A stretch of 34,425 nt of DNA, from contig CP070993.1 of the NCBI GenBank assembly GCA_017134395.1, positions 153,231 through 187,655 on the forward strand. Direction: 5' to 3'. The position numbers and the translations under genes were made by a program. The DNA comes from Candidatus Kaiserbacteria bacterium (GTDB taxonomy: Bacteria > Patescibacteriota > Minisyncoccia > Phycocordibacterales > UBA2100). Shown here in pieces: positions 1 through 34,425 of this stretch. The notes beneath the pieces were generated by a model. That model had not been told where the DNA came from. It did no database searches and was given only the letters and a program-made list of their open reading frames with translations. Positions within the stretch are counted from its first letter, which is position 1, and each line of letters starts with the position of its first letter.

Positions 1-1088
1 AAACAAATAAAACTAAATCTGCAACGCTTGCATATTTACGAGGAGAAAAAGAAATAGCAATACCAGAAACTCGTAGAGAAACAAACAAAGGGGTTCTGCT
101 TATCCGTGGTGGAAAGAAATTTAGCATTCAGAACCTAAGTGTCGATGTGCCACTTGGACGATTCGTAGCAATTACCGGTGTCTCAGGCTCAGGCAAATCT
201 ACCTTTATGTACGAAATTCTTCATGAAAACCTTAAGGCGCGATTTGATAAAAGATACAGAAGCGCAAAGGTGTATAACTGCGCACGTTTTTCGGGTACGG
301 AATATCTCACACGCTCTATTCTTATTGATCAATCGCCGATAGGGCGAACACCACGTTCTAATCCAGCTACCTATACTGGAGCGTTTACGCATATTCGCGA
401 TCTCTTTGCAGAAACAACAGAGGCACGTGCGCGCGGATGGAAGCCAGGGCGTTTTAGTTTTAATGTAAAGGGAGGGCGCTGTGAGGCGTGTCAGGGAAAC
501 GGTATGGTTGCCGTTGAGATGCATTTCCTTCCAACTGTTCACGTAACCTGTGATGTCTGTTTAGGAAAACGCTTTATGAAAGAGACACTCGAGGTTGAAT
601 ACAAAGGGAAGAACATCAATCAAGTGCTCAATATGACAATTGAAGATGCGATAGATTTTTTCCAAGATATTCCTGGCATCTACGATCGTTTGAAAACACT
701 TGGTGAAGTAGGTCTTGGATATCTTACATTAGGGCAAAGCGCTACAACGCTTTCAGGGGGTGAGGCGCAGCGTGTAAAGATTGCCTCAGAACTATATCGC
801 CCTGGAATGACCAAGACTATGTACTTGCTTGATGAGCCAACTGTCGGTTTGCATTACGATGATGTAGCAAAACTTATTGAAATTCTTCAAGAATTAGTAC
901 GACGTGGAAATAGTGTCGTACTTATTGAACACAATATGGATGTTATCAAATCTGCTGACTACATCATAGATTTTGGACCTGAAGGGGGAGATGAAGGTGG
1001 GAAGTTAGTAGCGAAAGGAACACCTGAAGAAGTTGCAAAGGTAAAGGGGTCACACACTGCTACTTATTTGAAGAAAGTGTTGAAATAG
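1..1088 (+). CDS. uvrA: Excinuclease ABC subunit A (UvrA), C-terminal part; 5' end lies outside the window
   Basis: Frame 3 is open from base 3 to the TAG at 1086-1088, so the M at 147 is internal. Translation has Walker A GVSGSGKST, zinc-finger CEACQGNG...CDVCLGKR, ABC signature LSGGEAQR and Walker B LLDEPT. Confidence 0.95.
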   Translation, partial: TNKTKSATLAYLRGEKEIAIPETRRETNKGVLLIRGGKKFSIQNLSVDVPLGRFVAITGVSGSGKSTFMYEILHENLKARFDKRYRSAKVYNCARFSGTEYLTRSILIDQSPIGRTPRSNPATYTGAFTHIRDLFAETTEARARGWKPGRFSFNVKGGRCEACQGNGMVAVEMHFLPTVHVTCDVCLGKRFMKETLEVEYKGKNINQVLNMTIEDAIDFFQDIPGIYDRLKTLGEVGLGYLTLGQSATTLSGGEAQRVKIASELYRPGMTKTMYLLDEPTVGLHYDDVAKLIEILQELVRRGNSVVLIEHNMDVIKSADYIIDFGPEGGDEGGKLVAKGTPEEVAKVKGSHTATYLKKVLK

Positions 1089-1119
1089 AAAAAGGCAGCG
1101 TTACTCAGCTGCCTTTTTT
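1089..1119. terminator. Bidirectional intrinsic terminator between uvrA and the minus-strand small ORF
   Basis: Stem GGCAGC (1094-1099) / GCTGCC (1108-1113). It has an A-run upstream and T-run 1114-1119 downstream, so a U-tract forms on either strand. Confidence 0.7.
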
Positions 1120-1334
1120 GGTACGCTTTCTTTTTCCAGATCTACATAAGCTCGAAAGCCAACTTGGAATAGGGCGTCCCATTTCTTGTCATTGTCGCCG
1201 GTTGGCCGAAACCCATAAAAGCGGCAAAAAACCTCAAACCAATAGTGTGGGCAGTAACGGTTTGTGTATAGGCAAGGCTTATGGCGACAACTTCCTCTTG
1301 CCTGAAGAAGAGCTTCTCTGATTGGCATTGCCAT
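1101..1334 (-). CDS. Hypothetical small Cys/aromatic-rich protein (77 aa)
   Basis: On the minus strand an ATG is preceded by SD-like AAGAGG (1345-1340) and a TAGAAT -10 hexamer (1363-1358). The same hexamer is used upstream of murB and tRNA-Ala. The stop lies in the terminator loop. I recognise no family. Confidence 0.35.
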   Translation of the reverse strand: MAMPIREALLQARGSCRHKPCLYTNRYCPHYWFEVFCRFYGFRPTGDNDKKWDALFQVGFRAYVDLEKESVPKKAAE

Positions 1335-1448
1335 CAGTACCTCTTTCTGTTGAGAACATTCTAAAATCTAACTATACTGCAAATTGTAGAGTAATACAAT
1401 GGCCAAAAAGCGCTTGCTGAAAGATTATTTGAAAGGCATATTAGTACA

Positions 1449-2675
1449 ATGCAAAAGAAAGATATCAAAAAAATAAAACTTCCGGACATGCCGGGAATCT
1501 ATATATTTCGTAATGCGAAACGTCAGATTTTGTATGTTGGTAAAGCGACGTCGCTACGAAGCAGAGTTCGTAGCTATTTTAATACTGATATACAAAGTAG
1601 CCGAGGGCCTCTTATTGTAAAAATGCTCGAAGAAGCCAAATCGGTTGACTGGGAGGAAACAGATTCCGTTCTAGAGGCTCTTATTCTGGAAGCAAACCTC
1701 ATTAAAAAGCATCAGCCTGATTACAATACACGCGACAAAGACAATAAGAGTTTTAACTACCTTGTTATCACAAAAGAAAAGTTTCCACGCGTACTTGTTG
1801 TTCGCGGTAGGGACTTATTTACAACATGGAAAGATAAGGATATTAAACATCTGTTTGGGCCTTTTCCTCATGGCGGTGCGTTGAAAGAAGGTCTTAAAAT
1901 AGTCCGTAAAATATTCCCGTTTAGAGACAAATGTTTACCTGCAGAAGATACCAATTCAAAACCGTGTTTTAATAAACAAATAGGATTATGCCCTGGTGTG
2001 TGTTCTGGAGACATCAGTAAAAGCGAGTACTCTAAACTCATTGCAAACATTAAATTGTTGTTTGAAGGCAAGAAAACACAACTTCTCAAAAATCTCACTC
2101 GAGATATGAAAAAAGCTGCCAAAGAAGAACGCTTTGAAGAAGCGGGAGGCTTAAAACATAAAATATTTGCTCTTACGCATATCCAAGAGACTGCATTACT
2201 TGGAAGTGACTATAAAGTATCTTCAGGCGATGGCTCTGAAAGAATAGAGGCGTACGACGTTGCTCACATTAGCGAGACTGCTCGAGTAGGCGTAATGGTT
2301 GTAGTACAGGAAGGAGTGGCTAAGAAATCGCAGTACCGCAAATTCAATATAAAGACAGAGAAAATGGGAGACATAGCTGCACTCGAAGAAATACTTCAAC
2401 GAAGATTTATGCATGTAGAGTGGGAATTGCCAACACTTATTGTTGTCGATGGTGGAGTTGCACAAAAAAACGCCGCACTAAGAGTACAGGCTGAATTTGG
2501 CTACAAAATACCAATTGTTAATGTTGTTAAGAACGCGAAACACAAAGCCGACAAGGTTGTAGGGAACGCTGTTGTTATTGAAAAGTGGGAGAAAGATATT
2601 TTACTCGCGAATAATGAATCTCATCGTTTTGCAATTTCGTTCCACCGTGCAAAACGAAAAAAGGCACTCATATAA
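1449..2675 (+). CDS. uvrC: Excinuclease ABC subunit C (UvrC), short 408-aa form
   Basis: N-terminal GIY-YIG motif (PGIYIFRN...ILYVGKATSLRSRVRSYF), a UVR-like helix (EERFEEAGGLKHKIFAL) and a central endonuclease region. The ORF ends without a C-terminal (HhH)2 segment. Confidence 0.85.
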   Translation: MQKKDIKKIKLPDMPGIYIFRNAKRQILYVGKATSLRSRVRSYFNTDIQSSRGPLIVKMLEEAKSVDWEETDSVLEALILEANLIKKHQPDYNTRDKDNKSFNYLVITKEKFPRVLVVRGRDLFTTWKDKDIKHLFGPFPHGGALKEGLKIVRKIFPFRDKCLPAEDTNSKPCFNKQIGLCPGVCSGDISKSEYSKLIANIKLLFEGKKTQLLKNLTRDMKKAAKEERFEEAGGLKHKIFALTHIQETALLGSDYKVSSGDGSERIEAYDVAHISETARVGVMVVVQEGVAKKSQYRKFNIKTEKMGDIAALEEILQRRFMHVEWELPTLIVVDGGVAQKNAALRVQAEFGYKIPIVNVVKNAKHKADKVVGNAVVIEKWEKDILLANNESHRFAISFHRAKRKKALI

Positions 2676-2699
2676 AATTCACGCAGATAGACGCTCCGA

Positions 2700-2742
2700 C
2701 CCACAAAAACTTAGGACATCGGATGTCCTAAGTTTTTGTGGG
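2700..2742. repeat. 43-nt near-perfect inverted repeat (hairpin) after uvrC, core GGACATCGGATGTCC
   Basis: CCCACAAAAACTTAGGACATC g GATGTCCTAAGTTTTTGTGGG, with 21-nt arms. No clean trailing T-run, so it is a hairpin or REP-like element rather than a textbook terminator. Confidence 0.7.
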
Positions 2743-2762
2743 CGTTAGAATTAACTAGTTCG

Positions 2763-2771
2763 TGTTAGAAT
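2763..2771 (+). promoter_or_regulatory. Extended -10 element TGtTAGAAT upstream of murB
   Basis: TG at 2763-2764 and TAGAAT at 2766-2771, six nt before the murB ATG at 2778. A second GTTAGAAT copy sits at 2744-2751. Confidence 0.5.
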
Positions 2772-2777
2772 CTCGAT

Positions 2778-3707
2778 ATGGAAATACAAGAAAACATACT
2801 TTTGAAAGACCATACTACTTTTGAAATTGGCGGTGTTGCTAAATACTTTGTTGTTGTTCACTCAAAAGAAGAGCTACAAGAGGCATTGGAGTACGCACAG
2901 ACAAAGAACCTCGCATTTACTTTTATTGCTGGCGGTAGCAATATACTTGCGTCAGATAGCGGCTTTGATGGTTTGGTAATTAAGATGGCACTTGTAAAAC
3001 ACTCAGTTGACACTGAAAAAAATGAAGTGCAGGCAGAAGCCGGAGCTTCACTAATGGAAGTTATTCACGCAGCGTGCAGTGCGGGGCTCACTGGGATGGA
3101 ACCAATGTATGGGATTCCTGGCACTATTGGAGGTGCGGTTCGCGGAAACGCAGGAGCTTTTGGAGTTGAGGTTGTAGACATACTTTCACACGTTACTGCT
3201 ATTGATATCGAAAGCAAAGAAATACGAACTTTTACCAATGAAGAATGTGCGTTTGATTATAGAGATTCATTTTTTAAGCGTAACAGTAATTGGATTATAC
3301 TGTCAGCAACGTTTTCTCTTGCGGCGGCAGAGTCTACAGAATGCATCAAAAAGGCGGAAGAAATTCTTGCTACACGCAATGAGCGGCAAATACAAAATAT
3401 TCGTTCAGCTGGATCTTTTTTTATGAACCCAATTGTTTCAGAAGAACTCCAGAGAGAATTTGAAAAAGAAAAGGGTACGCCAGCTCGAAACGGACGAGTA
3501 CCTGCAGGTTGGCTTATAGAAAAGGCCGGATTTAAAGGGGTCGTGAAAGACAAAGCTGCCACAGGAGAACGTAGTTCTAATTATGTTATTAACCGTGGAG
3601 CTGCGACCGCAGCAATGGTTCAAGAGCTCACTTCAGAGATACAGGGAAATGTTGAGGAGAAATTTGGAGTGAAGCTTGAACGAGAAGTCACACAGATGGG
3701 CTTCTAG
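2778..3707 (+). CDS. murB: UDP-N-acetylenolpyruvoylglucosamine reductase (MurB)
   Basis: 309 aa. FAD-binding N-terminus (FEIGGVAKYF...IAGGSNIL) and MurB-like C-terminal domain (AGSFFMNP, PAGWLIEKAGFKG). Confidence 0.9.
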   Translation: MEIQENILLKDHTTFEIGGVAKYFVVVHSKEELQEALEYAQTKNLAFTFIAGGSNILASDSGFDGLVIKMALVKHSVDTEKNEVQAEAGASLMEVIHAACSAGLTGMEPMYGIPGTIGGAVRGNAGAFGVEVVDILSHVTAIDIESKEIRTFTNEECAFDYRDSFFKRNSNWIILSATFSLAAAESTECIKKAEEILATRNERQIQNIRSAGSFFMNPIVSEELQREFEKEKGTPARNGRVPAGWLIEKAGFKGVVKDKAATGERSSNYVINRGAATAAMVQELTSEIQGNVEEKFGVKLEREVTQMGF

Positions 3708-3737
3708 TTGCACTGTCGCTCATGGTACACTAGTGCC

Positions 3738-4730
3738 ATGTCACGAATTAATGTTGGAGTTTTACGTGGTGGACCTTCAAGCGAGTATGAAGTATCTCTC
3801 GCAAGTGGGAACTCAGTACTCCAGCATCTCTCTGAAGAACGATACAATGCAAAGGATATTTTAATATCTAAAACTGGCCAATGGCATTCAAGAGGACTTC
3901 CTGTTAGTCCTGAACGCGCACTTCGCGATATTGATGTTGCATTTATCGCACTACATGGCGAGTATGGTGAAGACGGGGAAATACAAAAGATTCTTGATGC
4001 TCACAACATTCCTTTTACTGGCTCTGGCGTTTTTGGTTCAGCAATTGCAATGGATAAAGGGAGCACACGGAAACACGTAGGAAACATTGATGGAATTAAA
4101 ATGCCGGGACACGTTGTTCTTCATAAAGAAGAGGTAACCGGAACACTTGCTGAAGCTGCCCAAAAAGTATTTTCTCAATTTGGCCCACTTTACATCGTGA
4201 AGCCACTTCGTGGAGGCTCATCAGTAGGTATTGCAACAGCTGACTCTGTTTCGTCACTTGTAGGCGCACTGAAAGATGTCTTTGCAGTTACAGACGCAGT
4301 TATTGTCGAACAATTTATAAAAGGAAGAGAGGGAACGTGTGGTGTTATTGATAACTTCCGAGAAGAATCAGTCTATTGTTTGCCGCCTGTTGAGATTATA
4401 GTACCAAACAACAAAGGCGTATTTGATTACGAAGCCAAGTATGATGGGTTAACCGAAGAAGTATGTCCTGCCAATTTTTCAGGAGTTGAAAAGGAGCTTA
4501 TGCAAAATGCAGCGCGGCAGGTGCACAAAACGCTCGGACTGAATCACTATTCGCGCTCAGATTTTATTGTCGCACCTTCGGGCATATACTTCTTGGAAGT
4601 AAACACGCTACCTGGACTCACGCCTTCGTCGTTGCTTCCAAAGTCGCTTGATGCTGTTGGAGTTGAGTTCCAAGATTTTCTTGATCATTTATTAACACTT
4701 TCACTTAAAAATAATGGCAGCACTCGATAA
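3738..4730 (+). CDS. ddl: D-alanine--D-alanine ligase (Ddl)
   Basis: Motifs INVGVLRGGPSSEYEVSL, HGEYGEDGEIQKILD, AMDKGSTRKH and LEVNTLPGLT. The ATG at 3738 matches the usual Ddl N-terminus better than the track's TTG at 3708. Confidence 0.9.
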   Translation: MSRINVGVLRGGPSSEYEVSLASGNSVLQHLSEERYNAKDILISKTGQWHSRGLPVSPERALRDIDVAFIALHGEYGEDGEIQKILDAHNIPFTGSGVFGSAIAMDKGSTRKHVGNIDGIKMPGHVVLHKEEVTGTLAEAAQKVFSQFGPLYIVKPLRGGSSVGIATADSVSSLVGALKDVFAVTDAVIVEQFIKGREGTCGVIDNFREESVYCLPPVEIIVPNNKGVFDYEAKYDGLTEEVCPANFSGVEKELMQNAARQVHKTLGLNHYSRSDFIVAPSGIYFLEVNTLPGLTPSSLLPKSLDAVGVEFQDFLDHLLTLSLKNNGSTR

Positions 4731-4998
4731 AGACGCATTACGTTCATTCTTAATGAGTGATTCAGTATGGGAACTAGACGCACAAGATAACACTTTAGTG
4801 CGTACTTTTATGTTTCGTACGTATAAAGAAGGGGTGGCCTTTGCCAACAAGGTTACTGAAATTGCAGAAGAGCATAATCACCATCCCCAAATTATTATAG
4901 ATTGGGGGAGCGTCACAGTAAAAACAACAACACATGATGATGGAAATACTGTAACCGATAAAGATATCAAGATAGCACAAGCTATAGATGCGCTATAA
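4714..4998 (+). CDS. Pterin-4-alpha-carbinolamine dehydratase (PCD/DCoH-like)
   Basis: 94 aa with the family pattern F.F....AF.F...V...AE..NHHP.....W..V....TTH. It overlaps the ddl 3' end by 17 nt. Confidence 0.75.
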   Translation: MAALDKDALRSFLMSDSVWELDAQDNTLVRTFMFRTYKEGVAFANKVTEIAEEHNHHPQIIIDWGSVTVKTTTHDDGNTVTDKDIKIAQAIDAL

Positions 4999-5002
4999 AT
5001 CG

Positions 5003-5030
5003 TTGAAATTATCCTATATGCTGTTAGAAT
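5003..5030 (+). promoter_or_regulatory. Sigma70-type promoter for tRNA-Ala
   Basis: TTGAAA (5003-5008), 16-nt spacer, TGtTAGAAT (TG 5022-5023, TAGAAT 5025-5030). The predicted start is about 3 nt before the mature tRNA 5' end. Confidence 0.6.
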
Positions 5031-5039
5031 AGCCCAGTC

Positions 5040-5113
5040 GGGCCAGTAGCTCAGTTGGCTAGAGCGCCTCACTTGCACTGAGGAGGCCGGGGGTTCGAGT
5101 CCTCTCTGGTCCA
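5040..5113 (+). tRNA. tRNA-Ala (anticodon UGC); CCA not encoded
   Basis: Hand-folded cloverleaf. Acceptor GGGCCAG/CTGGTCC with the G3:U70 alanine identity pair, D arm GCTC-AGTTGGCTA-GAGC, anticodon arm CCTCA-CTTGCAC-TGAGG, and T loop TTCGAGT. Confidence 0.9.
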
Positions 5114-5129
5114 CATAGACATGTAGAAT

Positions 5130-5157
5130 CCCCAAGCGATTAGCTTGTGGGGTTTTT
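5130..5157 (+). terminator. Intrinsic terminator after tRNA-Ala
   Basis: CCCCAAGC gatta GCTTG(T)GGGG followed by TTTTT. Confidence 0.7.
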
Positions 5158-5286
5158 ACATTGTCTTGGATTCCAGCGAGAACTCGAAAAAAGCGAAATA
5201 TATCTGACCGGAAGGAAGATTTGAGCGGCGGGGTCGCGTCGCTTAGTATTTTGGAGCCTGCGAAAAAAATATTTAGCAAAGGTGAC

Positions 5287-5301
5287 CGAGTCCTCTCTGG
5301 T
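5287..5301 (+). repeat. Direct repeat of the tRNA-Ala 3' end (tRNA fragment, att-like scar)
   Basis: CGAGTCCTCTCTGGT at 5287-5301 is identical to tRNA positions 5096-5110. Flanking bases show weaker T-arm similarity. Confidence 0.75.
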
Positions 5302-5306
5302 TATTA

Positions 5307-5345
5307 AACACCCCGCATAGCAAAAGCTATGCGGGGTGTTTATTT
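5307..5345 (+). terminator. Strong hairpin terminator after the tRNA fragment
   Basis: AACACCCCGCATAGC aaaa GCTATGCGGGGTGTT (15-bp stem) followed by TATTT. Confidence 0.7.
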
Positions 5346-5377
5346 GCAAAGGTTTGTACGATTAGTACCATTGAGGA

Positions 5378-7243
5378 ATGGAAGTGGGACCGTGGAAATC
5401 AGAGTCAGTCGAAAGCCCAGAACTTTTTCGTGGAACACTTGGATTTGACTTCGTGTTTACACGCGAAGATGGAAAGCTGAAGTGTTATTGTATCGAATTC
5501 AATGGGAGCAATAGTGGAGTACAAGGAGTGCGGCGGCTGCCTGCAGATGCTCTCGATGCAACACACAAAATTTTGGCATCAGTACGAAGCTCAGCAAGTG
5601 AAAAAACGCGAGAAGCAGTACGAAAGTACAACGATTTCATTAGAAGAAATCCGGACCAGTCTTTTTCAGTGGTGGTAGCAGGCCATCTTCGTGCACAGCT
5701 CGATGATGCACCATTGCATACGCATGAATATTCAAATCCGGAATTTATCCAAGATATAACACTGAATAAACGGCGCCAGGAAGAATATATACCACGCGCT
5801 AACCGACCAAACTCGTGGAAACCGGGCGATTCCACGAAATCTAAGAGCGGGTTTTGGATCTATAAAGAGGGTGGTTCGTCGCGTGGACAGGGTATCTACA
5901 TTCTTTCCGATACTGAACTAGCAGATATGCTTAAAGAGGCACCGAAGATAGACGAATCGACTCTTGGTAATGATGTTATACAAGAATTGTTGCCGGTCAC
6001 CGGTGCAGAAAATGCAACAGAGGCACACAAAAATCGTGCAGCTTCCATGCGCCTACTAATGGACTTCCGCTATTTAGAAGGCGGGACGATACAGTCGGAC
6101 TTTTCGACCAGCTATCAGCGAATTGCACCTCATGACAAAAATAGTACACAGACACCCGGTGGTGAGGATTTTCAAAAAGAGGATACTTTGGTGGTTAATT
6201 ATTCAACAGGTGCGCTTTCGGCTGCGGCTTCGCCAATGGAAATAAAGCTCGCAAAAGAAGTCGCAGAAAAAGTTATTCACAATCTAGCTAACACGTACAT
6301 AAAGAAGATGATTAATGAAGAGAAAGTACATCGACTTATGTTGGAAGTACCAACGGGCCGCTCACGCGAAGTAAGTGCAGTCAATAAGGAAGTGAATGAT
6401 GCACTTATTACATTGTACACGCGCTTTGAGGATACGTATGGTAGAGATTATCTACCATTTCATAATAGCTACCACACTGCGCGTGTTATTGCACGAGTCG
6501 ATAAGATATGGCGCAGTATTGACGAAGGTGAGCACGATTTAAAAGAGTACCTTCTTCTACGGCTATGTGCAGCATTTCATGACAGTGTTCAAAAATGGAA
6601 GTCATTCGAGATTGAAGAAGACTTCAATGGGCAGAAGTTTACGAAAATCGTTAGGAAACGTTTTACCGGACAAAATGAGAAAGAGAGTGCAGGTGAGCTT
6701 GTCGCATGTATGCGCCAGATTAATCAAGAAGTTAACTACGATTTTTTCTCTCGCGAAGATGAGCGTGTTGCACAGGAGGCCATTCAGGCAACGATACCTG
6801 CATTTGATATTGCACGTGGTACCGTGGGACAACCCAAACTTGAAAAACACTCATCGCGTGTTACACGACTTCTAGCACTTGCCGATCTCGGAGCTGCGGG
6901 ACTGGAGTCGGAAAAATTTGTATATGAAGGCAATAGAATTTTCCAAGAAGAAAACATTGATATCTATGAAGCCTTGCAAAGCCCTGAAAAGATCGATGAT
7001 GCGCATAAAGAATATTTTAGACATAGAATGTTCGAGTGGTCGAAGTCACAACCAAGATTCGCCAAAGGGCGACAACGACTCTTAGAGAAGGAGTTGGTTA
7101 GACTGCCACAGCGCGAAAAGAAGGAAATTAGATATCTGTTTTGCGGTTTTGAAGAAAGTATTGCATATGCAAAAGAGGCAGTTGAGAGACGACGTACTAT
7201 GAGTTTCGAGGAGCTTGCAAAAGATATGGGGTACGAGTTCTAG
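5378..7243 (+). CDS. ATP-grasp (tubulin-tyrosine-ligase-like) / HD-domain phosphohydrolase fusion protein
   Basis: 621 aa. ATP-grasp/TTL-type motifs FWIYKEGGSSRGQGIYIL, VIQELLP, MDFRYL and LVVNYSTGA, plus GFDFVF...YCIEFNGSNSG at the N-terminus. The C-terminal half has the H...HD pattern (FHNSYHTARVIA ... LCAAFHDSVQ). Confidence 0.6.
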   Translation: MEVGPWKSESVESPELFRGTLGFDFVFTREDGKLKCYCIEFNGSNSGVQGVRRLPADALDATHKILASVRSSASEKTREAVRKYNDFIRRNPDQSFSVVVAGHLRAQLDDAPLHTHEYSNPEFIQDITLNKRRQEEYIPRANRPNSWKPGDSTKSKSGFWIYKEGGSSRGQGIYILSDTELADMLKEAPKIDESTLGNDVIQELLPVTGAENATEAHKNRAASMRLLMDFRYLEGGTIQSDFSTSYQRIAPHDKNSTQTPGGEDFQKEDTLVVNYSTGALSAAASPMEIKLAKEVAEKVIHNLANTYIKKMINEEKVHRLMLEVPTGRSREVSAVNKEVNDALITLYTRFEDTYGRDYLPFHNSYHTARVIARVDKIWRSIDEGEHDLKEYLLLRLCAAFHDSVQKWKSFEIEEDFNGQKFTKIVRKRFTGQNEKESAGELVACMRQINQEVNYDFFSREDERVAQEAIQATIPAFDIARGTVGQPKLEKHSSRVTRLLALADLGAAGLESEKFVYEGNRIFQEENIDIYEALQSPEKIDDAHKEYFRHRMFEWSKSQPRFAKGRQRLLEKELVRLPQREKKEIRYLFCGFEESIAYAKEAVERRRTMSFEELAKDMGYEF

Positions 7244-7264
7244 GCCGTGTTACTATATACATAC

Positions 7265-7570
7265 ATGAACATCTTACTTTTGATTGTTGCAGGAGCTGTT
7301 GGTGTTGCACTCGGTGTGTACTTTGGGAAAGGGAATGATGTACCTACTGTGTCCTTTGGTAATCGTAAGCGAAAACGTTTAGACAAAATACTGACACTGT
7401 ATATAGATAATGATGAAATAACTAACAGTGATGTACGAGAGCTACTAAACGTATCTGATGCAACAGCGACACGGTACTTGGACCAACTAGAAGACGAAGG
7501 CAAAATAGAACAAATAGGTGAGACAGGAATGAATGTATTCTACCGCTCAACAAAGGCTCAAAATCTGTAA
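7265..7570 (+). CDS. Membrane-anchored winged-helix DNA-binding protein
   Basis: N-terminal TM helix (NILLLIVAGAVGVALGVYF), basic linker RKRKR, then a wHTH-like segment (ITNSDVRELLNVSDATATRYLDQLEDEGKIEQIG). The start could instead be the GTG at 7247, 3 nt after the upstream stop. Confidence 0.6.
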   Translation: MNILLLIVAGAVGVALGVYFGKGNDVPTVSFGNRKRKRLDKILTLYIDNDEITNSDVRELLNVSDATATRYLDQLEDEGKIEQIGETGMNVFYRSTKAQNL

Positions 7571-7596
7571 ACGCCTCAGTAATTGAGGCGTTTAGT
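7567..7596 (+). repeat. 30-nt exact repeat, copy 1; here it acts as the terminator hairpin of the wHTH gene
   Basis: GTAAACGCCTCAGTAATTGAGGCGTTTAGT has a 10-bp stem AAACGCCTCA/TGAGGCGTTT and is followed by TTTT. An identical 30-mer lies at 22416-22445. Confidence 0.9.
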
Positions 7597-7650
7597 TTTG
7601 CTTTCTTTGTTTAACAAGTTCATACTCCTCTCAGATTGGAGGATTCAAAA

Positions 7651-7773
7651 ATGGATAACGTTGGTAGGATTTTACTCATGATTGCACTAGGGCTCGCCTG
7701 TGCTCTTGTTATTGGAACGTGGACATCTCACGACCCACAAACAAACAACATGATGCTCCAAAGAATCCAGTAA
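7651..7773 (+). CDS. Micro-ORF, 40-aa hydrophobic peptide
   Basis: MDNVGRILLMIALGLACALVIGTWTSHDPQTNNMMLQRIQ. GGAGGA lies 7 nt upstream of the ATG and a hairpin terminator follows immediately. Absent from the ORF track because it is under the size cutoff. Confidence 0.4.
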   Translation: MDNVGRILLMIALGLACALVIGTWTSHDPQTNNMMLQRIQ

Positions 7774-7780
7774 CGGATTC

Positions 7781-7820
7781 ATAAACCCTAGGCGAATTTA
7801 TTCGCCTAGGGTTTATTTAT
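7781..7820 (+). terminator. Hairpin terminator after the 40-aa micro-ORF
   Basis: ATAAACCCTAGGCGAAT tt ATTCGCCTAGGGTTTAT followed by TTAT. Confidence 0.5.
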
Positions 7821-7948
7821 AGCCATATATAGAACGTACTTTTTACAAATTGCAAGTGACTTTTTGGATATGGGTGTTGCAAAATGTTTTATTTGTAGCA
7901 CCATAGTAAAGCATCCAACGAGATGCTTACCAGTTTAATAAAAAAATC

Positions 7949-8023
7949 ATGGACGATAACCAAGGAACAACAGAAGGAACAGAAGCGGAAGCTCCTGCAA
8001 CAGAAGGAGAAGCAACTGAATAG
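7949..8023 (+). CDS. Micro-ORF, 24-aa acidic Thr/Glu-rich peptide (speculative)
   Basis: MDDNQGTTEGTEAEAPATEGEATE. No obvious SD. Two hairpins follow (8041-8060 and 8068-8096). Confidence 0.2.
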   Translation: MDDNQGTTEGTEAEAPATEGEATE

Positions 8024-8067
8024 TTCAGTTCTATTCCAGACTACACATTCATTTGTGTAGCATACAC

Positions 8068-8096
8068 AAAATCCCGCTTCGGCGGGATTTTGTTTT
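8068..8096 (+). terminator. Intrinsic terminator with a UUCG loop
   Basis: AAAATCCCGC ttcg GCGGGATTTT followed by GTTTT. Confidence 0.75.
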
Positions 8097-8124
8097 ATCT
8101 GAATACTTTGTCCACATTTGTGAA

Positions 8125-8142
8125 TGTAAAGTTAGCTTTACA
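8125..8142. promoter_or_regulatory. Inverted repeat overlapping the putative -35 of the XRE operon (candidate operator)
   Basis: TGTAAAG ttag CTTTACA. TTTACA (8137-8142), a 16-nt spacer and TATTAT (8159-8164) form a plausible promoter. Confidence 0.4.
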
Positions 8143-8177
8143 TATAGAGGGGAAGGAGTATTATGTAGATTACATGT

Positions 8178-8387
8178 ATGACAGAACAACCGATTACAAC
8201 ATTCTTACGCGACGTACGAACGCGATCTCAGGCAACTCAGGAGCAGCTGGCGGACGCCGTTGGTGTATCACGGCAAACAATAATTTCGATAGAAAAAGGG
8301 AATTACACACCCTCAGTGTTGTTGGCATTACGTATAGCCCATTATTTTAATGTACCTGTAGAAGATATATTTGCGTATGAAGGATAA
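8178..8387 (+). CDS. XRE-family helix-turn-helix transcriptional regulator
   Basis: 69 aa with the canonical Cro/C1 HTH (SQEQLADAVGVSRQTIISIEKGNYTPSVLLALRIAHYF). Confidence 0.9.
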   Translation: MTEQPITTFLRDVRTRSQATQEQLADAVGVSRQTIISIEKGNYTPSVLLALRIAHYFNVPVEDIFAYEG

Positions 8388-8745
8388 TTTTATTGCAGAA
8401 ATAAGTGTGGGGGTACTTTTGGCAGCGCTTGTTGCGATTCTCACCTACGCTCACACAGCATGGATGCCAAACATGGCGACCATGATGGTGTTAGTGCTTA
8501 TTGTAGTAGCGTTTGCGGTATTTGCAGTATTTGTATGGCGCGAGCGTCATGGAGACGAACGAGAACAGCTTATACGCTTTGTTGCCTCACGTATCGCATT
8601 TCTCGCAACGGGATTGATATTACTGATAGGAATTATTGTTGAAACTTTCATCTATTACACGCCCAACCCGTGGTTAGGGCTTGCGCTGGTGGTAATGGTT
8701 GGAGGGAAAATTATTGGTCATGCCTACGGGCGTAAAAAATATTAA
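8371..8745 (+). CDS. Four-TM membrane protein, DUF2178-like partner of the small XRE regulator
   Basis: 124 aa with four hydrophobic helices. It overlaps the XRE gene by 17 nt. The XRE plus small-membrane-protein pairing is a known arrangement. Confidence 0.65.
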   Translation: MRMKDNFIAEISVGVLLAALVAILTYAHTAWMPNMATMMVLVLIVVAFAVFAVFVWRERHGDEREQLIRFVASRIAFLATGLILLIGIIVETFIYYTPNPWLGLALVVMVGGKIIGHAYGRKKY

Positions 8746-8747
8746 GT

Positions 8748-9425
8748 ATGAATAATCAAAAAGGAATGACTACCACAGTAGTCGCAAGTATAGTAGTACT
8801 CTTATTACTTTTAGGAGGTGGTTGGTACGCATTTTCACAGGATGAAGAACCTGTAAAAACTGGTGACGCCATGATGGAGAGCGAAAGTGATGAATCTATG
8901 ACTAGTCACGAGAGTGACACAACAATGGAGGGTGAAGGAGGAGACACCATGATGAAGGAAGATGGTGACACTATGATGGAAAGTGAGCATAGCGAAGATG
9001 CTATGATGGAAGAAGGAAACACAGACGCAGCAATGAAAGACGAAGCGTCTTTTAAGGGCGCGGTTATTGCCGGCTCAAGCTCACCACTGCTTGAGTATAA
9101 CCAGCGCGACTATAACACGGCAATTGCAAGTGATCGCGTAGTTGTTTTGTACTTCTATGCAAATTGGTGTCCATTGTGTAAAGCAGAATTTGTAGACACA
9201 AAAGCTGCATTTGATGCACTGACCGAAGAAGATGTTGTAGGTTTCCGAGTGCATTTCAACGATGGGGACTTAACTCCAGAAATGGAAGAGCTGGCACGTG
9301 AATTTGGCGTTGCCTATCAACACACAAAGGTATTTATTAAAAACGGTGAACGCGTACTTAAGTCACCAGAAACCTGGAGTAAAGACAGGTATCTGACTGA
9401 GTTTGCGAAACACATAAACAAATAA
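8748..9425 (+). CDS. Membrane-anchored thioredoxin-fold protein with an acidic Met-rich linker
   Basis: N-terminal TM helix, then a D(T/A)MM(E/K)E-type repeat region (nt 8862-9044). The C-terminal thioredoxin fold has active site WCPLC. Confidence 0.8.
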   Translation: MNNQKGMTTTVVASIVVLLLLLGGGWYAFSQDEEPVKTGDAMMESESDESMTSHESDTTMEGEGGDTMMKEDGDTMMESEHSEDAMMEEGNTDAAMKDEASFKGAVIAGSSSPLLEYNQRDYNTAIASDRVVVLYFYANWCPLCKAEFVDTKAAFDALTEEDVVGFRVHFNDGDLTPEMEELAREFGVAYQHTKVFIKNGERVLKSPETWSKDRYLTEFAKHINK

Positions 9426-9429
9426 CAGT

Positions 9430-10140
9430 ATGTTTGGTTCTGAAGTTACCCTCGTAGTCGCATTTATCGCAGGAATAGTGTCTTTTCTATCTCCGTGCGT
9501 CTTGCCCATTATTCCAGGCTTTTTAGCGTATCTTACTGGTACTTCAGCCCAAGAAAAGCCAAAACGAAGCCGAGTCGTCTTACACAGCGCACTGTTTGTA
9601 TTGGGGTTCTCGCTCGTTTTTGCTCTTCTCGGAGTCTTACTAAACACTGTACTTGAACGCTCTGCATACGATACTCAAATTTGGCTGTCGCGTATTGGTG
9701 GAGTCATTATAATCTTCTTCGGACTCTTCTTGATGAAGCTCATACGTCTCCCATTTCTCGAGAGAGCTCACACAATTAATGTTGTCGGTAAATTTAAATC
9801 GAAGTATCTTACCTCAATGTTATTTGGTGCAGCGTTTGCTGCCGGATGGACGCCTTGTGTAAGTGCTGCATTAGGTGCGATTCTTGGACTTGCAGCAAGT
9901 AACCCTGGTGTAGCGTTTTGGCTTCTTATGTCTTACTCATTTGGTTTGGGAGTTCCGTTTCTTGTTATTGGGTTCTTTGCAGCGGATGCCGGAAGAGTTA
10001 TACAACGTTACGCCAGCTCACTTACGTATGTAAACATGGTGTTTGGTGCACTGCTTATCGTTTTGGGAGTTCTTATATTCACGCAAGATTTGGTTCTCTT
10101 ATCTAACTTTGAACTTCTTAATAAAATCCTCTTGAAATAA
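9430..10140 (+). CDS. ccdA: CcdA/DsbD-family thiol:disulfide electron transporter
   Basis: 236 aa, polytopic. Conserved LSPCVLPIIPGFLAYL and a second Cys motif AGWTPCV. Confidence 0.85.
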   Translation: MFGSEVTLVVAFIAGIVSFLSPCVLPIIPGFLAYLTGTSAQEKPKRSRVVLHSALFVLGFSLVFALLGVLLNTVLERSAYDTQIWLSRIGGVIIIFFGLFLMKLIRLPFLERAHTINVVGKFKSKYLTSMLFGAAFAAGWTPCVSAALGAILGLAASNPGVAFWLLMSYSFGLGVPFLVIGFFAADAGRVIQRYASSLTYVNMVFGALLIVLGVLIFTQDLVLLSNFELLNKILLK

Positions 10141-10144
10141 CACC

Positions 10145-11263
10145 ATGAACGCAAAGCAGCTTATAACGCTTGCTCTAGTTGCTGCCCTTATTGTTGGGGC
10201 AATTGCATACCTTCAAAGTAAGAAGATACCAGTAGATGTTGCAGCGCTCGCAGCTGAAGCAGAAATTGTCATTCCAGAGCTGACGACATCAGAAAAGGCT
10301 GAAAAATATGACCGTGCACGTGAAATAACACAACCTGCCGGCTTTATTAATACTGAAGCCTTTAATCTTGCTGACGTTGTTGGAAAGAAAGTAATATTGC
10401 TAGATATCTGGACATACAGTTGTATTAACTGCCAGCGTACCTTGCCGTACATAACCGCATGGGATGATAAGTACAAAGATGAGGGTCTGCTCATTGTGGG
10501 AATACACTCTCCTGAATTTGAGTTTGAAAAAGACATCGAAAATGTACAGACTGCAGTTGAAAAGTTCGGCATTAACTACCCAGTTGTACTTGATAACGAC
10601 TTTGGAACATGGCACGCATACCGAAATAGTTACTGGCCACGTAAATATCTTATCGATATCGATGGATTTGTCGTCTACGACCACATTGGTGAAGGTGCCT
10701 ACGATGAAACAGAGGCAAAAATAAAAGAACTGCTTGCAGAACGCGCGCAAAAACTTGGCGAAGTAGTTGATTTAACAGGGCGTGTAGACACTATTACCGT
10801 GCCTGAGGCAATTGCTGATACTGTTCCGCGAAGTCCAGAAGTATACTTTGGTGCGTGGCGAAACAGCACATTTGGTAACGGAAGCCCTGGAATGCTTGGT
10901 GGATACGAACTAGAGCGTCCTGCCACATTTGTTCGAGATATTTTTTATCTCACTGGAGCATGGAACATCTACCAGCAATATGCGGAGAATGCAAAGAAAG
11001 ACGCCCGTATAATCTACAAGTACAGCGGCGACAAGGTCTTTATGGTTGCCAGCTCAAAATCTGGTGCAACAATACGACTTCTACAAGATGGTGAACCAAT
11101 TGGCGCCGCTGCCGGTGCTGATATTGATGAAAACGGGCGAGTAGAGGTGAAAGAAGAACAACTCTATAAACTTGTCGATAATCCAGATGGTGCGGCAGAG
11201 CACACACTTGAAATAATCATCGAAGATCCTGGTTTGGAGATATTTACCTTTACTTTCGGTTAA
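10145..11263 (+). CDS. Extracytoplasmic thioredoxin-like (TlpA/ResA, DipZ C-terminal-type) protein
   Basis: N-terminal TM anchor and a redoxin domain with CINC active site (DIWTYSCINCQRTLPYI). The C-terminal extension resembles the DipZ C-terminal domain. Confidence 0.75.
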   Translation: MNAKQLITLALVAALIVGAIAYLQSKKIPVDVAALAAEAEIVIPELTTSEKAEKYDRAREITQPAGFINTEAFNLADVVGKKVILLDIWTYSCINCQRTLPYITAWDDKYKDEGLLIVGIHSPEFEFEKDIENVQTAVEKFGINYPVVLDNDFGTWHAYRNSYWPRKYLIDIDGFVVYDHIGEGAYDETEAKIKELLAERAQKLGEVVDLTGRVDTITVPEAIADTVPRSPEVYFGAWRNSTFGNGSPGMLGGYELERPATFVRDIFYLTGAWNIYQQYAENAKKDARIIYKYSGDKVFMVASSKSGATIRLLQDGEPIGAAAGADIDENGRVEVKEEQLYKLVDNPDGAAEHTLEIIIEDPGLEIFTFTFG

Positions 11264-11333
11264 TTCCACAGTTACGAACTAGCGGTGCATACATCTGCTA
11301 TAATGAAAGTGTTATTATTTAATATATAATCGC

Positions 11334-11831
11334 ATGACTCATTCAAACATTGAGCACTACGCACCACTTGTTGGGCGTGTGTTGCTCGTACTTTTATTTA
11401 TCGTGAGCGCCTTTGGCATCCTCACAAACTTCTCAGGTACTGCAGGTTTTTATGCATCACTAGGTATTCCTGTTGCTGCAGCAGCAGTAGTTGTAGTGCT
11501 TTTGATTAAAATTCTCGGTAGCCTCATGGTGGCAACAGGAATACATGCACGTACTGGTGCATGGGCACTTATTATCTTCACAATTGCTGCTACACTCATG
11601 GCTCACATTGGTGAAGGTCAAATGGTTTCAGCACTTAAGAACCTCTCAATAATTGGTGGTTTACTGCTCGTTACAGTATATGGAGCTGGACCTAAATCAC
11701 TTGCACACTTGTGCCCGTGTCCAAAATGTAAGGTTGCAACTCCAGTCGCAGCAGGTGGCGTATGTAACTGTGGATCGTGTGACGCATGTCGCGCAGCACA
11801 AAGTGCACACAACGACGGAGGATCTCAATAA
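11334..11831 (+). CDS. DoxX-family membrane protein with a Cys-rich C-terminal tail
   Basis: Four TM helices typical of DoxX. The tail HLCPCPKCKVATPVAAGGVCNCGSCDACRAA carries 7 Cys. TGCTATAAT lies at 11296-11304 upstream. Confidence 0.65.
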   Translation: MTHSNIEHYAPLVGRVLLVLLFIVSAFGILTNFSGTAGFYASLGIPVAAAAVVVVLLIKILGSLMVATGIHARTGAWALIIFTIAATLMAHIGEGQMVSALKNLSIIGGLLLVTVYGAGPKSLAHLCPCPKCKVATPVAAGGVCNCGSCDACRAAQSAHNDGGSQ

Positions 11832-11849
11832 ACCTTCATACACTGTTTT

Positions 11850-11879
11850 AAAAAAGAGCATCTAGGGATGCTCTTTTTT
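11850..11879 (+). terminator. Intrinsic terminator after DoxX
   Basis: AAAAAAGAGCATC tagg GATGCTCTTTTTT. Confidence 0.8.
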
Positions 11880-11895
11880 GATATACTAATGATAT

Positions 11896-12351
11896 ATGAA
11901 TTCAAATACTAAAGACCAAGCCGTGTGGAATGCTTTATTCTCACTTTTATTCCTGTTGTTACTCATTAGTGCATTTTGGGGGCTTACCAATGGACTTGAT
12001 AGCTTCAAGTGGCTCTATGTCCTCGATAGTATGGATATCGCGATACTTGCTCTGGCAACGTTTAGAATAGTGCGCCTTGTGACATTCGACAAAATATTTA
12101 CCTTCGTTCGCAATATTTTTATGGATTTACAAGAAGATGGCAGCTATGAAAAGCCTGAAAGAGGTATCCGTCGAACTGTTGCAGAGCTTATTGAATGTAT
12201 ATGGTGTACTGGTCTTTGGGCAGCGCTACCAATAGTGACACTCTATTTCATAGCAGATATAGGACGTTTCTTTGTACTTGTGCTCGCCGTGGCAGCTCTC
12301 GGAAGTTTCTTGCAGCTCTTTTCTCAAATGGTTGGAAGAATAGGGAAGTAG
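11896..12351 (+). CDS. DUF1360-family membrane protein
   Basis: LATFRIVRLVTFDKIF ... ELIECIWCTGLWAA matches the DUF1360 pattern as I recall it. Confidence 0.65.
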   Translation: MNSNTKDQAVWNALFSLLFLLLLISAFWGLTNGLDSFKWLYVLDSMDIAILALATFRIVRLVTFDKIFTFVRNIFMDLQEDGSYEKPERGIRRTVAELIECIWCTGLWAALPIVTLYFIADIGRFFVLVLAVAALGSFLQLFSQMVGRIGK

Positions 12352-12400
12352 AAAGAGTTCACATTGCTATTTTCAGTCTTAACGGTAGAGTTGTATACGT

Positions 12401-13084
12401 ATGCAGGCAGTATTTTTAGTAGCAGGAGAAGGTACACGAATGCGCCCTCTTACGTACCATGTTCCAAAACCAATGGCTCGAGCTGGTGGTAAGAATCTTG
12501 TAGAGCACAATATTGATAATCTTCCGAAAGAAATAACCGAAATAATTTTTGTGGTTGGCTATTTGGCTGAACAAATCATGAATCACTTTGGGGACGAATA
12601 CGAAGGCCGTAAGATTACCTACGTGCGGCAAAAGAAGCTATTAGGTACTGCACATGCTCTTTCTTTGTGCCAAAAGCATCTACACGGACGCTTTATAGTA
12701 CTTATGGGTGACGACGTTTACGGAAAAGATGATATTAAGAATTGCCTGCAGTATGACTGGGCATGGCTCGTGAAGAAAGTTCGTGGAAAATTTACCGGTG
12801 GTCGAATTATTTATGATTCTGATGGCAACGTGACTTCTGTAACCGAGGGCAAGCATAATGTGAAAGATGGATTTGTCGGTACAAACCTATTTGTTTTAGG
12901 AATGGAATACTTTAACTATCAAATGGTACCAATTAAAGACGGTAAAGAGTACGGACTTCCTCAAACTGTAGCTCTCGCTGCGGAGGATTTCCCGATAAAA
13001 ATGGTGGAGGCAAAAAATTGGGAACAAATTAGCGACATGAATGATTTAAAAAGGTTGCATACACGTATCTCTAAAGGACAATAG
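12401..13084 (+). CDS. Sugar-phosphate nucleotidyltransferase (RmlA/GlmU N-terminal-like)
   Basis: N-terminal signature LVAGEGTRMRPLTYHVPKPM, i.e. G-x-G-T-R-x(n)-P-K. Confidence 0.8.
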   Translation: MQAVFLVAGEGTRMRPLTYHVPKPMARAGGKNLVEHNIDNLPKEITEIIFVVGYLAEQIMNHFGDEYEGRKITYVRQKKLLGTAHALSLCQKHLHGRFIVLMGDDVYGKDDIKNCLQYDWAWLVKKVRGKFTGGRIIYDSDGNVTSVTEGKHNVKDGFVGTNLFVLGMEYFNYQMVPIKDGKEYGLPQTVALAAEDFPIKMVEAKNWEQISDMNDLKRLHTRISKGQ

Positions 13085-13168
13085 TATCAATAAATAAGCG
13101 CCTTTTTAGAACTAAATGTCCATTAGATTTGGTGTATTTCAGTAGTATTTCGTAATGTATTTGCTTTC

Positions 13169-13198
13169 TTGACACCCTTTACGCTTCAACACTATAAT
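13169..13198 (+). promoter_or_regulatory. Consensus sigma70 promoter
   Basis: TTGACA (13169-13174), 18-nt spacer, TATAAT (13193-13198). It sits about 70 nt upstream of the 13272 start. Confidence 0.6.
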
Positions 13199-13271
13199 CA
13201 CAGTAACTTAAAGCTCTTTTTGTTCCTTTGGACACACTTTCAGACGAGGATTATTTTTTAACCGAAACAAA

Positions 13272-14429
13272 ATGAGTGCGCAACTTACTTCACTCGCGCA
13301 AACGCGCGGACTACAACTTTCTTTACTAACACTTTTGGCTGCATTATTTGTGCTTACACCTAGCCTTGCAAGCGCTAATACGTTGCCTATTGGCGTTCTT
13401 GAACGCCAGACATGTGACTCTTTTAGCGTTGATATACACGGCTATGGAGCTGGGATGATGCATAACGCAAATCCCATGGAGATTAGCGGACAACGAGTTA
13501 CTCATATTAGCGCTACAGAGAACTGCGCGGTGGTTGAGTGGCAAAGTTCTACTCCTGCCGCTACACAAGTGTTGTTTGCAGAACTTGGTGACGAACCAGT
13601 ACCTATCGATACATCCATTGATCCTGATTTCGGATACCCACACGCAAGCACACAAAACAATGCTGGTATCGCTAATCACGTAGCTATCCTAACTGGTCTT
13701 GAGGCAGGTAAGGCATACTCATACCGTGTGGTGACACGTTCACACCCAAGCGCGCTGCCAACGATAAGTGATCCTCAGGTTCTTATTGCTGGACCTTATA
13801 CAGTGCCGGTAGCACCAATAGTACCTACTACTCCAATTGTTACACCAACTCCTACATTTGATGCAGAGAAGTTCCCAATAACACCAACTGCTACAGTAAA
13901 GCCAGTAGCAGTGACCCCGGTTACAGAAATAAAGGAAATAGAGGACGATAAAGATGTTACGGTTCCGGCTGCTATTACTGCCGCATCAAACGCTTTTGGT
14001 GCAACTTCGCGGGAAGGAAGTCTATGGGAAACTATCACAGGATTCTTTAACCGTATAACCCCTGACGTAAGTCGTTTAAGCCTTTCGTCAAACATTGGTC
14101 TATTTGAGAAGGATCGCTACATCGTTCCAACACTATTCTTCCTTGTTGTCTTGTTTCTGATACAGCATCTTATTCTTCCGGCATTCAGTATCAGTCTCAA
14201 AAACCCTCTTCTGTATTGGCTTGTTGGTAGTGTTGTTCTTGCGGTTCTCTCTTCGGTATTTATGCTGTACTACGTAACGCTTATAGCAATCGCACTGTTT
14301 TTAGGTATTCTTGCGTGGTATTTATTGCAAAATATTTCCGATGAGGATGGCACTCCAGTTCAGCCAAAGTTGCTTGAAACAATCGGCTCAGACGCAAAGG
14401 ATTCAAACAAGAAAAAAGATGAAAAGTAG
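13272..14429 (+). CDS. Secreted, membrane-anchored hypothetical protein
   Basis: Signal-peptide-like N-terminus and an Fn3/purple-acid-phosphatase-N-like segment (VEWQSSTPAATQVLF...GKAYSYRVV). A Pro/Thr/Val-rich linker follows, then C-terminal TM helices and a Lys-rich tail. Confidence 0.6.
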   Translation: MSAQLTSLAQTRGLQLSLLTLLAALFVLTPSLASANTLPIGVLERQTCDSFSVDIHGYGAGMMHNANPMEISGQRVTHISATENCAVVEWQSSTPAATQVLFAELGDEPVPIDTSIDPDFGYPHASTQNNAGIANHVAILTGLEAGKAYSYRVVTRSHPSALPTISDPQVLIAGPYTVPVAPIVPTTPIVTPTPTFDAEKFPITPTATVKPVAVTPVTEIKEIEDDKDVTVPAAITAASNAFGATSREGSLWETITGFFNRITPDVSRLSLSSNIGLFEKDRYIVPTLFFLVVLFLIQHLILPAFSISLKNPLLYWLVGSVVLAVLSSVFMLYYVTLIAIALFLGILAWYLLQNISDEDGTPVQPKLLETIGSDAKDSNKKKDEK

Positions 14430-14450
14430 TCTGGAATTAGATACAGGCTA

Positions 14451-14459
14451 TGCTACAAT
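14451..14459 (+). promoter_or_regulatory. Extended -10 (TGcTACAAT) for the ATP synthase operon
   Basis: TG at 14451-14452 and TACAAT at 14454-14459. A small leader hairpin CCTCTTT cgt AAAGAGG follows. Confidence 0.5.
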
Positions 14460-14499
14460 GCGCGCGCCTCTTTCGTAAAGAGGTCCACGCGACATATAC

Positions 14500-15321
14500 A
14501 TGGAAAAAAGCACCACAGCAATTGAACATGCGGCAGAGGTTACTCATGCTGTACAGGAAACAGCGACGCACGCTGATTCTGGTATACACATTGCGTTAGC
14601 AGCAGAGCAGGTAGGTGTGTTCTTTGGCATCCCAATAACCAATACACTGATTACAAGCTGGATTGTGATGCTTATCCTCGCGACAATTGCTTTTTTTGTC
14701 GGTAGAAATTTAAAGGTGATACCTGGGCGCATTCAAATATTCTTTGAAGAGATGCTTTCATTCATTCTTGGATATATGTCTGAGGTACTTGAGGACGCAA
14801 AGCTCGCACGAAAACTCTTTCCACTTATCACGACTCTCTTTATTTTCATTGCACTCTCAAACCTCTTAGAATTTACGCCAGGTATCGGAAGTCTTGGTTT
14901 TGTTGAAAGTACAAGTCATGGTGAAGTCTTTACCGCAGTGCTGCGAAGTGTAAACACCGACTTGAATGTCACCCTTGCATTGGCAGTGATTGCGTTTCTT
15001 ACAATTGAGATAGTTGGTGCCGCTACTCTTGGTACGTTAACCTATGCAGGTAAGTTTTTGAACTTTAAATCGGTAATCGGATTCTTCGTAGGAATCATTG
15101 AGTTATTTAGCGAATTTGCACGGCTCATTTCATTCTCGTTTCGTTTATTTGGAAATATTCTTGCTGGAGAAGTGCTGATTGTTGTAATTGCTTCGTTCGT
15201 CCCGTATTTTTTACCAGTACCAATGATGCTCTTTGAAGTGTTTGTTGGTTTAATTCAGGCAGCAATTTTTGCACTCTTAACTCTTTTCTTTGTTAAGATA
15301 GCTATCACAAAACCACATTAG
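14500..15321 (+). CDS. atpB: F0F1 ATP synthase subunit a
   Basis: Polytopic protein with the conserved Arg motif FSFRLFGNILAGE. Confidence 0.9.
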   Translation: MEKSTTAIEHAAEVTHAVQETATHADSGIHIALAAEQVGVFFGIPITNTLITSWIVMLILATIAFFVGRNLKVIPGRIQIFFEEMLSFILGYMSEVLEDAKLARKLFPLITTLFIFIALSNLLEFTPGIGSLGFVESTSHGEVFTAVLRSVNTDLNVTLALAVIAFLTIEIVGAATLGTLTYAGKFLNFKSVIGFFVGIIELFSEFARLISFSFRLFGNILAGEVLIVVIASFVPYFLPVPMMLFEVFVGLIQAAIFALLTLFFVKIAITKPH

Positions 15322-15389
15322 CCTCGACAGCGTCGAGTCTGATGTGGCTCTGTGAAAGTAGTCAGAGTTTTAATAGATAAATTTCATAA

Positions 15390-15620
<231 letters not shown>

Positions 15621-15625
15621 CGAGT

Positions 15626-16069
15626 ATGGAAGAAATCGCACGCGTATTTGGACTCAATTGGAAACTGTTTATTGTACAGACAGTTAACTTTGGCGTACTT
15701 CTTTTGGTACTGTGGTATTTCTTATACCGACCTGTTCTCAACATGATTGACGCGCGTCGCCAGAAAATTGAAGAAGGTGTCGCAAGTGCTGAAAAAGCAC
15801 AAGAGCGCCTTGGTGAGATTGAAGGTGAACGAGAAGACGTGCTAAAAAAGGCAACGACTGAAGCTGATGAAATACTTTCAACTTCAAAAGACCGTGCGCA
15901 GGAGAAAGCATCAGAAATTGTTACTGAAGCGGGAAACCGTGCTGAATCTCTTGTTGAGAGTGCACAGCAACGTGCTGAGGAAATGAAAGAACAGGCACTG
16001 CGTGAAAGTAAGGAGGAAATTGGGAAAGCTGCAATTCTTGCAGCTGAACAAATTCTAAAGAAAAAATAA
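15626..16069 (+). CDS. atpF: F0F1 ATP synthase subunit b
   Basis: One N-terminal TM helix, then a long charged helix. Position in the operon fits. Confidence 0.85.
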   Translation: MEEIARVFGLNWKLFIVQTVNFGVLLLVLWYFLYRPVLNMIDARRQKIEEGVASAEKAQERLGEIEGEREDVLKKATTEADEILSTSKDRAQEKASEIVTEAGNRAESLVESAQQRAEEMKEQALRESKEEIGKAAILAAEQILKKK

Positions 16070-16070
16070 T

Positions 16071-16457
16071 ATGCCAGCAGAGTACGCACATGCACTACAC
16101 AATACCCTTAAAAAAGCATCCACAAAAAGCGAGGCTAGTGGCCACGTTGACGCATTAGTTGCAGCTCTACAAAAGTCTGGGAAGTTGAAAGCACTCCCTG
16201 CAATTTTGCGTGAGTATGAAAGAATTGAGCTTCGCAAGAACGCACACAAGCCAACTCTTACACTTTCGGACACAAAGGACGAAGGTATTGCACGTAAAGA
16301 GTTGGAGCAGAGGTTGGGAGAAAAAATCAGTGATGTCGCTATCGAAACGGATGAAAATCTAGTTGGTGGGTGGCGCTACATACATAACGACACACTTTTA
16401 GACACAAGTTACAAAGCAGCATTATTAGAATTGTACCGTCGAGTTACAGCAGTTTAA
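16071..16457 (+). CDS. atpH: F0F1 ATP synthase subunit delta (short, 128 aa)
   Basis: OSCP-like C-terminus (ETDENLVGGWRYIHNDTLLDTSYKAALLELY). Position between atpF and atpA fits. Confidence 0.75.
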   Translation: MPAEYAHALHNTLKKASTKSEASGHVDALVAALQKSGKLKALPAILREYERIELRKNAHKPTLTLSDTKDEGIARKELEQRLGEKISDVAIETDENLVGGWRYIHNDTLLDTSYKAALLELYRRVTAV

Positions 16458-16475
16458 TAGCAAATTACACACAGT

Positions 16476-18047
16476 ATGGATACGTTAATTATTGAAAAAA
16501 TCCAAAAGGAAATCGAAAAGTTTGAACACACAACTGATGTTGAAAAAGTCGGGCGTGTCGTTCGCGTTGGTGACGGTGTCGCCGAAATTGAGGGACTAGA
16601 AAATGCAGTCATGAGCGAAATGGTGCTCTTTGATGATTCAAGCGACCTAAGTCTTGAAGACGCAATGAACAAGAGTGACGCACTCTATGGTCTTGTACTT
16701 AACCTTGAAGAGGATTCTGTAAAGGTAGTGGTACTTGGTGACGTATCTCGTGTGGGAGAAGGAATGCTCGTGAAGAGTACGGGGCGCGTTCTTTCGATCC
16801 CTGTTGGAGACGAACTGCTCGGACGTGTGGTAAACACACTTGCTGAACCGCTTGATGGTAAAGGGACAATAGACGCAAAAACATTTTCACCTATTGAGCG
16901 CGAAGCATACGGAGTACTTGACCGACAATCAGTCGACACACCACTACACACGGGTATTAAGGCTATCGACTCTATGGTTCCGATTGGTCGCGGACAACGT
17001 GAACTTATTATTGGTGACCGATTCACTGGTAAGACAACCATTGCAATTGACGCAATCCTCAACCAAAAGAACGAGCCGGCTGAAACACGGCCGATTTGTA
17101 TCTATGTTGCTGTTGGACAAAAGGAATCAAAAACTGCTCGCATTGTTGCACAGCTTGAAGAAGCGGGCGCAATGGAATACACAATCGTCGTTTCAGCCTC
17201 TGCAGCCTCTCCTGCTGCACTACAATTCCTTGCACCATTTGCTGGAGCAACGATTGGTGAGTACTTTATGGATAGTGGCCGTGATGCGCTCGTGATTTAT
17301 GACGACCTCTCAAAGCAAGCTGTGGCGTATCGACAACTTTCACTATTGCTACGACGACCACCGGGGCGAGAAGCGTATCCGGGGGATATTTTCTACCTGC
17401 ACTCACGACTACTTGAGCGAGCAGCGAAATTAAATGATGAAAAGGGAGGTGGTTCTCTAACCGCACTTCCAATTATTGAGACACAAGAAGGTGATGTGTC
17501 TTCGTATATTCCAACAAACGTGATTTCTATTACCGATGGACAGATTTTCTTGGACGCAAACCTTTTCAACAAAGGTACACGTCCAGCTATTGATGTTGGT
17601 AACTCGGTATCACGTGTGGGTTCTGCAGCCCAAACGAAAGCCATGAAGTCTGTCGGTGGTTCTATTCGTATCGAGCTTGCACAGTTCCGCGAACTTGAAG
17701 CCTTTATGCAGTTTGCGCAAGACCTTGATGAAGCAACAAAGCAACGTATCGATCGCGGACGACGAATGACTGAACTTCTCAAGCAACGTAATGGTGAACC
17801 TCTTTCATTTGAAAAACAAGTTGTATCTATTTACGCTGGTATAAACGGACTCTTTACTGATGTTGAAGCAGAACAGGTAACCACGGTAGAAAGTGTATGG
17901 CTAGAATACATGGACGGTCAACATAATGACCTTCTTACTGCTATCCACACAACCGGAAAAATTGAAGACGAAACAACCCAACAACTAGACAAAGCGATGG
18001 AGAGCTTTAAGAATGCACGCTCTGAACTCTTCACAATGAGTGAATAA
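16476..18047 (+). CDS. atpA: F0F1 ATP synthase subunit alpha
   Basis: P-loop GDRFTGKTT plus [30 protein letters not shown]. Confidence 0.95.
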
Positions 18048-18052
18048 TCTAT

Positions 18053-18967
18053 ATGGCAGGTCTTAAACAGTTAAAATTGAAGCGGCAGTCAGTGATGAAG
18101 ACGCGACAAGTGACGCGTGCTATGGAAGCGGTATCTGCTGTAAAGATGCGTAAAAGCCAAGAACGCGCGCTTGGCGGACGTGCCTACGCTACAGGTGCAC
18201 TGCGTATTTTGAATCACGTGACACACGCTGTTGGTCTTTCTTCACACCCACTCTTTGAAGAACGTGCTACGGGCGCAGTTGGTTTAATTATTGTAACAAG
18301 TGACAAAGGTCTTGCTGGCTCACTCAACAGTGCGGTTATCAAAAAAGTTGATGCGTTCCTAAAGGCGCCTGAGCACAAAGATGCAGAAAAGGTTTTTATT
18401 TGCATCGGTCGCCGAGGGCACGACTACATCCAAAACCGTGACCTGAAAGTAATCCACTTCGAGGAAAACAAAAACGACGACTTCACCGAAGTTGATATGG
18501 AACGAATAACCAAAGCTGTGCTTACCGAGTACGAAGACAGCACGCTTCGTTCGTGGGAAGTTGCCTACACAAACTTTCAATCTACTTTTGAACAAGAAGC
18601 GGTAACACGGCAATTGCTTCCATTACATACTGACTCTCTCGAAAAAGTTATTGAAGGTATCACTCCAGAAAGCGGTAAGTATTCTGAAGAAGAGAAATCA
18701 GAAAAATCTTTCGCCTTTACCGTAGAGCCAAATGCTGATGAGATTCTTGAGGCAATTATCCCAAACCTTGTGAATATTTTTGTATACCACACGTTGCTTG
18801 AGACAAAGGCTTCAGAACACTCAGCACGTATGGTTGCTATGAAGAACGCAACTGATAAAGCAACTGAATTGAGTCACGAGCTTATGTTGAAGTTCAATAA
18901 AGCACGCCAAGCGGTCATCACGAGCGAAGTGAGTGAAATTACTAGCGGTATCGAAGCTATGAAATAA
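18053..18967 (+). CDS. atpG: F0F1 ATP synthase subunit gamma
   Basis: N-terminal TRQVTRAMEAVSAVKMRK and C-terminal ARQAVITSEVSEITSG helices typical of gamma. Confidence 0.9.
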   Translation: MAGLKQLKLKRQSVMKTRQVTRAMEAVSAVKMRKSQERALGGRAYATGALRILNHVTHAVGLSSHPLFEERATGAVGLIIVTSDKGLAGSLNSAVIKKVDAFLKAPEHKDAEKVFICIGRRGHDYIQNRDLKVIHFEENKNDDFTEVDMERITKAVLTEYEDSTLRSWEVAYTNFQSTFEQEAVTRQLLPLHTDSLEKVIEGITPESGKYSEEEKSEKSFAFTVEPNADEILEAIIPNLVNIFVYHTLLETKASEHSARMVAMKNATDKATELSHELMLKFNKARQAVITSEVSEITSGIEAMK

Positions 18968-18972
18968 TTTGT

Positions 18973-20764
<1,792 letters not shown>

Positions 20765-20769
20765 TCTCT

Positions 20770-21030
20770 ATGTCAGATAAATCATTTACATTGCAAGTAG
20801 TTACCGTTGCTGACGCGCTTTTTGACGGGCAAGCAACAGAACTGCACTGCAAAGGTTCTGATGGACAGATGGTTGTTCTTGCGCACCATGAACCATTTAT
20901 AACTCGTATTGAAAAAGGAACCTTGAAAGTTGTACCGACAACAGGGGAGCCGCAAGAATTTCCAATAGTAAGCGGCGTGCTTGAAGTTGCAGACAACAAA
21001 GCAGTGGTGTTATGCTCAAGGGGTGAGTAG
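20770..21030 (+). CDS. atpC: F0F1 ATP synthase subunit epsilon (short, 86 aa, beta-sandwich only)
   Basis: Position after atpD and an epsilon-like N-terminal domain. No C-terminal helical hairpin is encoded. Confidence 0.8.
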   Translation: MSDKSFTLQVVTVADALFDGQATELHCKGSDGQMVVLAHHEPFITRIEKGTLKVVPTTGEPQEFPIVSGVLEVADNKAVVLCSRGE

Positions 21031-21331
21031 AACATTCCAACGGAAAAAAGAAAACTTTGTGTGTGACAATTGCGGCGCGAATGTAGTAGGTAGTGGCTAT
21101 ACGAACCACTGCCCAGAGTGTTTGTGGAGTAAGCATGTTGATGTCTATCCTGGAGACAGAGCAGCACAATGTGGTGGGCTTATGAAGCCCATCGAAGTAC
21201 TTCGAGAAGGAGACTCGTATATACTGCTACATAAGTGTATACACTGTCAGTACGTTAAGAAAAACAAATTGGCTCGCGAGGACAATATGGAAACAGTTAT
21301 CGCGCTTGCGCAAGAAATAGCAAATAAATGA
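21023..21331 (+). CDS. RNHCP-domain zinc-ribbon-like protein
   Basis: FVCDNCG...GYTNHCPECLWSKHVD...GDRAAQCGGLM...HKCIHC. A GTG at 21023 overlaps the atpC stop (GTGAGTAG). The alternative ATG at 20981 would overlap atpC by 50 nt. Confidence 0.7.
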   Translation: MSRTFQRKKENFVCDNCGANVVGSGYTNHCPECLWSKHVDVYPGDRAAQCGGLMKPIEVLREGDSYILLHKCIHCQYVKKNKLAREDNMETVIALAQEIANK

Positions 21332-22146
21332 ATACTCACGATTTAGTTTACGTAGTACATAAACATGTTGGGGAAACTCCACTTCAGGCAATTGAAGCAT
21401 CGCGTGCTGAGCGTGGTATTGCTGACGGTATTCCTATGGCGTACGCGGGAAGACTTGACCCAATGGCAGAAGGAAAGCTGTTAGTACTTACAGGAGAAAA
21501 GTGTAAAGAGATTAAAAAATTCTGGGATTTAGATAAGGAATATAAGATATCGGTAGTTCTTGGAATATCCAGTGACTCGCATGACGTGCTTGGCCGCCTT
21601 TCTTATTCTGCTAATCCACTTAAAACAATCGACGCAGCTGAAATCAAAAAAGCTGTTAAGGATTTTGAGGGCGAATATAGCTGGCCCTATCCTGTCCTTT
21701 CATCTAAACCAGTAAAAGGGAAGCCTCTATTCCAGTGGTTCTTGGAAGATAGACTCGATGAAATTGAGATTCCGAAGTCGGAGGGTAAAATTTTTAATAT
21801 AGAACTAACAAATATACGGACAGCGACCCCAAAGGAACTGAAAAAACGTACGCTCGAAAAGATTCACGCACTGGCAATCGTAACTGATGAATCAAAGCGT
21901 TTAGGACGTGATTTTAGGCGTCATGAGGTTATAGATTCCTGGAACACGTGGTACAAAACAGATGCTCAACCATTACAAGTACTCGATATTACCTGTACTG
22001 CAAGCTCAGGTACCTACATGCGCACACTGGCACATGAGTTAGGAGAACGATTAGGAACTGGTGCTTTGGCTCTTGAAATAAACAGAACAGAAGTAGGGAA
22101 GTACGCACAGTTTGGACCTCTTAAATTTTGGAGAAAAAAATACTAG
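21328..22146 (+). CDS. truB: tRNA pseudouridine synthase, TruB family
   Basis: Catalytic-Asp motif AGRLDPMAEGKLLVLTGE and CTASSGTYMRTLAHELG. An ATGA start/stop overlap links it to the RNHCP gene. Confidence 0.8.
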   Translation: MNTHDLVYVVHKHVGETPLQAIEASRAERGIADGIPMAYAGRLDPMAEGKLLVLTGEKCKEIKKFWDLDKEYKISVVLGISSDSHDVLGRLSYSANPLKTIDAAEIKKAVKDFEGEYSWPYPVLSSKPVKGKPLFQWFLEDRLDEIEIPKSEGKIFNIELTNIRTATPKELKKRTLEKIHALAIVTDESKRLGRDFRRHEVIDSWNTWYKTDAQPLQVLDITCTASSGTYMRTLAHELGERLGTGALALEINRTEVGKYAQFGPLKFWRKKY

Positions 22147-22176
22147 AAAAATATGGACATCCGATGTCCATATTTT
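22147..22176 (+). terminator. Intrinsic terminator after truB, core GGACATCCGATGTCC
   Basis: AAAATATGGACATC c GATGTCCATATTTT. Confidence 0.75.
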
Positions 22177-22223
22177 AATATAAGAGCTTCACTACAGAGT
22201 TTAAAAGTACACAAGAGATTACC

Positions 22224-22248
22224 TTGACCAAGGTTCGACCTTGGTCAA
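22224..22248. repeat. Hairpin or palindrome in the convergent intergenic zone
   Basis: TTGACCAAGGT tcg ACCTTGGTCAA (11-bp stem). Confidence 0.7.
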
Positions 22249-22272
22249 AATATACGCATGCCAGTAGGTTAT

Positions 22273-22294
22273 ATATATCAGTTAACTGATATAT
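22273..22294. repeat. 22-nt perfect palindrome with core CAGTTAACTG
   Basis: ATATATCAGTTAACTGATATAT. Confidence 0.85.
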
Positions 22295-22367
22295 TTCTTC
22301 ATCTATGAGGGCGAGAAGAAAACTGTATTGAATTGTGTTTAAGAAGACGTTTAAAAATAGTTTCTTG

Positions 22368-22391
22368 AATACTCCAGTTAACTGGAGTATT
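22368..22391. repeat. 24-nt perfect palindrome with the same core CAGTTAACTG
   Basis: AATACTCCAGTTAACTGGAGTATT, centred 96 bp from the previous palindrome. Confidence 0.85.
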
Positions 22392-22415
22392 TGATGTATG
22401 ATTGAAATTTTAACG

Positions 22416-22445
22416 GTAAACGCCTCAGTAATTGAGGCGTTTAGT
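22416..22445 (+). repeat. 30-nt exact repeat, copy 2 (no T-run on either strand here)
   Basis: GTAAACGCCTCAGTAATTGAGGCGTTTAGT, identical to 7567-7596. Confidence 0.9.
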
Positions 22446-22475
22446 AAAAAGACCGCACAACAGTGCAGTCTTTTT
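22446..22475 (-). terminator. Terminator of the RND operon (bidirectional shape)
   Basis: AAAAAGACCGCAC aaca GTGCAGTCTTTTT, with one mismatch in the stem. Confidence 0.6.
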
Positions 22476-22482
22476 ACCTTTT

Positions 22483-25400
22483 CTATTCTTCAAACTTTCC
22501 GGGCCACCGAGCGTAGATTGAAGGCACCAAGAGCAAAGTAATAATGGTTGCAAAGGCAAGTCCGAACATCAACGCGTACGCCAACGGCACCCAAATAGCT
22601 GCAGCAAAGAGAAGTGGTACTACACCAATCACTGTTGTTAAAGCAGTTAAGAGCACGGGGCGTAATCGTGATGTTGTTGCATCGACAATAATCTCGTTAA
22701 CAGACTTCGTATCTCCAAAACGACGGCGTTGTGTATTGATGGTATCAACAAGAATAATAGAGTTATTTACCACAATACCCGAGAGCGCAATGAATCCCAT
22801 AATGGAAGGGAAGGAGAGTGGACTTCCGGTTATCATTAAGCCGCCAAAGACTCCGATAAGTGAAAGTGGGACAATTGCGAGCACATACACAGCATAGCGG
22901 AATGAATTGAACTGAAGTACAAGAATAGCAAACATACTTACCATTCCAATAATGAGTGCGACGAACATATCTTTAAATGATTGATCAACGTCTTCACTCT
23001 CTCCACCAACGGAAATAGAGACGCTCTCAGGAAGTACATACTCCTCAATCTTCTCTTCAAACTCTGCTGAGATTTTTACGGCGTTTCCTTCCTCGGTGAG
23101 GCGGCTTGAAACTGTTGCGATACGCTCACCATCGTCGTGTCGAATGGCCGAGCGGCTTGGTTGTATTGATACCGTAACGAAGGATGAAAGGGGGACAACT
23201 CCCGTTGGTGTTGCGACTTCAATTTGTGCAAGTGTGTCTATGGTCGTTGCATTTGTTGCAAATGCGTCGGCACCATCTTGTGTATCAAGTGCGAGGCGAG
23301 TGATGACATCAATGTCATCACCGAGTTGTTTAATTTCCGTTGCTTCTTCGCCATACAGAGCTGCACGAAGAGTTGTTGCGATAGTTCCAATACTTACGCC
23401 TTGAGCAATTGCCTCAGCTCGATTAATACTGAATACAAACTCATTGGTATTATTTTTTGTGCTTGATGTAATGTCAGTGGTGCCAGAAATTTCTTCAAGT
23501 ACTCGCTCAACGACAGTCGCAGCTTCTTCTAAGTCCGTAAGGCTGTCACCTGAGAGGGTAATCGTCACTGGGGCAAGCGACGGAGGACCATCGCTTAGCT
23601 GATCGACACGCATCTGGGATGTATGAATCTCACTGAGCTCTCCTCTAATATCATCGATGATTTCAGTACTTTCTCGCTCTCTATCTTCATCGAGTGTAAT
23701 AAAGATGTTTGCAAACCGAGCGTTAGACGACGAGCCGCCTGTGGTATTTCCAAAGGCACTGGTGCGCCCTACTGTTGTCACAAAAGAGGTTGCTTCAGGA
23801 ATGGTGTAGAGAATCTCTTCAGCTTTACGGATTTCTAAATCAGTTCGCTCGAGGATGCTTCCCGTTGGTAGTTCAGCTTCAATGAAAATCCAATCGGAGT
23901 CAGTATCTTCAAAGAAGATAACATTCACTGCACCAGTTATTGGGAGAGATAGAGACACTACAAAGAGAGCAAATAGGGTAACAATAATTGTGTTTTGAGA
24001 TTCACGACTTGCAAGGAATCGGGACAGATGCGCTCGATACCATTCTTCGATTGTGTGCACAATCTCATCACGCTTGCGACTTACCTGAGCTCCGAGCTGT
24101 TCATGCGAGCTCTGTTTTATTCGCGTATGCGTGGTTGGAAATAATGGGTTGACCCAAACTAACATGAGGATAAAGTTCCCAAAAGAAGCTAAGGTTCTAG
24201 CGAACGTACTTCTTTCTACGATCACTTCTTCGTGTAGAGATTCTTTTGTAGCTGGCTTATTTCGACGCAATAATTTTGTTGCGAACATTGGTACAAATCC
24301 AAGTGCCACTAACAAAGATGAAAGAAGGACGAAAATAATGGTAAACGGAATACTTTTTATAAACTCACCGGTGATACCTGAAACCATCAACAGTGGTGCA
24401 AATACCGCAACGGTCGTCATTGTTCCGGCAGTTAGCGGAACATGGAACTCACGAACGACATCGAGTGCTGCGCGTGATTTTATTTTTTCGCGCTCTTTGT
24501 TAGATTCACCTTCATGCGATTCGAGTTGGTGGAGACGGCGGTTTATACCCTCAACAATAACAATCGTGGAGTCGACAATAATACCAATAGAGAGAATGAG
24601 AGCAAAAAGACTTACGAAGTTTAACGTGTTTCCAGAAGCTTCAAGTCCTATAAATGCGGTAAGAAACGAGAGGGGGATAGAAATTGCAGCGATAAGGGCT
24701 TCGCGCCACCCAACGGCAAGTAACAACACAATAGTAACCAACAGAACGGTTTGTAGACCACTCCGCGTGAGTGTTGTAAGGTCATCTTGCAAGAGCTCGC
24801 CGTTGTCGAATACCACATGAACCTGCATACCCTCAAGCAATTCGCCCTCTTCTTGGAGTTCAGCGAGCTTCGCTTGTACATCTTTGCTCACTGAGGTGAT
24901 CTTTGCACTTGAGCTCTTAAATACATCGAAAGACACTGACTCGATTGACGGTGCGCTGTTTATACTCGTACGACTATACGTTTTTGGCTCTTGGCGACCA
25001 TCAACAATGCGTGCGATGTCACGAACGTATATTGGTGTGCCTCCAACAGAGAGGATGGGGATATCAGCAACTTCTTGCGTTTCACTAATATCGCCAGCGA
25101 GACGGACAGGGAACTCCGCGTCGCCTAATTGAATATTACCAACCGGAAGTGCTACGTTTGCAGCAGAAATTGCACGCGTTACATCCGTTATTGTAAGACC
25201 TAACTGAGCCAGCGCATTTCGGTCGATAACAACAGTTACTTCGCGTTTTTCAACTCCTCCAACACTTACCGATGATACCCCGCGTACCTTTTCTAGTTCA
25301 TCTGCGGCATCTTCGCCAAGTTGGTACAAGAGCTCCTGTGGAATATTGGCAGAGAGCGTTGCAGTCACAACTGGGTCTGAGCCAAATTCGATTTCAATAA

Positions 25401-25788
25401 TTCGAGGGTCAAGCGCTTCAGTTGGCAATTCACTTTTAGAAACATCGACTTGGTCACGTACGTCACTGATAGATTTCTCTATATCAGCACTTGCCTCAAA
25501 CTCAATAGTAATATTCGATACGCCCTCACTTGAATTTGAAGTGATGTTTCGTACATCACTCAGACTATTTTTTAGAGGTTCCTCAAGAACATTCGTGACA
25601 AGTTTCTCAACGTCTTCGGGGGAGGCACCGGGTAAGACAGTCGAGACAACAGCAATAGGCACATCAACTTCAGGTGCTGATTCTTTAGGGATATCAAATA
25701 TCGCCGTTATTCCGAGAAAGAGTATCGCGAGAATAAGAATAATGGCAAAGCGGCTGCGTTTCGTAAAAAAGCTCCAAACGTTATACAT
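22483..25788 (-). CDS. RND-superfamily efflux transporter permease (AcrB/HAE-like)
   Basis: 1101 aa with 12-TM architecture, two large extracytoplasmic loops and typical AcrB-family sequence blocks. Confidence 0.9.
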   Translation of the reverse strand: MYNVWSFFTKRSRFAIILILAILFLGITAIFDIPKESAPEVDVPIAVVSTVLPGASPEDVEKLVTNVLEEPLKNSLSDVRNITSNSSEGVSNITIEFEASADIEKSISDVRDQVDVSKSELPTEALDPRIIEIEFGSDPVVTATLSANIPQELLYQLGEDAADELEKVRGVSSVSVGGVEKREVTVVIDRNALAQLGLTITDVTRAISAANVALPVGNIQLGDAEFPVRLAGDISETQEVADIPILSVGGTPIYVRDIARIVDGRQEPKTYSRTSINSAPSIESVSFDVFKSSSAKITSVSKDVQAKLAELQEEGELLEGMQVHVVFDNGELLQDDLTTLTRSGLQTVLLVTIVLLLAVGWREALIAAISIPLSFLTAFIGLEASGNTLNFVSLFALILSIGIIVDSTIVIVEGINRRLHQLESHEGESNKEREKIKSRAALDVVREFHVPLTAGTMTTVAVFAPLLMVSGITGEFIKSIPFTIIFVLLSSLLVALGFVPMFATKLLRRNKPATKESLHEEVIVERSTFARTLASFGNFILMLVWVNPLFPTTHTRIKQSSHEQLGAQVSRKRDEIVHTIEEWYRAHLSRFLASRESQNTIIVTLFALFVVSLSLPITGAVNVIFFEDTDSDWIFIEAELPTGSILERTDLEIRKAEEILYTIPEATSFVTTVGRTSAFGNTTGGSSSNARFANIFITLDEDRERESTEIIDDIRGELSEIHTSQMRVDQLSDGPPSLAPVTITLSGDSLTDLEEAATVVERVLEEISGTTDITSSTKNNTNEFVFSINRAEAIAQGVSIGTIATTLRAALYGEEATEIKQLGDDIDVITRLALDTQDGADAFATNATTIDTLAQIEVATPTGVVPLSSFVTVSIQPSRSAIRHDDGERIATVSSRLTEEGNAVKISAEFEEKIEEYVLPESVSISVGGESEDVDQSFKDMFVALIIGMVSMFAILVLQFNSFRYAVYVLAIVPLSLIGVFGGLMITGSPLSFPSIMGFIALSGIVVNNSIILVDTINTQRRRFGDTKSVNEIIVDATTSRLRPVLLTALTTVIGVVPLLFAAAIWVPLAYALMFGLAFATIITLLLVPSIYARWPGKFEE

Positions 25789-25795
25789 ACATCTG

Positions 25796-27505
25796 TTAGT
25801 TAGAAACTATTACAGTCGCGCCGGCAGCGAGTCCGCGAGCATCAAGAACGATTTCTGTGTCACGAGTAATACCATCGACAATTTCAATGGATGACTGGAC
25901 AACAGAGCCAAGCTCCACTGCAATTGCTTCAAGAGTACTCTCTTCAGTCACGATAAATACGAATGCATCATCTCCCACAAGTTTAAGAGAGGCTATCGGT
26001 ACAAGAATTTTTGTGTCGTCTTCACTAATGTTTTGGCTTGCAAGATTGAGAAATTCTACTGAGACACGTGAACCGTGAGTTAATGGTACGTCGTCAGCAA
26101 CAAGAGCAATATGCACTTCCACCTGACGTTTAACGGGATCAACCCCTGGCGCAATGCTTGTAATAACACCTTCGTGCTTTCGGTTTATAAGCGCGCGCCC
26201 ACCCACTGCAATACGATCAATTGCGTTTGAAGCGACAAATGTTTCTATTTCGAGTGCATTATCGTTTGCCACAAGCCCAATGTCTTGGAATGAAGTTACG
26301 AAATCACCTCTATCAACAGTAAGAATAGTAACAATGCCAGTTACTGGTGCTCGCACTCGTGTGTTTTCAAGCTGTGCAACGGCTTGGGCAAGCGTTGCCT
26401 GAGCTGACTCTAATTGAGCTTGTGCAACTTCTACATCTTCCTGCTGTGCTCCAGTCACACCTTGTGATTCGTTTTCTTGCGCTACAGTTAACGCAGTTTG
26501 TGCGCCATTAAGTGCACCGCGAGAAGCTGAAAGGGAAGATAACGTACCAAGGATACTTGTTCGTGCAGCGATAGCTGTGGTTTTGTAACTTGCAATAGTT
26601 GTTGAAGTAACTGATGCAGTCGTCACTGCGCCGTCAAGTGCAGAAATGACATTGTCGAGCGTATTTTTAATCTCGATCATTTCTGTTTCTAAAGTATCAA
26701 TTTCTGATAGAACTTGTGCGGTTGATAGGATTGAAACATCTCCTGAAGCCGCAGCATGGCGATTGATAGTGCTTTCCAAGATAAAGCGCCCATGTTCGGC
26801 TGCTGTTGCTTGAGAGCTATTTGTTGAAACAAAAGTAAGCTTTGGGTTTGCTCCGTCAGGGTTGTTAAAGAAAACATCAATACCACCTGAAAAAGCTGCA
26901 TCACTTGCAGCGTAGGCACTGAGTAACGTATTGCGGGCTGAAGCTGTTGCTTCATTCATACCTTGCAGTGCACTTGCAGTATTTGCTTTGAGTACTGCTA
27001 GTTGTTCGTCACGAGTACCACCGGACACTTTACTAAAATTTGCGGTAGCCTGTGCGACACTCGCTTGGGCCTGCGCAACGCTTGCCCGTTCGGATGCATT
27101 CTCGATTGATGCGATAATAGTCCCAGCTCGCACACGTTGACCAACCGTCGCGTTCACACTCGTTATAACACCTGCTCGTTGTGCGCGAAGATCACCTTGT
27201 GTTTGAGATTTTACCTCCCCTGTAGTTTCAAGGACAGATTCAAGCTGAGATACAAGACCAGCGGGTGCAGTTGTTACCTGTCGCGCAACAACTGTTCTTT
27301 CTGAATCATCCTCTCCAGTAAACAAGCTCTTGGTTACACCAAATCCTAAAAAGATAACGACAATAAGAAGTGCGATTCCAGTTCGTTTTGTAGAGTACCG
27401 GCTTACAAAAGCCCGGGTGCGTGGCATTGGCATTGCGGTATAAGCAGAAATGATTACGTGACCAAGGTCACCTAGCTTTCGTCGCAGAGTTGAGAATGAA
27501 ATCAT
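25796..27505 (-). CDS. Membrane-fusion (periplasmic adaptor, HlyD-family) protein of the RND pump
   Basis: 569 aa with an N-terminal TM anchor and lipoyl-like motifs (GDLRAQRAGVITSV...GTIIASIE; RAPVTGIVT). It also has a very long Ala/Ser/Thr/Gln-rich coiled-coil hairpin. Its stop lies 7 nt before the RND start. The true start may be an internal Met. Confidence 0.85.
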   Translation of the reverse strand: MISFSTLRRKLGDLGHVIISAYTAMPMPRTRAFVSRYSTKRTGIALLIVVIFLGFGVTKSLFTGEDDSERTVVARQVTTAPAGLVSQLESVLETTGEVKSQTQGDLRAQRAGVITSVNATVGQRVRAGTIIASIENASERASVAQAQASVAQATANFSKVSGGTRDEQLAVLKANTASALQGMNEATASARNTLLSAYAASDAAFSGGIDVFFNNPDGANPKLTFVSTNSSQATAAEHGRFILESTINRHAAASGDVSILSTAQVLSEIDTLETEMIEIKNTLDNVISALDGAVTTASVTSTTIASYKTTAIAARTSILGTLSSLSASRGALNGAQTALTVAQENESQGVTGAQQEDVEVAQAQLESAQATLAQAVAQLENTRVRAPVTGIVTILTVDRGDFVTSFQDIGLVANDNALEIETFVASNAIDRIAVGGRALINRKHEGVITSIAPGVDPVKRQVEVHIALVADDVPLTHGSRVSVEFLNLASQNISEDDTKILVPIASLKLVGDDAFVFIVTEESTLEAIAVELGSVVQSSIEIVDGITRDTEIVLDARGLAAGATVIVSN

Positions 27506-27641
27506 ATAGTTTGTATAGTTGTAATTATTATTTGTGCCCTATAATGCGTTTAATTATATATATCGTCAAGGTATCGTTGCGCTGTGTAGCTTTTTCTATA
27601 CAATGGTTGGAATACACATAAAAGCGAACTAATAATACACT

Positions 27642-27863
27642 ATGTTTAAAAATTTTCTCGTAAAAAAGTTGATGAAATCACAACTTAAAAATATGCCTAA
27701 GGATCAGGCTGACATGATTGGTGCAATGATTGAAAAAAATCCAGAGCTCTTTATGAAAATTGCAAAAGAAGCACAACAACTTGTAAAAGGTGGGAAGGAT
27801 CAGATGGCAGCTATGATGGAGGTCAGTAAAAAGTACCAAAAGGAGCTCCAGCAGTTGATGTAA
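27642..27863 (+). CDS. Hypothetical small helical Lys/Met-rich protein
   Basis: 73-aa ORF with AT-rich, neighbour-like codon usage. No recognisable family. Confidence 0.45.
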   Translation: MFKNFLVKKLMKSQLKNMPKDQADMIGAMIEKNPELFMKIAKEAQQLVKGGKDQMAAMMEVSKKYQKELQQLM

Positions 27864-27907
27864 TTATTTGACAGATACCCGCAAATGTCCTTTGTTGGAA
27901 AACTGTG

Positions 27908-27935
27908 TTGACAATTTTTTCCCATTTGATATCTT
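27908..27935 (+). promoter_or_regulatory. Near-consensus promoter driving the candidate sRNA
   Basis: TTGACA (27908-27913), 16-nt spacer, TGaTATCTT (TG 27927-27928, TATCTT 27930-27935). Confidence 0.6.
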
Positions 27936-27941
27936 ATCGGA

Positions 27942-28124
27942 ACGGTAGTCAGCTTGCTGATTGCCGTACTGGTGACTACTTCAAGTCTTCGGACTCGAAA
28001 TGGCCACCATGTAGGTCGACTCTTCGGAGTTGATCTACATGGTGTCCGTTTCAATCTTTTGACCTTCGGGGATAGGGAAAGAAATGAACACCAATGAAAA
28101 ATGTCTACTTCGGTAGGCGTTTTT
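27942..28124 (+). ncRNA. Candidate novel structured sRNA (~185 nt), class unknown
   Basis: No ORF. Five consecutive hairpins: 27942-27967 (CUUG loop), 27980-27999, 28002-28047 (about 20 bp), 28055-28082 and 28103-28118. The last four close on UUCG loops and the final one is followed by GTTTTT. Several G-U pairs work only on the + strand. Confidence 0.55.
28097..28124 (+). terminator. Intrinsic terminator ending the candidate sRNA
   Basis: GTCTAC ttcg GTAGGC followed by GTTTTT, with an A-run upstream. Confidence 0.7.
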
Positions 28125-28145
28125 CATATCTGAGTAAATAATTAC

Positions 28146-28171
28146 AAAAAGCCGCATATATGCGGCTTTTT
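28146..28171. terminator. 26-nt perfect palindromic bidirectional terminator
   Basis: AAAAAGCCGCATATATGCGGCTTTTT. Confidence 0.75.
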
Positions 28172-28258
28172 CTATTGCAACATAGGTATATTTATGCAAC
28201 TATCAAGCAAGTTTGTACTTTTTGTTCAACTAGTCTAGTCATGAAAGGGAGACTAATA

Positions 28259-29191
28259 ATGGCTACGGTTGCAAAACTTGAATCGACTGAAGAAGACTTC
28301 AGTCCAAATACTATTTACCCTGTGACGCTGAACCAAATTCTTCCATTTCCGGACCAGCCTCGGCAACATTTTGACGAACAAGGCATCAAGGATTTGGCAG
28401 AAAGTATTCAGGAAAAAGGCCAGCAAACGCCCGTCGTTCTCTGCAAGAACCCCAGTTATCCTGAACATTTTATGCTCGTCGGGGGTGAAAGACGCTTTCG
28501 GGCGTTCACTCTCATAAGTCAGCTTACTGGGAAAAATCCTGAAGTCCTTGCGGTGTTTAAGCCGTTCGAAAATGGGGAAAATCATTTCCGGATTGCGTTG
28601 CTTGATAATCACCACAGAAAAGGTCTTTGCGAACTTGATGAAGCACATGCATTCGCGAAACTTCATCATAAATTTGGCGACACAATTGCACGTATCGCCA
28701 AAGACATGGGAAAGTCAGTTTCCCATGTTAACCAATACATTCTGGTTGCCGGCCTCCCTGAGGAGGTAAAGGAACTGATGAATCCAAATCTTCCCAGAAT
28801 CGAAAGGCTCAACATAAGTGCGGCAATAAAGATTGCACAAGGGGTTCCTAAGAGCAATCCCGATCTGCGTATTGAACTTGCCAGGGAATCTGTGGAAAGA
28901 AGTCTGCCGGTAGTTGAGGTTAGTGCATTCGTCGAAAGGAGAACTGAGCAAGCCGGATACCGCATTGGTGGAAGCAGAAGAAAACCTTCTGATGATTATA
29001 AGGCGCTTCTGGGGTTTTTCGGGAGAACAAAAACCCAGCTTAAGCGTCACTGTGCGCATCCAAATATCGAAGCGCTATTCCTAAAACGAGACGATCCTGC
29101 AGCTGATAAAAAAGCAGCTCTGGAGAGTATCGATTCCGTTGTGCGACAACTGGAATCACTTCGTCGCAAAATTGCAGGCGATGAAACGTAG
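28259..29191 (+). CDS. ParB/Srx-family protein (ParB N-terminal domain plus HTH), orphan
   Basis: ParB box motifs LPFPDQPRQHFDEQGIKDLAESIQEKGQQTPVV and VGGERRFRAF, then HTH DTIARIAKDMGKSVSHVNQYILVAGLPEEVKELM. The ATG at 28259 has GGGAG 7 nt upstream. The track start at 28160 lies inside the terminator palindrome. Confidence 0.8.
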   Translation: MATVAKLESTEEDFSPNTIYPVTLNQILPFPDQPRQHFDEQGIKDLAESIQEKGQQTPVVLCKNPSYPEHFMLVGGERRFRAFTLISQLTGKNPEVLAVFKPFENGENHFRIALLDNHHRKGLCELDEAHAFAKLHHKFGDTIARIAKDMGKSVSHVNQYILVAGLPEEVKELMNPNLPRIERLNISAAIKIAQGVPKSNPDLRIELARESVERSLPVVEVSAFVERRTEQAGYRIGGSRRKPSDDYKALLGFFGRTKTQLKRHCAHPNIEALFLKRDDPAADKKAALESIDSVVRQLESLRRKIAGDET

Positions 29192-29211
29192 ACAACCAAT
29201 GAGACAACAAA

Positions 29212-29249
29212 ACTGGGCAAGACGTTACGACGTCTTGCCCAGTCTTTTT
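29212..29249 (+). terminator. Strong intrinsic terminator after the ParB-like gene
   Basis: ACTGGGCAAGACGT tacg ACGTCTTGCCCAGT (14-bp stem) followed by CTTTTT. Confidence 0.85.
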
Positions 29250-29250
29250 A

Positions 29251-29279
29251 TTGACAATAAACGAAACCTGCGGTTAACT
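29251..29279 (+). promoter_or_regulatory. Promoter of the CtrA-like gene
   Basis: TTGACA (29251-29256), 17-nt spacer, TTAACT (29274-29279). Confidence 0.5.
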
Positions 29280-29323
29280 CACGTATAGTATTGTTCCTAA
29301 CCAACCAACAAAGGAGAGGTTCT

Positions 29324-30070
29324 ATGAAAATTCTCTGTGTAGGTGTTGATGAGACTACGCTAGAATTCTTGAGAGCACATGGATTCGCGATCGAGGAGGG
29401 ATCGGACATTGAAACTGCTGAAGATCTCGATCCTTACTTGCTGGGTCTTGAATCTGCTGCTGGCCTTGTAGACGTTGAGGCAAGTGGTCTTGGAATTTTC
29501 TTTCCACGATCAGTTCGCAATGCAAGAAACACCACGCCACTTGTCGGAATCGCATCGGTCAACAAAGACGAAGCATGGTCAGAAACATGTGCCGAATTTT
29601 TGGAAATCGGGGGAGACTATTTGGTCAAACGGCCGGTAAGTCCGCGAGAAGTAATTGCTGCCCTAAGTTCGAGCATACGCCGATCAAACAACGGCTTGCA
29701 TGACATCGTCTTCTGCGAACTGCAGGATCCTAAATTGGGAGATCTTACTCTCAAGATCAATACAACGACGAGCAGAGTGTATGTCGATGATAAAGAGATC
29801 CTTCTTACTGGCAAAGAAAGAAGCTGTATTCGTACGCTTGCTTTGGCCGTAGACAGAGTGCTTTCAAAAGAGCAGATTCTCAACAGCATGTACGCCCTCG
29901 AAATTGATGAGCCGGAATTAAAAATTATCGACGTCTTCATGTGCAAGATTCGTAAAAAACTGGCAGAAGTCGATCCACGTGCCAGCATTTTTATTCAGAC
30001 AATTTGGGGTCGAGGCTACTCTTTGGTAAGCCTGCTTGCCCTAAACAACTCTGAACAAAAGGCTGTGTGA
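29324..30070 (+). CDS. OmpR-family response regulator with a CtrA-type DNA-binding domain
   Basis: The ATG at 29324 is preceded by AAAGGAGAGG. The receiver has D9/E10, D50 and K102 at the expected spacing. The output domain reads LLTGKE...DEPELKIIDVFMCKIRKKL...QTIWGRGYSL, closely matching the CtrA recognition-helix region as I recall it. Confidence 0.8.
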   Translation: MKILCVGVDETTLEFLRAHGFAIEEGSDIETAEDLDPYLLGLESAAGLVDVEASGLGIFFPRSVRNARNTTPLVGIASVNKDEAWSETCAEFLEIGGDYLVKRPVSPREVIAALSSSIRRSNNGLHDIVFCELQDPKLGDLTLKINTTTSRVYVDDKEILLTGKERSCIRTLALAVDRVLSKEQILNSMYALEIDEPELKIIDVFMCKIRKKLAEVDPRASIFIQTIWGRGYSLVSLLALNNSEQKAV

Positions 30071-30071
30071 C

Positions 30072-30112
30072 AAAATGGACCCGGAGCATCGAAATGCACC
30101 GGGTCCTTTTTT
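30072..30112. terminator. Bidirectional terminator shared by the convergent CtrA-like and SciP-like genes
   Basis: GGACCCGG ... CCGGGTCC with inner GCAT/ATGC pairing. TTTTTT lies downstream and an A-run upstream. Confidence 0.8.
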
Positions 30113-30353
30113 AATGACGACGCGTCACGCGAAGCCCTTTCACACCGTCTTTTTGTAAGGTAGTTCGCCACTCGATAAGCGTGTTCGCGTCGACATCGTA
30201 CTTTTTTTCTAGTCTCTCAAAAGAAAGGATGCCTAGATCGACAGCTCTCACAATCATCGCCTTACGTCCAGGTGTCCAGCGAGTTATGGTCGGAGGAAGA
30301 TCTTCTTCCCTCAAAATGGAATTGCCCTCAGCATCATACAGAGTTCCACTCAC
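30111..30353 (-). CDS. SciP/DUF1153-like small HTH protein
   Basis: 80 aa. GTG start preceded by AAAGGAG. The pattern DLPPTITRWTPGRKAMIVRAVDLGILSFERLEKKY...IEW....QKDGVKGLRVTRR matches the DUF1153/SciP consensus from memory. Confidence 0.7.
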   Translation of the reverse strand: MSGTLYDAEGNSILREEDLPPTITRWTPGRKAMIVRAVDLGILSFERLEKKYDVDANTLIEWRTTLQKDGVKGLRVTRRH

Positions 30354-30448
30354 AGTTATCTCCTTTACCTGTTCAAGTGCCTAATTTGAGTATATGATAG
30401 GCCATATATTTTGTCCATATTACCCATTGCTCAAAATAGAAATAATAT

Positions 30449-31549
30449 ATGTCACTTTCCATAGGTATCGTAGGACTTCCAAACGTCGGTAAATCGACGC
30501 TTTTTAATGCACTCACGAAGAAGTCAGTTACCGCAGCAAACTTTCCTTTTTGTACTATCGATCCCTCAGTTGGTGTAGTTGCAGTACCAGACGCACGTCT
30601 CAATCAACTTGCAGAAATGTCGAAATCAGAAAAAACTCTACCCGCCATCGTTGAGTTTGTTGATATAGCGGGACTCGTCAAAGGAGCATCTGAAGGTGAG
30701 GGGCTTGGAAACCAATTCCTCGCTAACATCCGTGAGGTAGATGCAATTGCGCAAGTTGTACGTGTTTTTGATGATGAGGATATTACGCATGTACACGGAG
30801 CAGTGGATCCTATACATGATATAGATATTATAAATCTTGAGCTTGTTCTTGCAGATACCCAAACTGTGGCAAAACGTCTAGGCACTATTGAGAAAGATGT
30901 TAAAGCTGGGAACAAAGAAGCTGCAATTCTAAAAAGTGCATTAGAGAAATTGCTCGTAACTCTTGAGTCAGGAAAACTTGCGAGTGTCACTCGACTGGAT
31001 GAGAAAGAACTTGTACAGGTAAAAGGCTTGCAACTGCTGACAATGAAGCCCTTTATGTATATCTTAAACAAAAAAAGCTCCGGATTTAATGTCCATGAAC
31101 AACCAGATGAACGTGGTGTTCAGCTAAAAAGTTTCCTTGAAGACGCAGGGGTATACTGGGTAGAAGTCGATGCAAGCGTTGAAGACGAACTAAAAGATGT
31201 GCACGGGGATGACGCACAAGAATTTAGACGTGAGTTTGGAATTCTACAAAGTGGAGTAGATGAGCTTATAAAAACTGGGTATTCGCTCTTAAACTTAATT
31301 TCATTCTTCACCACAGGCGAAAAAGAAACACGTGCATGGACAATTAAGAAGGGGAGTACAGCACCAACTGCTGCTGGAGTTATTCACACTGATTTTGAAA
31401 CAAAATTTATTCGTGCAGAAACTATTTCGTGGGAAGAACTTCTTAACGCTGGTTCGTGGAGTGCAGCAAAAGGAAACGGGAAAGTGCGTACAGAAGGTAA
31501 AGAATATATCGTACAAGATGGTGACGTGATGGAGTTTTTGCATAGTTAA
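30449..31549 (+). CDS. ychF: Ribosome-binding ATPase YchF
   Basis: GIVGLPNVGKSTLFNALT, DIAGLVKGASEGEGLGNQFL and the C-terminal TGS-like motif RAWTIKKGSTAPTAAGVIHTDFE. Confidence 0.95.
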   Translation: MSLSIGIVGLPNVGKSTLFNALTKKSVTAANFPFCTIDPSVGVVAVPDARLNQLAEMSKSEKTLPAIVEFVDIAGLVKGASEGEGLGNQFLANIREVDAIAQVVRVFDDEDITHVHGAVDPIHDIDIINLELVLADTQTVAKRLGTIEKDVKAGNKEAAILKSALEKLLVTLESGKLASVTRLDEKELVQVKGLQLLTMKPFMYILNKKSSGFNVHEQPDERGVQLKSFLEDAGVYWVEVDASVEDELKDVHGDDAQEFRREFGILQSGVDELIKTGYSLLNLISFFTTGEKETRAWTIKKGSTAPTAAGVIHTDFETKFIRAETISWEELLNAGSWSAAKGNGKVRTEGKEYIVQDGDVMEFLHS

Positions 31550-31612
31550 TTGACTTCAATTATACGCCCATTCATGTACTATATTAGTATTAACGTACTA
31601 ACATAATTATTT

Positions 31613-32578
31613 ATGAATGAAAAAGCAAAAGTGACACCCAAAGATTTCTTCTTCTGGGCTGGAGCCATGGTCACCTTATACTTCTCGATAGGAAGTTTTA
31701 TTACACTATCGTTTGAATATATCGACCGTCTCGTGGGCGAAGGTGGTGTTGTTGGTTATGATCCATATTCAAGTGGTATTCGTCTCGCAATCGCAAGCCT
31801 CATCGTCCTTTTCCCTGTATTTATTACCTTAACTCGTTTACTACAGAAGGACATTCGTGTTCATCCCGAAAAGAGCGACCTTTGGGTACGCCGATGGTTA
31901 ATCGTATTAACGATTTTCGGCGCTGCTGTAGCGCTTATTGTTGACCTCATCGTTCTTCTAAACGCATTCTTAGGCGGAGAAGAACTAACCGCAGCATTCT
32001 TACTTAAGATTCTCACGGTTCTTATAGTGTTCGGTGGAGTGTTCTACTACTACGTACAAGCAATTCGTGGTGTATGGGTAGAAAAAGAGAAACTTTCGAA
32101 AATGATTGGTGCTGGAGTCTCAGGATTGCTCGTTATATTCATCATCCTTGGTTTCTTTATAATGGGTTCTCCTGCAGCGCAACGAGAATTTCGTAACGAT
32201 GACCAAAGAATAAATGATCTCAGTAGCATCCAATCACAAGTAACAAACTATTATCGCGCAACAGAACGACTACCGGATACACTTGAAGATCTCAAAGACC
32301 CACTAGTTGGTGGGTACATTAGTTCCGACCCACAAACAGATGAGGATTATGAGTATGAAAAGACAGGAGCGCTTACATTTGAGCTCTGCGCAACATTTGA
32401 GCGGGCATTGCCAGAAATCGATGAAACAGGCGGGCAAAGTAATGACTGGCGCATTCAAGACTTAAAACGAACAGCGGAAGATTGGGCACACGGTGAAGGT
32501 CGCACGTGCTTTGAGCGCACAATCGACCCAGAACTTATAAAGCCCTATCCAGAACAGGGAGAAATCCTTCGATTCTAA
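31613..32578 (+). CDS. Membrane protein, DUF5671-like N-terminal TM region plus pseudopilin-like globular C-terminal domain
   Basis: Five or six TM helices, then RINDLSSIQSQVTNYYRATERLPDTLEDL...DPQTDEDYEY, which resembles CPR pilin-like domains. Confidence 0.55.
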   Translation: MNEKAKVTPKDFFFWAGAMVTLYFSIGSFITLSFEYIDRLVGEGGVVGYDPYSSGIRLAIASLIVLFPVFITLTRLLQKDIRVHPEKSDLWVRRWLIVLTIFGAAVALIVDLIVLLNAFLGGEELTAAFLLKILTVLIVFGGVFYYYVQAIRGVWVEKEKLSKMIGAGVSGLLVIFIILGFFIMGSPAAQREFRNDDQRINDLSSIQSQVTNYYRATERLPDTLEDLKDPLVGGYISSDPQTDEDYEYEKTGALTFELCATFERALPEIDETGGQSNDWRIQDLKRTAEDWAHGEGRTCFERTIDPELIKPYPEQGEILRF

Positions 32579-32597
32579 GACGCTCCTCTTCACGAAG

Positions 32598-32630
32598 AAA
32601 AACAGCCGCTTTCACGGCTGTTTTTCTTTT
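32598..32630 (+). terminator. Intrinsic terminator
   Basis: AAAAACAGCCG ctttca CGGCTGTTTTT followed by CTTTT. Confidence 0.8.
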
Positions 32631-32645
32631 CCAAATAAGAACCTA

Positions 32646-32654
32646 TGCTACTAT
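32646..32654 (+). promoter_or_regulatory. Extended -10 (TGcTACTAT) immediately upstream of leuS
   Basis: TACTAT at 32649-32654 and the ATG at 32662, 7 nt downstream. This implies a leaderless or near-leaderless mRNA. Confidence 0.45.
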
Positions 32655-32661
32655 TAGCCTC

Positions 32662-34425
32662 ATGCGAAAATACGATTATGCCAAAATTGAAGCGAAATGG
32701 CAGAAACAGTGGGAAGCTTTAAAAAGCAACACTATTGATAAAGACGATGCATCGAAAGAAAAATTTTACCTCCTCGACATGTTTCCGTATCCATCAGGTG
32801 ACGGATTACACATGGGGCACACTGAGGCCTACACCGCTAATGATATATTCTCGCGTTATAAAAAAGCGCAAGGTTTTAACGTGCTTCATGCAACCGGCTT
32901 TGATTCTTTCGGGCTACCGGCTGAGAATTATGCAATAAAAACTGGTACACATCCAAAAGAAACGACCAAAACGAATGCAAAGAACTTTGTACGGCAATGG
33001 AAAGCGCTTGGTATCAACTATGATTATGATGACGCAATCTTTACTTCAGATTCAAGTTACTATAAGTGGACTCAGTGGTTGTTCTTACAATTTTTTAAGA
33101 ATGATTTAGTATACAAAAAAACGACGATAGTAAACTGGTGCGAATCATGCAAAACGGTGCTTGCGAATGAGCAAGTAGAAAACGGTGCATGTGAGCGGTG
33201 TAAGAATGACGTGATACAAAAACCAATTCCAAGCTGGTTTTTCAAAACAACTGAATTTGCAGAAGATCTAATTACCGGGCATGAAAAAATAGATTGGCCT
33301 GAAGCGACACGAAAAAATCAAATAAATTGGATAGGGAAAAGCGAGGGTGCGGAGCTCACGTTTACTATAAAAGAACGAGAAGAAAGAATTGCCGTATTTA
33401 CCACACGTCCTGATACACTCTTTGGTGCAACGTATGTGGTTCTTGCTCCTGAACATCCTCTTATCGATATATGGACATCCAACGTCCATATATTGGAGAA
33501 TATGGAAGAGGTAAAGAAGTATGTTGAAAGTGCTCAAAAAAAGACTGATCTAGAACGAACAGTAAATACAAAGGAAAAGACAGGTGTGGAGTTAAAGGGG
33601 GTTAAAGCTATTAACCCTGCAAATCAAGAGGAGATTCCTATATACATTGCAGACTATGTGCTTGCACAATACGGAACTGGGGCAATTATGGCAGTTCCGG
33701 CTCACGACACTCGAGATGCTGAATTCGCGACAACTAGAGACCTTCCTGCACTAAGAGTTATCACGGGAGGAGAAACTGGCAAGACAAATCCAGTTGAAAA
33801 AAATAAGAAAATTGTAGTTACTGATTCTGCTAAGGTAGCCATAGAAGTAAAGCTAAACGTGTACTCTGGAGAAGGGGAATTGGTTAATTCAGGAGAATTC
33901 GACGGCCTTACTTCAGGCGAGGCAAAGCAAAAAATTACTGAAAAAGTTGGAGGAGTAATGAAAACCACCTATAAGCTGCGTGATTGGTCAATCTCTCGAC
34001 AACGCTACTGGGGGACTCCTATCCCTATTGTGTACGACCCTGAGGGTACTGCTCATCCTGTACCAGAAGAACATCTACCATGGATACTTCCAGAGGATGT
34101 TGATTTTGTGCCCACTGGCGAAGCACCACTTGCAAAGTCAAAGGAACTACAAGAGAGAACTGAAAAAATATTCGGAAAAGGATGGGCGCCAGAAGTAGAC
34201 ACTATGGATACCTTCGTGTGTTCCTCATGGTATTACTTACGCTATCCAGACCCTTTTAACGAAGAAGAATTTTGCAGTGAGAAGCGCTTGAAACATTGGC
34301 TACCTGTTGATCTCTACATTGGAGGCGCAGAGCATACGTATTTACATCTCATGTACGCTCGTTTCTTTACGAAGGCACTAAACAAAATAGGACTTTTGGA
34401 TTTTGATGAACCATTCCTAAAGATG
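32662..34425 (+). CDS. leuS: Leucyl-tRNA synthetase (LeuS), N-terminal 588 codons; 3' end outside the window
   Basis: My own translation in this frame gives MRKYDYAKIEAKWQKQW...YLLDMFPYPSGDGLHMGHTEAYT (HIGH-type motif), then ...TTRPDTLFGATYVVLAPEHPL... and ...GTGAIMAVPAHDTRDAEFA... The frame is open to the last base. It is missing from the ORF track because there is no stop. Confidence 0.95.
   Translation, partial: MRKYDYAKIEAKWQKQWEALKSNTIDKDDASKEKFYLLDMFPYPSGDGLHMGHTEAYTANDIFSRYKKAQGFNVLHATGFDSFGLPAENYAIKTGTHPKETTKTNAKNFVRQWKALGINYDYDDAIFTSDSSYYKWTQWLFLQFFKNDLVYKKTTIVNWCESCKTVLANEQVENGACERCKNDVIQKPIPSWFFKTTEFAEDLITGHEKIDWPEATRKNQINWIGKSEGAELTFTIKEREERIAVFTTRPDTLFGATYVVLAPEHPLIDIWTSNVHILENMEEVKKYVESAQKKTDLERTVNTKEKTGVELKGVKAINPANQEEIPIYIADYVLAQYGTGAIMAVPAHDTRDAEFATTRDLPALRVITGGETGKTNPVEKNKKIVVTDSAKVAIEVKLNVYSGEGELVNSGEFDGLTSGEAKQKITEKVGGVMKTTYKLRDWSISRQRYWGTPIPIVYDPEGTAHPVPEEHLPWILPEDVDFVPTGEAPLAKSKELQERTEKIFGKGWAPEVDTMDTFVCSSWYYLRYPDPFNEEEFCSEKRLKHWLPVDLYIGGAEHTYLHLMYARFFTKALNKIGLLDFDEPFLKM

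Follow-up and report, generated by a model that had tools for sequence, protein, structure and literature searches.

What does a gene encode whose product carries the motifs of an ATP-grasp ligase in a non-canonical order and, behind them, those of an HD-type phosphohydrolase? The question is raised by a 621-residue ORF in a window of 34,425 nucleotides (the whole stretch of DNA that was analysed) from an uncultured bacterium with a genome of 0.69 Mb. We consider it likely that in the product, here called P0001, two normally separate enzymes are naturally fused, a permuted ATP-grasp carboxylate-amine ligase (N-half) and a phosphodiesterase (PDE)-like HD phosphohydrolase (C-half). No match to the whole protein was obtained in Pfam, NCBIfam or PDB sequences at E up to 10, and neither half reached a Pfam or NCBIfam threshold; because of this lack of matches, the family assignments given below rest on profiles and predicted structures. 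The PADLOC and PHROGs models (defence and phage proteins, respectively) gave no meaningful match for either half.

Organization of the locus

The features of the locus are collected in Table 1. A preliminary description, made from the DNA sequence alone, had placed a gene for a membrane-anchored winged-HTH protein 3 nt behind the fusion gene, and its product indeed starts with a hydrophobic helix followed by a winged HTH (HTH_24, E 2.5e-8). A homologue of this gene was sought near every inspected relative of P0001 and none was found. The tRNA-Ala(UGC) beside the fusion gene has a duplicated 3' end (15 nt), and in a related genome (G004) the same tRNA adjoins an N-half gene that stands alone. 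The order of genes around the tRNA differs between the window and G004, and we therefore conclude that a local rearrangement did occur. A tRNA as neighbour of N-half genes was seen in two independent groups (tRNA-Ala and tRNA-Tyr) and is not general.

Table 1. Coordinates of the fusion gene, its domains and the flanking features (positions in the window).
Feature	Position	Strand	Remarks
tRNA-Ala(UGC)	5040-5114	+	Upstream of the P0001 gene
Whole ORF, 621 aa (P0001), permuted ATP-grasp ligase and PDE-like HD hydrolase fusion	5378..7243	+	ATG start
ATP-grasp ligase domain, residues 1 to ~322 (well-folded part ~10-322)	5378..6343	+	Alignment, model, structural matches
N-terminal beta-hairpin, residues 15-47, predicted Mg ligands D24/E40/N42	5420..5518	+	Alignment, model strands
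Codons of D24; E40; N42	5447-5449; 5495-5497; 5501-5503	+	
Interdomain linker, about residues 309-332, includes H318-S329	6302..6373	+	Alignments; poorly conserved
PDE-like HD-superfamily phosphohydrolase domain, residues ~329-621	6362..7243	+	Alignment, model, structural matches
Codons of H362; H366; H401-D402; D503	6461-6463; 6473-6475; 6578-6583; 6884-6886	+	
Membrane-anchored winged-HTH gene, 107 aa	7247-7570	+	Putatively co-transcribed; starts 3 nt past the P0001 stop
Terminator-like hairpin	7568..7594	+	Closes the two-gene unit (P0001 and winged-HTH genes)
Acidic micro-ORF, 24 aa	7949-7951 to 8023		Thr/Glu-rich, last residue Glu
Strong terminator-like hairpin	8066-8093		3' of the micro-ORF

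The C-terminal half resembles class I phosphodiesterases

Judged from its predicted structure (pLDDT 96.3; pTM 0.93), the C-half is a hydrolase of the HD superfamily and, more precisely, a class-I-PDE-like one. The 17 best matches of the wide structural search were all class I PDEs (Z 13.8-15.9 over ~214-237 residues, model residues 3-285), generic HD hydrolases ranking next (Z 8-13), and the top 50 Foldseek matches of the model were likewise all PDEs, with a probability of ~1. Like the class I PDEs with which it was compared (PDE1-10, RhoPDE, TcrPDEC1, LmjPDEB1 and yeast PDE2), the C-half displays a three-subdomain helical architecture, alignable over ~230 residues, and metal and acid residues arranged as H-N-x-x-H ... 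H-D ... D. It differs from them in sequence (12-16% identity), in an extra beta-hairpin (model residues 83-104) and in its origin, P0001 being bacterial (CPR) and not eukaryotic. In the alignment of relatives, H362, H366, H401, D402, E434, S437, T472, D503, F522, E524 and E572 are invariant, and W554 and Q558-x-x-F561 are also conserved. The preliminary description had taken this half for an HD phosphohydrolase; the residues H362/H366 ... H401-D402 bear this out, but in the light of the structural matches the plain HD label is imprecise and class-I-PDE-like is to be preferred.

That the hydrolase is another HD-type enzyme, such as a (d)NTP pyrophosphohydrolase of the YpgQ/YedJ kind, an HD oxygenase or an enzyme that hydrolyses alarmones, is a serious possibility, if somewhat short of an even chance. 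Such enzymes also score well structurally (Z of 13.0 for 2pq7, 12.1 for YpgQ, 10.8 for YedJ and ~9 for Mesh1/SAH/SpoT), and jumbo-phage 'HD superfamily hydrolases' match the C-half too. Neither Pfam HD (PF01966) nor PDEase_I (PF00233) matches P0001 itself, and among 50 C-half relatives the former is found weakly in nine (best E 0.0076) versus two for the latter (E 0.0015 or weaker). Moreover, P0001 reads H-D-S-V-Q-K-W and thereby departs from H-D-x-x-H-x-G-x-x-N, the signature of the class I PDEs. On the other hand, the 17 class I PDEs at the top of the structural search align along with their C-terminal helical subdomain, which small HD proteins lack, and the H-N-x-x-H ... H-D block of the C-half profile aligns by sequence to the Y-H-N-x-x-H ... 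H-D block of PDE4D. The spacing of Q558-x-x-F561, 55 residues past D503, also resembles that of PDE4D (Q369-x-x-F372, 51 residues past D318), a likeness drawn from positions only, as a profile built from the last third of the hydrolase retrieved no PDE from the PDB.

A very rare fusion of halves that are independent elsewhere

An exhaustive search among 1.84 billion representatives yielded 623 relatives at 50% clustering. The 150 that were listed comprise 36 N-half-only proteins, 112 C-half-only proteins and two fusions, namely P0001 and P0002; the ligase-plus-HD fusion, for which no described counterpart had been named in the preliminary description, is indeed very rare (two clusters among the listed relatives). 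P0002 (614 aa) stems from an independent ENA assembly and can be aligned with P0001 over the full length, at 45% identity, the linker having diverged. The stand-alone relatives, which cover P0001 residues ~7-318 (N-half-only, 310-345 aa in length) or ~333-620 (C-half-only), share 30-47% identity with the matching half and possess the same catalytic residues. One N-half relative, P0093, carries a GNAT acetyltransferase domain in place of the PDE-like domain. Relatives of both families for which a source was available came from uncultured bacteria. The literature on ATP-grasp/HD fusions yielded nothing relevant; the architecture is new, its constituents being of known kinds.

Unlike in P0001, the stand-alone N-half and C-half families are encoded separately and unlinked. 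Adjacent halves were sought at 14 N-half and six C-half loci and none were found, nor was a C-half detected in five genomes with an N-half. A C-half match was obtained in 16 of 300 genomes of the same class, none of these 16 encoding the N-half family, and two of the 300 gave weak partial matches to canonical ATP-grasps only. Since the halves neither adjoin at these loci nor co-occur in the sampled genomes, functional coupling is not supported outside the fusion. When the genes surrounding 11 N-half loci, six C-half loci and the window were compared all against all by BLAST, the only recurrent partners were ClpB, which lies upstream in a single subfamily, and ddl and uvr, in synteny with G004. 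According to Pfam scans, the genes that flank members of either family are diverse and for the most part have housekeeping roles.

The fusion could accordingly be a neutral accident, in which two unrelated neighbouring genes lost the intervening stop codon and the two domains kept working independently on unrelated substrates. The separation of the halves outside the two fused clusters in the sampled genomes and loci speaks for this, as do the varied neighbours and the syntenic genome G004, in which the N-half gene stands alone and ends ~10 residues past the last helix. We nonetheless hold such an accident to be rather unlikely, as the fusion persists over 55% sequence divergence with both catalytic sets intact and the linker alone degraded, a persistence from which we argue for selection on the joined form.

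The N-terminal half has the fold of a circularly permuted ATP-grasp ligase

The predicted structure of the N-half (pLDDT 92.4; pTM 0.88) begins with a hairpin over residues 15-42 (strands 15-30 and 33-42, pLDDT 92-98), has a second long hairpin at residues 222-249 and ends in a helix (286-322), with no strand after residue 282. As no such hairpin lies beyond the last helix, the ligase fold needs the N-terminal one. Along the chain, D24/E40/N42 come first, followed by K131/K163 of the lid and by Q202-E203. Forty-nine of the 50 best matches in the wide structural search were ATP-grasp proteins (the exception, an exosome subunit, at rank 42), with an only middling Z of ~8.5, and the best Foldseek matches were eukaryotic glutathione synthetases (E 3e-5). 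In permuted families (3n6x, 3k1t, GSS-like, Cp1B, GspS, YgiC and TbGS) the alignment begins at model residue 11-14 and runs in sequence order, whereas for canonical ATP-grasps (TTLL11, TTLL6, ArgX/LysX, synapsin, GshB, Ddl and RimK) it begins only at residue 65-120. By the offsets of the alignment ranges, D24 corresponds to D121 of TbGS and falls one residue off D318 of GspS. The hairpin of the N-half profile aligned out of order with TTL residues 319-338 and, in a canonical CPR ATP-grasp, with residues 262-279; once the profile was un-permuted in silico, the two HMMER stretches became collinear, without merging into one domain, and so lent the permutation weak support. Both the modelled structure and the non-collinear sequence matches thus support the circular permutation that had been offered as one explanation in the preliminary description, and we regard the N-half, as modelled, as a true permuted ATP-grasp.

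This type of permutation is not new, the topology being that of eukaryotic glutathione synthetase, glutathionylspermidine synthetase (GspS) and CP_ATPgrasp. The circular permutation of eukaryotic glutathione synthetase was already described in PMC2845819 (citing Polekhina 1999), and the D-to-E spacing of 16 in the yeast enzyme (D130/E146; PMC2845819) equals that of the P0001 hairpin. Eukaryotic glutathione synthetases (2HGS, 1M0W and TbGS 2WYO) and GSS-like nematode effectors share the permutation with P0001 (Z 7.7-8.4, with alignments that start at model residue 11-14), but identity is ~10%, Pfam GSH_synth_ATP does not match P0001, and its ligase is much smaller (~320 versus ~470 aa), without the substrate-binding and dimerisation parts of glutathione synthetase. 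The permuted topology is also common to GspS, the YgiC/YjfC peptide-spermidine ligases and CP_ATPgrasp (3N6X and 3K1T), model residues 13-285 aligning to GspS 306-615 with Z 7.9-8.5. Like P0001, GspS joins a permuted ATP-grasp synthetase to a hydrolase; in GspS, however, the hydrolase is a CHAP amidase at the N-terminus, which undoes the ligation, whereas the partner in P0001 is a C-terminal domain of phosphoesterase type.

At the sequence level the N-half family is closest to TTL and to the YheC/D ATP-grasps. Pfam TTL (PF03133) matches 24 of 35 family members (best E 3.4e-7) and YheCD 12 of 35, the top PDB sequence matches of the N-half profile being Pby1 and TTL. When P0001 was scanned as two halves, its best Pfam matches were TTL and a chance match to GDH_C. 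The earlier wording 'TTL-like' holds for ~50 residues around the lid, but not for the domain as a whole: Pfam TTL reaches only 13.1 bits on P0001 (cut-off 20.1) over 27 residues, and the motif order is non-canonical. TTL has a hairpin motif similar to the G-F-D-F ... E-x-N-G of P0001, but in canonical order near the C-terminus, and TTLL structures cover model residues 69-320 only. GSH_synth_ATP, GSP_synth, CP_ATPgrasp_1 and CP_ATPgrasp_2 gave no match for P0001 at E up to 10; GSP_synth matched two of 35 family members weakly (E 0.048 or weaker), and in hhalign against Escherichia coli YgiC the lid region alone was aligned (E 8e-4, probability 24.7%). The R2K/Cdc123 clade (PMC7824862) was also considered, and no Cdc123 structure was among the listed structural matches.

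The catalytic set of ATP-grasp enzymes (two phosphate-binding lysines, Gly-rich loop, hinge Q/E and D/E ... E-x-N Mg triad) is complete in P0001, the key residues being K131, K163, the Gly-rich loop 165-172, the Q202-E203 hinge, R225, D229, R248, N274 and E288. In the alignment of relatives, C38, E40, G47, R70, K131, K163, G170, R225, D229, F230, R248 and E288 are invariant, and D24, N42, Q202, E203 and N274 are conserved in at least 90%. The motifs listed in the preliminary description are all present in the ORF, at F159-L176 (with K163), V200-P206 (Q202/E203), M228-L233 and L271-A279 (N274) and, for the hairpin, at residues 22-47 (G-F-D-F ... C-I-E-F-N-G-S-N-S-G), and are conserved among relatives rather than due to chance. 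One identification did not survive: H318-S329, read as the place where E-x-N would normally sit, is in the alignments an unconserved interdomain linker and not a degenerate strand.

A conceivable substrate of the ligase in the window itself is the acidic micro-ORF product, modified in a RimK/TTL-like manner; the presence of this micro-ORF, its final Glu and the strong terminator-like hairpin that follows speak for it. This is very improbable: at 11 other loci, scanned up to 2.5 kb from the N-half gene, no comparable acidic micro-ORF occurs, the winged-HTH gene and a terminator lie between the P0001 gene and the micro-ORF, and no Shine-Dalgarno sequence is visible ahead of its ATG. Least credible of all is the second explanation in the preliminary description, that residues 22-47 are left over from a second, 5'-truncated ATP-grasp domain; the duplicated tRNA end and the rearranged tRNA side would suit it, but we reject it because this hairpin also opens the stand-alone homologues (33 of the 34 aligned start 10-30 residues ahead of it, the exception, P0110, being N-terminally short), a longer domain upstream is absent from all 34, no other block of the family is as highly conserved as the hairpin, the modelled ligase lacks a hairpin at its C-terminus and permuted ATP-grasp structures align in order.

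Proposed activities of the fusion

In the permuted ligase proposed here, the hairpin with the putative Mg ligands D24, E40 and N42 would have moved from the C-terminus to the N-terminus, where its expected pairing with the hairpin 222-249 would give the nucleotide pocket its floor; the lid above would carry K131, K163 and the Gly-rich loop. If it acts as all ATP-grasp ligases do, the enzyme would phosphorylate a carboxylate to an acyl-phosphate and then pass the acyl group to an amine, R225 and R248 being likely binders of phosphate or carboxylate. In the hydrolase, a metal pair would be held by H366, H401, D402 and D503, with H362 as the putative general acid, and a phosphodiester, or possibly a phosphoanhydride, would be cleaved, most likely that of a nucleotide. 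Both domains would be active, in amide ligation and in phosphodiester hydrolysis, and we infer that the fusion links two steps that act on a single metabolite or protein, one that is nucleotide-linked or contains an amine.

A bolder reading is that the C-half represents a true bacterial lineage of class-I-type PDEs, which in P0001 would act jointly with the permuted ligase in making and destroying, or in processing, an as yet undescribed nucleotide-amine or nucleotide-peptide conjugate in an ultra-small symbiont. To our knowledge, class I cyclic-nucleotide phosphodiesterases have otherwise been treated as eukaryotic, and we think this reading improbable.

Biological implications

The fusion opens no long-standing question, and its proposed mechanism is limited to generic chemistry. 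Two sizeable families for which the searched copies of Pfam and NCBIfam contain no model, jointly 623 relatives at 50% clustering, can now be placed, one as a compact permuted ATP-grasp ligase and the other as a bacterial hydrolase built like the eukaryotic class I PDEs. P0001-type fusions and the ligase-GNAT fusion (P0093) provide an entry point for the search for substrates, and the occurrence of TTL-like motifs within a permutation of the glutathione synthetase type bears on whether this permutation had a single origin or multiple origins.

Architecture and distribution of the fused protein

Searched as a whole, the 621-aa protein P0001 matched nothing in Pfam, NCBIfam or the PDB sequences, even at E-values up to 10. 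A word-indexed search of 5.8 billion clusters returned a single relative matching over the full length: P0002, a 614-aa protein of an ENA assembly with 45% identity. When 1.84 billion representatives were searched exhaustively with HMMER, 623 relatives emerged; among the 150 listed, 36 covered only the N-terminal half (N-half; P0001 residues ~7–318, proteins of 310–345 aa), 112 only the C-terminal half (C-half; residues ~333–620, ~300–320 aa), and P0001 and P0002 alone covered both. When longer proteins were sought specifically, only the same two came up for the N-half and, for the C-half, one unrelated protein of 1066 aa with a distant C-half-like region. The two halves are families normally encoded apart, their combination occurs twice in the databases searched, and no description of it was found in the papers searched. 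Both families lie within known superfamilies and have no annotation in the copies of Pfam and NCBIfam that were searched.

The catalytic residue sets of both domains are intact in P0001 and P0002. Because the two proteins align end to end, with residues ~309–335 as the sole gap-rich, unconserved stretch, the fusion is, judging from the aligned sequences, real, old and maintained, and H318–S329, taken in the preliminary description for the usual position of the ATP-grasp E-x-N strand, is interdomain linker. The motifs quoted there all stand at the residues given.

A metagenomic N-half relative, P0093 (439 aa), carries a C-terminal GNAT acetyltransferase (residues 320–412, E 4.4e-9) in place of the PDE-like domain, which fits an amine- or amino-acid-directed ligase acquiring different partner enzymes. 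Several stand-alone C-half relatives (P0029, P0068, P0070 and P0090; 407–418 aa) have an N-terminal extension of ~100 residues, acidic, low-complexity or coiled-coil-like, with no Pfam match.

The N-terminal half is a circularly permuted ATP-grasp domain

In an alignment of the N-half with 34 stand-alone homologues (A1), the best-conserved block, residues 15–47, reads E-L-F-R-A-T-L-G-F-D-F-I-F ... C-x-E-I-N-G-x-x-S-G, and the ATP-grasp landmarks lie C-terminal to this hairpin (K131, W-I-x-K163-P, G170, Q202-E203, R225, D229-F230, Y246-Q247-R248, N274 and E288). The N-terminus falls 10–30 residues ahead of the hairpin in 33 of the 34 homologues (the exception, P0110, is N-terminally short); since they start at the same hairpin and none of the 34 has a domain upstream of it, the remnant of a 5′-truncated second ATP-grasp domain, offered earlier as an alternative, is ruled out. 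The confident AlphaFold2 model built on A1 (pLDDT 92.4, pTM 0.88) shows the long hairpin (15–30/33–42, pLDDT 92–98), a second one (222–233/238–249) and a last helix (286–322); with no strand beyond residue 282, the modelled fold lacks a C-terminal Mg-binding hairpin of its own.

The best Foldseek matches in the PDB were yeast and human glutathione synthetase (GS; E 3e-5 to 4e-4), followed by GSS-like nematode effectors, YjfC/YgiC, GspS and 3N6X, and in an independent structure search ATP-grasp proteins made up 49 of the 50 best chains. Permuted families (3N6X and 3K1T, both Z 8.5; GSS30/22, Z 8.4; the fungal E-64 ligase Cp1B, Z 8.1; GspS, Z 7.9, chain 306–615; TbGS, Z 7.7, chain 111–554; and YgiC) align with the model from residue 11–14 to ~287, whereas canonical ATP-grasps (TTLL11, Z 8.4; TTLL6, ArgX/LysX, synapsin, Escherichia coli GshB, Ddl and RimK) align only from 65–120 to ~305–320, excluding the hairpin. 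From the range offsets, D24 corresponds to TbGS D121 and lies one residue off GspS D318, an Mg ligand of that enzyme. In Trypanosoma brucei GS the floor of the nucleotide pocket is formed by the early hairpin β5/β6 and the late strands β20/β21, and the Mg ligands of yeast GS include D130 and E146 (PMC2845819), a pair with the same 16-residue spacing as D24/E40 of P0001. A 'rare gene permutation event' is described for human GS (PMC2845819, citing Polekhina et al., 1999).

The lid region of the A1 profile matches Pby1/TTL (E 7e-4), and the hairpin aligns with TTL residues 319–338 in a second stretch that is insignificant taken singly. Against a canonical ATP-grasp from a genome of the same class, profile positions 174–219 match residues 143–185 and positions 29–50 match residues 262–279. 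Both non-collinear matches point the same way as the structures. On the alignment, the model, the structure matches and these sequence matches, the circular permutation proposed in the preliminary description is correct; it is of an already known kind, the GS/GspS/CP_ATPgrasp topology.

By sequence, the family is closest to TTL, YheC/D and ATP-grasp_3, which gave weak Pfam matches to 24, 12 and 21 of its 35 members respectively. P0001 itself scores 13.1 bits against Pfam TTL (cut-off 20.1) and reaches none of the Pfam models of permuted families. The ESM-Atlas yielded, as leads only, unannotated Chlamydiota proteins of 395–409 aa and CP_ATPgrasp clusters.

The C-terminal half is an HD-superfamily hydrolase of class I PDE-like build

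Aligning the C-half with 49 stand-alone homologues (A2) revealed H362, H366, H401-D402, E434, S437, T472, D503, F522, E524 and E572 (full-length numbering) as invariant, and W554, Q558, F561, G564 and R565 as nearly so. The best matches of the A2 profile among PDB sequences were PDE4D/4A/4B/7A/8A (E 0.014 and weaker), the block F-H-N-x-x-H-T ... H-D aligning with the PDE block Y-H-N-x-x-H-A ... H-D. With the very confident C-half model (pLDDT 96.3, pTM 0.93), class I PDEs were all 50 of the best Foldseek matches in the PDB, at modest E-values (2.8e-3 and weaker), a probability of ~1 and full-length coverage. The top 17 chains of a wide structure search were likewise, without exception, catalytic domains of class I PDEs (PDE9A, 7A, RhoPDE, 1B, 4D, 4B, LmjPDEB1, 2A, TcrPDEC1, 5A, 3A, 8A and yeast PDE2), aligned over 214–237 residues of model positions 3–285; at Z 13.8–15.9 this homogeneous block exceeds the value of ~13 below which matches between helical proteins can be generic. 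Next came small HD hydrolases (2PQ7, Z 13.0; YpgQ, Z 12.1; YedJ, Z 10.8), then the SidE PDE domain, PPX/GppA, Mesh1/SpoT and HD-GYP (Z 8–10.4).

The HD phosphohydrolase named in the preliminary description holds as to superfamily, with H362, H366 and H401-D402 invariant; Pfam HD is not matched by P0001, nor is PDEase_I, and the build is class I PDE-like. Weak Pfam matches occur among 50 C-half relatives (HD in nine, HD-CE in three and PDEase_I in two). Whether this domain is a cNMP-type PDE or another HD-type hydrolase is roughly evenly balanced. The conserved Q558-x-x-F561, 55 residues past D503, could by position only be a purine clamp like that of PDE4D, Q369/F372, which lies 51 residues past D318. 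The PDE signature downstream of H-D is not retained, and a profile of the Q558/F561 region found no PDE. Similar 'HD superfamily hydrolases' occur in BFVD in jumbo phages (e.g. Goslar, phiRSL1 and PaBG), and ESM-Atlas leads, again leads only, were cyanobacterial hypothetical proteins of ~323 aa and Pfam 38.1 Npun_R2479.

Locus and history

The source genome is one contig of 687,746 bp (97.7% complete), and base composition is even throughout the window. Upstream of the fused gene lie the 3′ end of uvrA, uvrC, murB, ddl, a pterin-4a-carbinolamine dehydratase gene and tRNA-Ala(UGC), whose 3′ end is repeated exactly 191 nt downstream; the duplicate is upstream of the fused gene and does not bracket it. 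No micro-ORF like that at 7949–8023 was found near the N-half gene at 11 other N-half loci.

Features around the P0001 gene (window coordinates)
Feature	Position	Strand	Remarks
tRNA-Ala(UGC)	5040–5114		upstream of P0001 gene
tRNA-Ala 3′ end	5096–5110		15 nt
Exact repeat of tRNA 3′ end	5287–5301		15 nt
P0001 ORF	5378–7243	+	621 aa, uninterrupted
wHTH gene	starts 3 nt past P0001 stop		107 aa, membrane-anchored; HTH_24, E 2.5e-8
Terminator-like hairpin	7568–7594		after wHTH gene
45-aa ORF	7636–7773		one hydrophobic helix; between wHTH terminator and acidic micro-ORF
Hairpin	~7778–7812		3′ of 45-aa ORF
Micro-ORF	7949–8023		24 aa, Thr/Glu/Ala/Gly-rich, last residue Glu
Imperfect direct repeat	7968–7990, 7998–8020		23 nt, inside micro-ORF
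Strong terminator	8066–8093		beyond micro-ORF

Candidatus Kaiserbacteria MAGs are the nearest named relatives of this neighbourhood. One of them, G004, has uvrA (77%), uvrC (50%) and ddl (41%) in common with the window and encodes, directly after ddl, a stand-alone N-half 35% identical to P0001, which runs on into another contig and stops roughly ten residues past the last helix. The order there (loci L004 and L035) is ddl, N-half, GIY-YIG gene, tRNA-Ala(UGC), against ddl, dehydratase, tRNA-Ala, fused gene in the window. From these two orders, the ligase gene is a long-standing resident of the ddl/tRNA-Ala neighbourhood, gene order there has changed by rearrangement, and it was in the window's lineage that the PDE-like half joined.

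Beyond the two fused proteins, no linkage between the halves was found. No C-half was present within the available flanks of 14 other N-half loci (five from species genomes, eight metagenomic and the second G004 contig) or anywhere in the five N-half genomes. In a sample of 300 genomes from the window's class, 16 had a C-half match (six strong) and none a real N-half, two weak matches being canonical ATP-grasps; nor was an N-half found in 200 other genomes of the order of G003. Elsewhere, the two families occur independently, their neighbours being varied and mostly housekeeping (leuS, recG, clpB, ddl, rplS, xerC-like, NTP-transferase, M20 peptidase and MscS); PADLOC and PHROGs gave nothing for either half. 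That the fusion is functionally meaningless seems unlikely, set between this independence and the intact catalytic residues of both fused proteins.

At L001, in an uncultured-bacterium MAG, the ORF 3′ of the N-half gene (6948–9689, + strand) encodes a leucyl-tRNA synthetase with a NUDIX domain (residues 408–528, E 1.8e-12) between the editing domain and the remaining catalytic core. In two same-class genomes (G172 and G243, loci L008 and L009), canonical ATP-grasp genes of YheC/D- or TTL-like type stand two to three in tandem; at L009 they adjoin the gene of a protein of 319 aa that has an H-E-x-x-H motif, an arrangement that could represent a peptide-modification cluster of CPR genomes.

Proposed activity

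In domain 1, the N-terminal hairpin on one side and the lid on the other would hold Mg-ATP, and a carboxylate would be converted to an acyl-phosphate to which an amine is then ligated. Domain 2 would cleave a phosphodiester, most likely that of a nucleotide, at a two-metal site of H366, H401, D402 and D503 with H362 as the acid, and the fused protein may perform two steps on a single substrate or within a single pathway. This structural and enzymatic reading of P0001 as a whole is probably right. The nearest working analogy is the GspS synthetase/amidase, in which a permuted ATP-grasp is likewise joined to a hydrolase; unlike the GspS amidase, however, the phosphoesterase of P0001 could not simply undo amide ligation. 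What results for P0001 is a clean annotation, and an enzyme that can be tested, with no surprise of principle.

Follow-up and report, generated by a model that had tools for sequence, protein, structure and literature searches.

CtrA is an essential OmpR-family response regulator of Alphaproteobacteria, and together with SciP, a small protein that inhibits it, it is regarded as a hallmark of alphaproteobacterial cell-cycle and motility control. CPR bacteria have tiny genomes with very few regulators. SciP in Caulobacter binds CtrA and impairs the recruitment of RNA polymerase (PMC4083442); at repressed promoters CtrA half-sites overlap the -10 region (PMC6180460). ParB-family clamps are partners of small transcription factors (PMC11790492, PMC12409273); pairing with a CtrA-type regulator finds no mention in a survey of the ParB-CTPase fold (PMC12704722). 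Here we describe a locus in which relatives of all three proteins are encoded side by side.

Layout of the locus

The window, by which we mean the whole stretch of DNA that was analysed (34,425 nt), contains four units, namely a structured RNA candidate and ParB-like, CtrA-like and SciP-like (DUF1153) genes (Table 1), beyond which ychF starts at 30449. All four had been described in an initial annotation made from the sequence, and the promoter and terminator scan, the pattern scans and direct reading of the sequence bear out its claim that each has a promoter and a terminator of its own. The names given to the three proteins hold as family resemblances in Pfam and NCBIfam, and the compact module that had been proposed is real for the three proteins, which are functionally linked. 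As the annotation had also noted for ParA and a kinase, no ParA, kinase, Hpt gene or integrase is encoded within the 34 kb window. The CtrA-like and SciP-like genes converge on a hairpin that probably terminates transcription from both sides; the terminator scan missed this hairpin because of a loop limit of 8 nt.

Table 1. Features of the locus, with positions counted from the first letter of the window.
Feature	Position	Strand	Length	Details
RNA-candidate promoter, sigma-70-type	27908-27935	+		TTGACA-16-TATCTT, TG upstream; scan, 10/12 matches
Structured small-RNA candidate	27936-28178	+		Five stem-loops, four with UUCG loops, then terminator hairpin
RNA-candidate terminator	Hairpin 28146-28171, with T-run to 28176	+		Scan
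ParB-like gene promoter, conserved	28175-28203	+		TTGCAA, then ATGCAACTAT as extended -10
ParB-like gene	28259-29191	+	310 aa	Pfam ParB_N and HTH_ParB
ParB-like gene terminator, intrinsic	29212-29253	+		14-bp stem and T-run; terminator scan, 29212-29243
pCtrA promoter, conserved, non-canonical	29251-29280	+		TTGACA, N17, TTAACT(C)
CtrA-like gene (pCtrA)	29324-30070	+	248 aa	Pfam Trans_reg_C only
Hairpin followed by T6	30077-30112 (hairpin 30077-30106)			GGACCCGG...CCGGGTCC; read directly from the sequence
SciP-like gene	30111-30353	-	80 aa	Pfam DUF1153
SciP-like promoter, sigma-70-type	30417-30389	-		TGGACA-17-TATACT; scan, 10/12 matches; divergent from ychF

A three-gene cassette conserved in one group of CPR bacteria

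The three genes travel together over deep divergence, both forward genes have their own conserved promoter, and nothing else nearby is conserved. Scanning GTDB genomes with the pseudo-receiver alignment recovered 14 loci, all in CPR MAGs, and a metagenome scan added 30 further loci. The order ParB-like to CtrA-like (the latter hereafter pCtrA) is kept in almost all of about 30 non-redundant contigs of the Paceibacteria/Kaiserbacteria-type CPR, with the ParB-like gene directly upstream of pCtrA in about 29 of the 31 loci with enough flank, the exceptions being L015 and L047. The ParB-like gene and pCtrA overlap, stop on start, in L020, L022 and L030, and are separated by a gap of 8-18 nt in L009, L017 and L036. 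According to the family HMM, a SciP-like gene adjoins the cassette in 21 non-redundant loci, about two thirds, and about nine loci with enough flank have no adjacent copy. Clustering of neighboring ORFs across loci yielded no other recurrent family, and the genes that flank the cassette differ in every locus. Canonical CtrA adjoins the cassette in five loci (L009, L016, L024, L029 and L048), four of which were scored on the CtrA equivalog (372 bits in L024, 357 in L048, 291 in L016 and 238 in L009; cut-off 350), and in L009, L016 and L048 the SciP-like gene and canonical CtrA form an operon-like pair. It is likely that ctrA and sciP passed between Alphaproteobacteria and CPR bacteria in an ancient transfer. 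Its conservation among a group of ultra-small CPR bacteria marks the cassette as an old trait of the lineage rather than a recent insertion, and we hold with considerable confidence that it constitutes an old, lineage-conserved regulatory unit.

pCtrA is a CtrA-like regulator with a degenerate receiver

The sole Pfam match of pCtrA is Trans_reg_C (E 3.4e-15), and its best NCBIfam model is the CtrA equivalog (NF045991), at 104.4 bits, below the cut-off of 350 (OmpR, 64 bits). Its recognition helix, DEPELKIIDVFMCKIRKKL, is almost identical to DEPELKIIDVFVCKLRKKL of the reference CtrA, and since this helix is retained, we take pCtrA for a CtrA paralog that would have kept its binding to CtrA-type DNA. 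Beyond the close family, the nearest relatives among the matches listed are receiver-bearing regulators, those with a named source being called CtrA or coming from alphaproteobacterial MAGs. Full CtrA boxes (TTAA-N7-TTAA) are absent from the window, where 1.5 would be expected, and are not enriched in related loci.

The AF2 model of pCtrA shows a (beta-alpha)5 receiver fold and a winged helix (pLDDT 84.9). At the acidic pair, the phospho-Asp (D51), the Ser/Thr position and the position of the invariant Lys, the residues in the window's protein are V, D, D, A and R. With the invariant lysine and one of the metal-binding acidic residues gone, the receiver probably has no normal phosphorylation switch, and it may serve as a constitutive or partner-controlled domain. 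The alternative, in which an unlinked phosphorelay or kinase drives pCtrA as an ordinary phospho-accepting response regulator and the variation in its receiver is tolerated, we regard as unlikely. The confidently predicted receiver fold would suit such a protein, as would the retention of the phospho-Asp in 29 of 35 family members, the window's included, of the second acidic residue in 32 and of the Ser/Thr in 28. Yet the lysine is lost in 34 of the 35, the first acidic position is hydrophobic in equally many (L or V in 33, with I and T in the other two), and the six members that depart at the Asp position have N, H, E or K there. The Pfam model Response_reg also fails to match either the window's protein or any of the ten close relatives found; kinase and Hpt genes are missing from the window and do not recur near the cassettes, nor were CckA or ChpT seen near the cassette in the 34 kb window.

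The pCtrA promoter has a -10 element without the usual A at -11, and a CtrA-half-site-like TTAAC occupies 29274-29278. The pattern T[TGA]GAC-N18-TT[TA]ACT[CGT] occurs 17 times in 434 kb, every time directly upstream of a CtrA-like gene, against a shuffled expectation of 0.9. Across loci, TTTAC is commoner than TTAAC in the -10 element, and the alignment that shows this element is partly anchored on the motif. We speculate that TT(A/T)AC in the -10 region is a putative site for autoregulation or for control by canonical CtrA; the element could also be a mere promoter peculiarity.

The SciP-like protein

The SciP-like gene has a GTG start and an AAGGAG ribosome-binding site. Its product matches DUF1153 at E 4.5e-16 and 59.2 bits, above the Pfam gathering score of 23.5, and its best NCBIfam model is the SciP equivalog at 56.7 bits, below the cut-off of 100; its CPR relatives reach 80-83 bits on the same model. 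Homologs in the PDB are 2jrt and 2oa4. By analogy with SciP in Caulobacter, the protein may bind a CtrA-type regulator and damp activation.

The ParB-like protein and its link to pCtrA

The ParB-like protein consists of a ParB_N CTPase-type domain (E 9.6e-13), a ParB helix-turn-helix (HTH_ParB, E 1.6e-06) and a family-specific helical C-terminus, and it scores 105 bits on TIGR00180. The CTP-binding motifs QPR, GERRFRA and N..R are kept in all 29 family members. In the AF2 model (pLDDT 83.3) the C-terminus appears as low-confidence helices; this region aligns within its own family alone, where it carries the motif GY..GGR.RKPSDDYK, and the ParB_C dimerization domain gave no Pfam match. No ParA is encoded in the window or recurs near related cassettes, and the window's protein lacks the N-terminal LG(R/K)GL peptide that stimulates ParA, of which its four closest relatives keep a reduced LG(K/R)P(L/M). 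Near the cassettes we found no site within two mismatches of canonical parS and no palindrome common to the loci. We take the protein to be a putative CTP-binding DNA clamp that would act without a ParA partner and would not be a partition protein, and that might be a co-regulator with pCtrA in the way that KorB is with KorA.

The promoter of the ParB-like gene is visible in the alignment of upstream regions, and the pattern TTG[CT]-N15-17-[GA][TC]G.[CA]A.TAT, found 10 times in 434 kb (shuffled expectation 2), lies directly upstream of a ParB-like gene in all 10 cases. Most related loci have a terminator hairpin at the same place, 3′ of this gene.

The ParB-like and pCtrA genes might be mere neighbors, the former encoding a chromosome organizer of the Noc or partition type and the CtrA-like and SciP-like genes an unrelated transcription pair. 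The best Foldseek matches of the ParB-like model (Noc, ParB-CDP and KorB, with E 1e-12 to Noc and ParB) do include Noc and chromosomal ParB, in the window the two genes have a terminator and a separate promoter between them, and their promoters have no DNA motif in common. A pairing without a direct functional link is nevertheless improbable, since the two genes stay adjacent in about 29 of 31 informative loci despite differing flanks and show translational coupling or overlap in several of them. The lack of an adjacent ParA, of ParB_C and of the LG(R/K)GL peptide likewise speaks against a partition role, and in L001 the ParB-like gene is accompanied by a canonical ParB, encoded separately, that does have ParB_C.

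The RNA candidate is a separate unit

The RNA candidate folds with a minimum free energy of -109.6 kcal/mol (z = -11.2) on the plus strand, against -83 kcal/mol on the minus strand, and reaches the gathering threshold of no Rfam family, the best being AaHKsRNA41 (30 bits vs 97). It had been counted as a member of the module. None of the 48 related loci holds a homolog, however, and no other cassette has a counterpart upstream; the RNA candidate is a separate, genome-specific unit outside the conserved cassette. It is similarly improbable that the hairpin run has another role, as a transcription insulator or terminator stack, or that it belongs functionally to the cassette as a regulator of the three mRNAs. 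In favor of such readings, its end coincides exactly with the start of the ParB-like -35 element, and CcnA, a small RNA of Caulobacter, modulates CtrA according to a preprint (bioRxiv 10.1101/756452). Against them stand its own strong promoter and terminator, the strand asymmetry of folding, which favors a plus-strand RNA, the lack of significant pairing with the 5′UTRs of the neighboring cassette genes, and the loci that do without it.

Composition and mobility

The initial annotation had raised the possibility that the module is an insertion. Its hand counts of G+C are exact (29, 30, 31, 17 and 29 of 60), and its impression of unusual codon choice in the ParB-like gene is real, with CTG at 25.7 per 1000 vs 7.3 in other genes, GCG at 25.7 vs 14.9 and GGG at 19.3 vs 10.4. 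GC3 shows a small shift (0.41-0.44 in the cassette vs about 0.35), the three genes rank 1, 3 and 6 of 34 in synonymous-codon likelihood, with host genes equally atypical, and the tetranucleotide windows of the cassette rank 3-9 of 128. The cassette lies toward the atypical extreme but overlaps the window's other genes in composition, and the RND pump and others among these are as atypical or more so. The reported lack of an integrase and of flanking direct repeats holds for the 34 kb window, where no meaningful repeats occur. No mobility gene, flanking repeat, or plasmid or phage relative was found for the cassette: the proposed search of plasmids and phages gave no relatives on viral contigs and only generic ParB matches, below 33% identity, on plasmids and phages, and PADLOC returned 0 matches to defense systems.

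That the 2.5-kb block is a recent horizontal insertion, newly acquired between the small ORF and ychF, is very improbable: the compositional shift would fit, as would L014, the closest relative, in which the cassette is found not between these genes but upstream of the atp operon, and only one other gene and about 0.6 kb separate the small ORF from ychF downstream of it. Against this, the lineage as a whole has conserved the cassette, at about 40% protein identity, together with its gene-specific promoters, hallmarks of mobility were not found and the composition overlaps that of host genes. The annotation had set against an insertion an ancestral locus conserved in syntenic position; the conservation across the lineage is there, whereas the position is not syntenic, the flanks being different in every locus, and the cassette has therefore been moved by rearrangement over evolutionary time.

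Discussion

We interpret the cassette as a lineage-specific transcription-control system, composed of a probably phosphorylation-independent CtrA paralog, a SciP-type modulator and a ParB-family clamp partner. The full account, in which a long-resident chromosomal regulatory cassette of one Paceibacteria/Kaiserbacteria-type CPR group derives from the CtrA-SciP system and works through the steps proposed above, seems to us somewhat better than an even bet, with the individual steps for pCtrA, the SciP-like protein, the ParB-like protein and the -10 element each less certain than the age of the cassette. It is also conceivable, if rather doubtful, that the cassette is a new device in which the DNA-loaded ParB-like clamp reports the state of the chromosome or of replication and controls pCtrA through its degenerate receiver, with a SciP-type brake, so that ultra-small CPR bacteria would have a minimal cell-cycle controller that needs no kinase.

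Among the papers that our search covered, none connects CtrA with CPR bacteria. CPR contigs carry canonical CtrA and SciP, plus a CtrA paralog with a pseudo-receiver that goes with a ParB-family protein of its own, which places the alphaproteobacterial “cell-cycle regulator” kit in an unexpected phylum. The cassette offers a concrete, testable way into the control of gene expression in CPR bacteria, and with the ParB-like protein the few known ParB-CTPase partners of transcription factors gain a further candidate.

Among described systems, CtrA of Caulobacter crescentus and its relatives has the same two-domain fold of receiver and winged helix as pCtrA and shares with it the motifs LTGKE, DEPELKIIDVF.CK.RKKL and T.WGRGY, which flank the nearly identical recognition helix. 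They differ in the receiver, which in pCtrA is without the invariant Lys and one of the acidic residues, and in the host, a CPR bacterium rather than an alphaproteobacterium. The atypical, phosphorylation-independent OmpR-family regulators HP1043, CosR, GlnR and RitR likewise combine a full receiver fold with degenerate phospho-chemistry, and these proteins are among the Foldseek matches of pCtrA (2hqr, 8uvk, 8hih and 5u8m), but they have no close sequence kinship with pCtrA, whose DNA-binding domain is specifically of the CtrA type. As with SciP, the SciP-like gene adjoins a CtrA-type gene, although its product is shorter (80 aa) and its partner here, as far as visible, is the pseudo-receiver paralog. 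Compared with the ParB of ParABS partition systems, the ParB-like protein has ParB_N, the CTP motifs and the helix-turn-helix without ParB_C, an adjacent ParA or LG(R/K)GL. With the ParB clamps KorB, BisD (ICEclc), Noc and chromosomal ParB it has in common ParB_N and HTH_ParB together with QPR, GERRxRA and N..R, and it differs from them in its family-specific, helical C-terminus and in that no loading site was found near the cassettes. Its tight linkage to a transcription factor gene resembles that of KorB with KorA or TrbA on plasmid RK2, as in korA-korB (PMC11790492, PMC13584720, PMC12409273); the ParB-like protein differs in being encoded on the chromosome of a CPR genome and in having a CtrA-type regulator as its partner.

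Gene content of the window and the cassette

The window is ordinary chromosomal DNA of 43% G+C, part of a 687,746-bp contig, and encodes an ABC ATPase, uvrC, murB, ddl, tRNA-Ala, thioredoxin/DsbD genes, the ATP synthase operon and truB, as well as an RND pump with its HlyD adaptor, ychF and a DUF5671 protein. Domain matches and a promoter/terminator scan recovered, between a small ORF and ychF, all four units listed by the initial annotation (a structured small-RNA candidate and ParB-like, CtrA-like and SciP-like genes), along with the promoter-like and terminator-like sites that it had described as separating them. Among curated NCBI models, the CtrA-like protein scores best against the CtrA equivalog (104 bits, with OmpR at 64 bits) and the SciP-like protein against the SciP equivalog (56.7 bits), both under the respective equivalog cut-offs of 350 and 100 bits. 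In a word-index search, the SciP-like protein matched nothing besides itself.

Coordinates of the four units and their borders in the window, and of canonical CtrA genes on CPR contigs
Feature	Location	Strand	Remarks
Small ORF	27642-27863		bounds the four units on one side
RNA-candidate region	27864-28258		promoter 27908-27935, then 240 nt of stem-loops, terminator
RNA candidate	27936-28178	+	5′ of the ParB-like gene
ParB-like gene	28259-29191	+	matches ParB_N and HTH_ParB
CtrA-like gene	29324-30070	+	sole match is the OmpR-type winged helix, Trans_reg_C
SciP-like gene	30111-30353	-	matches DUF1153
ychF	30449		bounds the four units on the other side
Canonical CtrA	L009:8437-9123		CPR contig
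Canonical CtrA	L016:10776-11435	-	CPR contig
Canonical CtrA	L024:4142-4705	-	CPR contig
Canonical CtrA	L029:1112-1774	-	CPR contig
Canonical CtrA	L048:611-1273	-	CPR contig

The small ORF encodes 73 Lys/Met/Gln-rich residues without a family match and has a 46% identical homolog in the related locus L014 (12039-12254), likewise close to ychF; the ORF is likely to encode a genuine small protein that has nothing to do with the cassette. Two further products lack a Pfam match: a 621-aa protein (5378-7243), large for an unannotated gene in so small a genome, and a 122-aa ORF between atpG and atpD (18973-19341; G+C 0.366, GC3 0.244). Since the atpG-atpD gap is only 9 nt in L014, the closest relative, the latter is apparently an insertion into the ATP synthase operon specific to this lineage. 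Two copies of the palindrome GACATCNGATGTC are present in the window (2715-2727 and 22156-22168; 0.04 expected), each directly 3′ of a stop codon (that of a uvrC-like gene and that of truB), and the truB/RND spacer (22148-22400) holds four separate palindromes, one with GTTAAC.

Conservation of the cassette and the question of insertion

The CtrA-like protein has few close relatives: a word-index search among 5.8 billion proteins gave ten, all without a detectable receiver domain, and a complete HMMER search of 1.84 billion representatives gave 27 at E <= 1e-30. When an alignment of its N-terminal half was used to scan GTDB, with one genome per species, we obtained 14 loci, every one in a MAG labelled Kaiserbacteria, Paceibacteria/Paceibacterota, Minisyncoccia, Parcubacteria or “uncultured Saccharibacteria”; a metagenome scan added a further 30, and four from exact protein look-up completed the set. 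Wherever the flank is long enough to tell, L015 and L047 excepted, the gene immediately preceding the CtrA-like one is ParB-like, and the SciP-like gene adjoins the cassette in 21 non-redundant loci, mostly convergent downstream as in the window. In L015 (CtrA-like gene at 9126-9875), 98-aa and 134-aa ORFs following murF stand in place of the ParB-like gene. The cassette's flanks are different in every locus, and clustering of all neighbouring ORFs revealed no additional recurrent family around it. L014, the closest relative by housekeeping genes (AtpA 69%, AtpD 75%, YchF 73%), has its cassette upstream of the atp operon, and its small-ORF homolog and ychF are separated by a different gene; thus the cassette is conserved across the lineage, but its position is not.

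The initial annotation had proposed that the module may be an insertion. Its hand G+C counts proved exact, the excess of CTG, GCG and GGG codons was borne out by codon counts, and flanking direct repeats and integrases are lacking as it had stated, repeats occurring only at chance level and no integrase across the window. The cassette is only mildly foreign in composition: GC3 is 0.41–0.44 in its three genes vs about 0.35 in most window genes, and these genes rank 1, 3 and 6 of 34 by synonymous-codon likelihood given the rest of the window, but four other ORFs also reach GC3 0.41–0.43, codon use is equally atypical in genes 9430-10140 and 11896-12351 and in the RND pump, and the RND operon departs further than the module in tetranucleotide distance. 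No relatives of the cassette were found on viral (IMG/VR) contigs, PADLOC defence-system models gave no match to it, and plasmids and phages showed nothing beyond generic ParB similarity at 26–33% identity. Because the cassette is kept across CPR loci while its flanks differ, we regard it as old in the lineage and moved by rearrangement, which argues against insertion as a recent event.

Receiver degeneration in the CtrA-like protein

The CtrA-like protein, here called pCtrA, is a paralog of CtrA whose receiver has degenerated. Its DNA-binding half is nearly that of CtrA in sequence, and in an AlphaFold model (pLDDT 84.9) an entire (beta-alpha)5 receiver fold precedes the winged helix; the model matches full-length OmpR/PhoB regulators, phosphorylation-independent ones among them. 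Counted over 35 family members, the invariant receiver Lys is lost in 34 (R in the window's protein) and the first acidic residue is L or V in 33 (V), with D kept at the second acidic position in 32 (D) and at the phospho-Asp in 29 (D), and S or T kept at the Ser/Thr position in 28 (A in the window's protein).

A second CtrA gene, with a fully canonical receiver, adjoins the cassette in five related loci. Four of these five copies were scored, and two reach the CtrA equivalog cut-off (372 and 357 bits; the other two, 291 and 238); three of the five form an operon-like pair with a SciP-like gene, and the one in L024 shares 78% identity with a CtrA whose gene neighbours (fliI, fliJ, chpT) are typically alphaproteobacterial. 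In a neighbour-joining tree, the pCtrA clade is monophyletic (100/100 bootstraps) and the canonical CPR copies are inseparable from alphaproteobacterial CtrA (15/100); this tree does not tell whether the canonical CPR gene gave rise to pCtrA. Within the window, neither the intergenic region nor any other part holds a canonical ctrA or a remnant of one.

The ParB-like protein, a proposed partner

All 29 ParB-like family members examined keep the QPR, GERRxRA and N..R motifs of CTP-binding ParB proteins, and structure matches include Noc, ParB-CDP and KorB. In place of ParB_C, the family has its own helical C-terminus with the motif GY..GGR.RKPSDDYK. No ParA lies near the ParB-like gene, and the related locus L001 carries a separate canonical ParB as well.

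Conserved regulatory DNA

In most loci, as in the window, the spacer between the ParB-like and CtrA-like genes consists of a terminator hairpin, TTGACA, 17 nt and TT(T/A)ACT(C). Across 434 kb of non-redundant sequence, T[TGA]GAC-N18-TT[TA]ACT[CGT] is matched at 17 sites (0.9 expected), each directly upstream of a CtrA-like gene; its -10 element lacks the usual A at -11 and has an invariant C. ParB-like genes have a distinct conserved promoter, TTGC...(G/A)TG.CA.TAT, all ten occurrences of which lie at ParB-like genes (2 expected). Between loci whose proteins share about 40% identity, DNA evolving neutrally would retain no similarity, so these elements are under selection and specific to their genes. 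A sigma-54 reading of the ParB-like promoter was rejected by eye, the spacing being off by one and the GG not conserved. The ParB-like and CtrA-like genes overlap by 4 nt in three loci and are 8–18 nt apart in three more, which fits co-expression of partners.

Full CtrA boxes (TTAA-N7-TTAA) are absent from the window (1.5 expected), the 434 kb of loci show no enrichment of these boxes or of TTAACCAT, and a search around the cassettes turned up no canonical parS and no palindrome common to the loci. The 5′ leaders of many ParB-like genes contain a near-TGATCTTCAA sequence about 20–30 nt past the -10 element (for example L007:8895-8915 and L012:8915-8935, and in L013, L018, L020 and L024), which the window's leader matches only loosely (CAACTAGTCTAG); the sequence may serve as an operator or leader element.

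The RNA candidate

For the stem-loop stretch, the predicted folding energy is -109.6 kcal/mol (z = -11.2; opposite strand, -83 kcal/mol), and G-U pairs favour the plus strand. With its promoter, six hairpins and terminator, the candidate is a real sequence feature, but its inclusion in the module did not hold up: blastn and nhmmer against 18 related loci found no homolog, no counterpart lies upstream of other cassettes, and what lies between the small ORF and ychF in L014 is a protein gene rather than an RNA. Rfam returned no family at gathering or permissive thresholds. RNA-duplex tests against five neighbouring 5′UTRs gave z-scores of 0.06–1.35, thus no signal for pairing with cassette mRNAs. 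The RNA is best regarded as a candidate in its own right, specific to this genome. Two of its neighbouring hairpins, at 27981-27998 (TCAAGTCTTCGGACTCGA) and 28016-28033 (TCGACTCTTCGGAGTTGA), are 78% alike, which hints at a local duplication.

Discussion

The cassette should interest those who study CPR biology, ParB-CTPases or CtrA, its function being predicted from sequence and by analogy. Our literature search found no paper linking CtrA to CPR/Patescibacteria, the name “CtrA” for some family members comes from automatic annotation (JGI) only, and neither CtrA nor response regulators are mentioned in a recent ParB-CTPase fold survey (PMC12704722).

Three precedents lead us to propose a mechanism by analogy. 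Caulobacter SciP binds CtrA and impairs RNA polymerase recruitment (PMC4083442), repressed promoters are marked by CtrA half-sites that overlap the -10 region (PMC6180460), and KorB and BisD are ParB-family clamps that work jointly with small transcription factors (PMC11790492, PMC13584720, PMC12409273). By comparison with these systems, pCtrA would be a CtrA-type regulator that is largely phosphorylation-independent, with the SciP-like protein as its putative brake, the ParB-like clamp as its DNA-bound partner, and feedback possibly exerted via the TT(A/T)AC element in the pCtrA promoter.

Follow-up and report, generated by a model that had tools for sequence, protein, structure and literature searches.

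The region at positions 27940-28127 of the + strand contains a conserved structured RNA element of about 185 nt that is absent from Rfam 15, and we consider it, with a probability of about 0.6, to be a stand-alone non-coding RNA gene whose product would be an independently transcribed, stable and trans-acting structural RNA, probably one that binds protein. All coordinates refer to the window, i.e., the whole 34,425-nt stretch of Candidatus Kaiserbacteria DNA analyzed here (contig CP070993.1). The predicted transcript is backed by its fold, by a covariance model and by the alignment of homologues. A sequence-only reading of the window had described a self-contained + strand unit of promoter, structured RNA and terminator without a credible open reading frame, and every element that it listed was recovered; its view of how the hairpins are arranged and of the genes to which the RNA is tied is revised below.

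Folding, the check that the sequence-only reading had suggested, gave a + strand structure far beyond that of shuffled sequence. A 189-nt stretch reached -87.7 kcal/mol, compared with -49.4 +/- 4.1 kcal/mol for 200 dinucleotide shuffles (z = -9.39; 0/200 shuffles as stable), while its reverse complement reached only -63.9 kcal/mol (z = -5.6). The covariance model matched the window at 27940-28132 with 182 bits on the + strand vs 49 bits on the - strand. A hairpin scan of the whole window showed two G-U pairs each in the 5' hairpin (H1), the long hairpin (H3) and the terminator, six in total, with no A-C mismatch. G-U pairs on the + strand become A-C mismatches on the opposite strand, and the earlier argument that these pairs make the structure strand specific agrees with the two z-scores. 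This asymmetry is distinctive because the other structured intergenic regions of the window are perfect bidirectional palindromes that score equally on both strands. All loops are extra-stable UNCG or CUUG tetraloops, and the UUCG to UCCG substitutions seen among homologues remain within the UNCG family. The longest open reading frames of the region change frame from one homologue to the next; since 1-2-nt indels accompany these shifting frames, a conserved open reading frame is ruled out, and a coding function for the region was rejected.

Homologues were collected by ychF synteny, YchF having numerous close relatives, and by a metagenome scan with a pattern built from the invariant positions, which matched every RNA-bearing locus checked and added four loci from metagenomes. 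This yielded 10 distinct sequences, all from relatives whose YchF proteins are 74-91% identical; L020-23 are near-identical Tara Oceans loci, ERR599048 being one of the source metagenome assemblies, with an RNA score identical to that of the window. The loci have a conserved gene order consisting of an AcrB-like gene (-), an HlyD-like gene (-), a gene for a small protein (+), a gap of 270-430 nt, ychF (+), a DUF5671 gene and leuS, and the gaps between the small-protein gene and ychF in these relatives align to the RNA of the window together with its promoter. The covariance model found exactly one + strand match in each RNA-bearing locus (143-197 bits; 39-68 bits on the - strand) and no additional copies in 262 kb, which included lineages without the RNA at this locus. 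In three loci from more distant lineages (L015, L024, L026) the small-protein gene was present with no RNA at the corresponding position; in such lineages this gene is either immediately followed by ychF or separated from an unrelated gene by about 60 nt. Together with the single match per locus, this indicates a clade-specific insertion into the small-protein-ychF pair that has been vertically inherited since. The relatives are CPR bacteria (Minisyncoccia, Kaiserbacteria, Pacebacteria and Parcubacteria MAGs), and the RNA appears restricted to one Parcubacteria/Paceibacteria clade, mostly from marine assemblies. The source contig is 687,746 bp in length, and a plasmid BLASTN search with the RNA region as query returned no match.

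The main promoter lies at 27908-27935 (+) and consists of TTGACA (27908-13), a 16-nt spacer and TG-a-TATCTT (27927-35). It scored 10/12 with an extended -10 in a consensus scan, bearing out its earlier description as near-consensus, and transcription is predicted to start at about 27941-27943. Homologues that were aligned with their flanks keep both the -35 box and a -10 region of the form TTTG..TA...T. In L014, which has lost H1, a promoter (TTGACC-17-TAGTGT) is positioned correspondingly nearer to the core; that the promoter is kept yet shifted argues for selection on independent initiation. Furthermore, a promoter-like site occurs upstream at 27868-27896 (+), with a -35 TTGACA at 27868-73 and, in the window, a weak -10 TTTGTT at 27891-96. 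Its TTTGACA is kept in 7/8 distinct aligned sequences, and in L007 the site is a perfect 12/12 consensus (TTGACA-16-TATAAT). Given this second conserved -35 box 40 nt upstream, tandem promoters are probable, with the upstream site as a putative promoter. We propose that the strong sigma-70-type promoter at 27908-35 would drive the RNA, probably with the help of the upstream site.

At the other end, the transcript would be ended by an intrinsic terminator at 28094-28127 (+): an A-tract leads into a 15-bp stem that contains two G-U pairs and is capped by a UUCG loop, and UUUUU follows. Pairing in this stem is kept in 98.5% of alignment cells, four of its pairs show compensatory changes, and the homologous element of L013 was also called as a terminator. 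Behind it lies a second terminator-like hairpin, the perfect palindrome of 11 bp at 28146-28171 that had been reported from sequence alone; it is bidirectional, and L005, L007 and L020 have hairpins of unrelated sequence at the corresponding place. The combination of its own predicted promoter and Rho-independent terminator, both conserved, is what would be expected of an independent sRNA gene.

The only constant neighbor of the RNA is the small-protein gene upstream (27642-27863, +), which adjoins it in 10/10 distinct variants and encodes a basic, Met/Lys-rich, all-helical protein of about 75 aa (a 73-aa ORF in the window). The protein is 70-93% identical in nine RNA-bearing loci and 45% identical in L015, and belongs to a family of 1145 members. 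Its AlphaFold model is a helical bundle (pLDDT 84), and searches against Pfam, by PDB profile and with Foldseek gave no significant match (best Foldseek E-value 2.5) and no sign of an RNA-binding fold. A terminator scan of the window, L007 and L013 found none between the small-protein gene, whose stop codon ends at 27863, and the RNA. Because the small-protein gene has no terminator of its own, the RNA is formally also its 3' UTR, and a longer transcript of small protein plus RNA is expected as well. The RNA could therefore act in cis on the upstream message, as a structured 3' UTR and terminator that stabilizes the small-protein mRNA against 3' exonucleases and insulates it from ychF, with any short RNA as a by-product or a 3'-UTR-derived sRNA started from an internal promoter. 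The invariable adjacency of the two and the small protein being joined straight to ychF in lineages without the RNA are in line with this proposal, which we nevertheless judge unlikely: the stretch from the ORF to the RNA holds one or two conserved sigma-70 promoters, L014 has kept the promoter in a shifted position, and a simple terminator would be enough to form a 3' end, leaving about 120 nt of invariant core unexplained. Type I 3'-UTR-derived sRNAs such as DapZ and MicL have an internal promoter and a terminator in common with the upstream mRNA. The locus resembles them in its ORF without a terminator of its own, its intervening promoters and its shared intrinsic terminator; these sRNAs act by accessible seeds with Hfq, however, whereas the RNA described here is nearly all paired and capped by tetraloops. 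That other lineages have the small protein but no RNA at this locus also weakens the idea that the protein is a dedicated partner.

Covariation among the homologues was judged by compensatory changes above both shuffled and slid controls, using the 10 distinct sequences, all from one clade. Of the 63 pairs predicted by RNAalifold, 21 had compensatory double changes, and across the proposed structures such changes were seen at 20-21 of 61-64 pairs. In the alignment, 96.5% of cells were paired and double changes occurred in 21 pairs and 45 cells, compared with 9.1 +/- 2.0 pairs and 12.9 +/- 2.9 cells in shuffle controls (0/500 reached the observed values) and with 2-6 pairs in controls with slid partners; the covariation score was 0.318 vs 0.185 for shuffles. 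Conservation of the stems in relatives, which had been named as a test of the RNA, was thus borne out. Support is concentrated in H1 (7 pairs), upper H3 (9) and the terminator (4). The core helices are uninformative for covariation because their sequence is invariant.

At the 5' end, H1 (27942-27967, +) is a hairpin of 11 bp with a CUUG tetraloop and compensatory double changes at 7/11 pairs; its absence from L014 indicates that it is dispensable for the core. It is followed by the 5' strand of a closing helix, P1 (UGGUG, 27970-27974, +), whose GGUG is invariant in 10/10 sequences, shows no covariation and pairs either with CACC at 28089-92 or with a proximal CACC at 28005-08. The P1 3' strand (CACCA, 28089-28093, +) is likewise invariant in 10/10. 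The short hairpin H2 (27980-27999, +) has the sequence UUC-A-AGUC(UUCG)GACU-C-GAA; its inner 4 bp remain 100% paired and vary only by one-sided changes, and its outer UUC/GAA is invariant and has pairing options elsewhere. The long hairpin H3 (27997-28052, +) has an upper stem of 18 bp (28005-22 / 28027-44) closed by a UUCG loop, with compensatory double changes at 9 pairs, above an invariant lower part, GGCCACC(R)UG / CA(Y)GGUG. An extension, GAAAUGG/CCGUUUC (27997-28003 / 28046-52), brings the helix to about 25 bp in total with one C-U mismatch; it is 100% paired and shows 11 one-sided compatible changes. The fourth hairpin of the sequence-only reading, placed at 28055-82, was the weakest part of the proposed structure. 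A small C(UUCG)G hairpin does exist there (28063-70), followed by a conserved GAAAUGA(A/G); the surrounding stretch (28053-28088, +) is a region of variable length, differing by up to about 22 nt among homologues, with insertions in the window, L012 and L019. A GUUUC/GAAAU pairing at this region is compatible in 94% of cells.

Invariant positions concentrate at the junction and the helix bases, and the peripheral stems vary. The essentially invariant core consensus comprises GGUGACU..UUC, GAA.UGGCCACC.UG, CA.GGUG, C.UUUC, GAAAUG and CACCA.UGAA. This core is built of duplicated segments, GGUG...UUUC...GAAAUGGCCACC...GGUGUCCGUUUC...GAAAUGA.CACCA, in which GGUG and CACC each occur twice and UUUC/GAAA two to three times, and the duplicates are mutually complementary. 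The hairpins described earlier as five in succession are present, and their consecutive arrangement competes with two other pairing schemes of equally good fit. In topology A they are closed by the P1 helix (96.9% of cells paired); topology B, the alifold model, combines the H3 helix of about 25 bp with a helix P2 (96.5%); and topology C consists of tandem hairpins in which the first GGUG pairs with the first CACC and the second with the second (96.3%). The energy gap between A and B was 1-4 kcal/mol in the seven homologues with reliable projected constraints, and C was the minimum-free-energy fold in L009 and L011, the two structures inspected. One-sided changes were compatible with pairs of the B type (alignment columns 61-110, 62-109 and 64-107) and also with a pair of the C type (columns 106-149; U-G, U-A, C-G). 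Neither covariation nor energy separates the three topologies. As read from the sequences, the invariant GGUG/CACC and UUUC/GAAA duplicates would permit either a closed four-way junction or tandem hairpins, and the core is possibly bistable.

A more specific proposal is that the RNA is a lineage-specific, abundant riboregulator in which the duplicates are kept for switching between the closed four-way junction and the open tandem hairpins; it would then represent a new class in CPR bacteria, either a conformational switch that acts in trans or an RNP core. We regard this as speculative and unlikely. The partner of such a switching RNA might be the adjacent small basic protein or the ribosome-associated ATPase YchF, and its duplex of about 25 bp might be processed by RNase III.

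The same pairing data bear on whether the RNA is a trans-acting sRNA that pairs with target messages through a conserved unpaired seed, for example ACUGGUGACU (27968-77) or CACCAAUGAAAAAUG (28089-28103). Such a role would suit an RNA that has a promoter and terminator to itself and the usual size of bacterial sRNAs, and some of the topologies may leave a few invariant stretches unpaired. However, nearly all invariant nucleotides can pair internally (96-97% of cells paired), and none of the loops, all of them closed UNCG or CUUG tetraloops, offers an accessible seed. By inspection, the starts of neighboring genes showed no conserved complementarity, and a GUCAC at the ychF start is not conserved. 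A base-pairing mode of action is accordingly quite improbable in our estimation.

Downstream of the RNA the gene content varies. In the window the order is AcrB-like (-), HlyD-like (-), the 73-aa ORF (+), the RNA, a ParB-like gene, a winged-helix (wHTH) gene, a DUF1153 gene (-), ychF and the DUF5671 gene. The sequence-only reading had linked the RNA to genes that it called ParB-like, CtrA-like and SciP-like; the CtrA-like gene encodes an OmpR-type winged-helix protein without a recognizable receiver domain, and the SciP-like gene is the DUF1153 gene on the - strand. This link failed on comparison, as six homologues lack all three genes and have ychF alone downstream (L005, L009, L011, L012, L013, L014), and only in the window is the ParB-like gene found there. 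In L007/8 the RNA is followed by the wHTH (CtrA-like) and DUF1153 genes and in L020-23 by DUF1153 alone, and L018 and L019 have other small ORFs there; in all, the downstream content takes at least six forms. Depending on the locus, the feature right after the RNA is ychF, a 79-aa ORF, the ParB-like or the CtrA-like gene, or else a DUF1153 gene or 84-aa ORF on the opposite strand; L018 and L020 have such an oppositely oriented gene.

Only five proteins related to the ParB-like protein were found (36-42% identity), and a ParB-like synteny search across the genome collection returned L001-L004. The three-gene module (ParB-like, wHTH, DUF1153) is conserved in L001 and L002, where no RNA was found upstream of the ParB-like genes: these regions are unstructured (z = +0.4), gave no covariance-model match, are largely unalignable with each other and by inspection are unrelated to the RNA. 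With the module occurring without the RNA in L001 and L002, and the RNA without the module in six variants, the idea of the RNA as an accessory of this module was dropped. The DNA upstream of the ParB-like gene in the window is homologous to that upstream of ychF in L005, which implies that the inserted genes now separate ychF from its old promoter region. The DNA that follows the RNA is, on these comparisons, an insertion hotspot, a recurrent site for the ParB-like/wHTH/DUF1153 module.

The hotspot, and the long inverted repeats that adjoin the ParB-like gene, could also be accommodated if the feature acted as DNA, its palindromes either serving the ParB-like or wHTH proteins as binding sites, such as parS-like or operator sites, or being left over from a mobile repeat. 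Several observations speak against this. Differences between the arms keep G-U pairs on the + strand only, compensatory changes keep the pairing and not the sequence, and the RNA occurs in genomes without a ParB-like gene. No parS consensus was found in the RNA region, no att-like or terminal direct repeats were found around the inserted genes, and the element is single copy at each locus with none elsewhere in the 262 kb. We consider a DNA-level function extremely unlikely.

The varying downstream genes are equally relevant to an interpretation of the RNA as an attenuating leader or riboswitch of the next gene (ancestrally ychF, here the ParB-like gene), with the junction as an aptamer or protein site and the terminator as the expression platform. 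The order of promoter, junction core, terminator and, in several genomes, a same-strand gene is indeed that of transcriptional riboswitches and attenuators, as is an invariant core with a covarying periphery, and the alternative core pairings are of similar energy. P1, and with it the conserved core, ends 1 nt before the terminator at 28094-28127. In L011-L013 the ychF start lies only about 35-50 nt past the U-tract, so that some read-through control of ychF is possible. However, no antiterminator was found: all three core topologies leave the terminator stem untouched, the stem covaries internally only, and its variable part differs between the window and L005 without compensation elsewhere. 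The downstream gene is not of a constant same-strand class and lies on the opposite strand in L018 and L020, the window, L005, L007 and L020 each have a further terminator behind the first, and ychF retains its own upstream region in relatives, a region that in the window now precedes the ParB-like gene. A cis-regulatory leader is thus an improbable explanation of the element, and the stand-alone RNA gene remains our preferred one.

Comparison with known families points to a new one. With all 4227 models of Rfam 15 at gathering thresholds, only a tRNA-Ala passed in the whole window. At permissive E-values the best match to the RNA region was AaHKsRNA41, which scored 30 bits (threshold 97) on the strength of the terminator and hairpin, and searches with the core alone and with one divergent homologue returned noise from hairpins resembling miRNA precursors (core <= 26 bits). 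The 6S, SRP, RNase P and tmRNA models gave no match at E <= 10 with relaxed filters, in agreement with the earlier failure to recognize signatures of these four RNAs by eye. ARAGORN called no tRNA or tmRNA in the RNA region, its sole call in the window being the tRNA-Ala at 5040-5114, and we found no description of the RNA in the literature on structured RNAs of CPR/Parcubacteria.

These searches also argue against a housekeeping RNA so divergent in CPR bacteria that it escapes the Rfam models, such as an RNA polymerase-binding RNA of the 6S type. The ssrS genes of 6S RNA, which is bound by the holoenzyme of sigma-70 RNA polymerase and serves as template for pRNA, are of comparable length, about 185 nt, and have comparable tandem promoters. 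The RNA shares with 6S RNA (RF00013) this length, a syntenic, single-copy conserved gene and probable high expression from tandem sigma-70 promoters. It does not form the 6S rod, in which a stem joins the two ends and encloses a large central bubble; its ends instead form local covarying hairpins on either side of a multi-helix junction, and it is absent at the locus in sister lineages. Helix 8 of SRP RNA (4.5S) carries a GNRA-type tetraloop flanked by conserved symmetric and asymmetric loops. Here the long hairpin H3 has a perfect 18-bp stem with a UUCG/UCCG loop and no internal loops, and RF00169 gave no match. A divergent housekeeping RNA is thus very unlikely.

Weinberg and colleagues reportedly described, in 2010 and 2017, orphan structured non-coding RNA motifs of bacteria by comparative genomics, among them the raiA motif RNA and motifs named after clades. 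The RNA resembles such motifs in its stand-alone gene with promoter and intrinsic terminator, its multi-helix junction, its invariant core with covarying periphery and its narrow range; it differs in its CPR/Parcubacteria host, in its exclusive use of UNCG and CUUG loops and in a duplicated core that allows three topologies. It is a new family in the terms of Rfam 15 and of the literature searched, and one of a familiar general kind, the clade-restricted orphan structured sRNA.

Taken as a stand-alone gene, the RNA would have an architecture of a dispensable 5' hairpin, a sequence-invariant multi-helix core and variable peripheral stems that covary. It would work in trans, recognized through its invariant junction and helices, and a role as an RNP scaffold or protein-binding RNA appears most likely, ahead of a base-pairing sRNA or a cis-acting switch. 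We infer such a structural role from the inert tetraloops, the conservation at the junction and helix bases, the strong-looking promoters and the irrelevance of the downstream gene.

To our knowledge, almost nothing is known about non-coding RNAs of CPR/Patescibacteria. The RNA is of interest for its CPR host, for the quality of its covariation and for its unusual duplicated, multi-state core. It offers a defined target for metatranscriptome mapping, structure probing and pull-downs, and its covariance model can be used to annotate the RNA in other metagenome-assembled genomes. The genomes of CPR/Patescibacteria are tiny, at about 0.7 Mb, with scant space for non-essential DNA. That the RNA is kept across a clade whose proteins have diverged to 74% identity, together with its promoter(s), invariant core and covariation, suggests that it is likely important to its hosts.

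Outside the locus of the structured RNA, two other intergenic regions of the window contain perfect palindromes. The convergent intergenic region between truB and an AcrB-like gene (22147-22482, 336 nt) is highly structured in either orientation (z = -8.6 and -9.2) and contains several perfect palindromes (22273-94, 22365-94 and 22443-78), which are probably stacked bidirectional terminators. No gap is present at the equivalent position in L009, a locus from the ychF-synteny set of relatives. The region 3' of tRNA-Ala (5115-5377) carries a perfect 17-bp palindrome at 5305-5342 and also folded strongly on the two strands (z = -6.8 and -8.8); this element is probably a bidirectional terminator as well. 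A further stretch of 800 nt (7571-8370) contains no ORF of at least 100 aa, only small ORFs encoding a hydrophobic peptide (45 aa) and an XRE-type HTH (69 aa), together with two terminator-like palindromes (7781-7816 and 8066-8093), and an Rfam search of this stretch returned no match exceeding noise.

Upstream of the RNA, the gene at 27642-27863 encodes a basic, Met/Lys-rich and all-helical protein of ~75 aa. It belongs to a family with more than 1100 members in Parcubacteria, for which no match was found in Pfam, PDB or Foldseek searches with the protein from the window. In the loci examined, the small-protein gene lies directly 5' of ychF, or of the RNA followed by ychF, and is therefore probably an ancestral operon partner of ychF.

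A module of three genes was found repeatedly in distant CPR genomes: one encodes a ParB-like protein, another an OmpR-type wHTH protein in which no receiver domain is recognisable, and the third, a divergent gene, DUF1153. The module, or the part of it present, occupies 28259-30353 in the window, 2938-4733 and 2881-5141 in the distant loci L001 and L002, and 8886-9925 and 4561-4833 in the relatives' loci L007 and L020. Among close relatives of the window its genes follow a nested pattern, with DUF1153 alone, wHTH together with DUF1153, or the full set of three. Upstream of the module in L002 lie an excisionase-type HTH and an ORF resembling Rep, suggesting that the module originated from a mobile element or a plasmid. 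Approximately 1.5 kb past the ParB-like/wHTH module of L001, a YADD-containing reverse transcriptase ORF (5489-6853, - strand) adjoins a GIY-YIG-like ORF.

In the window, ychF now follows the intergenic region that separates it from DUF1153. No Shine-Dalgarno sequence precedes ychF there (30354-30448) or at the corresponding sites of L005-L015 (0/10 genomes); this upstream DNA is AT-rich with -10-like boxes ~7-12 nt 5' of the ATG, and the ychF mRNA may be leaderless. The sequence just 5' of the ParB-like start codon (28172-28258) aligns with that just 5' of ychF in L005 (9922-10000), an alignment that takes in ...TAGTC-ATG. The inserted genes appear to have captured the former ychF promoter region.

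Follow-up and report, generated by a model that had tools for sequence, protein, structure and literature searches.

CtrA is a master regulator of the cell cycle, motility and gene transfer agents and a hallmark of the Alphaproteobacteria. The gene considered here, which the original prediction read as a CtrA-type response regulator, lies in a 34,425-nucleotide stretch of Patescibacteria DNA (hereafter the window, meaning the whole stretch analysed). It raises the question of whether the protein is a CtrA at all, how its gene came to lie in this chromosome, and whether it could work as CtrA does. The predicted 248-aa reading frame holds, with an ATG at 29324 behind the Shine-Dalgarno-like AAAGGAGAGG and an end at 30070. 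Table 1 lists this gene together with its surrounding features.

Table 1. Features in and around the CtrA-like gene (window coordinates; a point marks no strand).
Feature	Position	Strand	Basis or remarks
Three-gene insertion, ~2.2 kb	28237..30425	.	DNA alignments; borders good to ~15 nt
ParB-like gene, 310 aa	28259..29191	+	Pfam ParB_N + HTH_ParB; counted from ATG behind AAAGGGAGA
Terminator hairpin 3' of ParB-like gene	29212..29243	+	Inverted-repeat search (I2)
Promoter-like element of CtrA-like gene	29251..29279	+	TTGACA, 17 nt, TTAACT, read off the sequence
CtrA-like regulator, 248 aa	29324..30070	+	Degenerate receiver-fold domain ~1-125; CtrA-type winged helix ~140-235
Hairpin between the convergent CtrA-like and SciP-like genes	30072..30111	.	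Inverted repeat I6; T-runs on both sides
SciP-like gene (DUF1153), 80 aa, GTG start	30111..30353	-	Pfam, NCBIfam; convergent with CtrA-like gene
Promoter-like site of SciP-like gene	30389..30417	-	TGGACA, 17 nt, TATACT; 10/12 matches

By profile ranking, motifs and phylogeny, the output domain is CtrA-type and not that of an ordinary OmpR/PhoB regulator, as had been proposed. Among curated models the CtrA model ranked first for the window protein (104 bits), with OmpR next (64 bits), a margin of 40 bits over 37 other response-regulator models. The strings on which the proposal was based (LLTGKE, DEPELKIIDVFMCKIRKKL and QTIWGRGYSL) are exact in the sequence, and the Caulobacter strings given for comparison match those of genuine CtrAs, for example Asticcacaulis of the Caulobacteraceae (HLTGKE...DEPELKIIDVFICKLRKKL...ETVWGRGYVL). 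The motifs LTGKE, DEPELKIIDVFxCKxRKKL and TxWGRGY are common to the window protein and genuine CtrAs. The columns of the CtrA winged-helix signature (LTGKE, DEPELKIIDVFxCKLRKKL, ETVWGRGY) are invariant between true CtrAs and the family to which the window protein belongs, and 30 alignment columns, including LTGKE, KIIDVF-CK-R-K and T-WG-GY, are invariant across both groups; the signature is absent from Escherichia coli OmpR, PhoB, CreB and ArcA. When 185,579 species genomes were scanned for KIIDVF[VI]C, the 80 matches listed came almost exclusively from Alphaproteobacteria, and these 80 alphaproteobacterial ctrA loci served as the reference set for comparisons. Likewise, in a distance-based (neighbour-joining) tree with the four E. 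coli regulators as outgroups, 200/200 bootstraps place the family with CtrA, apart from OmpR, PhoB, CreB and ArcA, and for the DNA-binding domain the family's distance is 1.35 to CtrA versus 2.26 to the outgroups. The CtrA-like family itself was monophyletic in 166/200 bootstraps and alphaproteobacterial CtrA in 97/200, so that this tree does not separate a sister relationship of the family to CtrA from a nested one.

A lineage-specific OmpR/PhoB regulator whose likeness to CtrA is convergent or superficial would fit the ten nearest relatives of the window protein, which are non-alphaproteobacterial and only 37-48% identical to it. This reading is largely refuted, and very improbable, given the 40-bit lead of the CtrA model, the 30 invariant columns, the unanimous bootstrap grouping and the genes physically linked to family members, described below, namely SciP homologues and, at four loci, CtrA genes of canonical type. 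Tests of the proposal by tree and best matches thus gave a mixed outcome: the nearest relatives are regulators of similar small-genome contigs, as expected if the gene were ordinary to its lineage, but the family as a whole is of CtrA type and falls with CtrA, apart from the E. coli OmpR-family outgroups. Among these small-genome contigs, the window and one further locus (L170) are the two shown to be Patescibacteria.

Identification of the gene as a CtrA orthologue was not borne out. The NCBIfam CtrA model (NF045991) matches only residues 55-234 of the window protein, at 104.4 bits (E=7e-30) versus an equivalog cutoff of 350 bits, while the Asticcacaulis CtrA, used as a control, scores 409 bits; identity to true CtrAs is 33-42%. 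The receiver, which had been judged likely to be functional from D9, E10, D50 and K102, proved to be degenerate. These four residues are present, but when aligned to real CtrAs they do not hold the roles assigned to them: the acidic pair is V8/D9 rather than D9/E10, A77 takes the place of the conserved Ser/Thr, and the residue opposite the conserved Lys that immediately precedes Pro is R103, with K102 one position away. The canonical positions are therefore occupied by V8, in place of the metal-binding Asp, D9, D50, A77 and R103, and the canonical set is incomplete, whereas DD-D-S/T-K is kept in all aligned alphaproteobacterial CtrAs. The loss extends across the family. Over ~88 aligned sequences, the first acidic position is L, V or I in 78/88 (D8 in 1/88), the second is D9 in 58/88, the acceptor position (D51) is D in 53/88 and non-Asp in 35/88 (N in 25/88), the Ser/Thr position is S or T in 56/88, and 9/88 keep the Lys, which 79/88 lack. 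The loop after the acceptor is ~5 residues shorter in the family. Pfam Response_reg (PF00072) matches neither the window protein nor its 10 nearest relatives, and the distance of the family's receiver to CtrA (2.03) is about equal to that to the outgroups (2.20).

The fold nonetheless appears to be kept. An AlphaFold2 model of the window protein, built on an alignment that includes true CtrAs, has a pLDDT of 89.7 and consists of a (beta-alpha)5 domain followed by a winged helix; its top Foldseek matches are full-length OmpR/PhoB regulators, including HP1043 (2hqr), GlnR (8hih) and RitR (5u8k). The receiver-like domain is still under constraint, with conservation across the family of 0.50 in the receiver-like half versus 0.52 in the DNA-binding half. 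A predicted receiver fold, catalytic residues unconserved across orthologues and the lack of an adjacent kinase place the protein with the atypical OmpR/PhoB regulators, and the receiver-like domain is probably not a phospho-switch. It should be noted that D9, D50 and the basic R103 at the Lys position speak against independence from phosphorylation, and that the window member itself may be phosphorylated.

These same residues are the starting point for an alternative in which the protein is a working, phosphorylatable CtrA orthologue with CckA- and ChpT-like partners elsewhere in the genome. The SciP-like gene beside it and the canonical-type CtrA genes in related Patescibacteria loci would suit such an arrangement. 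Four related loci carry CtrA genes of this type, 63-86% identical to alphaproteobacterial CtrA, with NF045991 scores of 402.6 (L170), 386.5 (L092), 357 (L190) and 326 bits (L168); three of the four pass the 350-bit cutoff, one of these having D51N, and Patescibacteria gene order continues to either side of the L170 island. (A 110-aa winged-helix gene of L191, at the site equivalent to that of L170, was considered as a CtrA remnant and rejected.) The window protein itself speaks against the alternative, with its sub-cutoff score, its lack of a Response_reg match, V8 and A77 at metal-binding and Ser/Thr positions, and a family in which the acceptor and the Lys are so often lost. As the original prediction had stated for CckA and ChpT, no kinase-like or ChpT-like ORF is seen in the 34-kb window, and no CckA, ChpT or DivK phosphorelay gene was found there or beside any of the related modules; beyond the window, the ~688-kb contig may still encode a kinase, a phosphotransferase or a canonical CtrA. 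Taken together, we regard a working phosphorelay through this protein as improbable.

The chromosome that carries the gene is, by its YchF relatives and gene order, of Paceibacteria type (Patescibacteria), which agrees with the host first suggested. The closest named relatives of its YchF are from Candidatus Pacebacteria (84% identity), and the window shares its gene order with three relatives (L085, L087 and L088, with YchF identities to the window of 91%, 80% and 81%, respectively) that have the order HlyD, small ORF, ncRNA, YchF and lack the CtrA-like gene and both of its neighbours. All three genes form a single insertion that separates the ancestral ychF promoter region from the ribosome-binding site of ychF; the conserved RNA adjoining it has no match in Rfam. 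Close relatives thus differ through gain or loss of the cassette. Its absence from these relatives, together with a slightly raised GC3 (0.41-0.44 in the three genes versus ~0.35 in the rest of the window), is what would be expected if misassembly, a concern raised at the outset, or contamination had put DNA of an alphaproteobacterium into the Patescibacteria contig. Since the gene order of the relatives resumes on either side of the insertion, a chimeric join is not indicated, and two precise joins would be required to produce one. The nearest homologues are, moreover, non-alphaproteobacterial, the cassette recurs in >30 independent contigs, including ones of 742,741 bp and 402 kb (a sister protein, P0003, is recorded on a contig of 786,872 bp), and the L170 island lies analogously within Patescibacteria gene order. 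A chimera can hardly be credited.

The flanking genes had all been taken for streamlined housekeeping genes; both immediate neighbours turned out to be members of the inserted cassette, one of them a SciP/DUF1153 homologue that had been overlooked. SciP is a small helix-turn-helix (HTH) protein of the Alphaproteobacteria that binds CtrA and blocks CtrA-activated promoters. The window's SciP-like protein scores 59.2 bits on Pfam DUF1153 (PF06627; cutoff 23.5) and 56.7 bits on the NCBIfam model 'CtrA inhibitor SciP' (NF051866), below its cutoff of 100, as is the L190 copy at 79.9 bits. It is 32-41% identical to genuine SciPs and aligns with them over its whole length (G..IT..DLPP..T.RW...RK..VV.AV..GLIS...Y.L/M..EF..W...G..GL+.T). 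The gene is convergent and in the same position in 17/33 family loci; a 100-aa ORF downstream in L003 was rejected as a further copy, being not SciP-like and probably spurious. Genuine SciP genes adjoin ctrA in Rhodobacterales and other Alphaproteobacteria, a likeness to the window arrangement. A difference is that the window gene is convergent with its regulator rather than upstream of it, and that such a gene occurs in about half of the modules.

The upstream neighbour belongs to the ParB/Srx superfamily, having a ParB N-domain with the GxxRxxA (GERRxRA) box and an HTH. It scores 48 bits on Pfam ParB_N, 28 bits on HTH_ParB and 105 bits on TIGR00180; its GGERRFRA is intact (GGERR-RA is invariant in 8 aligned ParB-like sequences), and its C-terminal region (RKPSDDYK...LYxHRDDE) is family-specific. 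It is not a chromosomal ParABS ParB: Pfam detected no ParB_C in it, no parA is adjacent in any locus with the gene, and neither a parS nor a conserved palindrome was identified. A canonical ParB, complete with ParB_C, is encoded separately on L001, and the window's ParB-like protein is 31% identical to it. In 27/29 loci the gene immediately upstream of the CtrA-like one is an orthologue, at 32-43% identity, and no such gene was detected within 8 kb of the 80 listed alphaproteobacterial ctrA loci. This ParB-like subfamily linked to the CtrA-like family is previously undescribed.

The promoter-like element of the CtrA-like gene is below the threshold of a strict consensus scan; its layout (TTGACA-like, 16-17 nt, then TTAACT, TTTACT or TAGATT) recurs in L001, L003, L091 and L092, all of which also have a hairpin at the place equivalent to that behind the ParB-like gene. 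The hairpin between the convergent genes has 18-nt arms that are 89% complementary and is probably a bidirectional terminator. Signals of CtrA binding were sought at several scales. The original prediction had seen no CtrA box near the gene, and TTAA-N7-TTAA is in fact absent from the whole window (0 found versus 1.5 expected), which may miss the regulon; TTAACCAT half-sites number 2 versus 1.5 expected, both intragenic. Across 23 loci there are 2 exact boxes versus 3.5 expected, boxes with <=1 mismatch near module genes in 7 loci are not above chance, and a de novo dyad and 7-mer search upstream of the parB-like, ctrA-like and sciP-like genes gave only ribosome-binding site, promoter and terminator signals. 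With neither boxes in the window or near modules nor a common upstream operator, a particular DNA target of the CtrA-like protein is unsupported.

The role of the cassette could also be sought in mobile DNA. It is possible, though in our view doubtful, that it is a module by which a Patescibacteria phage or plasmid is regulated or maintained, with the ParB-like protein serving partition or silencing, the CtrA-like and SciP-like proteins forming a developmental switch, and the window copy being a stranded or domesticated remnant. Its absence from close relatives, its differing chromosomal context in each lineage and its slightly raised GC3 are consistent with this, as are matches of the ParB-like protein to phage ParB-like PHROGs and of the CtrA-like regulator to phrog_731. 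In L093, the parB-like/ctrA-like pair is part of a run of small genes, all in one direction, that also encodes a phage-type endonuclease V, an HNH endonuclease (201 bits) and a phage sigma-like protein. Furthermore, CtrA and SciP modules do occur on mobile DNA: among 64 viral-contig matches (L094-L157) are CtrA genes, some of which encode the DNA-binding domain only; in L107 and L114 a gene of this shorter kind has a SciP-like gene 1 kb away. These viral CtrAs differ, however, in being <=35% identical to the window protein over full length, and neither the ParB-like gene nor a close member of the family occurs in any of the 64 matches. Most loci of the cassette are plainly chromosomal, and searches at the window insertion revealed neither repeats at its flanks, direct or inverted, nor an integrase or a tRNA; no ParA, replication or other phage gene lies in or next to the cassette. 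PADLOC gave no meaningful defence-system match. Such an origin concerns the role of the cassette and is compatible with the molecular description that follows.

The reading that we favour, with moderate confidence, is that the protein is a CtrA-derived winged-helix transcription factor that retains a receiver fold without phospho-switching, encoded in a parB-like/ctrA-like/convergent sciP-like cassette subject to gain and loss and here set in the ychF leader. Such a protein would bind DNA through the CtrA-invariant recognition helix (KIIDVFxCKxRKK) and would probably be a constitutive dimer, joined through a strongly conserved alpha4-beta5-alpha5 face (R..FLE.GGDDL...P..REL.A). Its abundance and the SciP-like protein, as a putative antagonist, would determine its activity in place of a CckA-ChpT phosphorelay, and the ParB-like protein, which keeps the ParB CTP-binding motif and HTH, would probably be a DNA-bound partner.

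Each component has known counterparts. The window protein resembles CtrA in its two-domain OmpR/PhoB architecture and its SciP-homologue neighbour, and it differs in the degenerate receiver of its family, its non-alphaproteobacterial host, its ParB-like partner (27/29 loci) and the lack of CtrA boxes and phosphorelay genes in the 34-kb window. Its Ser181 aligns with T170 of Caulobacter CtrA, a determinant of the DNA-binding domain (PMC6847485), and is a conservative change. The receiver half of the protein recalls a separate set of regulators in its kept fold, lost catalytic residues and lack of an adjacent cognate kinase. These are the phosphorylation-independent OmpR/PhoB regulators Helicobacter HP1043/HsrA, Chlamydia ChxR, actinobacterial GlnR and streptococcal RitR; their output subfamily is unrelated, with sequence kinship only at the superfamily level, and no linkage of their genes to ParB-like or SciP-like ones is known. 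The regulatory ParB-family, CTP-dependent DNA-binding proteins include KorB (with KorA, of plasmid RK2), Noc and Shigella VirB. With these, the ParB-like protein shares the ParB N-domain, GGERRxRA, the HTH and strict linkage to a small set of transcription factors, and it differs in having a family-specific C-terminus, no detected ParB_C, no ParA and no identified parS.

No paper that connects CtrA with Patescibacteria or with the candidate phyla radiation was found in full-text literature searches. The three-gene cassette in a Patescibacterium means that a circuit thought to be alphaproteobacterial occurs, in altered form, in another phylum, and the window and >30 related loci define a diverse CtrA-type family in Patescibacteria, which also have CtrA genes above the equivalog cutoff within their chromosomes. 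To judge from its residues, the family appears to have shed its phosphorylation chemistry while keeping a SciP-like antagonist in 17/33 loci. We suggest, tentatively, that Patescibacteria took up an alphaproteobacterial CtrA-SciP circuit and remodelled it into a widespread, phosphorylation-independent cassette with a dedicated ParB-family partner. If this is true, the ParB-like and CtrA-like proteins would represent a new type of DNA-clamp/transcription-factor pair, comparable to KorB-KorA, in a compact three-protein system amenable to in vitro tests, and the cassette might control CtrA-type traits such as pili or DNA uptake, or else host interactions. These findings bear on the horizontal spread and rewiring of a master regulator, on the evolution of receivers into pseudo-receivers, and on regulation in ultra-small, host-dependent bacteria, which have few known regulators.

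Model scores, tree placement and domain distances indicate that the output domain of the ctrA-like protein is CtrA-type, as the original prediction had proposed, without making the protein a CtrA orthologue. CtrA is its best NCBI curated response-regulator model (104.4 bits), ahead of OmpR (64.3), RpaB (63.8), and PhoB (58), and Trans_reg_C is its sole Pfam match. Orthologue status was rejected, as the CtrA match spans residues 55-234 only and falls far below the 350-bit equivalog cutoff. In a neighbour-joining tree of 71 family members and 41 CtrAs, with E. coli OmpR, PhoB, CreB, and ArcA as outgroups, 200/200 bootstraps group the family with CtrA to the exclusion of the outgroups, and 166/200 recover a monophyletic family; the family may be sister to CtrA or nested within it, the tree fitting either. 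Distances for the DNA-binding domain are 1.35 to CtrA vs 2.26 to the outgroups. Thirty columns, nearly all in the output domain, are invariant among the window protein, its 10 nearest relatives, and nine CtrA homologues (database sequences with canonical receivers, several named CtrA by their source). The strings quoted in the original prediction (LLTGKE, DEPELKIIDVFMCKIRKKL, and QTIWGRGYSL) were all found, and its Caulobacter comparison string agrees with real CtrAs (HLTGKE...DEPELKIIDVFICKLRKKL...ETVWGRGYVL) from named alphaproteobacterial genomes, including Asticcacaulis (Caulobacteraceae).

The receiver had been thought functional, a view that several features argue against. Pfam Response_reg has no match in the protein and none recorded for its 10 nearest relatives, while it is present in every next-tier CtrA. 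In alignment with true CtrAs, V8/D9 occupy the columns of the acidic pair, A77 the Ser/Thr position, and R103 that of the Lys before Pro; K102 lies one position off the conserved Lys column, and the post-acceptor loop is approximately 5 residues shorter. A profile search covering 1.84 billion representative proteins recovered a large, diverse family (~70-80 representatives at 50% identity), and its catalytic residues are degenerate. Among 88 non-identical members (CtrA numbering), the canonical Asp at D8 is L/V/I in 78 and Asp in one, D9 is Asp in 58, acceptor D51 is Asp in 53, Asn in 25 and another residue in 10, position 79 is the canonical Ser or Thr in 56, and position 101 the canonical Lys in only 9. 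The domain nevertheless shows no decay: it matches the DNA-binding half in conservation (0.50 vs 0.52), carries its own signature (R..FLE.GGDDL...P..REL.A, in the alpha4-beta5-alpha5 region), and is modelled by AlphaFold2 as a confident (beta-alpha)5 domain (pLDDT 89.7). Foldseek matches are OmpR/PhoB regulators of full length; HP1043, GlnR, and RitR, which work independently of phosphorylation, are among them. The domain is best read as a pseudo-receiver with a probable role in dimerisation or in binding a partner, although the window member keeps D9 and D50 and may itself be phosphorylated.

Further proteins have candidate atypical receivers. Database proteins P0029, P0049, P0341, and P0344 form a separate CtrA-like group with Ser at the acceptor position (…ST-TPDR…) and may represent a second such lineage; P0029, at least, bears the JGI name 'CtrA'. 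P0325 (1041 aa) and P0351 (1182 aa) combine an N-terminal degenerate receiver with a CtrA-type winged helix and have further output-domain profile matches along the same chain (4 and 5 stretches, respectively).

The ctrA-like gene belongs to a cassette of three genes, each with separate signals (see table). The original prediction overlooked the sciP-like neighbour, a DUF1153/SciP homologue (Pfam 59 bits; NCBIfam 'CtrA inhibitor SciP' 56.7 bits vs a cutoff of 100) that aligns end to end with genuine SciPs; in Rhodobacterales, genuine sciP lies directly upstream of ctrA. The parB-like protein retains an intact GGERRFRA motif and has a family-specific C-terminal region. Exact look-ups and a metagenome scan with a receiver-only alignment yielded 37 loci with family members. 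Of the 29 loci having enough upstream sequence, 27 have the parB-like gene as the immediate upstream neighbour, and a convergent sciP-like gene is downstream in 17 of 33. Module ParB-like proteins are mutually 32-43% identical and only ~31% identical to a canonical ParB on the same contig, and no parB-like gene was found near ctrA among the 80 alphaproteobacterial ctrA loci listed. The sciP-like matches of locus L161 fall in two pieces in different frames, owing to a sequencing error or to a frameshift in a pseudogene.

Features of the window and of comparison loci
Feature	Locus	Coordinates	Strand	Remarks
621-aa ORF	window	5378-7243	+	no Pfam match at E<=0.001
Small ORF	window	27642-27863	+	73 aa, Lys/Met/Gln-rich; no Pfam or PHROG match
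Non-coding element	window	27908-28126	+	loop insertion ~17 nt
Its copies	L085; L087; L088	9706-9875; 9803-9969; 9754-9921
Extra segment	window	~28,237-30,425
parB-like gene	window	28259-29191		upstream of ctrA-like; ParB_N, HTH, no ParB_C
Terminator	window			after parB-like; its own signal
Promoter-like site	window			TTGACA-N17-TTAACT, before ctrA-like; position conserved in other loci
ctrA-like ORF	window	29324-30070	+	248 aa; ATG 8 bases past AAAGGAGAGG
Hairpin	window			between convergent ctrA-like and sciP-like
sciP-like gene	window	30111-30353		convergent, downstream of ctrA-like
Promoter-like site	window			TGGACA-N17-TATACT, before sciP-like
CtrA	L170	4097-4804	-	NCBIfam 402.6 (cutoff 350); 86% identical to Hyphomicrobiales CtrA
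CtrA	L092	2-562	-	NCBIfam 386.5 (cutoff 350); Asn at phospho-acceptor position
CtrA	L190	611-1273	-	NCBIfam 357 (cutoff 350); sciP-ctrA tandem, as in Rhodobacterales
CtrA	L168	1112-1774	-	NCBIfam 326, just under cutoff 350
Winged-helix gene	L191/L192	6546-6878	-	110 aa, stand-alone OmpR-type
sciP-like pieces	L161	6336-6565	-
DBD-only CtrA	L107; L114	~10001-11534; ~10001-11283		SciP-like gene ~1 kb downstream
Type IV pilin, PilMNO-like genes or dprA	L091; L174; L177; L001	4356-4931; 9059-10099; 1463-3638; 11560-12414		within a few kb of module

The host context is that of Patescibacteria. YchF, adjoining the cassette, has relatives 80-91% identical, the closest named being Candidatus Pacebacteria, Paceibacterota, and Kaiserbacteria. 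Three close relatives (L085, L087, and L088) are collinear with the window (ATP synthase, RNHCP, TruB, AcrB-like, HlyD-like, small ORF, YchF, DUF5671, LeuRS), and in each of them the interval from the small ORF to ychF lacks all three cassette genes. By DNA alignment, the extra segment lies within the ychF leader, beyond a conserved RNA-like element with its terminator. The segment is thus an insertion in the window or a loss in the relatives; the chimeric join raised in the original prediction is rejected because the relatives' gene order resumes on both flanks. Searches at the insertion for flanking repeats, integrase, and tRNA found none. GC3 of the cassette genes (0.41-0.44) is the window's highest (mean ~0.35), a weak foreign signal. 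The structured non-coding element (~170-190 nt) just upstream of the cassette carries a promoter-like site (TTGACA, 16 nt, TATCTT) and a terminator of its own; across four sequences, 14 of 59 predicted pairs keep pairing despite changes on both sides, and it has no Rfam match at gathering score. Conserved counterparts of the preceding small ORF, 74-81 aa long, occur in all three relatives.

Four family loci (L170, L092, L190, and L168) carry a second, canonical-type CtrA gene. Three of these copies pass the NCBIfam cutoff, and the four share 63-86% identity with alphaproteobacterial CtrAs and 54-73% with one another. The window and L170 are the module loci whose taxonomy was established directly. 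L170 belongs to Patescibacteria: its FtsA shares 78% identity with that of Candidatus Adlerbacteria, and its other named relatives are Parcubacteria and Paceibacterota. Its island (ctrA, parB-like, ctrA-like) lies between the S1 and pth genes, which adjoin each other in relatives L194 and L195, and both flanks therefore follow Patescibacteria gene order. In L191 and L192, closer relatives of L170, the same site holds an unrelated winged-helix gene, and regulators may insert there preferentially. Module-bearing contigs include 0.40-0.74 Mb pieces; the window contig is recorded at 687,746 bp and that of a sister family protein at 786,872 bp, sizes that fit small genomes.

The chromosomal site of the module differs in each lineage, and in locus L093 the module sits within a phage-like block that also encodes endonuclease V, an HNH endonuclease, and a sigma-like protein. 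IMG/VR contigs carry CtrA genes as well as DBD-only versions, in some cases together with a SciP-like gene; no ParB-like partner or close family member was found on those with CtrA matches. A mobile-element origin or role is plausible. Besides L107 and L114, CtrA genes, whether full-length or DBD-only, are found on many viral contigs.

In agreement with the original prediction, which had reported no CtrA box in local intergenic regions and no partner, the window contains no full CtrA box (1.5 expected) and no kinase was seen within it. No box lies beside any module, there is no enrichment across 23 loci (2 vs 3.5 expected), and a search upstream of module genes revealed no shared operator. Because the recognition helix is invariant between the ctrA-like protein and CtrA, a TTAA-type DNA site is the default prediction. 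Some modules lie near type IV pilin, PilMNO-like genes or dprA. Such traits are under CtrA control in some Alphaproteobacteria, and the proximity could be coincidence, as these genes are common in Patescibacteria.

PMC9437464 and PMC6847485 present CtrA and SciP as regulators of Alphaproteobacteria and cover phosphorylation at D51 along with the acidic pocket and the T168/T170 determinants of CtrA; where CtrA has T170, the ctrA-like protein has Ser at the aligned position. Full-text literature searches returned no paper tying CtrA to Patescibacteria, the candidate phyla radiation or Parcubacteria. The original observation holds and its interpretation in part, with the degenerate receiver, the ParB-like/SciP-like cassette, and the insertion as corrections. 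The mechanism of the cassette is inferred; the ctrA-like protein is classed as an atypical regulator derived from CtrA, whose three-gene module and phylum are both new.

Follow-up and report, generated by a model that had tools for sequence, protein, structure and literature searches.

In Alphaproteobacteria, CtrA and SciP count as hallmarks of the control of cell cycle and motility. To our knowledge, SciP is the only characterised member of the DUF1153 family, the CtrA/SciP pair is known only from Alphaproteobacteria, and the control of cell cycle and attachment in CPR bacteria is essentially unknown. A compact control system of a different kind is found on plasmid RK2, in which KorA, a small repressor with an HTH, acts jointly with KorB, a clamp of the ParB family. 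The literature that we searched contained no paper tying CtrA or SciP to CPR/Patescibacteria. As described in two papers, SciP binds CtrA and impairs the recruitment of RNA polymerase (PMC4083442; PMC6847485); the first of these also presents the alternative view that SciP binds DNA directly, and treats the debate as unresolved.

Here, we describe a pair of CtrA-type and SciP-type genes whose CtrA-type member has a pseudo-receiver; the pair has an obligatory ParB-like companion and is apparently mobile among Paceibacterota. It lies in a stretch of 34,425 nucleotides, hereafter called the window, which also carries the housekeeping genes uvrC, murB, ddl, the atp operon and ychF, as well as a DUF5671 gene. 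The AtpD of the window shares 81-83% identity with proteins that bear the names Kaiserbacteria, Paceibacterota and Parcubacteria, and its YchF and AtpA fall into clusters of at least 90% identity with MAG proteins of Parcubacteria group bacterium. As judged from its genes, the host is a Parcubacteria/Paceibacterota (CPR/Patescibacteria) chromosome, on a contig of 687,746 bp, and not that of an alphaproteobacterium. The features of the locus are as follows.

28128-30447, unstranded: cassette insertion of about 2.3 kb, delimited by the synteny break against close relatives
28146-28171, unstranded: hairpin of terminator type, a perfect palindrome, at the insertion's left edge; present in the window alone
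28259-29191, plus strand: ParB-like gene, in an ORF that opens at 28160; the likely start is M28 or M34 (28241 or 28259)
29212-29243, plus strand: hairpin resembling a terminator, in the gap from the ParB-like to the CtrA-like gene, with a 14-bp stem and then a T-run
29324-30070, plus strand: 248-aa CtrA-like regulator of the OmpR family, its receiver domain degenerate (a pseudo-receiver), from HMM matches and an AF2 model
30072-30111, both strands: bidirectional intrinsic-terminator hairpin common to the convergent CtrA-like and DUF1153 genes
30111-30353, minus strand: small DUF1153/SciP-like HTH gene, 80 aa, GTG start
30360-30364, minus strand: Shine-Dalgarno sequence AGGAG, 6 nt 5' of the GTG of the DUF1153 gene, read from the sequence
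30389-30417, minus strand: promoter-like site TGGACA-17-TATACT (sigma-70-like), upstream of the DUF1153 gene and divergent from ychF

A preliminary description of this DNA had placed a gene for an 80-aa product at 30111-30353 and had likened the product to DUF1153 and SciP. We found the gene exactly there, as an ORF on the minus strand with a GTG start (product: MSGTLYDAEGNSILREEDLPPTITRWTPGRKAMIVRAVDLGILSFERLEKKYDVDANTLIEWRTTLQKDGVKGLRVTRRH). The motif quoted for it is present, with one spacer wrong (DLPP-x2-T-RW rather than x3), and reads DLPP..T-RW-TPG-RKA-M-IV-R-AV-D-LG-I-LS ... GLRVTRR. The protein matches Pfam DUF1153 (PF06627) with 59.2 bits, where the gathering score is 23.5, its residues 12-78 aligning to profile positions 15-82 of 87; with an E-value of 4.5e-16, the likeness is not a matter of chance. 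The sole substantial NCBIfam model is the CtrA inhibitor SciP (NF051866), with 56.7 bits against a cut-off of 100; when this model was calibrated, ctrA-linked DUF1153 proteins of Alphaproteobacteria scored 117-145 bits, those of the CPR cassette 79-92 bits and that of a close relative (L084) 90 bits. By these profile scores, the protein is SciP-like, as had been proposed, but is not a SciP equivalog.

A HMMER search against 1.84 billion representative proteins returned 730 matches with E <= 1e-3, only three of which reached E <= 1e-10, so that the window protein is a divergent member of the family; a word-indexed homologue search returned no match besides the protein itself. In the best database match (P0122, 163 aa, JGI 3300078620), two DUF1153 domains resembling those of the CPR cassette (RDLNGDVI...RW.PN.KA) are fused in tandem. 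The genomic contexts of the two best library matches, P0122 and P0123, are a 970-bp contig and a non-CPR locus without ctrA, respectively. L19, P20, W26, K31, W62, G70, L74 and T77 are common to the window protein, the other cassette proteins and alphaproteobacterial SciPs. The window protein lacks the near-invariant Glu58 and the C-terminal tail past GLRVT, is the shortest and most divergent member, and by pairwise score stands equally near cassette and other DUF1153 proteins. Its best PDB sequence matches, 2jrt (E = 3.5e-7) and 2oa4 (E = 4e-6), are also the top Foldseek matches (probability 1.00 and TMq 0.65 for 2jrt, probability 0.99 for 2oa4) of its AF2 model, which has a pLDDT of 85 and three helices (28-40, 45-52 and 56-69). 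We rejected an accessory HTH remnant of an IS3 or IS66 element as the identity of the protein: HTH_Tnp_1 reaches 16.2 bits (cut-off 24.1) and IS66 TnpA 20.8 bits (cut-off 74), neither a better match than DUF1153. No transposase ORF was found within 27.5-33 kb of the window.

The gene appears to be equipped for expression. Its promoter-like site has 10/12 matches in a consensus scan, and the Shine-Dalgarno, -10 and -35 blocks are kept in the alignment of the window with L084; compared by eye, the upstream regions of DUF1153 genes have no common motif except for the -10/-35-like blocks. The arms of the terminator (30072-30089 and 30094-30111) are 18 nt long, 89% complementary and separated by a 4-nt loop; an A-run flanks the repeat on one side, a T-run on the opposite one, and the CtrA-like and DUF1153 stop codons are 40 nt apart. 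Folding energies on the two strands are -22.5 and -23.6 kcal/mol (z of about -5 on both), and none of 200 shuffles folds as well; the hairpin is a bidirectional intrinsic terminator, as had been suggested.

These signals also bear on whether the small gene is a decaying or functionless remnant (truncated, borne by the insertion, or an IS OrfA-type HTH fragment), in which case its adjacency to the CtrA-like gene would be meaningless. Such a reading could account for the shortness and divergence of the protein, for the missing tail and Glu58, for an identity of 41% to the L084 homologue despite 92% for AtpD, for a split copy at one other locus (L156), and for the weak resemblance to HTH_Tnp_1 and IS66 TnpA. 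However, the ORF is intact and has its Shine-Dalgarno sequence, promoter-like site and terminator; every core invariant residue is retained and the AF2 model is confident; transposases are absent nearby and the IS models stay under their cut-offs; and the other two cassette proteins are just as divergent. We therefore consider a remnant very improbable.

The convergent CtrA-like partner reported alongside the small gene is an OmpR-family gene (29324-30070, plus strand) for which CtrA is indeed the best NCBIfam model, with 104.4 bits as compared to 64 for OmpR, the next best. The CtrA cut-off is 350 bits, however, and Trans_reg_C is the only Pfam match of the 248-aa protein, with PF00072 (Response_reg) absent even at E <= 1. 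Judged by this score and by the missing canonical receiver, the neighbour is not a CtrA equivalog. Annotation pipelines already name such neighbour proteins ‘CtrA’. The CtrA-like protein of the window forms a small clade with P0003-P0012 (37-48% identity), none of which has a PF00072 match, and the next-best matches after these are genuine alphaproteobacterial CtrAs (31-39% identity). The recognition helix KIIDVFxCKxRKK is invariant between the degenerate-receiver clade and true CtrAs, with K200, I201, I202, D203, V204, F205, C207, K208, R210 and K212 unchanged across 11 clade members and three alphaproteobacterial CtrAs. In the receiver of the clade, another residue stands throughout in place of the Lys that precedes the conserved Pro, and the acceptor Asp is either D or N.

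The AF2 model of the CtrA-like protein (pLDDT 82) combines a (beta-alpha)5 receiver fold with a winged helix, and Foldseek relates it to OmpR/PhoB regulators, among them HP1043, RitR and CosR. A receiver that has neither its sequence signature nor the invariant Lys suggests that the CtrA-type factor is probably phosphorylation-independent and, as predicted from its residues, probably has no need of a phosphorelay. The window ORFs scanned, which took in those at 27.6-32.6 kb and a part of the others, included no identifiable gene for a kinase or phosphotransferase. The CtrA box TTAA-N7-TTAA is absent from the 34-kb window (0 against 1.5 expected) and is not enriched upstream of the cassette genes in 11 loci; this consensus may not be that of the CPR factor.

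To place the locus among its relatives, metagenome contigs were scanned with the N-terminal domain of the degenerate-receiver CtrA-like clade alone, which gave 30 loci, and neighbouring genes were called by six-frame HMM scan. The order of the cassette is ParB-like, CtrA-like with degenerate receiver, then convergent DUF1153. The ParB-like gene lies directly 5' of the CtrA-like gene in all related loci with enough upstream sequence, and a convergent DUF1153 gene lies directly 3' of it in 18 loci, or 11 distinct lineages after dereplication; in a twelfth lineage (L185), DUF1153 is present with a second CtrA-like paralogue in between. The convergent adjacency of CtrA-like and DUF1153 genes therefore recurs in related genomes: of about 20 distinct lineages of Paceibacterota/Kaiserbacteria, 11-12 have it, and the two stop codons are 13-79 nt apart. 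Thus, the earlier observation of the two halves of a CtrA/SciP pair side by side holds, but it had passed over the ParB-like gene and the degenerate receiver. Eight lineages (L001, L003, L161, L164, L165, L167, L173 and L184) have no DUF1153 gene beside the ParB-like and CtrA-like genes within the available sequence. Proteins flanking several of the cassette loci are named Candidatus Paceibacterota or Kaiserbacteria, and the flanking gene content varies between lineages.

Across 11 loci, the divergences of the three cassette genes are correlated (r = 0.56-0.73). All three window proteins are deep-branching, with 28-44% identity to those of other loci, so that the divergence of the DUF1153 protein is cassette-wide. 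A second CtrA-like paralogue on the opposite strand adjoins the cassette in L164 (1076-1840, minus strand), L165 (7000-7758, minus strand), L184 (130-804, minus strand) and L185 (596-1297, minus strand), and also in L161; in L164, it stands where DUF1153 would be. The cassette DUF1153 of L156 (6294-6649, minus strand) is split into two frames, by a frameshift or an assembly error, and is intact in the near-identical contigs L157-L159.

Comparison with six close relatives (AtpD 87-93% identical), which are syntenic over the atp operon, an RND pump and a 73-aa gene, delimited the cassette. Blastn synteny ends at window position 28127 and restarts at 30448/30458, at the start of ychF, and in L087 the two break points are about 40 bp apart (site 19594-19632). 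In four relatives (L087, L088, L090 and L091) the site is empty and a conserved non-coding element lies directly before ychF; L189 has an unrelated CTP_transf_like gene in place of the cassette (site 12886-13484); and L084 has DUF1153 alone, without the CtrA-like and ParB-like genes (site 19135-19902). DUF1153 is thus missing at the insertion site in five of the six. As the block of about 2.3 kb is present in the window and missing or partial in the relatives, the cassette is accessory, and its site, with the sRNA-like element on one side and ychF on the other, is a hotspot of variable content. The edges of the insertion showed no direct repeats or att-like sites, and the insert contains no integrase, transposase, replication or mobilisation genes. 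One gain followed by partial loss in L084 and stepwise acquisition both fit the history of the cassette. The suggestion that the pair moved or was retained as a block is supported by an insertion missing in relatives and by the correlated divergences, with the caveat that L084 keeps DUF1153 without a CtrA-like gene.

The DUF1153 gene of L084 (19540-19809, minus strand, 89 aa) begins with MSGT like that of the window, and the DUF1153-ychF intergenic region aligns between the two, which indicates that the genes are positional homologues. The public gene call at this place is a 202-aa ORF on the opposite strand (19265-19873, plus strand) that has no Pfam match and hides the DUF1153 gene; such genes are therefore under-represented in protein databases. 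Repeated palindromic units lie within 400 bp upstream in L084. Together with the eight lineages lacking DUF1153, the solitary gene of L084 suggests that neither partner strictly needs the other.

A DUF1153 gene standing alone, its promoter and Shine-Dalgarno sequence kept, is also what would be expected if the protein were an autonomous sequence-specific DNA-binding repressor with a SciP-like TGTCGCG-type motif, and if adjacency to the CtrA-like gene merely reflected a shared regulon logic. The three-helix HTH fold predicted for the window protein would suit such a role, as would the debate on direct binding of DNA by SciP (PMC4083442). On the other hand, the close convergent placement beside the CtrA-like gene and the correlated divergence of the two suggest functional coupling, and the window protein is devoid of the basic C-terminal tail of its relatives. 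On balance, autonomous repression seems to us rather unlikely.

Several further observations concern the surroundings of the insertion and the rest of the window. Between the 73-aa gene and the insertion, a non-coding element of about 190 nt (window 27936-28130, plus strand) is 71-87% identical among relatives, above the flanking coding sequence. It has a promoter-like TTGACA-16-TATCTT at 27908-27935, several UUCG hairpins and its own terminator, and RNAalifold folds it with 59 pairs, of which 12 show compensatory changes. Near the cassette and this element, no Rfam family reached its gathering score; the element is likely an undescribed sRNA or ychF leader of the Parcubacteria lineage. In the atp operon, zero to three small ORFs without a Pfam match lie between atpG and atpD across the lineage (window 18973-19341, plus strand; L084 8843-9948; L088 9591-9965; L091 8547-9089), and L091 has an NTPase_I-T gene between atpA and atpG. 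Just 3' of a tRNA-Ala gene, the window contains a 621-aa ORF (5378-7243, plus strand) that matches nothing in Pfam at E <= 1e-3; after it comes a gene for an HTH_24/MarR-like protein of 107 aa.

The third gene of the cassette encodes a ParB-like protein with ParB_N and HTH_ParB domains, TIGR00180 at 104.8 bits against a cut-off of 58.45, and an intact CTP-binding motif GERRFRA (GGERRFRAF in the translated ORF). Its KorB Pfam match is weak, 16 bits and under cut-off. No ParA gene was found beside it in the flanks of the window and related loci, and no canonical parS with up to two mismatches occurs in the window, where the only sites are three-mismatch ones, all outside the cassette.

A phage origin of the cassette was rejected: there was no DUF1153 match in INPHARED, no PHROG match and no DUF1153 of the CPR type in IMG/VR, where CtrA-like matches over the full length are at most 35% identical. 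We also rejected an anti-phage defence system, as PADLOC gave only a chance-level match of 13.8 bits to the ParB-like protein; its defence models matched neither the DUF1153 nor the CtrA-like protein. Viral contigs in IMG/VR do encode short free-standing proteins or segments whose likeness to the CtrA-type protein is confined to the DNA-binding domain, with 45-62% identity over query residues of about 143-236 (loci L100, L105, L115-L117, L121, L123, L128 and others). They may be phage-borne mimics of this domain.

The ParB-like and CtrA-like genes are always together, and their co-occurrence is consequently silent on which of the two DUF1153 partners. By analogy with KorA and KorB, the DUF1153 protein could work with the ParB-like protein, and the cassette could be a partition- or silencing-type control region, perhaps the remnant of a mobile replicon. 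The presence of the ParB-like gene, with GERRFRA intact, in all cassette loci with enough sequence would fit this proposal, as would the lack of an adjoining ParA in an accessory cassette inserted at a hotspot. The link to ParB is moreover new: in the alphaproteobacterial background, which consisted of 80 ctrA loci among the matches listed from a contig profile scan with the full CtrA-like alignment, none of the 80 had a ParB-like gene within 10 kb. Against it, SciP, the characterised DUF1153 member, partners CtrA; the DUF1153 gene stands tail-to-tail with the CtrA-like gene rather than with parB; and we found no parS-like site, no replication, mobilisation or integrase genes, and no plasmid or phage matches. 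We regard a partnership with ParB as distinctly unlikely.

The small HTH protein most likely modulates the adjacent CtrA-like factor, as far as homology and gene order can tell. More specifically, we think it somewhat more likely than not that DUF1153, the third member of the cassette, is a SciP-like modulator of a phosphorylation-independent CtrA-like factor. By homology to SciP, it would act by binding the protein or by binding DNA jointly with it, most likely as an anti-activator, and it could block the recruitment of RNA polymerase by the CtrA-like factor in the manner carried over from Caulobacter SciP. The two genes would then make up a self-contained pair of regulator and antagonist, without a need for the CckA-ChpT phosphorelay. 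A broader proposal, which we put forward as a tentative possibility, is that the cassette is a horizontally mobile module of Paceibacterota composed of a phosphorelay-independent CtrA-type factor, a SciP-type antagonist and a ParA-less ParB. It could serve as a minimal, kinase-free CtrA/SciP switch of cell cycle or surface appendages in physical connection with a CTPase that binds the chromosome; phyla would have exchanged it as one block, and close relatives could differ by its gain or loss.

If SciP-like modulation is correct, a pair of regulator and antagonist would be portable and would work outside its native phosphorelay, and the cassette would offer a rare entry into gene regulation in ultra-small, host-dependent CPR bacteria. 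Lineages with the full triad, those with the ParB-like and CtrA-like genes only and those with DUF1153 only form a natural comparison set for dissecting the partners. The findings should be of relevance to those who study CPR bacteria or the control of the cell cycle in Alphaproteobacteria.

Compared with described systems, the CtrA-like neighbour resembles the atypical, phosphorylation-independent OmpR regulators HP1043 (2hqr), RitR (5u8m) and CosR (8uvx) in combining a receiver fold, its phospho-acceptor pocket degenerate, with a wHTH, whereas its DNA-binding domain is specifically CtrA-type. The RK2 KorA-KorB system is similar to the cassette as a compact control module of a small HTH protein and a ParA-less ParB-family protein with regulators; however, the cassette is chromosomal and without plasmid functions, and the likeness is one of analogy, not of KorA sequence. 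Closest to the window DUF1153 protein by both sequence and fold are 2jrt (Rhodobacter sphaeroides RHOS4_12090) and 2oa4 (SiR5), to which it is about 26-29% identical in structural alignment, with shorter N- and C-termini.

With SciP of Caulobacter crescentus and other Alphaproteobacteria (NF051866), the window protein has in common the Pfam family, a three-helix HTH of about 80-95 aa, the core motif DLPP..RW..RKA..AV..GL...Y....W....G..GL.VT and a genomic link to a CtrA-type regulator. It differs in its CPR host, in RWTP for RWV(I/A), and in lacking Glu58 and the C-terminal QxYRQ tail; the locus differs in a partner with a degenerate receiver, in the linked ParB-like gene and in that no CtrA box of the TTAA-N7-TTAA consensus was found upstream. 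Among the matches listed from the full-alignment contig scan, there were no members of the degenerate-receiver clade, and DUF1153 lay within 10 kb of ctrA in 15 of the 80 alphaproteobacterial loci. With no ParB-like gene near any of these listed loci, and with the same-strand order seen in Rhodobacterales, both the link to ParB and the convergent arrangement set the CPR cassette apart. In Rhodobacterales (L007, L014, L035, L049, L072, L075 and L077), DUF1153 directly adjoins ctrA, as it does in the CPR cassette, but there sciP lies upstream on the strand of ctrA and no ParB-like gene is present, whereas the CPR DUF1153 gene is downstream and convergent, with a terminator in common. The adjacency of sciP and ctrA in Rhodobacterales nonetheless indicates that the pair can exist as a linked unit, able to transfer together.
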